Positions 1 to 64,000 of a stretch of 64,000 nucleotides of DNA are shown here, piece after piece. The stretch covers positions 62,001 through 126,000 of the forward strand of contig NW_027590242.1 in the NCBI RefSeq assembly GCF_964213995.1, in the 5' to 3' direction. Position 1 is the stretch's first letter; each line of letters opens with the position of its first letter. Both the position numbers and the translations under genes were made by a program. The notes under the pieces are model-generated. The model saw only the letters and a list, made by a program, of their open reading frames with translations, was not told the DNA's origin and ran no database searches. The DNA is from Mustelus asterias (lineage: Eukaryota).

Positions 1-11305: not shown

Positions 11306-12064
11306 ATGGAGAAACGGTGGAAATGTGGGGACTGTGGGAAGGGATTCAATTACCCATCAAAGCTGGAAACTCATCGACGCAGTCACACTGGGGAGAGACC
11401 ATTCACCTGCTCTCAGTGTGGGAAGGGATTTAGTCAATTCTCCCTTCTGCTTACACACCAGCGAGTTCACACCGGGGAGAGGCCATTCGCCTGTTCTGAG
11501 TGTGGGAAGGGATTTAGTGATTTAGCCACACTGCGGAGACACCAGCGAATTCACAGTGGGGAGAGACCATTCACCTGCTCTGACTCTGGGAAGGGATTCA
11601 CTCAATCATCCCATCTGCTGGCACACCAGCGAGTTCACACTGGGGAGAAGCCATTCACCTGCCCTGTTTGTGGAAAAGTATTCAGCAATTCATCCACACT
11701 ACTGACACACCAGCGAGTTCACACTGGAGACAGACCGTTCAATTGCTCTGACTGTGGAAAGGGATTCATTCAGTCATCCCACTTGCTGACACACCAGCGG
11801 GTCCACACAGGGGAAAAGCCATTCACCTGCTCTGAGTGTGGGAGAGGATTCAGTGATTCATCAAACCTGCTGACACACCAGCGAGTTCACACTGAGAAGA
11901 AACCATTCAACTGCTCTGTGTGTGGAAAGGGATTCAAACATTCAGCAACCGTGATGAAACACCAGCGAGTTCACACCGGGGAGAGGCCGTTCACCTGCTC
12001 TATGTGTGGGAAGGGATTCACATTGTTATGCAACCTGCAGAGACACCAGCGAGTTCACAAGTGA
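11306..12064 (+). CDS. Tandem C2H2 zinc-finger protein, 9 fingers (finger 4 C>S degenerate)
   Basis: Kozak ACCATGG start (MEKRWKCGDC), HTGERPF linkers, ends HQRVHK*. Splice acceptor at ~10961. Confidence 0.85.
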   Translation: MEKRWKCGDCGKGFNYPSKLETHRRSHTGERPFTCSQCGKGFSQFSLLLTHQRVHTGERPFACSECGKGFSDLATLRRHQRIHSGERPFTCSDSGKGFTQSSHLLAHQRVHTGEKPFTCPVCGKVFSNSSTLLTHQRVHTGDRPFNCSDCGKGFIQSSHLLTHQRVHTGEKPFTCSECGRGFSDSSNLLTHQRVHTEKKPFNCSVCGKGFKHSATVMKHQRVHTGERPFTCSMCGKGFTLLCNLQRHQRVHK

Positions 12065-12539
12065 TGACAGGGGTTGGATTCTGCTGTTATTGCTGTGGTT
12101 AATCGCATCCAGGACTGAACCATGTTCATTCTGACAGTTGGTGAAGTGGGAGGGTCGGAGGGTTTCTTTCTCGTGGACTGGCCGGTCCCACAACTTTGCT
12201 TCCAGTGGCTGATGCTCTTTGAGCCTGGGAGAGCACATTTCCACTGAAATGATCCACATTTGATGGCAGGATTAGAGGATACATGTGAAGATTCTTGTAG
12301 TTTAATTGTGAATGTCAGTGCTGGAGAAATACTATTTCTTAAATTGAATTCGCTTTTTAACTTAAAGAGAAATAGTCACTTTCCTTCACACACACAGATT
12401 AGTGTGGGTTTGATTATCAGTTTCTGTAATGGTGTTGTTGTGATGCATTTTCTGTGACTTTTATTTCTTATGAAAATAAAATAAAAATGGTATTTTGTAA
12501 TGTGTATATTGCTTCCTGAGCTTTAGCACACCTGTCACC

Positions 12540-13625
12540 TTTCTGTGTAGATTTTCTATGTTCTGTAGTAATTGCTGTATTAGTTTGTGTATCTCTTGTA
12601 CTTTTAGTTATTTGTCTTTAAGTAACTTGCTTCAGGCGTCGGCAGTCACTAAGAAATGAAACATCACACCTCAGATGTAGCAGTTAGGTCGATGAGCCTG
12701 AGGAACATCAATCATCAGGAAGTGACACCACACGTCCTTTTATTACAAGGAAGCAGACACACAAATGACCTTGTGCTGCCTTGTTATCTCAGTGGAAAAG
12801 CTTTAAACTTACTACAGCAGCAGGGAAAAGCAATAAAGAAAAGGATGTTGCTGCAAGTGACTGAGATCCTGGATTAACTCAGTTAGGAGTTAATGGGAAG
12901 TGATATCAGCAAGGTGACCCGGGCAGCACGGTGGCACAGTGGTTAGCACTGCTGCCGCACAGTGCCAGGAACCTGGGTTCAATTCCGGCCTTGAGCAACT
13001 GTGTGGAGTGAGTACGTTCTCCCCGTGTCCGCATGGGTTTTCTTCAGGTGCTCCGGTTTCCTCCCACACTCCAAAGATGTGCAGGTTAGATTGATTGTGT
13101 TAAATTGCCCCTTAGTGTCAGGGGAATTAGTTGGGTGAATACGTGGGGTTACGGGAATAGGTACTGGGTGGGATTGTGGTCAGTGCAGACTCGATGGGCC
13201 GAATGGCCTCCTTCTGCACTGTAGGGATTCGATGATTTCTATGAGTTAATGGGAAGTGACATCAGCAAGATGACCAATATCCTTCAGGGACCAATCAGAC
13301 ATTGATCATGCACCATTTTATCAATCAGGGATTGATCATGTGCTGCTTGGGCCACTCAGAACCACAGCAGATGAGCGACAAAGCTGAATGAGCGAATACC
13401 ACACAGAGATAGTTGTGAGCGAGGGTTAATGAGCGACAATTTTCCGGAGCTCGGTGCGCAACACAACACAACATGAAGTAAGAAGATAGACTTTGGTCAA
13501 CAGAACAGCCGACAGCCACAGTCAACCAGAAGCCGAGAGCTGGTGTTCCAGAGTGAGTGGACTGATCCACTGTGTTTAAATATTGTGATTTTGTACTGAT
13601 TACAATTAATAAATTCTGTGACAAC
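12540..13625 (+). mobile_element. Possible solo LTR interrupted by an HE1 SINE
   Basis: AATAAA followed by ...tgacaaca end. No coding remnants. The boundaries are a guess. Confidence 0.25.
12920..13242 (+). mobile_element. HE1 SINE with a 33-bp flanking duplication
   Basis: Full head, core and tail. gagttaatgggaagtga.atcagcaag.tgacc occurs at 12887-12919 and 13243-13275. Confidence 0.85.
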
Positions 13626-14577
13626 ATTCTTGTACCCGGAATGGTCTGTAACTAGTCAGGAGCTGCAGATTCCTTTCACAACTTATTCCAATGGGTAACT
13701 GACTTCAGGATTACAATTGAGATTGGAGCTAAACCCATATCTGACAACAGGATAGAATTGAAGGGAGAAGTGTGGGTCTAAGACCAGTGTTTTAAACCAA
13801 AATAAAGGGACTGAAGGCAGAGCTGGCAAAGCCATACAAAGTAAGGGAAATTATATTGTTTGATCTTTGATTTGTTTGACACATTTTCTGTGTATTTCGA
13901 TGATCCTGGTTGGGACAGTTAATGTTTAAAGAGAAATTCAAAAAGCTGGTAATTTACTGTAAGAATTATACCACAAGATTTTATGCATTTAACCGAAAAC
14001 AAACTTTATTGGATATATGAAACAAAAGAAAATTAAAAATCAACACTACAAACTTAACACTGTAGTTTAGAAATACTTATGTTATAAACTCAGTTCTACT
14101 TTTTAACTTCTACCCCTAGGTTTCCCTAATACTTCATGATATCTTGAAGGTTCATTCACTTCTGTTCCTGTGAACATATGGAAAGTATGTCAAAGCTCCC
14201 CAGAATTCACTTTTAATTCTCCGTGTTCCAGCTATTCTCCAAGATTTTATGAGGTCCTTCCATTAGTTTCCCACTAAACAACCTTCTAACTTTCCTCTAA
14301 GATCCCAAAACTGTGGACTCCTCAGTCCAAACCTGAGCTTCACTGCCTTCTTGTGGAGGGATTTAAACATGAGGAACAGCCCTGGTTCCTCATGGCCCTC
14401 TGGGCTTCTAGTCCCACAGCTGGTTCACAGCTCCTGCTCCCACAGCTGGTTCACAGCTCCTGGATCCACAGCTGACAGCTTCCAGGCTAACTGCAGACTG
14501 CCTGATTTCTGTGAAACGTCAAAACCTCTCTCGTTTCTCCTTCCCGTTTAACTCAGGGTCTGCGGAATATTCCATTC

Positions 14578-14970
14578 AGGGGGAGGTGGTGGGATAGTGG
14601 GAATGTCTCTGGCCGAGTAATGCAGAGACCCAGCAAAGGATCCGGGGACAGGCAGCTGGTAGGATTTGAATTCAGTGAATCAATCTGGAATTATATAAAG
14701 TTAGTTTCATGGTCACCGTTACGAGACTATCATTGATTGTTGTAAAAACCTGTCCAGTTCACCCTATTAATGCTCCCTATTAGGGAGGGAAATCTGCCAT
14801 CCTTACCCGGTCTGGCCGACATGTGAATCCAGACCCACACAGCAATGTGGGTGACTCTTAACTGCCCCTCTGAAATGGCCGAGCAAGTCACTCCGTTCAG
14901 GGGCAATTAGGAGCTGAGCACCGTGTGCTGGGGCTTTGCCAGCAGTGTCCACATCCCAGGAAAGAATAAA
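14578..14970 (+). mobile_element. SacSINE1/DeuSINE-like SINE
   Basis: 'ggaaatctgcc.tccttacc.ggtctggcc.acatgtga.tccaga..cacagcaatgtgg' core shared by five copies in the window. Confidence 0.7.
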
Positions 14971-15599
14971 GAATATTCCATGGAAAGTGATGGGTGATTT
15001 GAAATGAATTGAAAGTAGGTCAGGAGGTGCTCGTATTGTCCAGAGCTGCTTTTCAATGGATCCTCCTGTTTAAAATAAAAACACATCAGTGTGCCCCTTT
15101 CCCAGACACAGTTGACCTTGGAATATCACAATGCTGTTTTTAAACATTCCTTTGTTAAAGAATCAGTCATTTAGAATTGTGAAACAGACAGAAATTAAAT
15201 GTCCCATTTTTCCTGGGATCCTCCTGTGCCTGGCACCGGTGTCCTGAACAAGGTTATTAACATTCTCTGGGTTAAAGGTTCCTCCTGGTTGTTGCTGTCT
15301 GTTGTGTCCTTTGTCACGGTCGGTACCAGGACATTTCTATTGAAAGGTTGTTAAGAAATTCCAGTGAATTCCAGCCCCTTGTGTAACGTTCCATTTGGTG
15401 TGTGTCAGATTCAGAGATGTCCACGTGTGTGTGAAAAGGGTTCTGGGTAAGGGTTTTAACCCTTCTTTCCCCGTTAGTAACAATGAGCCCTGTATTCAAT
15501 TCTAAAGTATAAAGTCCTCATTAGATATCAATTCTACCTGTTATCTACATTTCACCAACCAGTCTATATTTTCATCACAGGACTGCAGTGGGAGCACCG

Positions 15600-16739
15600 T
15601 CAACATCTTACTGACTTGATCGATTTTATCGAGGAGATGATGAAGGTGATCGATGAGGGTAGAGCAGTGGATGTTGTGAACATGGATTTTAGTGAGGCTT
15701 TCAACAAGGTCCCTCATGGTCGGCTCATCCAGAAGATTAAGATGCATGGGATTCACGGTGACTTGGCCACTTGGATTCAGAATTGACTTGCCCATAGAAG
15801 TCAGGGAGTAGTGGTGGAGGGTGTTTTTCTGACTGGAGGTCCATGACGAGTGGTGTTCTGCAGGGATCTGTACTGGGACCTGGGCTATTTGTGATATATA
15901 TAAATGACTTGGATGAAAACGTGGCTGGGTGGGTTAGCAAGCTGGCAGATGTCACAAAGCTAGATGGAGTTGTAGATAGTGTAGAAGGTTGTCAAAGGAT
16001 ACAGTGGGATGTAGATCAGCTGCAGATATGAGCGGAGAAATGGCAGATGAATTTTAATCCGGGCAAGTGTGAGGTGCTGCACTTTGGGAGATCAAATATT
16101 AAGGATAAGTATACAGTTAATGTACAGAGGGATCTTGGGGTTCAAGTCCATAGCTCCCTGAAATTAGCCACACAAATATTTAGTCGGTAAAGAAGGCAGA
16201 TGGCATGCTTGCCTTTATTGAGTACAAGAGTCAGCATGCCATGTTGCAGCTTTATAAAACTTTGTTTGGGCCACACTTAGAATATTGCGTTCAATTCTGG
16301 TCGCCACATTACAGAAAGGATGCAGAGGCTTTGATGAGGGTGCAGAAGAGGTTTCCCAGGATGCTGCCTGGATTGGAGGGTGTGAGCGACTGACAAATGA
16401 GGGTTGTTTTCTCGATAGCGGTGGAGGATGAGGGGAGACCTGATAGCAGTCTATAAAATGAGAGACATAGAATCTTTTCCCCAGAGTTGATATGTCTAAT
16501 ACCAGGGAGCATGCACTTAAGGTGAGACGGGGAAAGTTCAAAGGAGATGTGAGAGGTAAGGTTTTTTACACAGAGAGTGGTAGGTGTCTGGAATGCGCTG
16601 CTAGGAGTGGTGGTGGAGGCAGATACGATAGGGGCATTTAAGGGGGTTTTAAATAAGCACATGAATATGCAAGGGATAGAGGAATATGGACCAAGGGCAG
16701 GCAGAAAGGAATAGTTCAATTTGGCATCATGTTCAACAC
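15600..16739 (+). mobile_element. Older CR1-type LINE ORF2 (RT) fragment; its 3' UTR resumes at 18862-18915
   Basis: SGVLQGSVLGP..IYINDLD and HLEYCVQFWSP motifs with stops and frameshifts. Confidence 0.85.
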
Positions 16740-18861
16740 AACAGGCTGTTCTCTGGTAAGGATGTAAATGGAAAGTGGGAGGCCTTCAAAGGAGAAATTT
16801 TGAGAGTGCAGAGTTTATATGTTCCTGTCAGGATTAAAGGCAAAGTAAATAGGAATAAGGAACCTTGGTTCTCGAGGGAGATTGTAACACTGATTAAGAG
16901 GAAGAGAGAGTTGAATGAAATGTACAGGCAGCAGAGGAACAGATTAGATGCTTGAGGAGTATAAAAAGTGCAAGAAGCTACTTAAGAGGGAAATCAGGAG
17001 GGCTAAAAGAAGACTTGAGGTTGCTTTGGCAGACAGAGTGAAGGAAAATCCAAAGAGCTTCTATAGGTATGTTAGGAGCAAAAGGATAGTGAGGGATAAA
17101 ATTGGTCGTCTTGAAGATCAGAGTGGTCGGCTATGTATGGAACCGAAAGAAATGGGGGAGATATTAAATGGGTTTTCTGCATCCGTATTTACTAAGGAAA
17201 CGGGCATGGAGTCTACGGAAATAGGGCAAACAGGTAGGGAGGTCATGGAAACTTTACAGATTAAAGGGGAGGAGGTGCTTGCTGTCTTGAGGCAAATCAG
17301 AGTGGATAAATCCCCAGGACCGGACAGGGTATTCCCACAGACCCTGAGGGAAGCTAGTGTTGAACTTGCAGAGGCCCTGACAGACATATTTAAAATGTCA
17401 GTATTCACGGGGGAGGTGCCGGATGATTGGAGGGTGGCTCATGTGGTTCTGTTGTTTAAAAAAGGTTCCAAAAGAAATCTGGGAAATTATAGGCCAGTAA
17501 GTTTGACGTCGGTGGTGGGCAAGTTATTGGAAGGTGTGATAAGGATAGGATCTACAAATATTTGGATAGACAGGGACTTATTAGGGAGAGTCAACATGGC
17601 TTTGTGCGTGGTAGGTCATGTTTAACCAATCTATTAGAGTTTTTCGAGGAGGTTACCAGGAAAGTGGATGAAGGGAAGGCAGTGGATGTTGTTTACCTGG
17701 ATTTCAGCAAGGCCTTTGACAAGGTCCCTCATGGGAGGTTAGTTAGGAAGGTTCAGTCGCTAGGTATATATGGGGAGGTAGTAAATTGGATTAGACACTG
17801 GCTCAATGGAAGAAGCCAGAGAGTGGTTGTGGAGGATTGCTTCTCTGAGTGGAGGCCTGTGACTAGTGGTGTGCCGCAGGGATCGGTGTTGGGTCCATTG
17901 TTGTTTGTCATCTATATCAATGATCTGGATGATAATGTGGTAAATTGGATCAGCAAATTTGGAGGTGTAGTGGACAGTGAGGAAGGTTTTCAAAGCTTGC
18001 AGAGGGATTTGGACCAACTAGAAAAATGGGCTGAAAAATGGCAAATGGAATTTAACGCAGACAAGTGTGAGATATTGCACTTTGGAAGGACAAACCAAAG
18101 AAGAACGTACAGGGTAAATGGTAGGACTCTGAAGAGTGCAGTTGAACAGAGGGATCTGGGAATACAGGTACAGAATTCCCTCAAAGTGACGTCACAGGTG
18201 GATAGGGTCATAAAGAGTGCCTTTGGTACATTGGCCTTTATAAATCGGAATATTGAGTAGAAAAGTTGGAGTGTTATGGTAAGGTTATATAAGGCATTGG
18301 TGAGGCCGAATTTAGAGTATTGTGTACAGTTTTGGTCACCTCGTTACAGGAAGGATGTAAATAAGGTTGAAAGAGTGCAGAGAAGGTTCACAAGGATGTT
18401 GCCGGGACTTGAGAAGCTGAGTTACAGAGAGAGATTGAATAGGTTGGGACTTTATTCCCTGGAGCGTAGAAGATTGAGGGGAGATTTGATAGAGGTGTAT
18501 AAGATTTTGATGGGTATAGATAGAGTGAATGCAAGCAGACTTTTTCCACTGAGGCGAGGGGAGAAAAAAACCAGATGGCATGGGTTAAGGGTGAAAGGAG
18601 AAAAGTTTAAAGGGAATATTAGGGGGGGCTTCTTCACGCAGAGAGTGGTGGGAGTGTGGAATGAGCTGCCGGATAAAGTGGTAAATGCGGGGTCACTTTT
18701 AACATTTAAGAAAAACTTGGACGGGTTCATGGATGAGAGGGGTGTGGAGGGATATGGTCCAAGTGCAGGTCAGTGGGACTAGGCATAAAATGGTTCGGCA
18801 CAGACAAGAAGGGCCAAAAGGCCTGTTTCTGAGCTGTAATTTTCTATGGTTCTATGGTTCT
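16740..18861 (+). mobile_element. Younger 5'-truncated CR1-type LINE nested in the 3' UTR of the older copy
   Basis: ORF2 pieces at 16948-17625, 17562-18260 and 18276-18782 (YLDFSKAFD, GVPQGSVLGP). An in-frame deletion removes ADDTKI (WISKF-GGVV). (ctatggtt)n tail; caaca on both sides. Confidence 0.9.
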
Positions 18862-19250
18862 GCAACATGGTGGGCTGAAGGGTCTGTTCCTGTGCTGTAC
18901 TGTTCTACGTTCTATTTGTGATCTCCATTGAGAAAAAGGATTTAGAGGCACTGGAGAAGGGGCAAGAAAGATTCACAAGAATAATCCCAGAACTGTAATC
19001 ACTTGTGAACTCACTGGTGTTTCACCAAGTTTGCTGACTGAGTGAATCCCTTCCCAGTCAGAGCAGGTGACCAGCCTCTGCCCGGTGTGAACTCACTGGT
19101 GGGACATTAGTTCCCGAGAGCTTTTGAAGCCACGCCCACATTTAAAGGGTCTCTCCTGGGTGTGATGATGTTGTGTCTGGGCAGGCTGGATAACCGAGTA
19201 AATCCTTTCGCACACACCGAGCAGGTGAATGGTTTCTCCCCGGTGTGAAC

Positions 19251-20417
19251 TCACTGGTGTTTCAGCAGTGTTGATGATATTCTAAACCTCCTTGAACAGT
19301 GAGAGCAGCTGAACGGCCTCTCCCCGGTGTGAATGTGCTCGGGGATCATCAGTTCCTGAGAGCTTCTGAAGCCGGCCTCTCGGGCAGAGCATTTAAAGGG
19401 GCTCTCCTTGGAGTGAGTGGCTTTGTGTCTCAGCAGGCTGGATGAATGAGTGAATTGCTTCCCACACACAGAGCAGGGGAATGGTCTCTCCCCGGTGTGA
19501 ACACGCTGGTGTATCCGCAGGTTGGATGATGCTTTAAATCTCTTTGTGCAGTGAGAGCAGCTGAACGGTCTCTCCTCAGTGTGAATGCGCTGGTGGGACA
19601 CCAGGTCCTGAGAGCTTTTGAATCCGCTCCCACAGTCAGAGCATTTAAACGGTCTCTCATTGGTGTGAGTGAGATTGTGTTTCAGCAGGCTGGATAACTG
19701 AGTGAATCCCTTCCCACACACAGAGCAGGTGAATGGCCTTTCCCCAGTGTGAACTCGCTGGTGTATCCACAGGTTGGATGATGTTCTAAACCTCTTTGAG
19801 CAGTGAGAGCAGCTGAACGGTCTCTCCTCAGTGTGAATGCGCTGGTGGGACACCAGTTCTCCAGAGCTTTTGAATCCGCTCCCACAGTCAGAGCATTTAA
19901 AGGGTCTCTCATTGGTATGAGTGACTCGGTGTGTCTTCAGGGTGGATGACTGAGTGAATCCCTTCCCACACACAGAGCAGGTGAACGGTCTCTCCCCGGT
20001 GTGAACTCGCTGGTGTATCCGCAGGTTGGATGAAGTTCTAAATTTCTTTGTGCAGTGAGAGCAGCTGAACGGTCTCTCCTCACTGTGAGTGCGCTGGTGG
20101 GACACCAGTTCCCCAGAGCGTTTGAAACCACTCCCACAGTCAGAGCATTTAAATGGTCTCTCATTGGTGTGAGTGAGATTGTGTTTCTGCAGGCTGGATA
20201 ACTGACTGAATCCCTTCCCACACACAGAGCAGGTGAATGGCCTCTCCCCAGTGGGAACTCCCTGGTGTGTTTGTAAATGGGATAACTGACTGAATCCCTT
20301 CCCACACACAGAGCAGGTGAATGGCCTCTCCCCAGTGTGACTGCGTTGATGAATTTCCAGAAGGGATGGGAACATGAATCTCTTCCCACAGTCACTACAT
20401 TTCCACGGTTTCTCCAT
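19251..20417 (-). CDS. Tandem C2H2 zinc-finger protein (~13-14 fingers) ending at a premature CGA>TGA stop; decayed fingers continue to ~18998
   Basis: 388-aa ORF starting [10 protein letters not shown] with a 3-finger (252-bp) higher-order repeat. Ends HQ* where the consensus is HQRVH. Confidence 0.8.
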
Positions 20418-21720
20418 GGTGCGGGTGTCCTTGTGACTCTCCAGGTTAAAAAATCAGTTAAATCTCACACAGAACACGGGTACAGTCTCTCCCCGCTGTG
20501 AATGCTGCGATGTATTTTCAGGCTGTGTAACTGGTTAAAGCTCTTTCCACACTCAGTGCACTGGAACACTCTCACTCGGGTGTGTGTATCTCAGTGCATT
20601 TCTCGTCACAGCGATGTTTACAATCTTTTGAAGCCAAGAGGCCAAACAAACATTTCTCCTGCTAGCTTCAAAGGCCGATGATATTCAGGTCTCAAGAAGT
20701 CGAGTCACTCTGTCAGATCTAGATGTGATGTTGGAGATTTCTGTCTGATTTCTCCTTGTCTAATATCCTGTGAGTCAATTTAGAAAAAAAAAAAAATCGC
20801 AATTCAGAATATGATCGAAATTCAAATCTACATTTCTAGTTTCTATGGAGCATTCATTAAAGACACAGTCATGGAGCATTAAACTTGCCGAGCAGAGCCT
20901 CTCGTATCAGCACACAGGCAGCTGCTTTGTGAGACTGCCAGCAGTACGGACAAGTCAGAGATAAGGGTGTCCTCAGAAGTGGGATTCATTGTGAAAGCTC
21001 AGGGACGGTTGATAAGATGCAGCAATTCTATGATTCTAATGAACATTCTTTCCTCTCTCATTCCGCAAAAGCCATGAATCTCCATCCCACACACTCTCCC
21101 TCCATTCTCACTCTGCTGTATCTAATATTCACCCTCCCAATTCTCCTGAAGGTGCTGATTGAGGCTGATTGACAGATCCATGCTCACTGCTTCCTGTCCA
21201 GCACAGAAATCAGAACAAATAGGAGCTGCAGTCAGCATTCGGCCCATCGAGTCTGCTCTACCATTCATTCAGATTATTGGTTGATCTACCTCTGCATTAT
21301 TTTCCCCACACTGTCCCCCATATCCATCGATATCTTCAATATCCAGAAACCTATCAATCCCTCTCTTGAAAATTCTTGATGACTGAGGCTCTGTAGTCCT
21401 CTGGGGTAGAGAATCCAAAACATCACCACGTCCTTGAGTGAAGAAATCCTTCCTCATCTGAGTTTTCTCTCCATTTTCCAGCCTGGTCCCAATAATTATT
21501 GACTCCCTTGTCATTCAAAAACTGTCTAACATCCTTGAATATATTCAATCCCTCCACTGGTCCCTATGGAAGAGAAATCTGGATACTAACAATTCTCTGA
21601 GGGAAGAGATTGTTGGAAATATATAATATAGCTGCAGTCCAAAATTACACAGTCAGATATAATACGTGTATTTTGTTACAGAGCTATAAATAACATATCT
21701 AATCTGTACCATATAACAAC

Positions 21721-22113
21721 AGGGGAGCTGAAAGCCTCGTGGTATTATCGCTAGACTATTAATCCAGAAATTTAGCTGATGTTCTGGGGACCCAGGTTCG
21801 AATCCTGCCACGGCAGATGGTGGAATTTGAATTTAAAAACAAAATATAGAATTAAGAATCTACTGATGACCATGAAACCATTGTCGATTGACCAAAAAAA
21901 CCCATCTGGTTCATTAACGCGCTTTAGGAAGGAAATCTGCCGTCCTTACCCAGTCTGGCCTACATGTGACTCCAGAGCCACAGCAATGTGGTTGACTCTC
22001 AACCAGCTTCTGAAATGGCCCAGCGAGCCATTCAGTTCAAGGGCAATTAGGGATGGGCAATAAATGCTGGCCCAGCCGGCAATGCCCGTGTCCCAAGGAT
22101 GAATAAAATAAAA
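21721..22113 (+). mobile_element. SacSINE1/DeuSINE-like SINE
   Basis: tRNA-like head (ggttcgaatcc), conserved core and gaataaaataaaa end. Confidence 0.75.
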
Positions 22114-22269
22114 CATCAGACACGTCTCTGTCCGATATTAGTTTACTGTCCCCTTTAATATATTTCAGAAATTAGATGGGCACATGAACGAAATAAACTT
22201 GAGGGGAAAGGGAATATAGAAGGGGAATGGGACTGACTGGATTGTTCGACAGAGAGTCGGCATGGATTT

Positions 22270-23185
22270 GAACAAAGAACAAAGGACAATACAGCACAGG
22301 AACAGGCCCTTCGGCCCTCCAAGCCCGTGCCGCTCCCTGGTCCAAACTAGACCATTCTTTTGTATCCCTCCATTCCCACTCCGTTCATGTGGCTATCTAG
22401 ATAAGTCTTAAACGTTCCCAGTGTGTCCGCCTCCACCACCTTGCCTGGCAGCGCATTCCAGGCCCCCACCACCCTCTGTGTAAAATATGTCCTTCTGATA
22501 TCTGTGTTAAACCTCCCCCCCTTCACCTTGAACCTATGACCCCTCGTGAACGTCACCACCGACCTGGGGAAAAGCTTCCCACCGTTCACCCTATCTATGC
22601 CTTTCATAATCTTATACACCTCTATCAAGTCTACCCTCATCCTCCATCTTTCCAGGGAGAACAACCCCAGTTTACCCAATCTCTCCTCATAACTAAGCCC
22701 CTCCATACCAGGCAACATCCTGGTAAACCTCCTCTGTACTCTCTCCAAAGCCTCCACGTCCTTCTGGTAGTGTGGCGACCAGAACTGGACGCAGTATTCC
22801 CAATGCGGCCAAACCTACGTTCTATACATCTGCAACATCAGACCCCAACTTTTTTACTCTATGCCCCGTCCTATAAAGGCAAGCATGCCAAATGCCTTCT
22901 TCACAGCCTTCTCCACCTGTGACGTCACCTTCAAGGATCTGTGGACTTGCACACCCAGGTCCCTCTGCGTATCTACACCCTTTATGGTTCTGCCATTTAT
23001 CGTATAGCTCCTCCCTACATTATTTCTACCAAAATGCATCACTTCGCATTAATCAGGATTGAACTCCATCTGCCATTTCTTTGCCCAAATTTCCAGCCTA
23101 TCTATATCCTTCTGTAGCTTCTGACAATGCTCCTCACTATCTGCAAGTCCTGCCAATTTTGTGTTGTCCGCAAACTTACTGATTC
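22270..23185 (-). mobile_element. CR1-type LINE 3' fragment (young)
   Basis: ORFs 22347-22757 and 22854-23042 encode the ORF2 C-terminus. (ttctttg)n tail at 22270-22286. Confidence 0.9.
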
Positions 23186-23396
23186 AGATTGAGTTACTGA
23201 ATGGACTCCTGCGCTGTAATGACTCGATGAGTGGAAATATATAACATAGCTTCAGTGCTACATTACAAGATGAGAAATAATAATAAATGTACTTTGTTAC
23301 AGAACCATAAATAATATGCCAAATCTACAATATAACAACACCAGGCATATCTCTGTCCTATATTAATTTATTGTTCTCTTAACCACTGTGCTACCG

Positions 23397-23720
23397 GGCG
23401 GCACGGTAGCACAGTGGTTAGCACTGGTGCTTCACAGCTCCAGGGACCTGGGTTCGATTCCCGGCTTGGGTCACTGTCTGTGTGGAGTTTGCACATTCTC
23501 CTCGTGTCTGCGTGGGTTTCCCCCGGTTTCCTCCCACAGTCCAAAGATGTGCGGGTTAGGTTGACTGGCCAGGTTAAAAATTGCACCTTAGTGTCCTGAG
23601 ATGTGTAGGTTAGAGGGATTAGCGGGTAAAATATGTGGGGGTAGGGCCTGGGTGGGATTGTGGTCGGTGCAGACTCGATGGGCCGAATGGCCTCCTTCTG
23701 CACTGTAGGGTTTCTATGAC
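23397..23720 (+). mobile_element. HE1 SINE (young) with a short inverted copy of its head at 23380-23396
   Basis: Closely matches the copy at 56509-56850. Confidence 0.9.
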
Positions 23721-24039
23721 TAAATGTCAGCCATCTCCTGGGGAAACCAGCCCTTTAATTGTGAACATTCGGAAAGAGACCATCCTTTTAGCCAGACAAA
23801 TCAATGCGTCAAGCTGAGGGAGCAAAGGATGTCAATGTCTTTAAGTCAGAAAGAGAGAGACCTGGACCAACCTTTCCAGAGTCTGCAGCCTCCGTGGATT
23901 CACTTCCTTTCCCTTCAGTTGCTGCAAGTCCCCAATTTCCCCCAGAATGAGAAAAGAAATGGAAAGGGGGATGAAAGAAAGTGTTTTACTCTCAGATGTG
24001 GGAGACAGAAGGAAGTTTGAGTCTGTCTCTACTCAATCT

Positions 24040-24530
24040 TCATTCAGAGAGAGAACAGCAGCCGCTTTGTGCAGTTTCCGCATTCAGACAAGGGGGGCTC
24101 TGGTTGGCTGCAGGAGAAAGGTATTTCCGGTCCTCCCACTCTTCCCATTGGTCAATACCTCAGCGTGCTGGTGGGAAGGGGCGGGCAACCCTCCGCACAT
24201 GCGCAGCTTCCCCTCTCCCTTGGACATGCGCAGTCCCGGGCCGGCGGGGGGGGGGGGAGATCACCGAGCGGCATTTCGCTCTGGCCGGAGCCGCCAGCCG
24301 GTTGCCTGGAAACCTTGGCTCGAGGAGGTGCAGGGGTACGGGAACAATGGGTGGGGGCGGGGCTCCCGCGTCCGCTCGCCGAGCCTGCGCACTGGAACCC
24401 CAGGACGTAATCGCGGAGCAGGCCGATGCCTATTGGCTGATTCAGGGGGCTCCGTTGTGACGTCACCGTGCGGAAGTTGTCCAATGAGCTTCGGAGTGAA
24501 ACTTCCTCCTCTGCAACATCTGGGAGGAAA
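24040..24530. promoter_or_regulatory. CpG-rich bidirectional promoter of ZNF pair 2
   Basis: GCACATGCGCA and ACATGCGCA (NRF1-like), ATTGG boxes, perfect CRE TGACGTCA at 24458, GCGGAAGT. Lies between the minus gene starting at 20417 and the plus gene starting at 26770. Confidence 0.7.
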
Positions 24531-25011
24531 TCAATGTTTCTCCCTTTCCATTTCTTTTCTCATTCTGGGGGAAATTGGGGACTTGCAGCAACTGAAGGGT
24601 AAGGAAGTGAATCCAGTCTGTACATTCCACACATTGTTAGTCCAGTCAGATAAACATATATCCGTCTGGCCGCCTGCATGGAGATTTTCAGTACTCTGTG
24701 TCCAGGACAGGCGATTACCTTCTTTTTGAGGTCTGCCCTTTTGATCTATCCCTCATTTAATTTAATTTGGTTTACTTGTTTTGCCAAAAAGATTAACAGA
24801 ATAGTTAGTGATTTATTTCACGTTTAATTGTTTTGCCAAAAAGAATAACAGAATGTTTATTTGTCCCTCAGTTGATTTGATTTAGTTTAATTGTCTAACC
24901 GTAAAGATTGCCAGGAAGTAGTGAGCATGGATCTGTCAATCAGCCTGAATCAGCACCTTCAGGAGAATTGGGAGGATGAATATTAGATACAGCAGAGTGA
25001 GAATGAAGGGA

Positions 25012-26085
25012 TTAGCCTGGTGAATTTCCTTTTGGACTATGTCCAATATCACTATATCCTTGTTTAGGGAAGGGGATCAAAACTCTATGCACTATTCCAG
25101 GTGAGGCATCACCAACACACTGTACAGTTGCAACAAAACCTCCCTGTTTTTAAACTCCAACCCCTTTGCAATAAAAGCCAAAATGCCATTTTCCTTCTTA
25201 CCTTGTGTGAACCTGCCTGCTAGCTTTTTGTGATTCATGCACAAGAACACCAAGATCCCTATGTACTTCACTCACCGGCAGCCTCTCTCCATTCAGGTAA
25301 TCTCCCTGTTGATTCCTCCTACTGAAATACATGACCTCACACTTCCCCACTTTAAACTCCATTTGCCAGGTTTTGAAGACTTTATTGCATCTTCCCCAAC
25401 GCTCGACTCATCTTTCCCAGGCCCTATCCCTGGAGCCCTACATTTTTACCCCACTAATCCACCTAATCTACATCTATTGGGACACAAAGGGGCAATTTAG
25501 CATGGCCAATCAATCTAACCCACACATCTTTGGACTGTGGGAAGAACCTGGAGAACTCAGAAATCCACACAGACATGGAGAGAATGCGCATACTCCACAC
25601 AGATTGTCACCCAAGGCCGGGATTGAACCCAGGTACCTGGCACTGTGAGGCAGCAGTGTTAACCACTGTGCTGCCATGGCGCCATATCTAAATAAACTAC
25701 AGATTTCTCTCGATCTACCTTCCTTCTTATATCCTCAAACAATTCAAGCAAATTTGTCAAACATGATTTATCTTTCATAGAACCATGTTGACGAGGTTTG
25801 ATTATATTCAGCTTTCCTAAATGATTAGCTATTTGCTCTTTGATTATTGACTCCAGCGTCTTGCCAATAATAGATATTAAATTAACTGGCCTATAGTTCC
25901 CTGCCTTCTGCCTTTCTCCCTTTTTGACCAAGGGAGTCACATTGGCTGATTGCCAATCTTCTGATACTCTCCCGGAATCTAGCGAGTTACGAAAAAATTC
26001 AACAAAATTCTCCACAATCTCTTCAGCAACCTCCATTAAAAAGCTAGCGTGCAGTTCATTGGGTCCTGGTGACTTGTCCACCCTT
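25012..26085 (-). mobile_element. Degenerate CR1-type LINE fragment interrupted by an HE1 SINE (-, ~25420-25683)
   Basis: ORF 25659-26081 DKSPGP...GNYRPVNL...SCLTNLLELFE. The SINE head reverse complement is at 25600-25683. Confidence 0.8.
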
Positions 26086-26769
26086 CGCCACTGAAGGGAA
26101 AGGAAGTGAGCCCAGTCTGTATATTTCAGACATTTTTGGTCCAGTCATATAGACATATATCTGTCTGGCAGCCTGCATGGAGATTTCCAGCTCTCTGTGT
26201 CCAGGGCAGGAAGCAGTGAGCATGGATCTGTCAATCAGCCTCAATCAGCACCTTCAGGAGAATTGGGAGGGTGAATATTAGATACAGCAGAGTGAGAATG
26301 GAGGGAGAGTGTGTGGGATGGAGATTCACAGCTTTTGGGGAATGAGAGAGAAAGAATGTTCCACAGAAACTAGAATTGTCTGTTCTGACATTGATGACTT
26401 TTGCAAACTCATTTTGCAGGATATTGAAAGCGGAATCACAGGCAACAATCTCAACCGTCACGTCTAGATCTGACAGAGTCAAGTTCCTTGGGATCTGAAT
26501 ATCATTGGCCTTTGAATCTAGAAGGAGAAATTATTGTCCAATCTGTCGATTTGAATAGTTTTCAAATGTATGTGTGACTGGAAAAGCACCAACACACTGC
26601 CACACTCAAGTGAGAGTGTTCCAGTGCACTGACGAAAGGGTTTAAATAGTTACACCGCCTGAATAAATATCACATCATTCACAGCAGGGAGAGACTGCAC
26701 TCGTGTTCAGTGTGTGGACAAGGCTTTAACTGATTGTCCAAACAAGACAGAGGCAAGGACACCTGCACC

Positions 26770-27349
26770 ATGGAGAAACCATGGAAATGTGGGGACTGTG
26801 GGAAGAGATACAGAGCCCCATCTCTGCTGGATGCTCATCGGCGCAGCCACACTGGGGAGAGGCCATTCATCTGCTCTCAGTGTGGGAAGGGATTCACTCT
26901 GTCAATCCAGCCTGCAAAGACACCAGCGAGTTCACACTGGGGAGAGGCCGTTCACCTGCTCTCAGTGTGGGAAGGGATTCACTCGGTTATCTACTCTGCA
27001 GACACACCAGCGCATTCACACGGGGGAGAGGCCATTCATCTGCTCTCAGTGTGGGAAGTCATCCAACCTACAGAGACACCAGCGAGTTCACACTGGGGAG
27101 AGGCCATTCACCTGCTCTCAGTGTGGGAAGCGATTCACTGAGTCATCCAACCTGCAGAGACACCAACGAGTTCACACTGGGGAGAAGCCATCCATCTGCT
27201 CTGTGTGTGGGGTGGGATTTACTGAGTCTTCCAACCTGCGGAGGCACCAGCGAGTTCACACTGGGGAGAGACCATTCACCTGCTCTCAGTGTGGGAAGGG
27301 ATTCAGAGTTTCATTCTTGCTGCTGAGACAGCAGCAAGTTCACGCGTGA
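26770..27349 (+). pseudogene. C2H2 zinc-finger pseudogene (~7 fingers, +1 frameshift at ~26903, deletion in finger 4)
   Basis: [20 protein letters not shown] in one frame continues as [17 protein letters not shown] in another. Finger 1 is nearly identical to that of the 5103 gene. Confidence 0.85.
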
Positions 27350-28809
27350 TTCCAGGGGTTGGATTCTGCTGTTATTGTTTCTGCTCTCAGTTCCATCCAG
27401 AATTGCATTTTGTTCATTCTCACAGTTGGTCAATGGGGAGGGTCGGAGGGTTTCCTTCTGCTGGACTGGCCGGTCTCATGACTTTGCCTCCAGTGGGCTG
27501 ATGCTCTTTGAGTCTTGTTGCGAATATCTGGTTCCAAATTTCACACGGATCACAGAGTGACAGGGTGTGAGGAAGTTCAGAGATATTTAGTCAGCATTTC
27601 TGTTTGAAACCCCCCCCAAATGCCCATCCAATTTCCTTTGTAATTGTTTATTGTCTCCACTTCCTCCACCCTCGTAGGCAGCGAGTTCCAGATCATTACC
27701 ATTCACTGCATCAAAATATTCTTCCTCACATTCCCCCCCCCCCCCCCCTTTCTGCATCTCTGACCCAAAACCTTAAATCTGTGTCCCCCCTCGTCCTTGT
27801 CCCATCAGCTAATAGGAACAGCTTTTCTTTGTCCACCTTATCTAAACCTGTCAGAATCTTGTCCACCTCTATCAAATCTCCCCTGAATCTCCTTTGCTCC
27901 AAGGGGAACAACCCCAGCCTGACATTGACAATAAAGAACAAACTAACAGAATATGTTACTGCCTGAAATCAAATGGGAATGTTTAATTTCTGTTTTAAAG
28001 ATATTGTGAATATATTGTCCTGGACAATAAAGGAATTGGAATAACTCACCTTGGGTGTGGTTGAATGGAATATATCAATCTGGTATCCACCTACAGTTCA
28101 GTTAAAGTCTGGATTTGTAGCTGGAAATCCCTCCCTAACAGCACTGTGGGTGTACTTACACCTCAGGCATTGCAGCAGTTCAGGAAGGCAGTGTTGGGGT
28201 TGACCATGGCCGAGGCAGCTACATACAGCCACATATTCTGTTATAATTGAAGGACTGCAGATTGAATGTGAGGCATTATGGGACTGGACTATCTTGACCA
28301 CATTCCTGTGACTGCTCAGTTTCTGCAATCACGGACCATTAAAGCTGCTCAGCAGGGCCCCTCTTATCAGCACGCAGGCAGCTGCACTGAGTAACCGACT
28401 GCTAACGGAATAGGCTGGGATGTGGTGGAGATCAGAAAGTCCTGAGTATAGTGAGTCATTGTGATGTCACAAGGTCAGTTGTTATAAGGTGTCTGGTCCA
28501 CATGATGAGATGGTCCAGAGCTGTCCATGAGCTGATCACACAGCCACATGATGCCTAATAGTTAGCTTGATTGGATATGTCTCTAATCGATTCATATTGT
28601 GATTAGTTTGGAACCAGCCGGAATAGGCTGCAGTAAATGGATAAGAATGTGTGATTTTCTATGTTCAGGGTAGAGGTTGCAAGGTGAGACCAGCGACTTG
28701 ATCCCCGCCTGCTGTAAAATAAAGACCATTTGATGATTGGAACAGACCAGTGTGTCGAGCAATTTGTCTTCAATCATTCTTCACTAACGCGGCCAAGTTT
28801 TATACCGTA

Positions 28810-29165
28810 AGATATATGAGCAGAATTAGGCCATTTGGCCCATCAGGTCTGCTCCACCATTCAATCATGGCTGATAAGTATCTGAACCCCATTCTCCCAT
28901 CTTTTCCCTGTAACCTTTGATCCCCTTACCAATCAAGAACCTCTCTATCTCTGTCTTAAATCCACTCGATGACCTGGCCTCCACAGCCATCAATGGCAAT
29001 GAATTCCATCGATTCACCACCCTCTGGCTGAAGAAATTCCTCCTCATTTTGGTCCTAAAGGGTTGTCTCTTTATTCTGAGGCTGTGCCCTCAGATCCCAG
29101 TCTTTCTTACCAATGGAAACATCTTCCCCATGTCCGCTCTGTCCAGGTCTTGCAGTATTCTGTGA
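28810..29165 (-). mobile_element. CR1-type LINE 3' fragment
   Basis: RRNFFSQRVVNRWNSLP and 3' UTR. Confidence 0.8.
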
Positions 29166-29599
29166 GTATTCATATTGTTGGTTCATTGTTTTTCAGGGGC
29201 GGGTAATGAATGTGTTCAATATATACTGACATATATTTTCTTTTAATCTATTCTGGGAGAATGTTTAAAAACTTCTGGTTTATTCTACAAGCAGTGCTAT
29301 TTCACGGAAGAATGCATCTCAGGGGACCACCAGCAGGATAATTACCCATTTCAGCAATGCAGTTGTTCATCTAAATGGACGTTTGTCTGTTGAAAGGAGG
29401 TGCCCTGGGGTTTTGCTAAAAGGATTGGAATGTGGGTTCAGGAATGCTGGGTCTTGTGATGATGGGGTTAATGGGAGGAGCGAGGCGAGGTTTGGAGTTT
29501 AGCTGGAGTTCTGGTTGAAGACCCGAGCTTCTGGAAGCTGTTCTGAAACTCCCTTTCTCTCTGAAAGCTCCTAGATTTTCGGCATGTATTATAGCCAGT

Positions 29600-30690
29600 A
29601 TATTGGTAGCAGAGTGGATAGTGAAGAAGGTTATCTAGGATTGCAATGGGATCTTGATCAAATGGGCCAGTGGGCTGATGAATGGCAGATGGAGTTTAAT
29701 TTAGATAAATGTGAGGTGATCAAACCAGGGCAGGGTTTACTCAGTTAACGGTAGGGCAATGAGGAGAGTTATAGAACAAAGAGATCTAGAAGTACAGGTT
29801 CATAGCTCCTTGAAAGTGGAGTCACAGGTGGACAGGGTGGTGAAGAAGGTATTTGGCATGCTTGGTTTCATTGGTCAGAACATTGAATACAGGAGCTGGG
29901 ACGTCTTGTTGAAGTTGTACAAGACATTGGTAAGGCCACACTTGGAATACTGTGTACAGTTCTGGTCACCCTATTATAGAAAGGATATTATTAAACTAGA
30001 AAGAATGCAGAAAAGATTTACTAGGATGCTACCGGGACTTGATGATTTGAGTTATAAGGAGAGGTTGGATAGACTGGGTCTTTTTTCTCTGGAACGTAGG
30101 AGGCTTAGGGGTGAACTTATAGAAGTCTATAAAATAATGAGGGGCATAGATCAGCTAGATAATCGATATCTTTTTCCAAAGGTAAGGGAGTCTAAATCTG
30201 GAGGGCATAGGTTTAAGGTGGGAGGGAAGAGATACAAAAGGGTCCAGAGAGGCAATTTTTTCACACAGAACATAAGAACATAAGAAATAGGAGCAGGAGT
30301 AAGCCATCTGGCCCTTCGAGCCTGCCCCGCCATTCAACAAGATCATGGCTGATCTGAAGCGAATCAGTTCCACTTACCCGCCTGCTCCCCATATCCCCTA
30401 ATTCCCTTATCGATCAGAAAACTATCTACCCGTGATTTAAACATATTCTGTTACAGAGCACCTGAATAAGGTGATGAGTGTCTGGAACAAGCTGCCAGAG
30501 GTAGTAGTGGAGGCAGGCATAATTTTGTCTTTTACAAAACCTTTAGACAGTTACATGTGTAAGGTGGGTATAGAGGGATATGGGCCAAACGTGGGAAATT
30601 AGGACTAGCTTAGTGGTTAAAAAAATAAGGGCGCCATGGACAGGTTGAGCCGAAGACATTGTTTCCATGCTGTAAACCTCGATGACTCTC
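29600..30690 (+). mobile_element. CR1-type LINE 3' fragment, interrupted at 30269-30448 by a minus-strand LINE tail
   Basis: ORF 29759-30283 (RPHLEYCVQFWSP). The insert is nearly identical to 62655-62840. Confidence 0.85.
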
Positions 30691-32074
30691 TGATCTGTGC
30701 TTGTTAACTGTATTTAAAGTGGGATTTGAACCTCTGAACGGATGTTGCTAAGTTAGAAATTAAATTGTTTCCTTTCATTTTAAGTATTCTTCAGCTGTTA
30801 ATTGTTTACGTTGTTAGTGTTGTATTCAAACAGTTGTGAATAAAGTTTATTTTGATATTAAAAAATCCCTATTTTCTCATCACTCCTGGAGCAAAGTCTC
30901 CTCTCCTCACATTTTTCCCAAAAAGAAAAAATGTTGGGGTCTCGTCTGGCTTCCTAATATAACTTGGAGTTCCGGCCTGGTATCCGAACAATGGTTACAG
31001 AGTGACCAAGGCTGGGAACTAAATATTGCAGAATATTTGACACTTTGAAAAGATAGGAAGCTTGGAAAAGGAGGTGGGGTAGCTCTGTTAATGAAGGATG
31101 ACATTAGTACAGTAGTGAGAGATGTCCTTAGCCTGAAAGAGCAACACAAAGAATCAGACTGGGTTGAGATGAGAAATAGCACAGGAAAGAGGTGGGAGTG
31201 GTCCCTCAGCCTCCTCACAGTAGTTACCAGTCAGACAGGGTGTACAGGACACTGATGCAGACTCCCTCAGAATACACGGCGTGCAATGGTTAACATGGCC
31301 TGAAGAGTAAGAAAACATTTTGAAATGATCAAGGCACTGACACAAACTCCATAGACAAATGGACTTTAAGACAATGAAGATGGACTGAAGCTTAAAGGAA
31401 TTTTGGACTGGGACAATTGAAGGCTCGGGAGAAATAATACTTCATAACATTTATCCACAAGGTGGATCCAGATGAATGGAGAGCTGGAGAATCTTTTATG
31501 TCCACACAATCTACTGCATTGATTAAATGTACTGACTATAACTCAGAGTGGATCCCTCTCTCCGGGAATCTTGTTTGTGGGGTGTAGGGAGAAAGGGAGG
31601 AATGTTGTCCGCCCACACCCTGTAGGGAGGGGGATGTAACACCACACTAAACTGTACGCTGGAAATTTCCAGTGCCCCCATGAACCCACACAGGTGGCAT
31701 CCCATGGAGAAGGGGAACACAGTGTGACCACCCAGGAGCCTCAATACCAGTACGGTAACACCCACTGCCCAACTCCAGGTTCTGCTTCCACCCACCAGAC
31801 CCCCCACCGACAATCAGACTTTTGGTAATAATCCACATCCGGCCTCCTCACAGGGAGCGGGTAGAGGGGGATTCCTAACCAGCTAATAAGATTTTCAGAC
31901 AGAATAGTAATAAAGAGTTAAATAAGACCATAAGATATAGGAGCAGAAATAGGCCGTTTGCCCCATCGAGTCTGCTCCACCATCCCTTCACTCTGAGATT
32001 GTGCCCTCGAGTTCTAGTCTCTCCCACTCTTGGAAACATCCTCTCCACGTCCACTCTATCCAAGCCCCTCAGAA

Positions 32075-32885
32075 TGATTCTTGAAACTAGTTGATAGCTA
32101 ACAGGGGAATAGACTACACCTACGTGTATGCAGTAAGAAGATTAAACAATTACAATTTGAAAACATATGCTGATATTTTTAAATGTATTTTGAAAATGTT
32201 CTAAGTATTGCTCACATCACCCAAAAGCAAAGATGCTGCAAAGTATGATGGTATCAGCTAAAAGTTCAGAGCCAAAGGCCTGGGATCCCTTTAGTTCGCA
32301 GAATTTATATCAGAAAGTTTCTTATGAGGGAACACACATTGAAACTTTATGAAAGAGATATTCATTGTCTGGACATAGAATAGATATGTACCTGGACGCA
32401 GGAACACGTGTCTATTCAGTTTGGCAATGAGCCGGTGGGCACATTCACTTTGACCTCTATGATGAGCGGTTATAGTTACTTAGCAATAGGGATGGGTTCA
32501 GCCAAGATGGGGGTTAGGACCTGGCATTGAATGGATAAATGAGATATCATTATGCTGACTGGCAGAATGTGGTTGGCTGGGGTACTTGATAGAGATTTAT
32601 ATTGATGTGTGTATACTAAATGTAATTGATTTTAAGCTAATATAAGGCAGGAATTATTGATAAGAAAATCTATAATTGATCTGTTTTTGATTGTACGTCA
32701 GAACCATCGGAGTGGTTTTTGCCGCTCTGGAGCTACTTAACCCTTTGATGGTCTCCGGGCAGCTGCTTGTTTGTTTGTTTGTCTTTTTAAAATAAATGTT
32801 ACATCTTTATACAGAGATACCTGCCTTGTGAGTTTTACATTGTTAAGTTAAAACATAATTGGCCATCTCAAATTACCCCGCGACA
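32075..32885 (+). mobile_element. Possible solo LTR
   Basis: TATA-like boxes at ~32640-32675, AATAAA at 32791 and a ...cgcgaca end. No internal domain. Confidence 0.25.
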
Positions 32886-33189
32886 GAGCGGGTGAGGATA
32901 ACCGATGATCCAAAGGGAAACTTACTGAGGTGCTGCTTCCCAACAAGAAGTGGATCCTGAAACTGTTGGAACATCGACTGGAGTTGAGGAAAGAAACCTG
33001 CGCTGCAATGAATGTGATAATCCTGACAGCCTTAGGGTGGAGTCAATCTTTATTTGGTGCAGATTTATTCACGGAGTGAAACATTACAGGTGTATACCTC
33101 CTAACTCCAGGCACCGTCACTAACTGTCCCTTTATAGATCCAATCAATAACCTCCACATGTAGTTCACCTTAATCGATACAATTAACAC

Positions 33190-33930
<741 letters not shown>

Positions 33931-34892
33931 TTGGTTCCCTGGATTGAGTTCTCCAACCTTCACCTTTAAGGGAATATACCCTGACATTGCCTGCAATAGA
34001 TTTTCCTTAAAGGTGGCCCATTGTTCAGCCAGCGGCTTTTCTGCCAACATTTGATTCCAACTCACTCGACTCAGATCCATTCTCATCCTATCGAAGGTGA
34101 GGCTTTCCCTCGATTAATGATCCCCGTTCTGGATCGTTCCTTGTCCTTTTCCATGGCCAACCTGAACCTTATGATACAATGGTCACTCTCCCCTCAATGC
34201 TCTCCCACTGATATTTGATCCACTTGGGCCAACTCATTCCCCAGAACCAGGTCCAGCAGTGCCTGCCCTCTCATTGGAGCAGAAACACACTGCTGCAGAC
34301 AATTATCTTCAACACCTTCCAGGGACTCATGTCCCTCTTGTCCCTTTGCACCATTTGGTTTTGTAATTGGTCCGTTCAAATGTTAGCCGGGCAATGATTG
34401 GGTTAAATCAGTCTCCATCGTCTTTGTGATGTAAAAAAGTATAAGAAGGGATTCCCCGAGCACAGAGGTTTGTCGAGGTTTTACATATTGCATTGACTGG
34501 TGCCATGGCATCTGGGGCAGAGCAGGGAGTATTTCCGTGGAGATGCTGCTTCTACCCAGAGTGTAATGGTAATGCTGCTGCACTTTGATACGACTGCTCA
34601 GTCATTAGACAGTGTCAGCTCTTATTGATACTGAATAAAATCTAACCACTGTCACCAATAAGGGTTATCACTGGCAATCATTTCAGAGTTTGGGAAAAGG
34701 GGAGAAAGGGCTAATTGACTCCCTGAACCCCATTTTCTAACATCGCTGTGTCAAAAATAAAATCTCATCTCCCCCTCTGGCTCTTTTGCCAATTACCTTA
34801 GAGGGACTCACTTTCTGTTAAAGAGCCTGCCAATGAGCCCAGTCCCGGATGTGATTAACAGCAGCAATAACAGCAGAATTCAACTCCTGTGA

Positions 34893-35651
34893 TCACTTGT
34901 GAACTCGCTGGTGTGTCTGCAGGTGGGATGACTGAGTGAACCCGTTCGCACACACGGTGCAGGTGAATGGCCTCTCCCTAGTGTGAACTCGCTGGTGTCT
35001 CTGCAGATTGGTTAACTGAGTGAATCCCTTGCCACAGGCAGAGCAAGTGAATTGTTTCTCCCCAGTGTGAACTCGCTGGTGTACCCGCAGATAGGATGAC
35101 ATTCTAAATCTCTTTGAGCAGTGAGAGCAACTGAACGGTCTCTCCTCAGTGTGAATGCGCTGGTGGGACATCAGAACTTGAGAGCTTTTGAAGTCGCTCC
35201 CACATTCAGAGCATTTATAGGGTCTCTCATTGGAGTGAGTGACTTTGTGTCTGCGCATGCTGGATAACCAAGTGAATCCTTTCCCACACACAGGACAGTT
35301 GAATGGCCTCTCCCCGGAATGTACTCGCTGGTGTATCCGCAGGCTGGATAAGTCAGTGAATCCCTTCCCACACACAGGACAGGTAAATGGTCTCTCCGCA
35401 GTGTGAATTTGCTGGTGTGTCTGCAGATGACATAACTGAGTAAATCCAGTACCACAATCAGAACATGTGAATGGTCTCTTCCCTGTGTGAATTCGTTGGT
35501 GTGTTTGCAGGTTGGATGAATCATAGAATCCCTTCCCACACACAGAGCAGGTGAACGGCCGCTCCCCAGTGTGACTGCGTCGATGAATTTCCAGCTCAGA
35601 TGGGAACCTGAATCCCTTCCCACAGTCCCCACATTTCCACGGTTTCTCCAT
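34893..35651 (-). CDS. Tandem C2H2 zinc-finger protein, 9 intact fingers
   Basis: ACCATGG start [14 protein letters not shown]...HQRVHK*. Acceptor at ~36012, 5' module at 36124-36250, promoter at 36480-36760. Confidence 0.9.
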   Translation of the reverse strand: MEKPWKCGDCGKGFRFPSELEIHRRSHTGERPFTCSVCGKGFYDSSNLQTHQRIHTGKRPFTCSDCGTGFTQLCHLQTHQQIHTAERPFTCPVCGKGFTDLSSLRIHQRVHSGERPFNCPVCGKGFTWLSSMRRHKVTHSNERPYKCSECGSDFKSSQVLMSHQRIHTEERPFSCSHCSKRFRMSSYLRVHQRVHTGEKQFTCSACGKGFTQLTNLQRHQRVHTRERPFTCTVCANGFTQSSHLQTHQRVHK

Positions 35652-36479
35652 GGTGCAGGTGTCCTTGTGACGCTCCAGGTTAAACAATCAGTCAAATCTC
35701 ACACAGAACACAGGTACAGTCTCTCCCGCTGTGAATGCTGCAATGTATTTTCAGACTGTGTCACTGGTTAAAGCTCTTTCCACAGTCAGTGCACTGGAAC
35801 ACTCTCACTCGGGTGTGTGCGTGAGACTTGGTAAATTCTCAGTCACGCTGATGTTTAAAATCTCCAGAAGCAAAAAGAACAGAGAAATATTTCTCCTTCT
35901 AGGTACAAAGGCTGATGATGTTCAGGACATGATGAATTGAATGACTCTGTCAGATATTGATGTGACATTTGCTTTGAGATTACTGTCTGTAAATCCTCAC
36001 CTTCTGATATTCTGTAAAAGGAATTTATTAAATTCATCACTGTCAGTACAGGTTAGAAATTCAGAACAGACAGTTCTAGTTTCTATGGAACATTCTTTCC
36101 TTCCTCATTCTCCAAAAGCTGTAAATCTCCATCCCACACACTCTTCCTCCATTCTCACTCCGCTGTATCTAATATTCACCCTCCCAATTCTCCTGAAGGT
36201 GCTGATTGAGGCTGATTGACAGATCCACGCTCACTGCTTCCTGTCCTGGACACAGAGGGCTGGAAATCTCCATGCAGGCGGCCAGACAGATATATGTCTA
36301 CATTACTGGAGTAAAAATGTGTGGAATGTACAGACTGGATTCACTTCATTCCCTCCAGTTGCTGCAAGTCCCCAATTTTCCCCAGAATGAGAAAATAAAT
36401 TGAAAGGGGGAGAAAAGAAAGTGTTTTACTCACAGATATTAGGGAGAGCAGGAAGATTTTGTCTGACTGCATCTCCATG

Positions 36480-36760
36480 TTCATTCACAAAACGCCCGCA
36501 CTCTGATTGGCTGGAGGACCAGAATCCTTCCGGTCCTCCAACGCTTTCCATTGGTCAACACTTCAGCATGAACGTTGTTTGGGGGGGGGGGGGCGGTGAG
36601 CACTCTTTGCACATGCGCAGCTTCCCCTCTCCTCTGGACATGCGCAGCCCAATGTGGCCCGCCCGCGTGGTGGATAGAGCGGTTTCTCCATCGTGGGCGA
36701 TTGTGGGAGCTGCGGCCGCCATTACTCATCCGGAGCCCAGTCTCTAAACTCCTGGGACTG
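36480..36760 (-). promoter_or_regulatory. ZNF promoter (paralogue of the pair-1 and pair-2 promoter arm)
   Basis: gattggctggaggaccagaatccttccggtcctcc, two ACATGCGCA motifs, CpG rich. Confidence 0.65.
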
Positions 36761-37019
36761 TGATGGAAAGTGGGAGTGGGGAACGCAGTGACCCCACCCT
36801 GACACAAAGTACATGTGGGGAGTCACTGGATTGGATTGGGATGTCCCCTTTACAAAACAGTTTGTTAACTTCAGGTGGAAAGATTTAGACACTTGGGTGA
36901 CATTGGGGAAGGCAGCAGGTGACTGTGAAACTGATCCCGAGAGTCAGCACCTTCAGGGGAGGAGAACTGGGGAAAAAGAAGGTGGAGGATAGTGTTACAA
37001 TCAATCGTATCAATAGGCC

Positions 37020-37750
37020 TGCATGAGTTTCCTCCACGTGCTCCAGTTTCCTCCCACAGTCTGAAAGACATGCTGATTAGGTGCATTGACCCGAACAGGC
37101 GCCGGATGGTGGCAATTAGGGGAATTTCACAGTAACTTCATTGCAGTGTTAATGTAAGCCTTACTTGTGACTTATAAATAAACTTTACTTTAGGAAGGAG
37201 GAAGTCTGTGGGGACAGAGATTTATAGTTTGAGATGAAGAAGGATTTTGTGTGACATGTATTTACCCCATTAATTCCCCCAACCCATACACTAAGAGGCA
37301 ATTTGCCATGGCCAATCCACCTAACCTGCACATCTTGGGAGTGTGGGATGAAATTGGAGCACTCTGAGCAAACTCATGCAGACACAGGGAGAACGTGCAA
37401 ACTCCACACAGAGAGCTGTGGCACAGTGGTTAGCACTGCTACCTCAGAGTGCCAGGGATCCGGTTCAATTCCAGTCTTGGGTGACTGTGTGGAGTTTGCA
37501 CGTTCTCTCGGTAGCTGCATGGGTTTCCTCTGGGTGCTCAGGTTTCCTCCCACAGTCCGAAAGACATGCTGCTTAGCTGCATTGGCCGTGCTAAATTCTC
37601 CTTCAGTGCACCTGAACAGGCGCAAAGCGTGACGACGAGGGGATTTTCACAGTAACTTCATTGCAGTGTTAATGTAAGCTTCCTTGTAACACCTGAGGCC
37701 AGAATTGAACTCAGGTCCCTGGCACTGCTGATCACTGTGCCACTTTGCTG
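37020..37750. mobile_element. Nested SINE cluster: V-SINE fragments (+, 37020-37190 and 37415-37685) and a split HE1 (-)
   Basis: Head and core motifs in both orientations. Confidence 0.7.
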
Positions 37751-39002
37751 CCTGTGTTTTGAGAAATCATATTAAAATCTGGAACTCAGATGGGGATATG
37801 GATTGGTGTTAATTGGGAAGGTCTGGATCAATGCATTACTCCAGAGAACCTTGGAATCAGATTTACAGAATGGATCCCTGTAATAGCAGCAATTCCATTG
37901 CTATATGTTGGTCAGACTGAGGAAAGTATTTAAACTGGACACCATAGGTGTGTTAAAGGATAACGTACTCATGGAATTTATGAACTATCTGAAATAATAT
38001 TGAGAGCAAAGAAATCAATCTGGAAAATTGTAGTCACTTCACGTTGTTCCAGGAGAAGTGGGATTAGGTTGTGTAGATGTCTGGTTTTACACAGCACACA
38101 GTCAGCCTGTGGTTTCACCCTGGATGAAGAATCTCTGAATTGTACCATTCAAATCACTCAATGGGTTTATCAGGGGCCAGAATGTCTGCTCAGCAAGAGG
38201 AAGGTTGGTGTGAAACCAATGAGAAGTAACACAGACACTCACAGACACCCTCACACACATACAGACTCTCAGATGCCTCAAAATATCTCCTGTCACCTTA
38301 TTGTTCTTAGTTTTTTTGAAATAAATCCTGAATGAGTTATAAAATCACACACAGATATTTGTTGAGCTTCCCCTGAAAGACATCGATACTGTTCATTTCA
38401 CTCCCTGTGGTCATGATTTCCATATTCTCACCACTCTTTGGGTGGAGAAATTTATCTTGGATTTCCGATTGGGTTTCTTGGCGACTGTCTTGTATTGATG
38501 GTCTCCAGTTTTGCCTTTCTCCAAAAGAAGAAACATTATTTCAAAACCTTTTATAATTTTGAAGCCCTCTATTAGGTTACTCCTCAGCCTTAATTTTTCA
38601 AGAAAGCGTGAGCGTGTCAATCCTTTCCTGATGGATAACCAAACACACAGTTTAAAAATCATTTATGGGATGTGGACATCGCGAGCTTGGCCAGCATTTA
38701 TTGCTAACCTCAGATTGACCTTGAGAAGGTGGTGGTGAGCTGCTTTCTACATTTCTGGTATCATCATTAAAAATCATCTCTGTACCCTTCTCCAGTGCCG
38801 AGATATCTTTTTTATAATACGGTGACCAGGATGGCATGCAGTGGTCGGTAAGATTCTTGATCAGGGAGTCACAGGTTATCCAAAAGTGGTTTGAGCTTAT
38901 CCATGGTTTTAAATCAGAATAGAACATAGAACATAGAACAGTACAGCACAGAACAGGCCCTTCAGCCCACGATGTTGTGCCGAGCTTTATCTGAAACCAA
39001 GA

Positions 39003-41906
39003 TCAAGCTATCCCACTCCCTATCATCCTGGTGTGCTCCATGTGCCTATCCAATAACCACTTAAATGTTCCTAAAGTGTCTAACTCCACTATCACTGCAG
39101 GCAGTCCATTCCACACCCCAACCACTCTCTGCGTAAAGAACCTACCTCTGATATCCGTCCTGTATCTCCCACCACGAACCCTATAGTTATGCCCCCTTGT
39201 AATAGCTCCATCCACCCGAGGAAATAGTCTTTGAACGTTCACTCTATCTATCCCCTTCATCATTTTATACACCTCTATTAAGTCTCCCCTCAGCCTCCTC
39301 CGCTCCAGAGAGAACAGCCCTAGCTCCCTCAACCTTTCCTCATATGACCTACCCTCCAAACCAGGCAGCATCCTGGTAAATCTCCTCTGCACTCTTTCCA
39401 GCGCTTCCACATCCTTCTTATAGTGAGGTGACCAGAACTGCACACAATATTCCAAATGTGGTCTCACCAAGGTCCTGTACAGTTGCAGCATAACCCCACG
39501 GCTCTTAAACTCCAACCCCCTGTTAATAAAAGCTAACACACTATAGGCCTTCTTCACAGCTCTATCCACTTGACTGGCAACCTTTAGAGATCTGTGGATA
39601 TGGACCCCAAGATCTCTCTGTTCCTCCACAGTCTTCAGAACCCTACCTTTGACCCTGTAATCCACATTTAAATTTGTCCTACCAAAATGAATCACCTCAC
39701 ATTTATCAGGGTTAAACTCCATTTGCCATTTTTCAGCCCAGCTTTGCATCCTATCTATGTCTCTTTGCAGCCTACAACAGCCCTCCACCTCATCCACTAC
39801 TCCACCAATCTTGGTGTCATCAGCAAATTTACTGATCCACCCTTCAGCCCCCTCCTCTAAGTCATTAATAAAAATCACAAAGAGCAGAGGACCAAGCACT
39901 GATCCCTGCGGCACACCGCTAGCAACCTGCCTCCAATCCGAAAATTTTCCATCGAACACCACCCTCTGTCTTCGGTCAGACAGCCAGTTACCTATCCAAT
40001 CGGCCAACTTTCCCTCTATCCCACACCTCCTCACTTTCATCATAAGCCGACCATGGGGGACCTTATCAAACGCCTTACTAAAATTCATGTATATGACATC
40101 AACTGCCCTACCTTCATCAACACACTTAGTTACCTCCTCAAAAAATTCTATCAAATTTGTGAGGCACGACTTGCCCTTCACGAATCCGTGCTGACTATCT
40201 CGGATTAATCCGCATCTTTCTAAATGGTCGTAAATCCCATCCCTAAGGACCCTTTCCATCAATTTACCAACCACCGAAGTAAGACTAACCGGTCTATAAT
40301 TACCAGGGTCATTTCTATTCCCTTTCTTAAACAGAGGAACAACATTCGCCATTCTCCAGTCCTCTGGCACCATCCCCGTGGACAGCGAGGACCCAAAGAT
40401 CAACGCCAAAGGCTCTGCAATCTCATCCCTTGCCTCCCACAGAATCCTAGGATACATTTCATCAGGCCCAGGGGACTTATCGACCTTCAGTTTATTCAAA
40501 ACTGCCAAGACATCCTCCCTCCGAACATCTATTTCCTCCAGCCTATTAGCCTGTAACACCTTCTCTTCCTCAAAAACATGGCCCCTCTCCTTGGTGAACA
40601 CTGAAGAAAAGTATTCATTCATCACCTCGCCTATCTCTACTGACTCCATACACAAGTTCCCACTACTGTCCTTGACCGGCCCTAACCTCACCCTGGTCAT
40701 TCTTTTATTCCTCACATAAGAGTAAAAAGCCTTGGGGTTTTCCTTGATCCGACCCGCCAAGGACTTCTCATGTCCCCTCCTAGCTCTCTTAAGCCCCTTT
40801 TTCAGCTCATTCCTTGCTAACTTGTAACCCTCAATCGAGCCATCTGAACCTTGTTTCCTCATCCCTACATAAGCTTCCCTCTTCCTTTTCACAAGACATT
40901 CCACCTCTTTTGTGAACCATGGTTCCCTCACTCGGCCATTTCCTCCCTGCCTGACAGGAACATACCTATCAAGGACATCCAGTATTTGTTCCTTGAAAAA
41001 GTTCCACTTTTCATTAGTTCCTTTCTCTGACAGTTTCTGTTCCCAACTTATGCCCCCTAATTCTTGCCTAATCGCATCATAATTACCCCTCCCCCAATTG
41101 TAAACCTTGCCCTGCCGTACGGCCCTATCCCTCTCCATTGCAATAACAAAAGACACCGAATTGTGGTCACTATCTCCAAATTGCTCTCCCACAACCAAAC
41201 CTAACACTTGGCCCAGTTCATTTCCCAGTACCAAATCCAATGTGGCCTCACCTCTAGTCGGCCCATCCACATATTGTGTCAGGAAACCCTCCCGCACACA
41301 CTGCACAAAAACTGCCCCATCCAAACTATTTGACCTACAAAGGTTCCAATCAATATTTGGAAAGTTAAAGTCCCCCATGACAACTACCCTGTGACCCCCA
41401 CACATATCCATAATCTGCTTAGCAATTTCTTCCTCCACATCTCTATTACTATTTGGGGGCCTATAGTAAACTCCTAGCAACGTGACCGCTCCTTTCCTAT
41501 TTCTAACTTCAGCCCATATTACCTCAGTGTGCAGATCCCCCACGAAGTGCCTTTCCGCAGCCGTTAAACTATCCTTGATTAACAATGCCACTCCTCCACC
41601 TCTTTTACCAGCTTCCCTACACTTAGTGAAACATCTATACCCCGGAACGTCCAACAACCATTCCTGTCCTTGTTCTACCCACGTCTCCGTAATGGCCACA
41701 ACATCGTAGTCCCAAGTACCAATCCACGCCCCAAGTTCATCTACCTTGTTCCGGATGCTCCTTGCATTGAAGTAGACACACTTCAACCCACCTTCCTGTC
41801 TACCAGTACCCACCCTTGACCCTGATACCTTCCCCAATGCCTCACCACCCTCACTGACTTCTGGACTACAACTCCCTTTCCCACTCCCCTGACAAATTAG
41901 TTTAAA
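39003..41906 (-). CDS. CR1 ORF2: APE endonuclease plus reverse transcriptase (no AUG upstream of the endonuclease)
   Basis: NARSI, AITETW, GDFN and SDHN endonuclease motifs; QHGF, YMNFSKAFD, GVPQGSVLGP and FADD RT motifs. The frame is open from 42017, where the ORF-track 'M' is a TTG codon. Confidence 0.95.
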   Translation of the reverse strand, partial: FKLICQGSGKGSCSPEVSEGGEALGKVSGSRVGTGRQEGGLKCVYFNARSIRNKVDELGAWIGTWDYDVVAITETWVEQGQEWLLDVPGYRCFTKCREAGKRGGGVALLIKDSLTAAERHFVGDLHTEVIWAEVRNRKGAVTLLGVYYRPPNSNRDVEEEIAKQIMDMCGGHRVVVMGDFNFPNIDWNLCRSNSLDGAVFVQCVREGFLTQYVDGPTRGEATLDLVLGNELGQVLGLVVGEQFGDSDHNSVSFVIAMERDRAVRQGKVYNWGRGNYDAIRQELGGISWEQKLSEKGTNEKWNFFKEQILDVLDRYVPVRQGGNGRVREPWFTKEVECLVKRKREAYVGMRKQGSDGSIEGYKLARNELKKGLKRARRGHEKSLAGRIKENPKAFYSYVRNKRMTRVRLGPVKDSSGNLCMESVEIGEVMNEYFSSVFTKERGHVFEEEKVLQANRLEEIDVRREDVLAVLNKLKVDKSPGPDEMYPRILWEARDEIAEPLALIFGSSLSTGMVPEDWRMANVVPLFKKGNRNDPGNYRPVSLTSVVGKLMERVLRDGIYDHLERCGLIRDSQHGFVKGKSCLTNLIEFFEEVTKCVDEGRAVDVIYMNFSKAFDKVPHGRLMMKVRRCGIEGKLADWIGNWLSDRRQRVVFDGKFSDWRQVASGVPQGSVLGPLLFVIFINDLEEGAEGWISKFADDTKIGGVVDEVEGCCRLQRDIDRMQSWAEKWQMEFNPDKCEVIHFGRTNLNVDYRVKGRVLKTVEEQRDLGVHIHRSLKVASQVDRAVKKAYSVLAFINRGLEFKSRGVMLQLYRTLVRPHLEYCVQFWSPHYKKDVEALERVQRRFTRMLPGLEGRSYEERLRELGLFSLERRRLRGDLIEVYKMMKGIDRVNVQRLFPRVDGAITRGHNYRVRGGRYRTDIRGRFFTQRVVGVWNGLPAVIVELDTLGTFKWLLDRHMEHTRMIGSGIA

Positions 41907-42823
41907 CCCCCCTGAAGAGCCGTAACAAATTTCCCTCCGAGGATATTGGTGCCCCTCTGGTTCAGGTGCACCCCGTCCTGTTTGTACAGGTCCCACCTTC
42001 CCCAGAACGTGTTCCAATTATCCACGTATCTGAAAGCCTCCCTCCTACACCATCCCTGCAACCACATATTTAACTGCACTCTCTCCCTGTTCCTCAACTC
42101 GCTATCACGTGGTACCGGCAACGTACCAGAGATGACCACATGTTTCGTCTTGGCTCTCAGCTTCCAGCCCAGCTCCAGAAATTCCTGCTTTAAATCCCCG
42201 TCCCTTCTCTTACCTATGTCATTGGTACCAATGTGCACCACGACTTGTGACTGTTTCCCCTCCCCCTTCAGAATCTGGAAAACACGGTCTGAGACATCAC
42301 GGACCTTGGCATCCGGTAGGCAACATACCATCCGTGAGTCTCTTTTGCTGCCACAGAACCTCGTATCTATCCCTCTAACTAACGAGTCCCCAATAACTAT
42401 CGCCCTCCCGCTCTCCCCCTTTCCCTCCCGAGCCACAGAGACGGACACAGTGCTGGAGATCCTCTCACTGCGGCTCCCCACTGGTATGTCATCCCCCTCA
42501 ACCGTATCCAAAGCGGAATACTTGTTGCTAAGGGGAACGACCACCGGGGATCCCTGCACGGACTGCTTCCTCCCAGCCCCTCTCACCGTCACCCATCTGT
42601 TTTCAATCCTCGGAGTAACTGTATTCCTAAAGCTTGTGTCTATGGCCATCTCTGCGTCCCTGATGATCCTAAGTTCATCCAACTCCAGCTCCAGTTCCCT
42701 AACACGGTTTTGGAGGAGCTGCAGATGGGTGCACTTCCCACAGGTGTAATCAGTAGGGACACTGTCGTCGTCCCTCACCTCAAACATCGTGCAAGAGGAA
42801 CATTGCACTGCCTGCACACCCAT
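41897..42823 (-). CDS. CR1 ORF1: zinc finger/leucine zipper plus SGNH esterase domain
   Basis: CxxC...CxxC, a heptad LQNRVRELELEL, and IGDSLV, HIGTNDI, DGVHLN esterase blocks. Confidence 0.92.
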   Translation of the reverse strand: MGVQAVQCSSCTMFEVRDDDSVPTDYTCGKCTHLQLLQNRVRELELELDELRIIRDAEMAIDTSFRNTVTPRIENRWVTVRGAGRKQSVQGSPVVVPLSNKYSALDTVEGDDIPVGSRSERISSTVSVSVAREGKGESGRAIVIGDSLVRGIDTRFCGSKRDSRMVCCLPDAKVRDVSDRVFQILKGEGKQSQVVVHIGTNDIGKRRDGDLKQEFLELGWKLRAKTKHVVISGTLPVPRDSELRNRERVQLNMWLQGWCRREAFRYVDNWNTFWGRWDLYKQDGVHLNQRGTNILGGKFVTALQGGLN

Positions 42824-43809
42824 CCCCTCTAGATACCTTGCCAGTACCAGGTAGAAAGTGCAAAAATGAATTCAACTCACCCCTACTCGCCCTTTCAGCC
42901 TAAGCCCTGTGAGCCAAAGTCTTATAGCTCACACTCTGCTTCCCACACACTTCACTGCCCGCTCCCGACGCTACCCGCTGTATACTGCAGCCTACCTTTT
43001 ATACTTCACGCGCTTAAAAAACCCTTCCCAGACTCCTTTGCTGCCCACTTCTAGTTTTCACTTTAAACTTGAAAAACTGCTGTTAAAGTAAAGGCCAAAA
43101 AAATACACACACTAGCTGACTAATTAAATAAATAAACAATTCAATTAATCCAATTAATCTCTCACCAGCACTGCTGCCTTCAATCACCCCTCTCAGCTTG
43201 CTCCAGTGGATCAATGAGGGGGAACCTCCCAGGTAACTGACTTTTAAAGTTAAAATAAAAACCCTTCCCAGACTCCTTTGCTGCCCACTTCTAGTTTTCA
43301 CTTTAAACTTGAAAAACTGCTGTTAAAGTAAAGGCCAAAAAAATACACACACTAGCTGACTAATTAAATAAATAAACAATTCAATTAATCTCTCACCAGC
43401 ACTGCTGCCTTCAATCACCCCTCTCAGCTTGCTCCAGTGGATCAATGAGAATATTAAGAAGCAACAATTGAGAAATTATGCATTGTAAACGGGGGGAAAA
43501 AGACAGAAGACCCATGGCAGGTGACTAGCTGGGGTCTCAGCACTGATCCTGCATTACCCCAATAATCACTGCCTGCCAGTTGGAAAAAGACCTGTTTAAT
43601 CTTACTCTATTTCCTGTCTGCCAACAAGTTTTCAATCTCAATACATTCGCCCCAATCCCATGTGCATTAATTTTTATGAAGAAGTTGCTGTGTTGGTGGA
43701 CGAGGGGAATCGGGTTCACATTTTCTATCTCAGGGCATAATCATCAACAACTTGTATTTACACAGAGTGTTGTGGGACTGGAGGAGGTTACTGAGATACT
43801 GAGGAACTT

Positions 43810-44160
43810 TTTTAAATTAATTTTTACTGGATGTAGGCGTCACTGGCTGGGCCAGCATTTCTTGCCCATCTCTAACTGCCTCCATTTCAGAGGGCATTTG
43901 AGAGTCAACCACATTGCTGTGGGTCTGGAGTCACATGTAGGCCAGACCAGGTAAGGACAGCAGGTTTCCTTCCCGAAAGGACATGACTGAACCAGAGTGG
44001 TTTTGACAACGATCAACAATGGTTAAGGTTTGTCATTAGACTTTTAATTCGAGATTTTAATTGAGTTCAAATTTCACCATTGCCTGTGGTGGGATTCGAA
44101 CCTGGGTCCCCAGAGCCTTACCCTGAGTCCAGTGATAATCCCACTGTGCCACTGCCTCCC
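43810..44160 (-). mobile_element. SacSINE1/DeuSINE-like SINE
   Basis: Reverse complement of the 21721 family. Confidence 0.7.
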
Positions 44161-44223
44161 CAATTCATCCAATTGTTATTGTTTATCTCAGGGCGCAGAA
44201 ACAACAGAATCCAACGTTGCCGG

Positions 44224-46251
44224 TCACACATGAAGTCGTCTATGTTTCAGCAGGCTGTAATACTGAGTAAATCCCTTCCCACACATGGAGCAGTTGAAAG
44301 GTTTTGCCCCAGTGTGAACTCGCTGGTGTCTCTGCAGGCGGGATGGATCAGTGAATCCCTTCCCACACAGGGAGCAGGTGAACGGTTTTGCCCCAGTGTG
44401 AACTCGCTGGTGTCTCTGCAGGCGGGATGGATCAGTGAATCCCTTCCCACACAGGGAGCAGGTGAACGGTTTTGCCCCAGTGTGAACTCGCTGGTGTCTC
44501 TGCAGGCGGGATGGATCAGTGAATCCCTTCCCACACAGGGAGCAGGTGAATGGTTCTGTCGCAGTGTGAACTCGCTGGTGTTTCAGCATATAGGATGAAT
44601 CAGTGAATCCCTTCCCACACACAGAGCAGGTGAACGACTTCTCCCCGGTGTGAATGCGTTGGTGTCTCAGCAGGCCAGACGACTGAGCGAATCCCTTTCC
44701 ACACACAGAGCACAGGAACGGCCTCTCCCCGGTGTGAACTCGCTGGTGTCTCTGCAGGTTGGATACCTGAGTGAATCCCTTCCCACACACAGAGCAGGTG
44801 AACGGCTTCTCCCCAGTGTGAACTCGCTGATGTCTCTGCAGGTGGGATGGATCAGTGAATCCCTTCCCACACTGAGAGCAGGTGAACGGTTCTGTCGCAG
44901 TGTGAACTCGCTGGTGTCTCTGCAGGCTGGATACCTGAGTGTATCCCTTCCCACACACAGAGCAGGTGAACGGCTTCTCCCCGGTGTGAACTCGCTGGTG
45001 TGTCTGCAGGCTGGATGAACCAATGAATCCCTTCCCACACACAGAGCAGGTGAACGGCCTGTCCCCTGTGTGAATGTATTGGTGTCTCAGCAGGTCAGAC
45101 GACTGAGTGAATCTCTTGCCACAAATGGAGCAAGAGAATGGCTTCTCCCCGGTGTGAACAGGCCGATGTTTCAGCAGGTGTTGTAAAGAAGCAAATGCTT
45201 TCCCGCAGACAGGGCAAACGTAAGGCCTCTCCCCTGTGTGAACACGCTCGTGTATCACAAGCTGGGATGAATGAGGAAACATCTTCCCACACACGGAGCA
45301 GAGGAATGGCCTCTCCCCAGTGTGAACTCGCCGGTGCCTCAGAAGATAGTGAGACCGAGTGAATTCCTTCCCACACACCGAGCAGGTGAACAGCTTCTCC
45401 CCAGTGTGAACTCGCTGGTGTGTCAGCTGGTCAGTTGATTGAACTTCTTCCTTTCTACACATTGAGGAGGTGAATGGTTTCCCTCCAGTGTGAATACTCT
45501 TGTGTGTCAAAAGGTGTGAAAATCGAGTGAATCTCTTCCCACACAGGGAGCAGAGGAAAGGCCTCTCCCCAGTGTGAACTCGCTTGTGTGTCAGAAGATG
45601 AGATGAATGAGCGAATCTCTTCCCACAAACAGAACAGGGGTACGGCCTCTCCCCGGTGTGAGTGTCCTGGTGTCTCAGCAGACTAATCCTTCTTTTGAAG
45701 GTCTTCTCACATTTAAAGCATTTAAAATGTCTCTTCTGAGAATGAACCAGTTGGTGAACGGTGCAGTGGGAGGACTGAGTGAATCTCTTCCCACACTGGG
45801 AGCAGCTGAATGGCCTGTCCTTGGTATGAACTGGTTGATGCTCAGTGAGATGCACTGAGTCGCTGAACGACTCCCCGCAGTGGGAGCAGCTGAACGGTCT
45901 CTCGTGTGTGTGAAGGAGCTGGTGCTCTGCAAGGCGGGAGGACTGGCTGAACCTCTTCCCGCAGTGGGAGCAGCTGAACGGTCTCTCGTCAGTGTGAAGG
46001 AGCTGGTGTTGGGCCTGTTCCTCAGAGGTTTCAATGCTTTCCCCAGAGTCAGAGCTTTGAAGAGGCTTCTGAATAATGTGATCGAGTTGGTGAGCCAGCA
46101 GGTTGGACGAACACATGAATTTCTTCCCACACACGGAGCAGGTGAATGAACTCTCACTATTGCGAGCTCGCTGTCGTGTCAGCATGTTTTCCAGCTGTAT
46201 CAATCCCTTCCCACAGGAGGAGCAAGGAAACAGATTCTCACCAGTTTCCAA
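44224..46251 (-). CDS. Long tandem C2H2 zinc-finger protein (~24 finger units, ~21 intact); start codon uncertain (first ATG at 46182)
   Basis: 675-codon open frame of finger repeats. Splice acceptor at ~46369. Confidence 0.88.
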
Positions 46252-46395
46252 CTGAGATGGTCAATTAAATCCCTTCAGATGCACAAATTTTCAGATCCCG
46301 ATGAACCGATTGACTCTGTCTGACGTGAGATTCGATCATCCAGACTGCAGATCCTTCTCTTCAATTTCCTGTAAAATAAGTTTACAAAGAATTAC

Positions 46396-46690
46396 ATGGA
46401 TGGCACAGTGGTTAGTACTCCTGCCTCTCAGCACCAGGGACCTGGGTTCGATTGTAGCCTTGGTTACCTGTCTGTATGGAGTTTGCGCATTCTCCTTGTG
46501 TCTGTGTGGGTTTCCTCCGGGTGCTCCAGTTCCCTCCCACTCTCCAAAGATGTTCAGGTTAGGTGGTTGCCCCTTTCTGTCCCAAGATGTGTAGGTTCGG
46601 GAGATTAGCGGGGTAAATATGTGGGGTTACGGGAATAGCCTGGGTGGGGTGGTCTGAAAGGCCTCCTTCTGCACTGTAGGGATTCTATGA
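46396..46690 (+). mobile_element. HE1 SINE
   Basis: Head, core and tail motifs. Confidence 0.8.
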
Positions 46691-46729
46691 ATACATGAGA
46701 TACACAATACACAAACAGGCCAGTCTATT

Positions 46730-47078
46730 TTTTAAATTCATTTTTAACGGGGTGTGGGCGTCACCGACTGGGACAGCATTTATTGCCCATCCCCAACTGC
46801 CCTCCATTTCACAGGACTTTTGAGAGTCAACCACATTGCTGTGGTTACATGTAGGCCAGACCAGTTAAGGCCAGCAGATTTCCATCCTTAAAGGACATCA
46901 GTGAACCAGATGGGTTTTTACGACAATCAACAATGGTTTCATGGTCATCATCAGACTTTTAATTGAATTTAAATTTCACCATCTGCTGTGGTGGGATTCG
47001 AACCTAGGTCCCCAGAACATTATCCTGGGTCTCTGGATTGCTAGTCCAGTGATAGTTCCACTGTGCCACTGCCTCCGC
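46730..47078 (-). mobile_element. SacSINE1/DeuSINE-like SINE
   Basis: Reverse complement of the conserved core and head. Confidence 0.7.
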
Positions 47079-47889
47079 CGCCACCCTCCCACCCCTGCCC
47101 TGATCTGTACTGGAATTTCTAATCCACACAAATCTCCTCTCATTCTGCTCACCTTAACTCAGCTTTTCAGCTCAACTTTTTAATCCTTTTTCTCTCATGT
47201 TCTCATCTGGTTTCCTTTTTAAAGCATCTAAAGTATTTGTCTCAACCACTTCCAGTCGCAGTGAGTTCCATATTCTAACAACTGTCCGAAGAAATAAATA
47301 TCTCCTCCTGTTGATTTATTCGTCTCTGTTGTCTGTTCATGGTTCCCAGTATTAGAAACACCAACAAGTGGAAACATTCCATTCACATCTACCTACTTAT
47401 CCCATTCAGAAAGCCTATATCAGAAGAGACAACTCTTGGTTTGAGCTTGTTGTGTGTAAATCCTCCCCTTCTAACCCCCTGTTTAAGAAAAAGTATCCAA
47501 AATCCATCACGATAGAAAATCGCAATATTGTCTCAGGTACAAGTAATTCAGAAAGCTATTATTTATTATGAGGGGAATTGAGTAAAAGCAGGGAAGTTAT
47601 GTTTCAGTTGCACAGGGCATTGGTTAGACATATCTGGAGCAGTGTGTACATTATTGGTTTCCTTATTTAAGAAAGAATATGAGTGCATATTATTCCTTAA
47701 CTGCTTTATGAGAAGCAGTTCATGGAAGGTTTAGTAGACTAATACCTGGAATAGGTGGATTGTCAGATGAGGAGCAGTGAGACAGGCTCTGCTTGAGTTT
47801 AGCTTCTGGTCGACTTCAAAAGAGTAAGAGGCAACTTAATTTAAACCTTCAAGATTCTGAAAACTCTTGACAGGGTGGATATGGAGAGA

Positions 47890-48320
47890 AAGGTAAAAGC
47901 AAATTACTGCGGATGCTGGAATCTGAAACCAAAAGAGAAAATGCTGGAAAATCTCAGCAGATCTGGCAGCATCTGTGAGGAGAGAAAAGAGCTGAAGCTT
48001 CGAGTCCAGATGACCTTTCGTCAAAGCATTAAAAAGGCATAGAAAGTGGGAGATATTTACACTGTGAGGGAATGAAAGATGGGTCCAAGCCACAGGAACC
48101 AGGGGAAAGGATGCTAATGGCAGTCCATAGAGAGTATAGAAGTGTGAATGGCCAAACAGCAGAGAAGCTGAAGAAGTTGTGATGGATGAAGATGGCGGGG
48201 GGGGGGGGGGGGAGTGGATTGGAGGGAGGTAAAATTGAGAAAAAGGGGGAAAGGAGAAGCAAAGGGGGAGAAAAGGTGCTGCCTGACCTGCTGAGACTTT
48301 CCAGCATTTTCTGTTTTGGA
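47890..48320. mobile_element. Penelope-derived insertion (partly inverted ends) within a decayed CR1 fragment (47560-48610)
   Basis: aaatgctggaaaatctcagcag...at the left and ctgctgagactttccagcatttt at the right. Degenerate hammerhead-like ttgacga-aaggtc-atctg-gactc-gaag on the minus strand. Confidence 0.55.
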
Positions 48321-48799
48321 TCTGGAGAGGATGTTTACTCTCAGGGGAGAATCGAGGGAGTCGCTGTTTTAAAAAACAGCATTGCCCATTGAAAACAGAG
48401 ATGAGATGTTTTTCTCTCAGAGGGTCATGAATCTTTGAATTCACGTTCTTCAAAAGTGGAGGTAGAGTCTGATTTCAATTAGATAAATCTCTTGGGGCGA
48501 CAGGGATCAGGGTATTGAATTTGATAATCAGCCATGCCAATAATGAATGGCGGCGCATGCTCGAAGGGCCGAACGGTCGACTCCCAGCTTCTATTTTCTA
48601 TGTATGTTTCGATGTAAACATGAGGAGCCTGGGGCTGAAGTGTAACCAAAAGCTGTGTAACCGCTTTAGGTAACTATACAGAGTTTGCAACCTCTCACAC
48701 TGAATATGTACATGGCCCATGGACTCATCGAGGCTGCAAACAGCAGCTGCAGCCTGGGTGGGTGAAGCTGTTTAGAAACCTGTTGCTCATTGTGCTATC

Positions 48800-49530
48800 G
48801 AACCGGGAGCTCGGACCTGGAGGGGAAGCAGAAACATGAAGCCCCGCCCACTCGATGTTGCGTCACCGAGAGCATGCGCTCTCCTCCCTGCTGAATCAAG
48901 ATGGCGGCCGTTAACCTGAGTCTCGTCTCGGGAAAAAGACCGGAAGCTGCAAACACAGACCGACGGGCTCATTTTCGAGATTTGGGGCCTTGACCAGGTA
49001 TTTAGAAACCCTCTACGTCCATCCGCCGGTTCCATTGCTCCCTCTATGTTTCCGCATCCTGACCGGCTGCTGATGAGACAGAGGAACTTCTCTCCGATTG
49101 CGATCACCCACACTGCGTGCTGCAAACGCCGTTGCTTCCTGCGCATGCTCCAGACTGTAACATTACTGCGCATGCGAACCCCTTCCCGTGCGTTCCATGG
49201 GGACACCTCAGCCCCGCCCCTCGTTCAGTCCGATTGGATGGAGGACCAACCGCTCCCGCTCGGTCCTCCAGCCCCGCCCCCTATTCCTATTGGTCCGGAG
49301 CGGCCGTCAATCAGTGCCCGGGCATTGTGATGTGGAGCATGCGCAGTGTCATTGCTGTCCTTGGCGCTTGTTTGTCCCGGAGAAGCGGAGTCAGCGTTAG
49401 GCGGTGGCTGGGAGGATTTGGAAACACTTTGTGGATCCGCAAACCCTTCAGAATCATTGTCAGCTCCCTGGTTTGCAGCTGCGGGGCTTCTCCCTCCCTC
49501 CCGGGAACAGGCCCAGGTTAACGGCCCCAT
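48800..49530. promoter_or_regulatory. CpG-rich bidirectional promoter of ZNF pair 3
   Basis: YY1 consensus CAAGATGGCGGC at 48897, NRF1 TGCGCATGC three or more times, GC boxes, ATTGG boxes, CCGGAAG. 'caggttaacggcc.ccatc' occurs in opposite orientations at ~48900-48920 and 49514-49531. Confidence 0.75.
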
Positions 49531-50322
49531 CCTGGCTCAGCCACTGGAGGATGGTTCACATCAGAGGATGGGGGAGGGGGACAATAAATAAGAGGTTACA
49601 CTTTGGCCTCAAATCAATGAGGACTCTGATTTCTGGGAAGGAAGGAAACCCTGGGAGGTGGGCGGGGAGGATTCACAAACACCCGCTGGAGGCCCCAACA
49701 CCCCCAATAAGACCCATTGGTTTTATTGTCAGTCTGCAGACAGGAGCTGGAGAACTGAACCCAGACAGAGGAGAGGGAGGGAGAAAACTGGGAGTGGAGG
49801 AAAGAAATGGTGAGATGGGTTTGGATTTCAGCCCAGGGAGGAGGGAGAGTGTGTGGTACAGGGATTTACTGATTTGGGGGAACAAGAGAGGCAATTTTCT
49901 TTTTAGCATGGCCAATCAACCTAACTCGCACATCTTTGGACTGAATTTCTATCTCGATTGACCGTGACGATTTTTGTTAACTCCTTTTACAGGTGAGGTG
50001 AGGAAACATCACATAAAAATCAGATTGAGTATCGACTTATTTGGACCTGAATATCCTGAGACTTTGAACGTGGAAGGAGAAATATTTGTCTGTTCTGCCT
50101 GGAGGAGAAGATTTCAAACATCAGTGTGACTGGAAAAGCACTGAGACACACACACCCAAGTGAGAGTGTTCCAGTGAACTGACTGGAAAAAGCTTAAACC
50201 AGTTACACAGCCTGAAGAAACATCACACCATTCACAGCTGGGAGAAACTGTACATATGTTGTGTGTGTGGACAAGACTTCAACTGATCATCCAACCTGGA
50301 GAGACACAAGGACACTGGCACT

Positions 50323-50856
50323 ATGGAGAAACCATGGAAATGTGAGGACTGTGGGAAGGGATTCAATTATCCTTCCCATCTCGAAACTCATCGTCGCAGT
50401 CACACAGGAGAGAGACCGTTCATCTGCTGTGTGTGTGGAAAAGGTTTTGTTCAGTCACAACACCTGCAGTCACACCAACGCTCTCATTCCAATAAGAGAC
50501 ATTTAAAATGTTCCAACTGTGAGAAGGGCTTTAAGAGCAAAAAGCACTTGAAACAACACCAACACATTCACACTGGAAAGAGGCCGTTCATCTGTTCTGT
50601 GTGTGGGAAGGGATTCACTCAGTCAGCCACCCTGATGAGACACCAGCAGACTCACACAGGAAAAAGGCCGTTCACCTGCTCAGTGTGTGGGAAAGGATTC
50701 ATTCAGTCATCCACCCTGCGGAGGCATCTGCGAGTTCACACTGGGGAGAGGCCGTTCCCTTGCTCCAAGTGTGGGAAGGAATTCACTCGGTTAGACACTC
50801 TCAGTTTGCATCAACATGTTCACACTGAAAAATTACTTTTTAAACATTACGAATGA
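50323..50856 (+). CDS. Tandem C2H2 zinc-finger protein, 6 fingers, followed by decayed fingers to ~50975
   Basis: MEKPWKCEDCGKGF...; splice acceptor ttttacag at ~49992. Confidence 0.8.
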   Translation: MEKPWKCEDCGKGFNYPSHLETHRRSHTGERPFICCVCGKGFVQSQHLQSHQRSHSNKRHLKCSNCEKGFKSKKHLKQHQHIHTGKRPFICSVCGKGFTQSATLMRHQQTHTGKRPFTCSVCGKGFIQSSTLRRHLRVHTGERPFPCSKCGKEFTRLDTLSLHQHVHTEKLLFKHYE

Positions 50857-51455
50857 GAGAAGAGTGAGTTGCAGACACACCAATGCATTTGTGTTGAAGA
50901 GTGGATGCTCACCTGCTCTGTCTGTGGGAAGGGACTTATTCAGTCACAACACCTATTGAGACATCAGTAAGTTTTTGTGCAAGGGTGGGATTCTGTCAAT
51001 CACTTCCATTGTGTGTTTCTGCTCATGTTAAACTCCAACCCTGTTATAGGAGTTATTGATATTCTAGATAAATGTCACTAAGTCAGTTTTTATGGAAATG
51101 CGCAGTGCTGTGTTAATATTTCTCCAATGGAAGAGGAGACTAATTGATGTCCTGCTACCAGCTTCATTTTGGGGCCTTTTATCATTTCGAACTCTAGATT
51201 ATTTCAGTTCTCACGCCTTCGGTTATTCTCATGGACAATTCTCAGCTCCCCATATTTTCCAGAGTGTCTCTCCTGGCGCTGGGATCCAGGGAAGTTATCG
51301 GTCACAGTCCTGTGATCAATAAAGCTAAAACCAAATCTGCTTGTTGTTTCTGACTCTTGGACTTCACCCCTGTCCCAAAACATCTCTCTCTTCTTTGATG
51401 TGTGAATGGAACATGATGCCTGCAAACCTGGTTTAAATTGAAATCGTCTCAGCAA

Positions 51456-52050
51456 ATTTAACAGGAGCCTGCAGGCTGATGAGACTGTGTAACACTGTCA
51501 GTGTGTTCCTCTGCTGCTCTGTATTTAACAGGAACCTGCAGGCTGATGAGACAGTGTTACACTGTCAGTGTGTTCCTGTACTGCTCTGTATTTAACAGGA
51601 GCCTGCAGGCTGATGAGACAGTGTTACACTGTCAGTGTGTTCCTGTACTGCTCTGTATTTAACAGGAGCCTGCAGGCTGATGAGACAGTGTTACACTGTC
51701 AGTGTGTTCCTGTACTGCTCTGTATTTAACAGGAGCCTGCAGGCTGATGAGACAGTGTTACACTGTCAGTGTGTTCCTGTACTGCTCTGTATTTAACAGG
51801 AGCCTGCAGGCTGATGAGACAGTGTTACACTGTCAGTGTGTTCCTGTACTGCTCTGTATTTAACAGGAGCCTGCAGGCTGATGAGACAGTGTTACACTGT
51901 CAGCATGTTCCTCTGCTGCTCTGTATTTAACAGGAGCCTGCAGGCTGATGAGACAGTGTTACACTGTCAGCGTGTTCCTCTGCTGCTCTGTATTTAACAG
52001 GAGCCTGCAGGCTGATTAGACTCTTCTCCAGTCAGTGTGCTCCTGTACAG
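51456..52050. repeat. 67-bp minisatellite, 8 full copies and 1 diverged copy
   Basis: Unit atttaacaggagcctgcaggctgatgagacagtgttacactgtcagtgtgttcctgtactgctctgt starts at 51456, 51523, 51590 ... 51992. Confidence 0.95.
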
Positions 52051-52684
52051 TGGAGCCTTTGCTGTTATGAAATGTGGGTGAAAAGTAATGAGCCTCATAT
52101 CCTTGCTCATGTTGCTGTGATTGTGCAGAAAGGGGATGTGTAAAGAGCTGGTCTTTGTGTGGAGATTTGAACCAAGGAAATGGTATCTGTTTGTGACAGT
52201 GACACAACCTGTGCTCACACTCAGAACAATGCACAGATATCATTCTGGTTACAGTTTGAACAGGGTCAGATCACAACTGTCGTGAACAATTTAAACATGA
52301 ATATCTCTAGTGTAGCTGCAGCTTGTTAGATCAGAGCTGAGGAGGAGAGAGTTCTGAATCCACTGTATTATCTCTGTTCTGCAGACTGGGTAACTTTTTA
52401 AATCGAATGATATTTCATTCAAGAAACAGGCTCACAGCCACAAGGCTGAATTGCTGTGTAACTTATATCAAAAAATCATAAAATTCAGGTACAGACCAAA
52501 TAATCATGTTAAACACATGGAAACCTGTGACAATCCAGTAATAATAACAATTAACAAATTCACCAGGTAATAGGGAAGTGGTAGACAGGATATTAAAGAA
52601 GGAATATTGAATTAGATTATGTTAAAATTACAGACCAATACACCATTACAGGCTCGGGGATGCAGATAAATTTCATATAAAAGG

Positions 52685-53070
52685 CAGGCAGTGGCAGAGT
52701 GATATTGTCGCTGGACTAGTAATCAAGAGTCCCAGGTAATACTTCAGGGACCAGGGTTCGAATCCCATCACGGCAGGTGGTGAAATCTGAATTCAATAAA
52801 AATCTGGAGTTAAAAGTCTCATGACCATGAAACTGTTGTCGATTGTTGTAAAAAAAACCCCATCTGGTTCACGAATGTGTTTAGGGAAGGAAATCTGCCG
52901 TCCTTACCTGGTCTGGCACATCTTTGACTCCAGATTCACAGCAATGTGGTTGACTCTTAAATGCCCTCTGCAATGGCCTAGCAAACTCCTCAGTCCAAGG
53001 GTAATTAGGGTGGGTACTAAATGCTGGCCAAGCCAGTGACATCCACATCACATGAATGAATAAAAAATAA
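52685..53070 (+). mobile_element. SacSINE1/DeuSINE-like SINE
   Basis: Same head, core and tail as the 21721 copy. Confidence 0.75.
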
Positions 53071-53766
53071 GTATTTCACTGAGTACTGGAACCATGTGAG
53101 GAATTACTCTGTCTGTATTATTGCAGTGCTGTTAATAAAGTCAGTAAAAGACAATCTGTTGTTGGGGATTTGATTATCTGGTGTCTGAAACTACAAGGTT
53201 CAATATTTAGAGTCAATAAGATGAACAAAGAAACACATCAGAGCCCAATACTCCAGCTGGATATTCACAGGAGAAAGTCTGGTATCTAATACCTTGAGTG
53301 GAGCGAACAGAGAAAGATCCCAACGGTAAAGAACCTGCAAATTATTTAGAAATAGGTTTCTAATGTTGACAGATTTCAACAGTCAGTTTCTATCACAGTG
53401 AAGTCAATGGAAGGTGAGAGATGGTTAAAGGTTCCAGATAGAAATGTAACTTGATGTTATCATTACCTTACATTGTAGATCCAGGAATGTCACACAAACA
53501 TTTTCAATCTTCGTACTATTTTCAGACTGTAAAGTTAAACCTGCCGTTTTACTTTCAGTCAGGAACAGATCCCAGTTTTACACCAATCTCTGATTTGACA
53601 GCATGTTTCCAGCATTCTTCCTGACTCTAAACATAGTTGTAAAGGAGCTTCTGTTCCATATCTAGGAGCTCTAAACCATGGAAGAGAGTGGCTTCCTCAC
53701 ACACATCAGGATTAACCCACACATTCAGTCTTCAATATGATTAAAAGCAGAATCTAATTCTTGCAG

Positions 53767-54770
53767 TCATTTGTGAACTCGCTGGTGTGTCACAAGGTGT
53801 GATGACTGAGTGAATCCCTTCCCACACTCAGAGCAGGTGAATGGCCTCTCCCCAGTGTGAACTCGCTGGTGTTTCAGGAGTTGGGAAGACTGAGAGAATC
53901 TTTTCCCACAAACAGAGCAGGTGAATAGCCTCTCCTTAGTATGAACTCGTTGGTGCACCAGACTGTCTGATCACTGAATGAATCCCTTAGCACACGTGGA
54001 GCAGGTGAATGGCCTCTCTCCAATGTGAACTCGCTGGTGCAACAGAAGCTGGTATGACTGAATGAATCCCTTCACACTCTCAGAGCAGATGAATGGTCTG
54101 TTCCCAGTGTGAACCTGCTGGTGTGTCACAAGGTGGGATGTCTGAGTGAATCCCTTCCCACACACACAGCAAATAAATGGCCTCTCCTCAGTGTGAACTC
54201 GCTGGTGTGGTTGAGTGAATCCCTTTTCACACACACAGCAAGTGAATGGCCTCACCCCAATGTGATGTCGCTGGTGAATTAGCAAGTCAAATGACTGAAC
54301 AAATCTCTTCCCACTCACACACAAGATGAACGGTTTCTCCCCAGTGTGAAGTCGCTGGTGTATTTGCAGATACTTCTTGCTTTTAAAGCTCTTCTCACAG
54401 TCAGAACATTTAAAAAGTCTCTGATCACTGTGTACATGTTGATGTTCAGTGACCTGGGATGACTGAGTGAATTTGTTGCCACACACAGGCCTGGTGAATG
54501 CGCTCTCCTCAGTGTGAACTTGCTCATGAGCCAGGAGGTCACATGAGTCAGTAAATTCCTTCCCACACATGGAGCATCTGAACAGCCTCTCCTGGGTATG
54601 AACTGGCTGGTGTGTCGACAGACTGGATAACTGAGTAAATCCATCTCCACACATGGAGAAGGTGAAAGGTCCCTCCCCAGTGTGACTGCATTGATCAGGT
54701 CCCAGTTCAAAAGGGAAAATTAATCCCATCCCACAGTCACCATATGTCCACGCTTTCTCCGCGATTCAAT
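53767..54770 (-). pseudogene. C2H2 zinc-finger pseudogene (~11 fingers, internal TGA at 53971, degenerate start region)
   Basis: ORFs 53971-54729 and 53767-53958 are in the same frame, separated by one stop. Several fingers lack ligand residues. Confidence 0.8.
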
Positions 54771-55373
54771 TATTCATTTGTCTCTCCAGGTTGGATGATC
54801 AGTTGGAGCCTCACACAGAACACCTGTACATTTCTCCACACTGAATGGTATGATGTTTTTTCAGGCTGTTTAATGGTTAAAGTTCTTTCCACAGTCAGTT
54901 CACTGGAACACTCTCACTCGGGTGTATGTGTGTCTCGGTGCTTTTCCAGTTACACTGATGTTTAAAATCTTTCCCCACAGACAGAACAGACAAACATTTC
55001 TCCTTCCACATTCAGAGGTTGATGATATTCAGGTCCTGATGAATCAAGTGACTGTCAGATTTTGATATGATGTTTGTTCTGACTTTCCCATCTGGAAATT
55101 CTCTCCCTCGAACTCCCTGCAAAAGGAGTTTACAGAAGTTATCAGTGTAAGTACAGGACATAAATTCAGAGCAAACAATTCTGTGCCCCACACACACTTC
55201 TCCCTCTCTGCTCATTGCTCGATTCAGTTTCTAGTCTTCTCTCTAAGTTCTCTCCCCTCCTGTCCTCAAACTGGTGACACTGGCTGTGGATCAATCCCAC
55301 TCCGTCACTCTCATTCTCACAAATAATGCAGCTCACAACAACAATTTAACGAAGGGTCATCTGGACTCGAAAC

Positions 55374-55457
55374 GTTCTAAATGTTAGCGACGCCAAGATC
55401 ACAGACACCGCCACCTATTTCTGTGCAGTGAAGATCAATATCGGTCGTACAAAAACC
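55374..55457 (+). pseudogene. TCR-alpha/delta-type V-segment 3' relic with RSS nonamer only
   Basis: VLNVSDAKITDTATYFCAVK, then 15 nt, then a perfect nonamer ACAAAAACC (55449-55457). No heptamer. Confidence 0.7.
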
Positions 55458-56508
55458 GGCAGAAGAACAGTCCTGGCATGTTTGTAGCCTGTGCTTCATC
55501 AGAGAACTGGGCATTTATATAAAGCTGTCCCTGGAAAACTTTCTCCAGTCTCCCAGTAAGTGAAATATATTCCTGATCTGCGTTCCTTATTTAACTTCAG
55601 ACGAGAAGGAACAACATACTGTTAGATGTGAGTTATTGCCTGTCCGAATCTACACCAGGCACAGTTGCTGTCCAAGGACCTTTCTGATGTCCTGGTTGTG
55701 CTGTTCGGTGATTTGCTTTCTAAAGGACCATTTTTCACTTCATTGGTTAAATTCAATCCCAGACTTTTATACATTTTGTTTTTGATATAGAACCCAGTGA
55801 CACAGACTCACTGCCTTGGGATCCTTTTCAGTTAACTGGCAGGATGAACAGCCCATAATGAGCGGCATTACTGCACGCCTGTCGGCATTCTCCACCTCGG
55901 CCGGCACACTATGTTCCAAGTTATTTACTGAGCTGATATCACTTGGGGTACAGTTATGAATTCTGATTTCCCAGACAGGCTCCCCATTGATTTCAACAAG
56001 GGCAGGGACAGCAATCCAAACGTTTGATATAAAAACCTGACTCTGTAAAGCTAGAAAGAAACTAATGTCTCAGATAAAGGCCCCAAAAACATTTGACTGA
56101 ATGCGCTGAGGTTTATGTGCTTTTCCTGACGCTGTGCCTCACAGCATAGTAATCGGCCGTTCCATCCTCCGCGCTCATGCCGCCTATACTGAGGAACCAG
56201 ACTCGTCAACAGCCATCACAAATGTTCCTGAGATTTTCCCTTTCCCAGTGCTAATTTTTTTTAGTGCTAATTACCCATCCTGGGTGCTCTGCCTATTTCT
56301 GCTGATGCAATTGCATAGTTGGTCTGATTATTCACAATCTAACTGCGCTAAACCTTCTTCTTGCACAGTTAACGGCACCAGAGACTGAGTTACTGCACAT
56401 ATTCCGCCTGTAAAAGTAGATAAATAAGAGTCCAAGGTTAAAGAGGAACGATATATCTGTATGTGTGCGTAAGTTTCCATTTTACAACCTGTCCATATAT
56501 ATATACAT

Positions 56509-56850
56509 GGGCGGCACGGTAGCACAGTGGTTAGCACTGCTGCTTCACAGCTCCAGGGACCTGGGTTCGATTCCCGGCTTGGGTCACTGTCTGTGTGGAG
56601 TTTGCACATTCTCCTCGTGTCTGCGTGGGTTTCCTCCGGGTGCTCCGGTTTCCTCCCACTGTCCAATGATGTGCGGGTTAGGTTGATTGGCCATGCTAAA
56701 ATTGCCCTTAGTGTCCTGGGATGCATAGGTTAGAGGGATTAGCGGGTAAAATATGTAGGGATATAGGGGTAGGGCCTGGGTGGGTTGGTGCAGACTCGAT
56801 GGGCCGAATGGCCTCTTTCTGTACTGTAGGGTTTCTATGATTTCTATGAT
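56509..56850 (+). mobile_element. HE1 SINE (young) inserted in an (AT)n tract
   Basis: Full-length consensus-like copy. Confidence 0.9.
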
Positions 56851-57120
56851 ATATATATTATATATATATATACCGTGAACTATATTAAATCAGATTACAA
56901 TCTATTGTCGTCAATCTGCTAAACTGTGTTAATGAACATAATTCTTCACTTACTGTCACATAGCGCCGCCAGTCTGTCTGACTGAGTATCACAGTGAATG
57001 GGAATGGGATGATTGAGACACAATGCAGGGACCAGCCCCATTGTGACCTCACTCAGGAACTCATCCCTTTTGGCTTCGGTGTTGGACCCACGTGACCTTC
57101 TAATGAGTATGCAGGGATTT

Positions 57121-57137
57121 GGTGCCCTCTGCTGGCA
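57121..57137 (-). promoter_or_regulatory. CTCF core motif
   Basis: Minus strand reads tGCCAGCAGAGGGCACC. Confidence 0.55.
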
Positions 57138-57674
57138 GATTCTGTTCACAGTAAGAAGTCTCACAACACCAGGTTAATGGGTTTATTTGGTAGCAAACAC
57201 CATAAGCTTTCGGAGCGCTGCTCCTTCGTCAGATGGAGTGGAAATGTGCTCTCAAACAGTGCACAGAGACACAAAATCAAGTTACAGAATACTGATTAGA
57301 ATGCGAATCCCTACAGCCAACCAGGTCTTAAAGATGGAGACAATGTGGGTGGAGGGACTTGTCTGCTAATTTTTTTTTACTGCTAATTACCCATCCTGGG
57401 GGCTCTGCCTATTTCTGCATCTGCATTGTCTGCATCTTTAAGACCTGGCTGGCTGTAGGGATTCACATTCTAATCGGTATTCTGTAACTTGATTTTGTGT
57501 CTCTGTGCACTGTTTGAGAGCACATTTCCACTCCATCCGACGAAGGAGCAGCGCTCCGAAAGCTTATGGTGTTTGCTACCAAATAAACCTGTTGGACTTT
57601 AACCTGGTGTTGTGAGACTTCTTACTGTGTTCACCCCAGTCCAACGCCGGCATCTCCACATCAGATTCTGTTCA
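57136..57674. mobile_element. Penelope-like element remnant: ~200-bp inverted arms with minimal hammerhead motifs and a 13-bp flanking duplication
   Basis: Arms at 57147-57345 and 57424-57629. CAGATTCTGTTCA at 57136-57148 and 57662-57674. CTGACGA-aggagc-agc-gctcc-GAAAGCTT motif in the arms. Confidence 0.75.
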
Positions 57675-58420
57675 ATCAGGTTTGGAATGGGGTCATTGAG
57701 AACATTTTGGGGCTTGTTGATTTACATACCTCACCAAATATCTTCTTCCGAGAATTCTGAATTGGAATTGGTGAGACTGAATTTTATTATTTGAAGCCAA
57801 TTGCATGTCATATGATGAGGTTGGCAGCAATGAACCAATCAATAGGGGCCCGGATATGACTCAACTTCTTCCCAACTCTTGACGAAAACAACTTCAGCTT
57901 TCAACCCTTTCTGGTCACATCCACTGCGAGCGCTCTGCAAACATGTTTCCTGTTACCCTATATTTATTCATCACAGCAGCAGCTCTTTTAACTGGTAAGT
58001 TCACAAGTTGCTCAACACTGTGTTTCGCATGTTTACCACACACTATATTCTGTCGGGCAGTTCGTTCAGTGGAAGGGGGTGAGGGGAGGTGATCAGAGGA
58101 ATGGATTGATCCCAACTTCGAATAGTCATTCGGATCTCGCTGATTTCAACACTGAACACTGTTTGATGGCAGTCGACACATTTCCCCTCAGGGAATGAGA
58201 GAGGACGAGTTAGGCCGAAATTCAAACTTCTCTGATAACAAAAAATGATTTGACAATCACTAGACTTTCAAACACACAGACACTGAGCAATTTCCCGTTC
58301 CAGTCACAGGGAATGAAGGTGAGGAACTGATCTCGTTAGAAAGTACAGAATGTTTATGTTGGAAGTTTTATTTAATCACCGCCAGCACCTTCCCGTTCCA
58401 GCCACTGAACTGTGAAAAAT

Positions 58421-58881
58421 ATGCTTCTGTTCAGCTGTCTGATTTCTCTCTGAGGTTATGTTCAGGTTGATGAGCAAGTCCTGGGGGAAACAGAGTGCAG
58501 GCGCATTGTGTAACTTAATATTCCTTTGTGTTTTTACAGGGCATTGTCGAGGAGATTCTGTTTCACAGATACCTGCAGTCGCCGTCACTGAAGGAGTCAA
58601 TGTAGGGTTGTTCTGTAATTATTCAACTACAAGTGCGAACACTCTATACTTGTTCTGGTACCGTCAGTATCCCAGCGGATCCATGGAGTTCCCGCTGCAG
58701 GCAAATAAATACAGCGGAAACACAGGGAGATCCTCAGGGGACCGTTTTTTTAGCGGAGCTCAATGATACAACCCGCACCGTCCCGCTGAAAGTGTCTAAA
58801 ACAGAGCTGGCAGACTCCGGGGTTTATTACTGCGCACTGAGTCCCACAGAGACAGAGCTGGGCTGAACCTGTACAAAAACT
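58421..58881 (+). pseudogene. TCR alpha/delta-type V gene segment pseudogene 1 (leader 58421-58465, V exon 58540-58844, RSS 58845-58881)
   Basis: GDSVSQ..LFCNYST..LFWYRQYP..RF/LAEL..LKVSKTELADSGVYYCALS. RSS is CACAGAG-21 nt-ACAAAAACT. One-nt indels in the leader and in the T7 run at ~58745. Confidence 0.88.
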
Positions 58882-59242
58882 GTCAGAGGCTCGCTCAACA
58901 TAACAGAGCGTTAGGCAAACATTGTGATCAGAGTGAGTCTGAAGTGTAAAATTGAAGCCGGATTTAAAGAAAACAACAACAAACCTATGTTTCCGGTTAT
59001 AAAATCTCTTCCCACGTGTCTAACTAGGAAACCATTCGCCCTATCAGAACACTGAGTGAACCCAGCTCGGGGTGAATCCATTCACTTGCAGCCAGTTCAC
59101 CAGCTGCCAACCCCACAGCACCACCGCGGACACAGGGAAATGCAGTGACAGCATCCCGAGACACGGCAGCAAAATATACAGGGTGAGGTTTCAAACGGGT
59201 GTCTGCAAATATCCAACTCCGTTTTATAGAGTGACAACGATA

Positions 59243-59748
59243 ATGCGGCTAATCAGCCTTTGGGTTGTTTGGGGAATATTCCTAACAGGTAATTATGCAC
59301 CAAATACATTTCATATTTCCTTTCATTTTGCAAACATGGTTTAAAACTGCATTTTAAGTATTCAGTCGGTCTGATCTGTTTCCGTTTGAACATATTTTTC
59401 AGATCTGAGTCATGGAGATTCTGTCACTCAGTCGCTGTCCTCAGATGTCAAGACGGAAGGAGAAACGTTAACTTTAAATTGTACCTATGATACTACAGTG
59501 AACAATTACGTTTATATTGGTACCGGCAACAACCAGACACACAGCCCGTGTTTATATTGAGGAAAAAATTCGATATTTGGTGAAGATATCGCAGATTTTG
59601 CTAAAAGCCGTTTCTCTGGAGAGCTTCAGACATCGAGTAAATTCACCAGTTTGACTATCTCTGGTCTGCAGCTGACTGACGCTGCCGTGTATTACTGCGC
59701 TTTCAGCCTCACAGTAATGGAAAGCAGTCTAACTGCTGTACAGAAACT
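59243..59748 (+). pseudogene. TCR alpha/delta-type V gene segment pseudogene 2 (leader 59243-59288, V exon 59403-59709, 23-RSS 59710-59748)
   Basis: Leader MRLISLWVVWGIFLT|GT..AG. V exon GDSVTQS..TLNCTYDT../LYWYRQQP../..SRFSGELQ..SLTISGLQLTDAAVYYCAFS. RSS is CACAGTA-23 nt-ACAGAAACT. Frameshifts -1 at ~59511 and +1 at ~59565. Confidence 0.9.
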
Positions 59749-60521
59749 GACTTTAACTATAGGTTGACACCGTGTCTGCTGCGGGTTGCACAGAATCGTG
59801 GGCAGATGCAGCCACAATATGACTGTCAGCAACGCAAGAGTCCTCATTAACCTGGGATCAGCCCAAGTGTTTCCAGTATCCTGTCACTTCAGTCGTTGTG
59901 CCTCTTTGAGTCTGTGAGATCTCTCAGTGGTGAGCTGGCTGATACTCAAAGGAAACACCTCGAGCGGAGCTGCTTTCAGCACCTCGATAGTGGAACGGCT
60001 GCGCTTTTCCAGACAGGGTTGCGGGAATGAAACCCTGCCCTGTTAATGAGCAGCTGCAAATTCTGGGTTGCTCAAAGTAACAAAAACATTCCAGCATTAA
60101 GGAAACATTCTGAAGTTCACTGGGGGAATTCTATTCGCAATGTTAATTTTAAAGATCACAGTCACTTCCTTGTGCAATCTCTTCATTGTTGATAGACTTT
60201 CTCTGAAGCAGCAAAACTCTCGTCGGATCAAATAAACCCAGAGAACAGGCCGCGGGAAAAAGGCTTCAAAACCTGATGGGGATTGAGCTGCTGAATATTA
60301 GACAGACACGGAAACTGGGTCAAATGACAATTACTAAACTAAAGAGATCAAATAGATTGAAGAAGATCAGCGACAGTACAACTGCGAGTGGAAAGTAACT
60401 AATACAATTCCTCAAAGCTCCTTCCCTCTTGTTGAGGTTGTGTTTTGCTCTGATATTTTAGGAAGGCGCCTGTGATTCTCTCAGTGCAGAGTGAATTATT
60501 GTTTCTGTTTATCGGTGCGAG

Positions 60522-60538
60522 AGCACCCTCTGCTGGTA
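60522..60538 (-). promoter_or_regulatory. CTCF-like core motif
   Basis: Minus strand reads ACCAGCAGAGGGTGCT. Confidence 0.45.
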
Positions 60539-61032
60539 CCTTACTGGAACCCCAGTGTGGGGTTTTGTCCGGGACCCGCTCTATCTCTGCAGCAGTGTGG
60601 GCTCAATGGCACAGAAATACACAGCACTGTCGGAGTGTCCGCAGCGTCACCGCGCAAACTGAGTCTTTTTCCATCCCACGCTGTTAATCTCGCAGTTACT
60701 GCTTTCTGAGTGAAAACTGCCTCCACTTCACTGGAGGTCGGAGAGTTACAATTAAAGGTCTTCTTGTCACTGAGTCCGAGATTTGGACCCAGACCTGCGA
60801 GGTATTTGTGTCAGTGGAAACAATAAAATTTACTCCATCAACAGCCAGATTTCAGCCCGCATCACCATCTATATCGTCAGCGCGTTGTATCCTATTTCTC
60901 TCTTTTCTTTGTTCTTGACATGTGACATTTCCAATTCAGACACAAAGGAGGAAATCTGCCTTATACTGATTCCCACAAAACTGGTACAAACCTGGAAGGA
61001 ACGCAGGATTTTTACGCAGCAATAAATCTACT

Positions 61033-61104
61033 TTCCCTGACCGGGAATCGAACCCGGGCCGCGGCGATGAGAGCGCCGAATCCTAACCACTAGACCACCA
61101 GGGA
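61033..61104 (-). tRNA. tRNA-Glu-CTC: tRNA-Glu(CTC), apparently intact
   Basis: TCCCTGGTGGTCTAGTGGTTAGGATTCGGCGCT-CTC-ATCGCCGCGGCCCGGGTTCGATTCCCGGTCAGGGAA, 72 nt, with intact A and B boxes and stems. Confidence 0.95.
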
Positions 61105-61759
61105 AGCTGGTCCAAACTCTTTAAAAGATTAATTTATCCATGAGCCTTCTGCCTTTTATTTTTATTTCAGACTTTTTATTCACCAAAAACAAGTTTCTCC
61201 TTTAAATTGTCATGTTTAGATCGAACCCAAGGGACTGTTCAGCCAATTAAAACAGCGAATCCTGTTAGCTGCAACATGAAATCGACCGTGAGGTGAAATA
61301 GTCCCGCAGCTGGTCATGTGGCACTTTCAATTTCCAAATCCCACCAAACTCATCACTGTGGCTTCTGTGAAACTTGCAAGGTAACACACGGCAGACATTC
61401 ACCACGGAATGCAACTGGCAGAACTCATTTATGAAACTTTATCCTGTCGCTTCTCTTCCTGTTTCTGTCGCTGCCTCTCATCCAGCTCCCTCTGGTTGTC
61501 CATTTCCCAGGGTCAGTTAGCTGCTTGATACAGACACAGAGAGTTGGTGAACCCGATCTTTACCTGGAAAGCAAGGAAAGCGAATGTATGACACACGGCA
61601 TTGAGAGGAGATGGAGTTTAGAGATAACAGTATAAAGGGACACAGGTATCTCATCTTCCTGATCCAGTTCCTGATTGCAGGAACGTACACAGTGCCAATT
61701 ATCGACTGTCACACTCTCCTTCCAGCCTTGAGCACGGAGTTAAGTTTTGAAGTGTTTAA

Positions 61760-62120
61760 TCTAAAGCCCATCTAACCGACACTATTCCAATATCATCCAT
61801 ATGTTTATCCAACGACCATTCAAATGCCCTTATGTTGGCGAGTCGACTACTGTTGCAGGCAGGGCATTCCACGCCCTTACTACTCTCTGAGTGAAGAACC
61901 TACCTCTGATATCTATCCTATATCTATCACCCCTCAATTTAAAGTTATGTCCCCTCATGCTAGCCCTCACCATCCGAGGAAAAAGGCTCTCACTGTCCAC
62001 CCTATCTAATCCTCTGATCATCTTGTATGCCTCTATTAAGTCACCTCTTAACCTTCATCTCTCTAACGAAAACAGCCTCAAGTCCCTCAGCCTTTGCTCA
62101 TAAGACCTTCCCACCATTCC
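61760..62120 (-). mobile_element. CR1-type LINE 3' fragment
   Basis: RGHNFKLRGDRYR..FFTQRVVRAWNALP. Confidence 0.85.
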
Positions 62121-62654
62121 ATGTTCCAGTTGGATTGTATAGTCCCCACCAGTTACACACGACACACACACAGTCCAGAAGAGACACACGTGTGGAAGGT
62201 GATGCTGTCGGAGGCAGAGGTGCCTCGAGCTATCCGTGCAGCAACGCAGGTCCAGTGCGCTGAAGGCTGTCCTCCTCGGCAGTAATGACCTGCCACCGGC
62301 CTGCGCCTTCACGAGACTCTGGACACAATGGGTAAAGAGAGATAGAGAGTGATAGATGGATTCATATATATACATGATGAGAGAGAGAGAGATTGCCCCA
62401 ATACAAACATCACTCCCCAACCTCTCTATCCCCCTCCCCAGCAACTATCTGAAGCTAAATTAATGTCACAACATTACTGCCATCTTTTACCCAAAACTTA
62501 GCTTCAGACCGTACCTCTATATTTAACCACCCCATCTCTGACATCTCCTCCAGTCACACAACCCTGTGAGATGTCTGTACTGCTCTAATTGTGGCATCAT
62601 GAGCGTTCCACATGCAACATGACTTGCATCTATAAATTCTCATCTCCAACATTT

Positions 62655-63035
62655 ACATAAGAACATAAGAGCATAAGAAATAGGAGCAGGAGTAGGCCAT
62701 CTGGCCTTTCGAGCCTGCCCCGCCATTCAACAAGATCATGGCTGATCTGAAGCGAATCAGTTCCACTTACCCGCCTGCTCCCCATATCCCCTAATTCCCT
62801 TATCGATCAGAAAACTATCTACTCGTGATTTAAACATATTCAACGAGGAAGCCTCCACCACTTCAATGGGCAGAGAATTCCAGAGATTCACTACCCTCTG
62901 AGAGGAGAAGTTCCCCCTCAACTCTAGTTCTGAACCGGCCCCTCATTATTTTGAGGCTGTGCCCTCTAGTTCTGGTTTCCCTTCTAAGTGGAAAGAATCT
63001 CTCCACCTCTACCCTATCCAGCCCCTTCATTATTA
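62655..63035 (-). mobile_element. CR1-type LINE 3' end (young)
   Basis: (acataaga)n tail. Nearly identical to 30269-30448. Confidence 0.85.
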
Positions 63036-63186
63036 TTTCAATTGAAATTTCAAAGCTCAATGGCTTTGAAGCCGAATGGTCCAGATTCCCATCGCCTTCA
63101 ATGTGAACAAGTTGTTTGTGATGTCACTACAGAGGTTGTCTAGGAAACAATGACTGAACACAGGGGGTGAATGTGAGAAGCTGAAT

Positions 63187-63375
63187 CATAGAAATCATAG
63201 AAACCCTACAGTGCAGAAGGAGGCCATTCGGCCCATCGAGTCTGCACCGACCACAATCCCACCCAGCCCTACCCCCACATATTTTACCCGCTAATCCCTC
63301 TAACCTACACATCCCAGGACTCTAAGGGGCAATTTTTTAACCTGGCCAATCAACCTAACCCGCACATCTTTGGAG
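63187..63375 (-). mobile_element. HE1 SINE 3' half
   Basis: Reverse complement of the HE1 tail and core. Confidence 0.85.
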
Positions 63376-63459
63376 TTTCCACTTGAAGAGATTCCCAGTG
63401 TCTCTGAGCAGCTGAATTGGGGAAGCCTTTGGGCAGAGACTGTGCTGCTGCTATTGCCC

Positions 63460-64000
63460 TTCCTGGCCACGAGGCGTCGCTGTAACGCTCCCGGGGGCTG
63501 CTCATTCCCAATGTCACCTCTTGCCCACTCCGGCCCGGCCCATGCTCGTTGGCGGGACAACAGGGGGTCTGTCGAGGGGGCGGGGCTGCCACTGTGCGCA
63601 TGTGCGGGACGGGAATGCTCCCAGAGATCAGCGCGCGGGACGCCGCCGCATTGATGCCGTCTCCCCTGGCAACGCAAGATGTCGCCGCCGTCTCCCTTGG
63701 CAACGGGAATATGGCCGCTGGCCGTCTCCCTTGGTAACGCAAAATGGCCGCCGGCGGTGGGTGTCATTGCGGCGTGTGTCTCATAACGTTGGCTTGGGGG
63801 GACCAGGATGTTGATGATCTGAACACCTCGAAACCTGACTCTCTCGACCAAATGTGGCTGTCGGGCTTCACATAGACAGCAGGCGGGCGTCCGCCGTGTT
63901 TATCTGACGTCCTTTTGTCCTGAAGGCCCCGTTTGTCTCTTGCTGCCTTCTCAGTCTACCTTCTTCCACGGGCGAGGTTGACGCTTTCCGCGCCCGCTGG
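63460..64000. promoter_or_regulatory. CpG island/promoter with three tandem RFX X-box-like plus YY1-like units
   Basis: gccgtctccc(c/t)tgg(c/t)aacg at 63656, 63687 and 63721, each followed by an aa.atg(g/t)c.gc motif. NRF1-like TGCGCATGTGCG and a GC box lie upstream. Confidence 0.6.

Follow-up and report, generated by a model that had tools for sequence, protein, structure and literature searches.

Published work treats the way in which LINEs translate their second open reading frame as unsettled (PMC3894237). In the genome of Mustelus asterias, one CR1 copy has an ORF2 frame that reaches its first ATG only within the endonuclease. The CR1 group is described as the dominant retrotransposon in most vertebrates (PMC13343379). 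The copy, here called window CR1 (Table 1), lies in the window, that is, the whole 64,000-nt stretch of contig NW_027590242.1 that was analyzed. Comparison of its ORF1/ORF2 junction with those of related elements indicates that the endonuclease-reverse transcriptase of window CR1 is very probably translated through a programmed -1 ribosomal frameshift at U_UUA_AAC.

Window CR1 and its ORF1/ORF2 junction

Table 1. Features of window CR1, with positions in the window.
Feature	Position	Strand	Detail
Full-length young CR1 LINE, ~4.5 kb	38917..43449	-	~99% alignment of copies as far as 43449
5' UTR	42824..43449	-	~231 bp tandem unit, starts at 43449 and 43218
ORF1, 308 aa	41897..42823	-	C-terminus Leu-Asn-stop; PF13472 E=2.5e-11
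ORF2 frame, 967 aa counted from heptamer	39003..41906	-	APE endonuclease and reverse transcriptase
Slippery heptamer U_UUA_AAC, X_XXY_YYZ phase	41900..41906	-	TTTAAAC read as T TTA AAC in ORF1
ORF1 stop TAA	41897..41899	-	immediately 3' of heptamer
Conserved G-box, candidate stimulator	41880..41889	-	+11 to +20 after heptamer
Linker, heptamer to endonuclease	41781..41906	-	42 codons in -1 frame
Short tandem repeat tail at 3' end	38940-38917	-	in place of poly(A)

The element is assigned to the canonical CR1 LINEs of the esterase type on the basis of its architecture and of motifs characteristic of CR1. Its ORF1 encodes two CxxC pairs (residues 8 and 28), a leucine-rich segment and an SGNH/GDSL esterase, and its ORF2 an endonuclease (PF03372, residues 45-248, E=2.9e-22) followed by a reverse transcriptase (PF00078, residues 529-768, E=3.4e-31). 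The copy number of the 5' UTR tandem unit differs from insertion to insertion. The zinc-finger/leucine-zipper and SGNH esterase ORF1, the APE and reverse transcriptase ORF2, the length and the short-repeat tail are all like those of canonical vertebrate CR1, which with its esterase ORF1 is classed as type IVB, CR1 subgroup 7 (PMC4120745; cf. PMC13343379). The word "frameshift" is absent from the main texts of these two papers, which do not address the mode of ORF2 translation. A first look at the genome gave 1165 candidate copies of window CR1, of which 40 were scored; all those listed were 100% identical over the 401-nt junction. The 29 other copies of this family used here are ~99% identical and thus uninformative on selection.

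An earlier note on this DNA had placed a phased U_UUA_AAC directly before the ORF1 stop, from which a -1 slip would enter the ORF2 frame, and both statements were borne out: ORF2 is in the -1 frame relative to ORF1, opens with FKLIC at the heptamer and runs stop-free to 39003. Also confirmed, by motif coordinates, was that the first in-frame ATG of ORF2 (41411, 165 codons in) lies past the endonuclease motifs NARS (41780-41757) and ITETW (41693-41679). While the bare TTTAAAC occurs 34 times in the window, it is followed by a stop and then a G-run only once, and genome-wide the heptamer, stop and G-box were matched at 22,090 sites vs 7 for the reversed pattern; thus, the cassette in the window exceeds chance.

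Conservation of the heptamer and ORF2 frame

The position of the heptamer was predicted from ORF1 protein alignment alone, and the DNA was then read there, at 83 loci of the same genome spanning many families. TTTAAAC was found at the predicted position in 70 of the 83 loci, and in 69 of the 74 in which the match extended to the last residue; because CR1 families are related by descent, these and the following counts are not independent events. An alternative re-anchoring that allowed one mismatch is circular and did not supply the main count. Among 82 anchored loci the heptamer was followed by TAG (44), TAA (32), TGA (3) or another codon (3), with the stop type varying by family (TAG or TGA elsewhere, TAA in window CR1). 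The codon preceding TTA ended in T in 18/18 representatives, across Gly, Thr, Ser, Asp, Cys and Ala, while elsewhere in the ORF1s of the representatives TTA accounted for 29/209 Leu codons and AAC for 29/78 Asn codons. Genome-wide, cassette variants in which the first base was not T or the last base was not C numbered 364 and 572, respectively. The wobble fixation, these genome counts and the ORF1 C-termini described below reveal a heptamer conserved beyond protein-coding need. Searches of the M. asterias genome with distant ORF1 proteins found no families beyond those already identified.

Fixed bases could also arise by accident of dual coding, if ORF2 began within ORF1 at a codon other than AUG and both Phe-Lys-Leu and Leu-Asn-stop were needed. 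The two peptides jointly would fix six of the seven heptamer bases, and in window CR1 the -1 frame is open for 37 codons upstream of the heptamer, with TTG, CTG and GTG codons there. However, 12/16 representatives have a stop in this frame 1-5 codons before the heptamer, and 10 of these lack any start there, near-cognate codons included; these upstream stops largely refute dual coding. Furthermore, the last base of the heptamer stays C though T would be silent in ORF1, and a distant element (L064, below) alters residues of both frames with the slippery form kept. We regard dual coding as highly improbable.

Downstream of the heptamer, the endonuclease motif was in the -1 phase at 60 of the 68 own-genome loci where it was located. 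Linkers, which are 35-86 codons long in the relatives, were free of stops in the -1 frame in 60/66 cases and in the other frames in 0/66. The earlier note had held that ORF2 has no AUG before 41411. An early AUG is lacking throughout the window CR1 family, in which none of 30 near-identical copies has an in-frame AUG before codon 121 or an AUG overlapping or adjoining the ORF1 stop (SART1-type), but not in all relatives: an in-frame ATG is located 2 nt past the stop, an arrangement that the earlier note had named as evidence against frameshifting, in four of nine metagenome CR1 loci (L066, L067, L069 and L071, bird-type), and an in-frame Met occurs somewhere in the linker in 10/15 family representatives and 15/60 own-genome copies. 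The absence of AUG is therefore family-specific.

The ATG codons 2 nt past the stop, together with one in L064 that precedes the heptamer by three codons, would suit termination-reinitiation, in which ribosomes restart just past the ORF1 stop at an AUG or any other codon, the G-box aids the restart and ORF2 is made as a separate protein. This is the mode of the studied two-ORF LINEs L1 and SART1 (PMC2881922), the ORF2 AUG of L1 is reported to be replaceable by any sense codon (PMC1965478), and a restart close to the stop would likewise keep the linker open. Reinitiation nonetheless leaves unexplained the fixed heptamer wobble bases and their T-to-G covariation; in addition, the shark codon at the position 2 nt past the stop is mostly TGT, TGG, AGG or CAG, and the upstream UGGGA motif is not conserved. 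We consider reinitiation unlikely as the explanation of this junction; it may occur beside frameshifting in bird-type families.

Wider relatives were found to retain the arrangement that -1 frameshifting predicts. Eight bird-type CR1 loci have the heptamer, and L064 has G_GGA_AAC followed by a stop, with its endonuclease in the -1 frame; 14 esterase loci outside CR1 whose stop was visible showed no canonical heptamer. In a set of 75 ORF1 cluster representatives ending near the esterase motif, the C-terminus was LN in 40 and GN in 9. The end of ORF1 fit XXY-YYZ in 50/75, compared with only 2-11/75 at internal offsets, and 25/75 had a C-terminus that fits no heptamer. The residue before GN was Gln in 9/9, and that before LN was able to end in T in 32/33 (p=0.011). 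ORF1 proteins ending in LN or QGN are as predicted by U_UUA_AAC and G_GGA_AAC, respectively, with the nine QGN proteins possibly forming one clade. Scans of viral contigs identified no relatives and a scan of prokaryote genomes gave 3 esterases, all unrelated, so the DNA of a QGN protein is known only from L064. Overall, the comparative junction test proposed in the earlier note found the heptamer, its phase and the adjacent stop to be kept in shark families as well as in bird-type CR1 loci, which supports its suggestion that an ORF1-ORF2 fusion may be made by -1 frameshifting. Features shared by diverged CR1 families are the phased heptamer with a stop directly after it, an ORF2 in the -1 frame preceded by an open linker, and the G-box at +11 to +20.

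The G-box downstream of the junction

The G-run tract noted earlier 10 nt downstream does start at 41889 after a 10-nt spacer; its third GGG is not conserved, and what remains is GGGGR-NN-GGG. In 19 representatives, G was present in 16-19 at +11 to +15 and in 16-17 at +18 to +20. The conserved 3' element is thus a sequence motif at a fixed distance from the shift site. Local folding of 16 representatives, with a program that does not model pseudoknots, gave neither a shared stem-loop nor a nearby pairing partner for the G-box (z -1.6 to +1.7), and no conserved stable fold at the distance of 5-9 nt downstream where a stem-loop or pseudoknot would be expected; the region downstream of the heptamer is only 9-17% C. 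On this basis the classical frameshift stimulator is missing. A G-quadruplex, mostly two-tier, was predicted in 8/16 representatives and not in window CR1. The best long-range partner of the G-box, 650 nt upstream (-17.8 kcal/mol), a raw energy from window CR1 alone, was set aside.

Two events at the level of RNA could also join the frames. The first is splicing, with the heptamer-stop as branch point and the next AG as acceptor, joining ORF2 to an upstream exon. An AG is present at +10/+11 in 10/16 representatives, and a pyrimidine-rich CAG precedes the end of the heptamer by 14 nt in the window CR1 family. However, the AG is missing in 5/16, among them a family whose copies are intact and near-identical, and just 8 nt, without a pyrimidine tract, separate the AG from the putative branch A, the usual spacing of branch point and acceptor being 18 nt or more. 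In a sequencing run guessed to be RNA, one contig spans 41174-42919 gapless with no joint listed near the junction, which argues weakly in the same direction. Splicing is thus a very doubtful explanation. The second is transcriptional slippage, in which a base is gained in either the T/A or the G run and the frames are fused in the RNA. The G runs adjoining the junction are 4-10 bases long and differ in length between copies; since they sit past the ORF1 stop, the gain or loss of bases in them could not join the frames, and T3-A3 is short for polymerase slippage. No junction indel was listed in four runs guessed to be RNA, as judged from contigs, which drop rare variants. Slippage of this kind has very little probability.

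Under -1 ribosomal frameshifting, the slip would occur at the last two codons of ORF1, where the P- and A-site tRNAs would move one base back on U_UUA_AAC. Slippage would be promoted by slow termination at the stop that follows and by the G-box, which would more probably bind a protein or form a weak G-quadruplex than contribute to a pseudoknot. The predicted outcome is a minority ORF1-ORF2 fusion of ~1,270 residues, with ORF1 protein plentiful.

Proposed frameshifting in CR1 and known systems

Coronavirus IBV (U_UUA_AAC) and the gag-pol junctions of retroviruses and LTR elements use -1 frameshifting at X_XXY_YYZ, and U_UUA_AAC and G_GGA_AAC are listed among the shiftiest heptamers on mammalian ribosomes (PMC5009743). 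The CR1 junction is like these systems in its heptamer class, in the downstream polymerase in the -1 frame and in the proposed excess of structural protein; it differs from them in its lack of a predicted stem-loop or pseudoknot, in its non-LTR host and in having a stop right after the heptamer. In the arterivirus PRRSV, CCCANCUCC located 11 nt 3' of the shift site is bound by nsp1beta and PCBP and stimulates frameshifting (PMC5009743). By analogy only, the CR1 G-box resembles this signal, both being short bipartite homopolymer motifs that lie equally far from the shift site and lack RNA structure, whereas the putative CR1 signal is G-rich. According to a 2016 review, natural G-quadruplex stimulation of frameshifting was not known (PMC5009743); the G-box could therefore be a new class of stimulator.

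That -1 frameshifting is typical of LTR elements and retroviruses while studied LINEs use reinitiation or coupling, as the earlier note had stated, holds for L1 and SART1 (PMC2881922) but not for all non-LTR elements, as ORF2 of Dictyostelium TRE5-A and TRE3-A is said in a review to need a -1 frameshift (PMC5911963). These two share this feature with the CR1 proposal and are of a different lineage. In L1 and SART1, ORF2 output is low and dependent on ORF1 translation, as proposed for CR1 (PMC2881922, PMC3894237), but their reinitiation yields two separate proteins where the CR1 junction predicts a fusion. A literature search, the scope of which did not extend to the original CR1 papers, found no CR1 frameshift in print. 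We tentatively suggest, as a possibility less likely than its alternatives, that the dominant LINE of most vertebrates makes a gag-pol-like fusion by -1 frameshifting driven by a G-box rather than a pseudoknot, which would be a natural example, outside viruses, of frameshifting stimulated by a protein or quadruplex and would extend from sharks to birds and beyond; the agent in that reading may be a G-tract protein, the ORF1 protein of the element itself or a G-quadruplex fold.

If frameshifting does occur, (i) the enzyme would covalently carry the ORF1 esterase; (ii) a short signal would set the ORF1:ORF2 ratio; and (iii) annotations that begin ORF2 at the first Met would lose half the endonuclease. 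The cassette spans ~30 nt and is thus directly testable.

The CR1 junction in the window

The earlier note had described a TTTAAAC heptamer in T TTA AAC phase, an adjoining ORF1 stop, an ORF2 lying in the -1 frame with no ATG until late, and a downstream G-tract, and each of these features was recovered on re-reading the sequence (table). A domain search of the -1 frame product identified a reverse transcriptase (RT) preceded by an APE endonuclease, which occupies residues 45-248 as numbered from the heptamer; with the first ATG at codon 165, an AUG start would therefore cost more than half of the endonuclease. When the 3.68-Gb genome was searched for copies, near-identity over the junction was observed in all 40 scored matches, and none of the 30 fetched copies had an in-frame ATG before codon 121. 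The family is young, and the named relatives of its ORF1 belong to sharks and rays. As near-identical copies are uninformative on selection, diverged families were sampled.

Features of the CR1 element and its surroundings (window positions)
Feature	Position	Strand	Description
Full-length CR1-type LINE	43449-38917	minus	tandem 5' UTR unit, 308-aa esterase ORF1, short-repeat tail
5' UTR tandem unit	43449-43017	minus	unit of ~231 bp; one, two or more units in other insertions
Heptamer	41906-41900	minus	TTTAAAC, phased T TTA AAC
ORF1 stop	41899-41897	minus	TAA, adjoining the heptamer
G-tract	from 41889	minus	downstream of the heptamer
First ATG of ORF2 frame	41411		165 codons in
End of stop-free -1 frame	39003		
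RT motif	40085-40083	minus	Asn in the window copy
Second CR1, other family	~16900-18750	plus	5'-truncated, ORF2 broken
C2H2 zinc-finger exon cluster around LINE insertions	11252-12064, 19251-20453, 26663-27349, 34893-35687, 44224-46260, 53971-54765		

The variable 5' UTR tandem unit resembles the monomer promoters of rodent L1. At the RT motif, four sequencing runs have the base giving Asp, which we take to be catalytic; with Asn in its place, the window copy may be RT-defective, though its frames are open. A search of the second CR1 for ORF1 and endonuclease motifs found none. In several other copies of the element (L004, L005, L007, L009, L012, L016, L030 and others), the alignment ended inside ORF1 or the 5' UTR, and in L005 a segment beginning at about window 41250 was inverted, a pattern consistent with 5' truncation and inversion. 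Furthermore, L057 changed to another CR1 endonuclease start soon after its own, and the endonuclease of L050 had an in-frame deletion.

Heptamer conservation and entry into ORF2

An esterase-end pattern with no heptamer in it gave 15,721 genome matches. We assembled 83 Mustelus asterias loci (the first 30 pattern matches, 20 hand-picked for variety and 35 from two protein searches, less 2 duplicates), and the junction was located solely by protein alignment, so that the heptamer count is not circular. TTTAAAC was found at the predicted junction in 70 of the 83 loci, and in 69 of the 74 where the match extended to the last residue; the loci without it were mostly copies with indels close by. 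All three stop codons were represented after the heptamer. We then chose 19 representatives so that each family or subfamily was included once. Among these, no variation was seen from -3 to +1, the XXX triplet consisted of T in all but one, which had G, and the codon preceding TTA ended in T across Gly, Thr, Ser, Asp, Cys and Ala. Elsewhere in these ORF1s, Leu was encoded by TTA at 29 of 209 codons, and Asn by AAC at 29 of 78. Genome-wide, where counts reflect copy number, heptamer plus stop plus G-box matched 22,090 times (reversed-pattern control, 7), compared with 364 matches when the first base was not T and 572 when the last was not C; these counts show no sizeable family with a broken heptamer.

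The linker between the heptamer and the endonuclease looks translated, judging by its coding pattern. The endonuclease motif was in -1 phase in 60 of the 68 loci having it (it was not found in 13 of 81), and the linkers, of 35-86 codons, were stop-free in the -1 frame in 60/66 loci and in the other frames in 0/66, with 9 stops in 3,013 codons versus 145 and 338. Of 16 representatives, 12 had the -1 frame closed by a stop only 1-5 codons upstream of the heptamer, and 10 of these had no near-cognate start there. With the linker open and the frame closed upstream, ORF2 can therefore be entered only at the heptamer or just after. Splicing through an AG after the heptamer was also weighed: an AG at +10 was common to 10 of 16 representatives, but it had no pyrimidine tract, and the junction was spanned unspliced by one contig from a run guessed to be RNA. 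Overall, the sequence comparisons suggest that esterase-type CR1 LINEs carry a real, deeply conserved recoding cassette, and programmed -1 frameshifting, which we consider highly probable, is the best explanation of the junction. The mechanism itself is known; a G-box without structure is unusual.

The G-box and literature precedents

Across the 19 representatives, G was kept at +11 to +15 in 16-19 and at +18 to +20 in 16-17, and the two Gly codons in the G-box were mostly GGG versus 36-39% GGG usage elsewhere. No stable conserved fold was detected after the heptamer in 16 representatives (z -1.6 to +1.7; 9-17% C), and a G-quadruplex was predicted in only eight of them, the window copy not included; thus, the G-box does not qualify as a classical stimulator. 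Passages of PMC5009743 describe (i) a PRRSV motif 11 nt after the shift site, bound by nsp1beta and PCBP, to which the CR1 G-box is equal in distance; and (ii) a strong effect of a nearby stop on frameshifting in pea enation mosaic virus. The adjoining ORF1 stop and the G-box may jointly stimulate the frameshift, which we infer and regard as the weakest step of the explanation.

No report of CR1 frameshifting was found among the papers listed by full-text literature search; the original CR1 papers or Repbase may hold such a proposal, and overlapping ORFs were reportedly noted in the turtle CR1 paper. The word 'frameshift' occurs 0 times in the main text of PMC13343379, and 'CR1' 0 times in the first 300,000 of the 449,034 characters of PMC5009743; parts of PMC4120745, PMC2734521, PMC2881922, PMC1965478 and PMC11835228 were also in scope. 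PMC3894237 names stop-start coupling, reinitiation and IRES use, and regards ORF2 initiation as an open question. TRE5-A and TRE3-A are stated to need a -1 frameshift (in a passage of PMC5911963), and so a non-LTR precedent exists for the principle.

Distant relatives and ORF1 C-termini

The inspected set comprised 29 of 41 metagenome loci, plus 2 from a prokaryote-genome scan. The junction was visible in nine CR1-like loci, with TTTAAAC in eight (seven followed by TAG, one decayed) that we presume from their motifs to be bird-type; in the ninth, L064, the heptamer was G_GGA_AAC followed by TAG, and the -1 frame held the endonuclease. The junction was cut off or deleted in seven inspected loci, and among 15 other esterase loci the stop was visible in 14 and the canonical heptamer found in none. 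Counting against the frameshift reading, four bird-type loci had an in-frame ATG 2 nt past the stop, all at one position, where reinitiation may act beside frameshifting. An in-frame ATG also stood three codons ahead of the L064 heptamer, and 10 of 15 representatives had some linker Met, although by our estimate such scattered Mets are close to chance expectation for a 45-codon stretch.

A trace of the heptamer was also sought in ORF1 C-termini, where LN was the end of 34 of 51 close homologues. From 150 cluster representatives, 97 had the esterase motif and 75 ended 18-34 residues past it; these ended in LN (40), GN (9), KN (1) or heptamer-incompatible dipeptides (25), and at internal control offsets compatible dipeptides occurred in 2-11 of 75. 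The residue before GN was Gln in 9/9, as G_GGA_AAC permits, and this group may be one clade; the residue before LN can end in T in 32/33 (background 162/198, p=0.011). Since the ORF1 tail is variable (24-39 residues), the terminal motif tracks the stop and not the fold. Seven esterases with the DGLHP motif, presumably L2-type, had heptamer-incompatible ends (proteins P0120, P0122, P0135, P0181, P0182, P0190 and P0192), and the signal may therefore be specific to the CR1 side. One protein, P0007, is a shark-type CR1 ORF1 entered in the database as Pseudomonas aeruginosa, a label that probably reflects assembly contamination.
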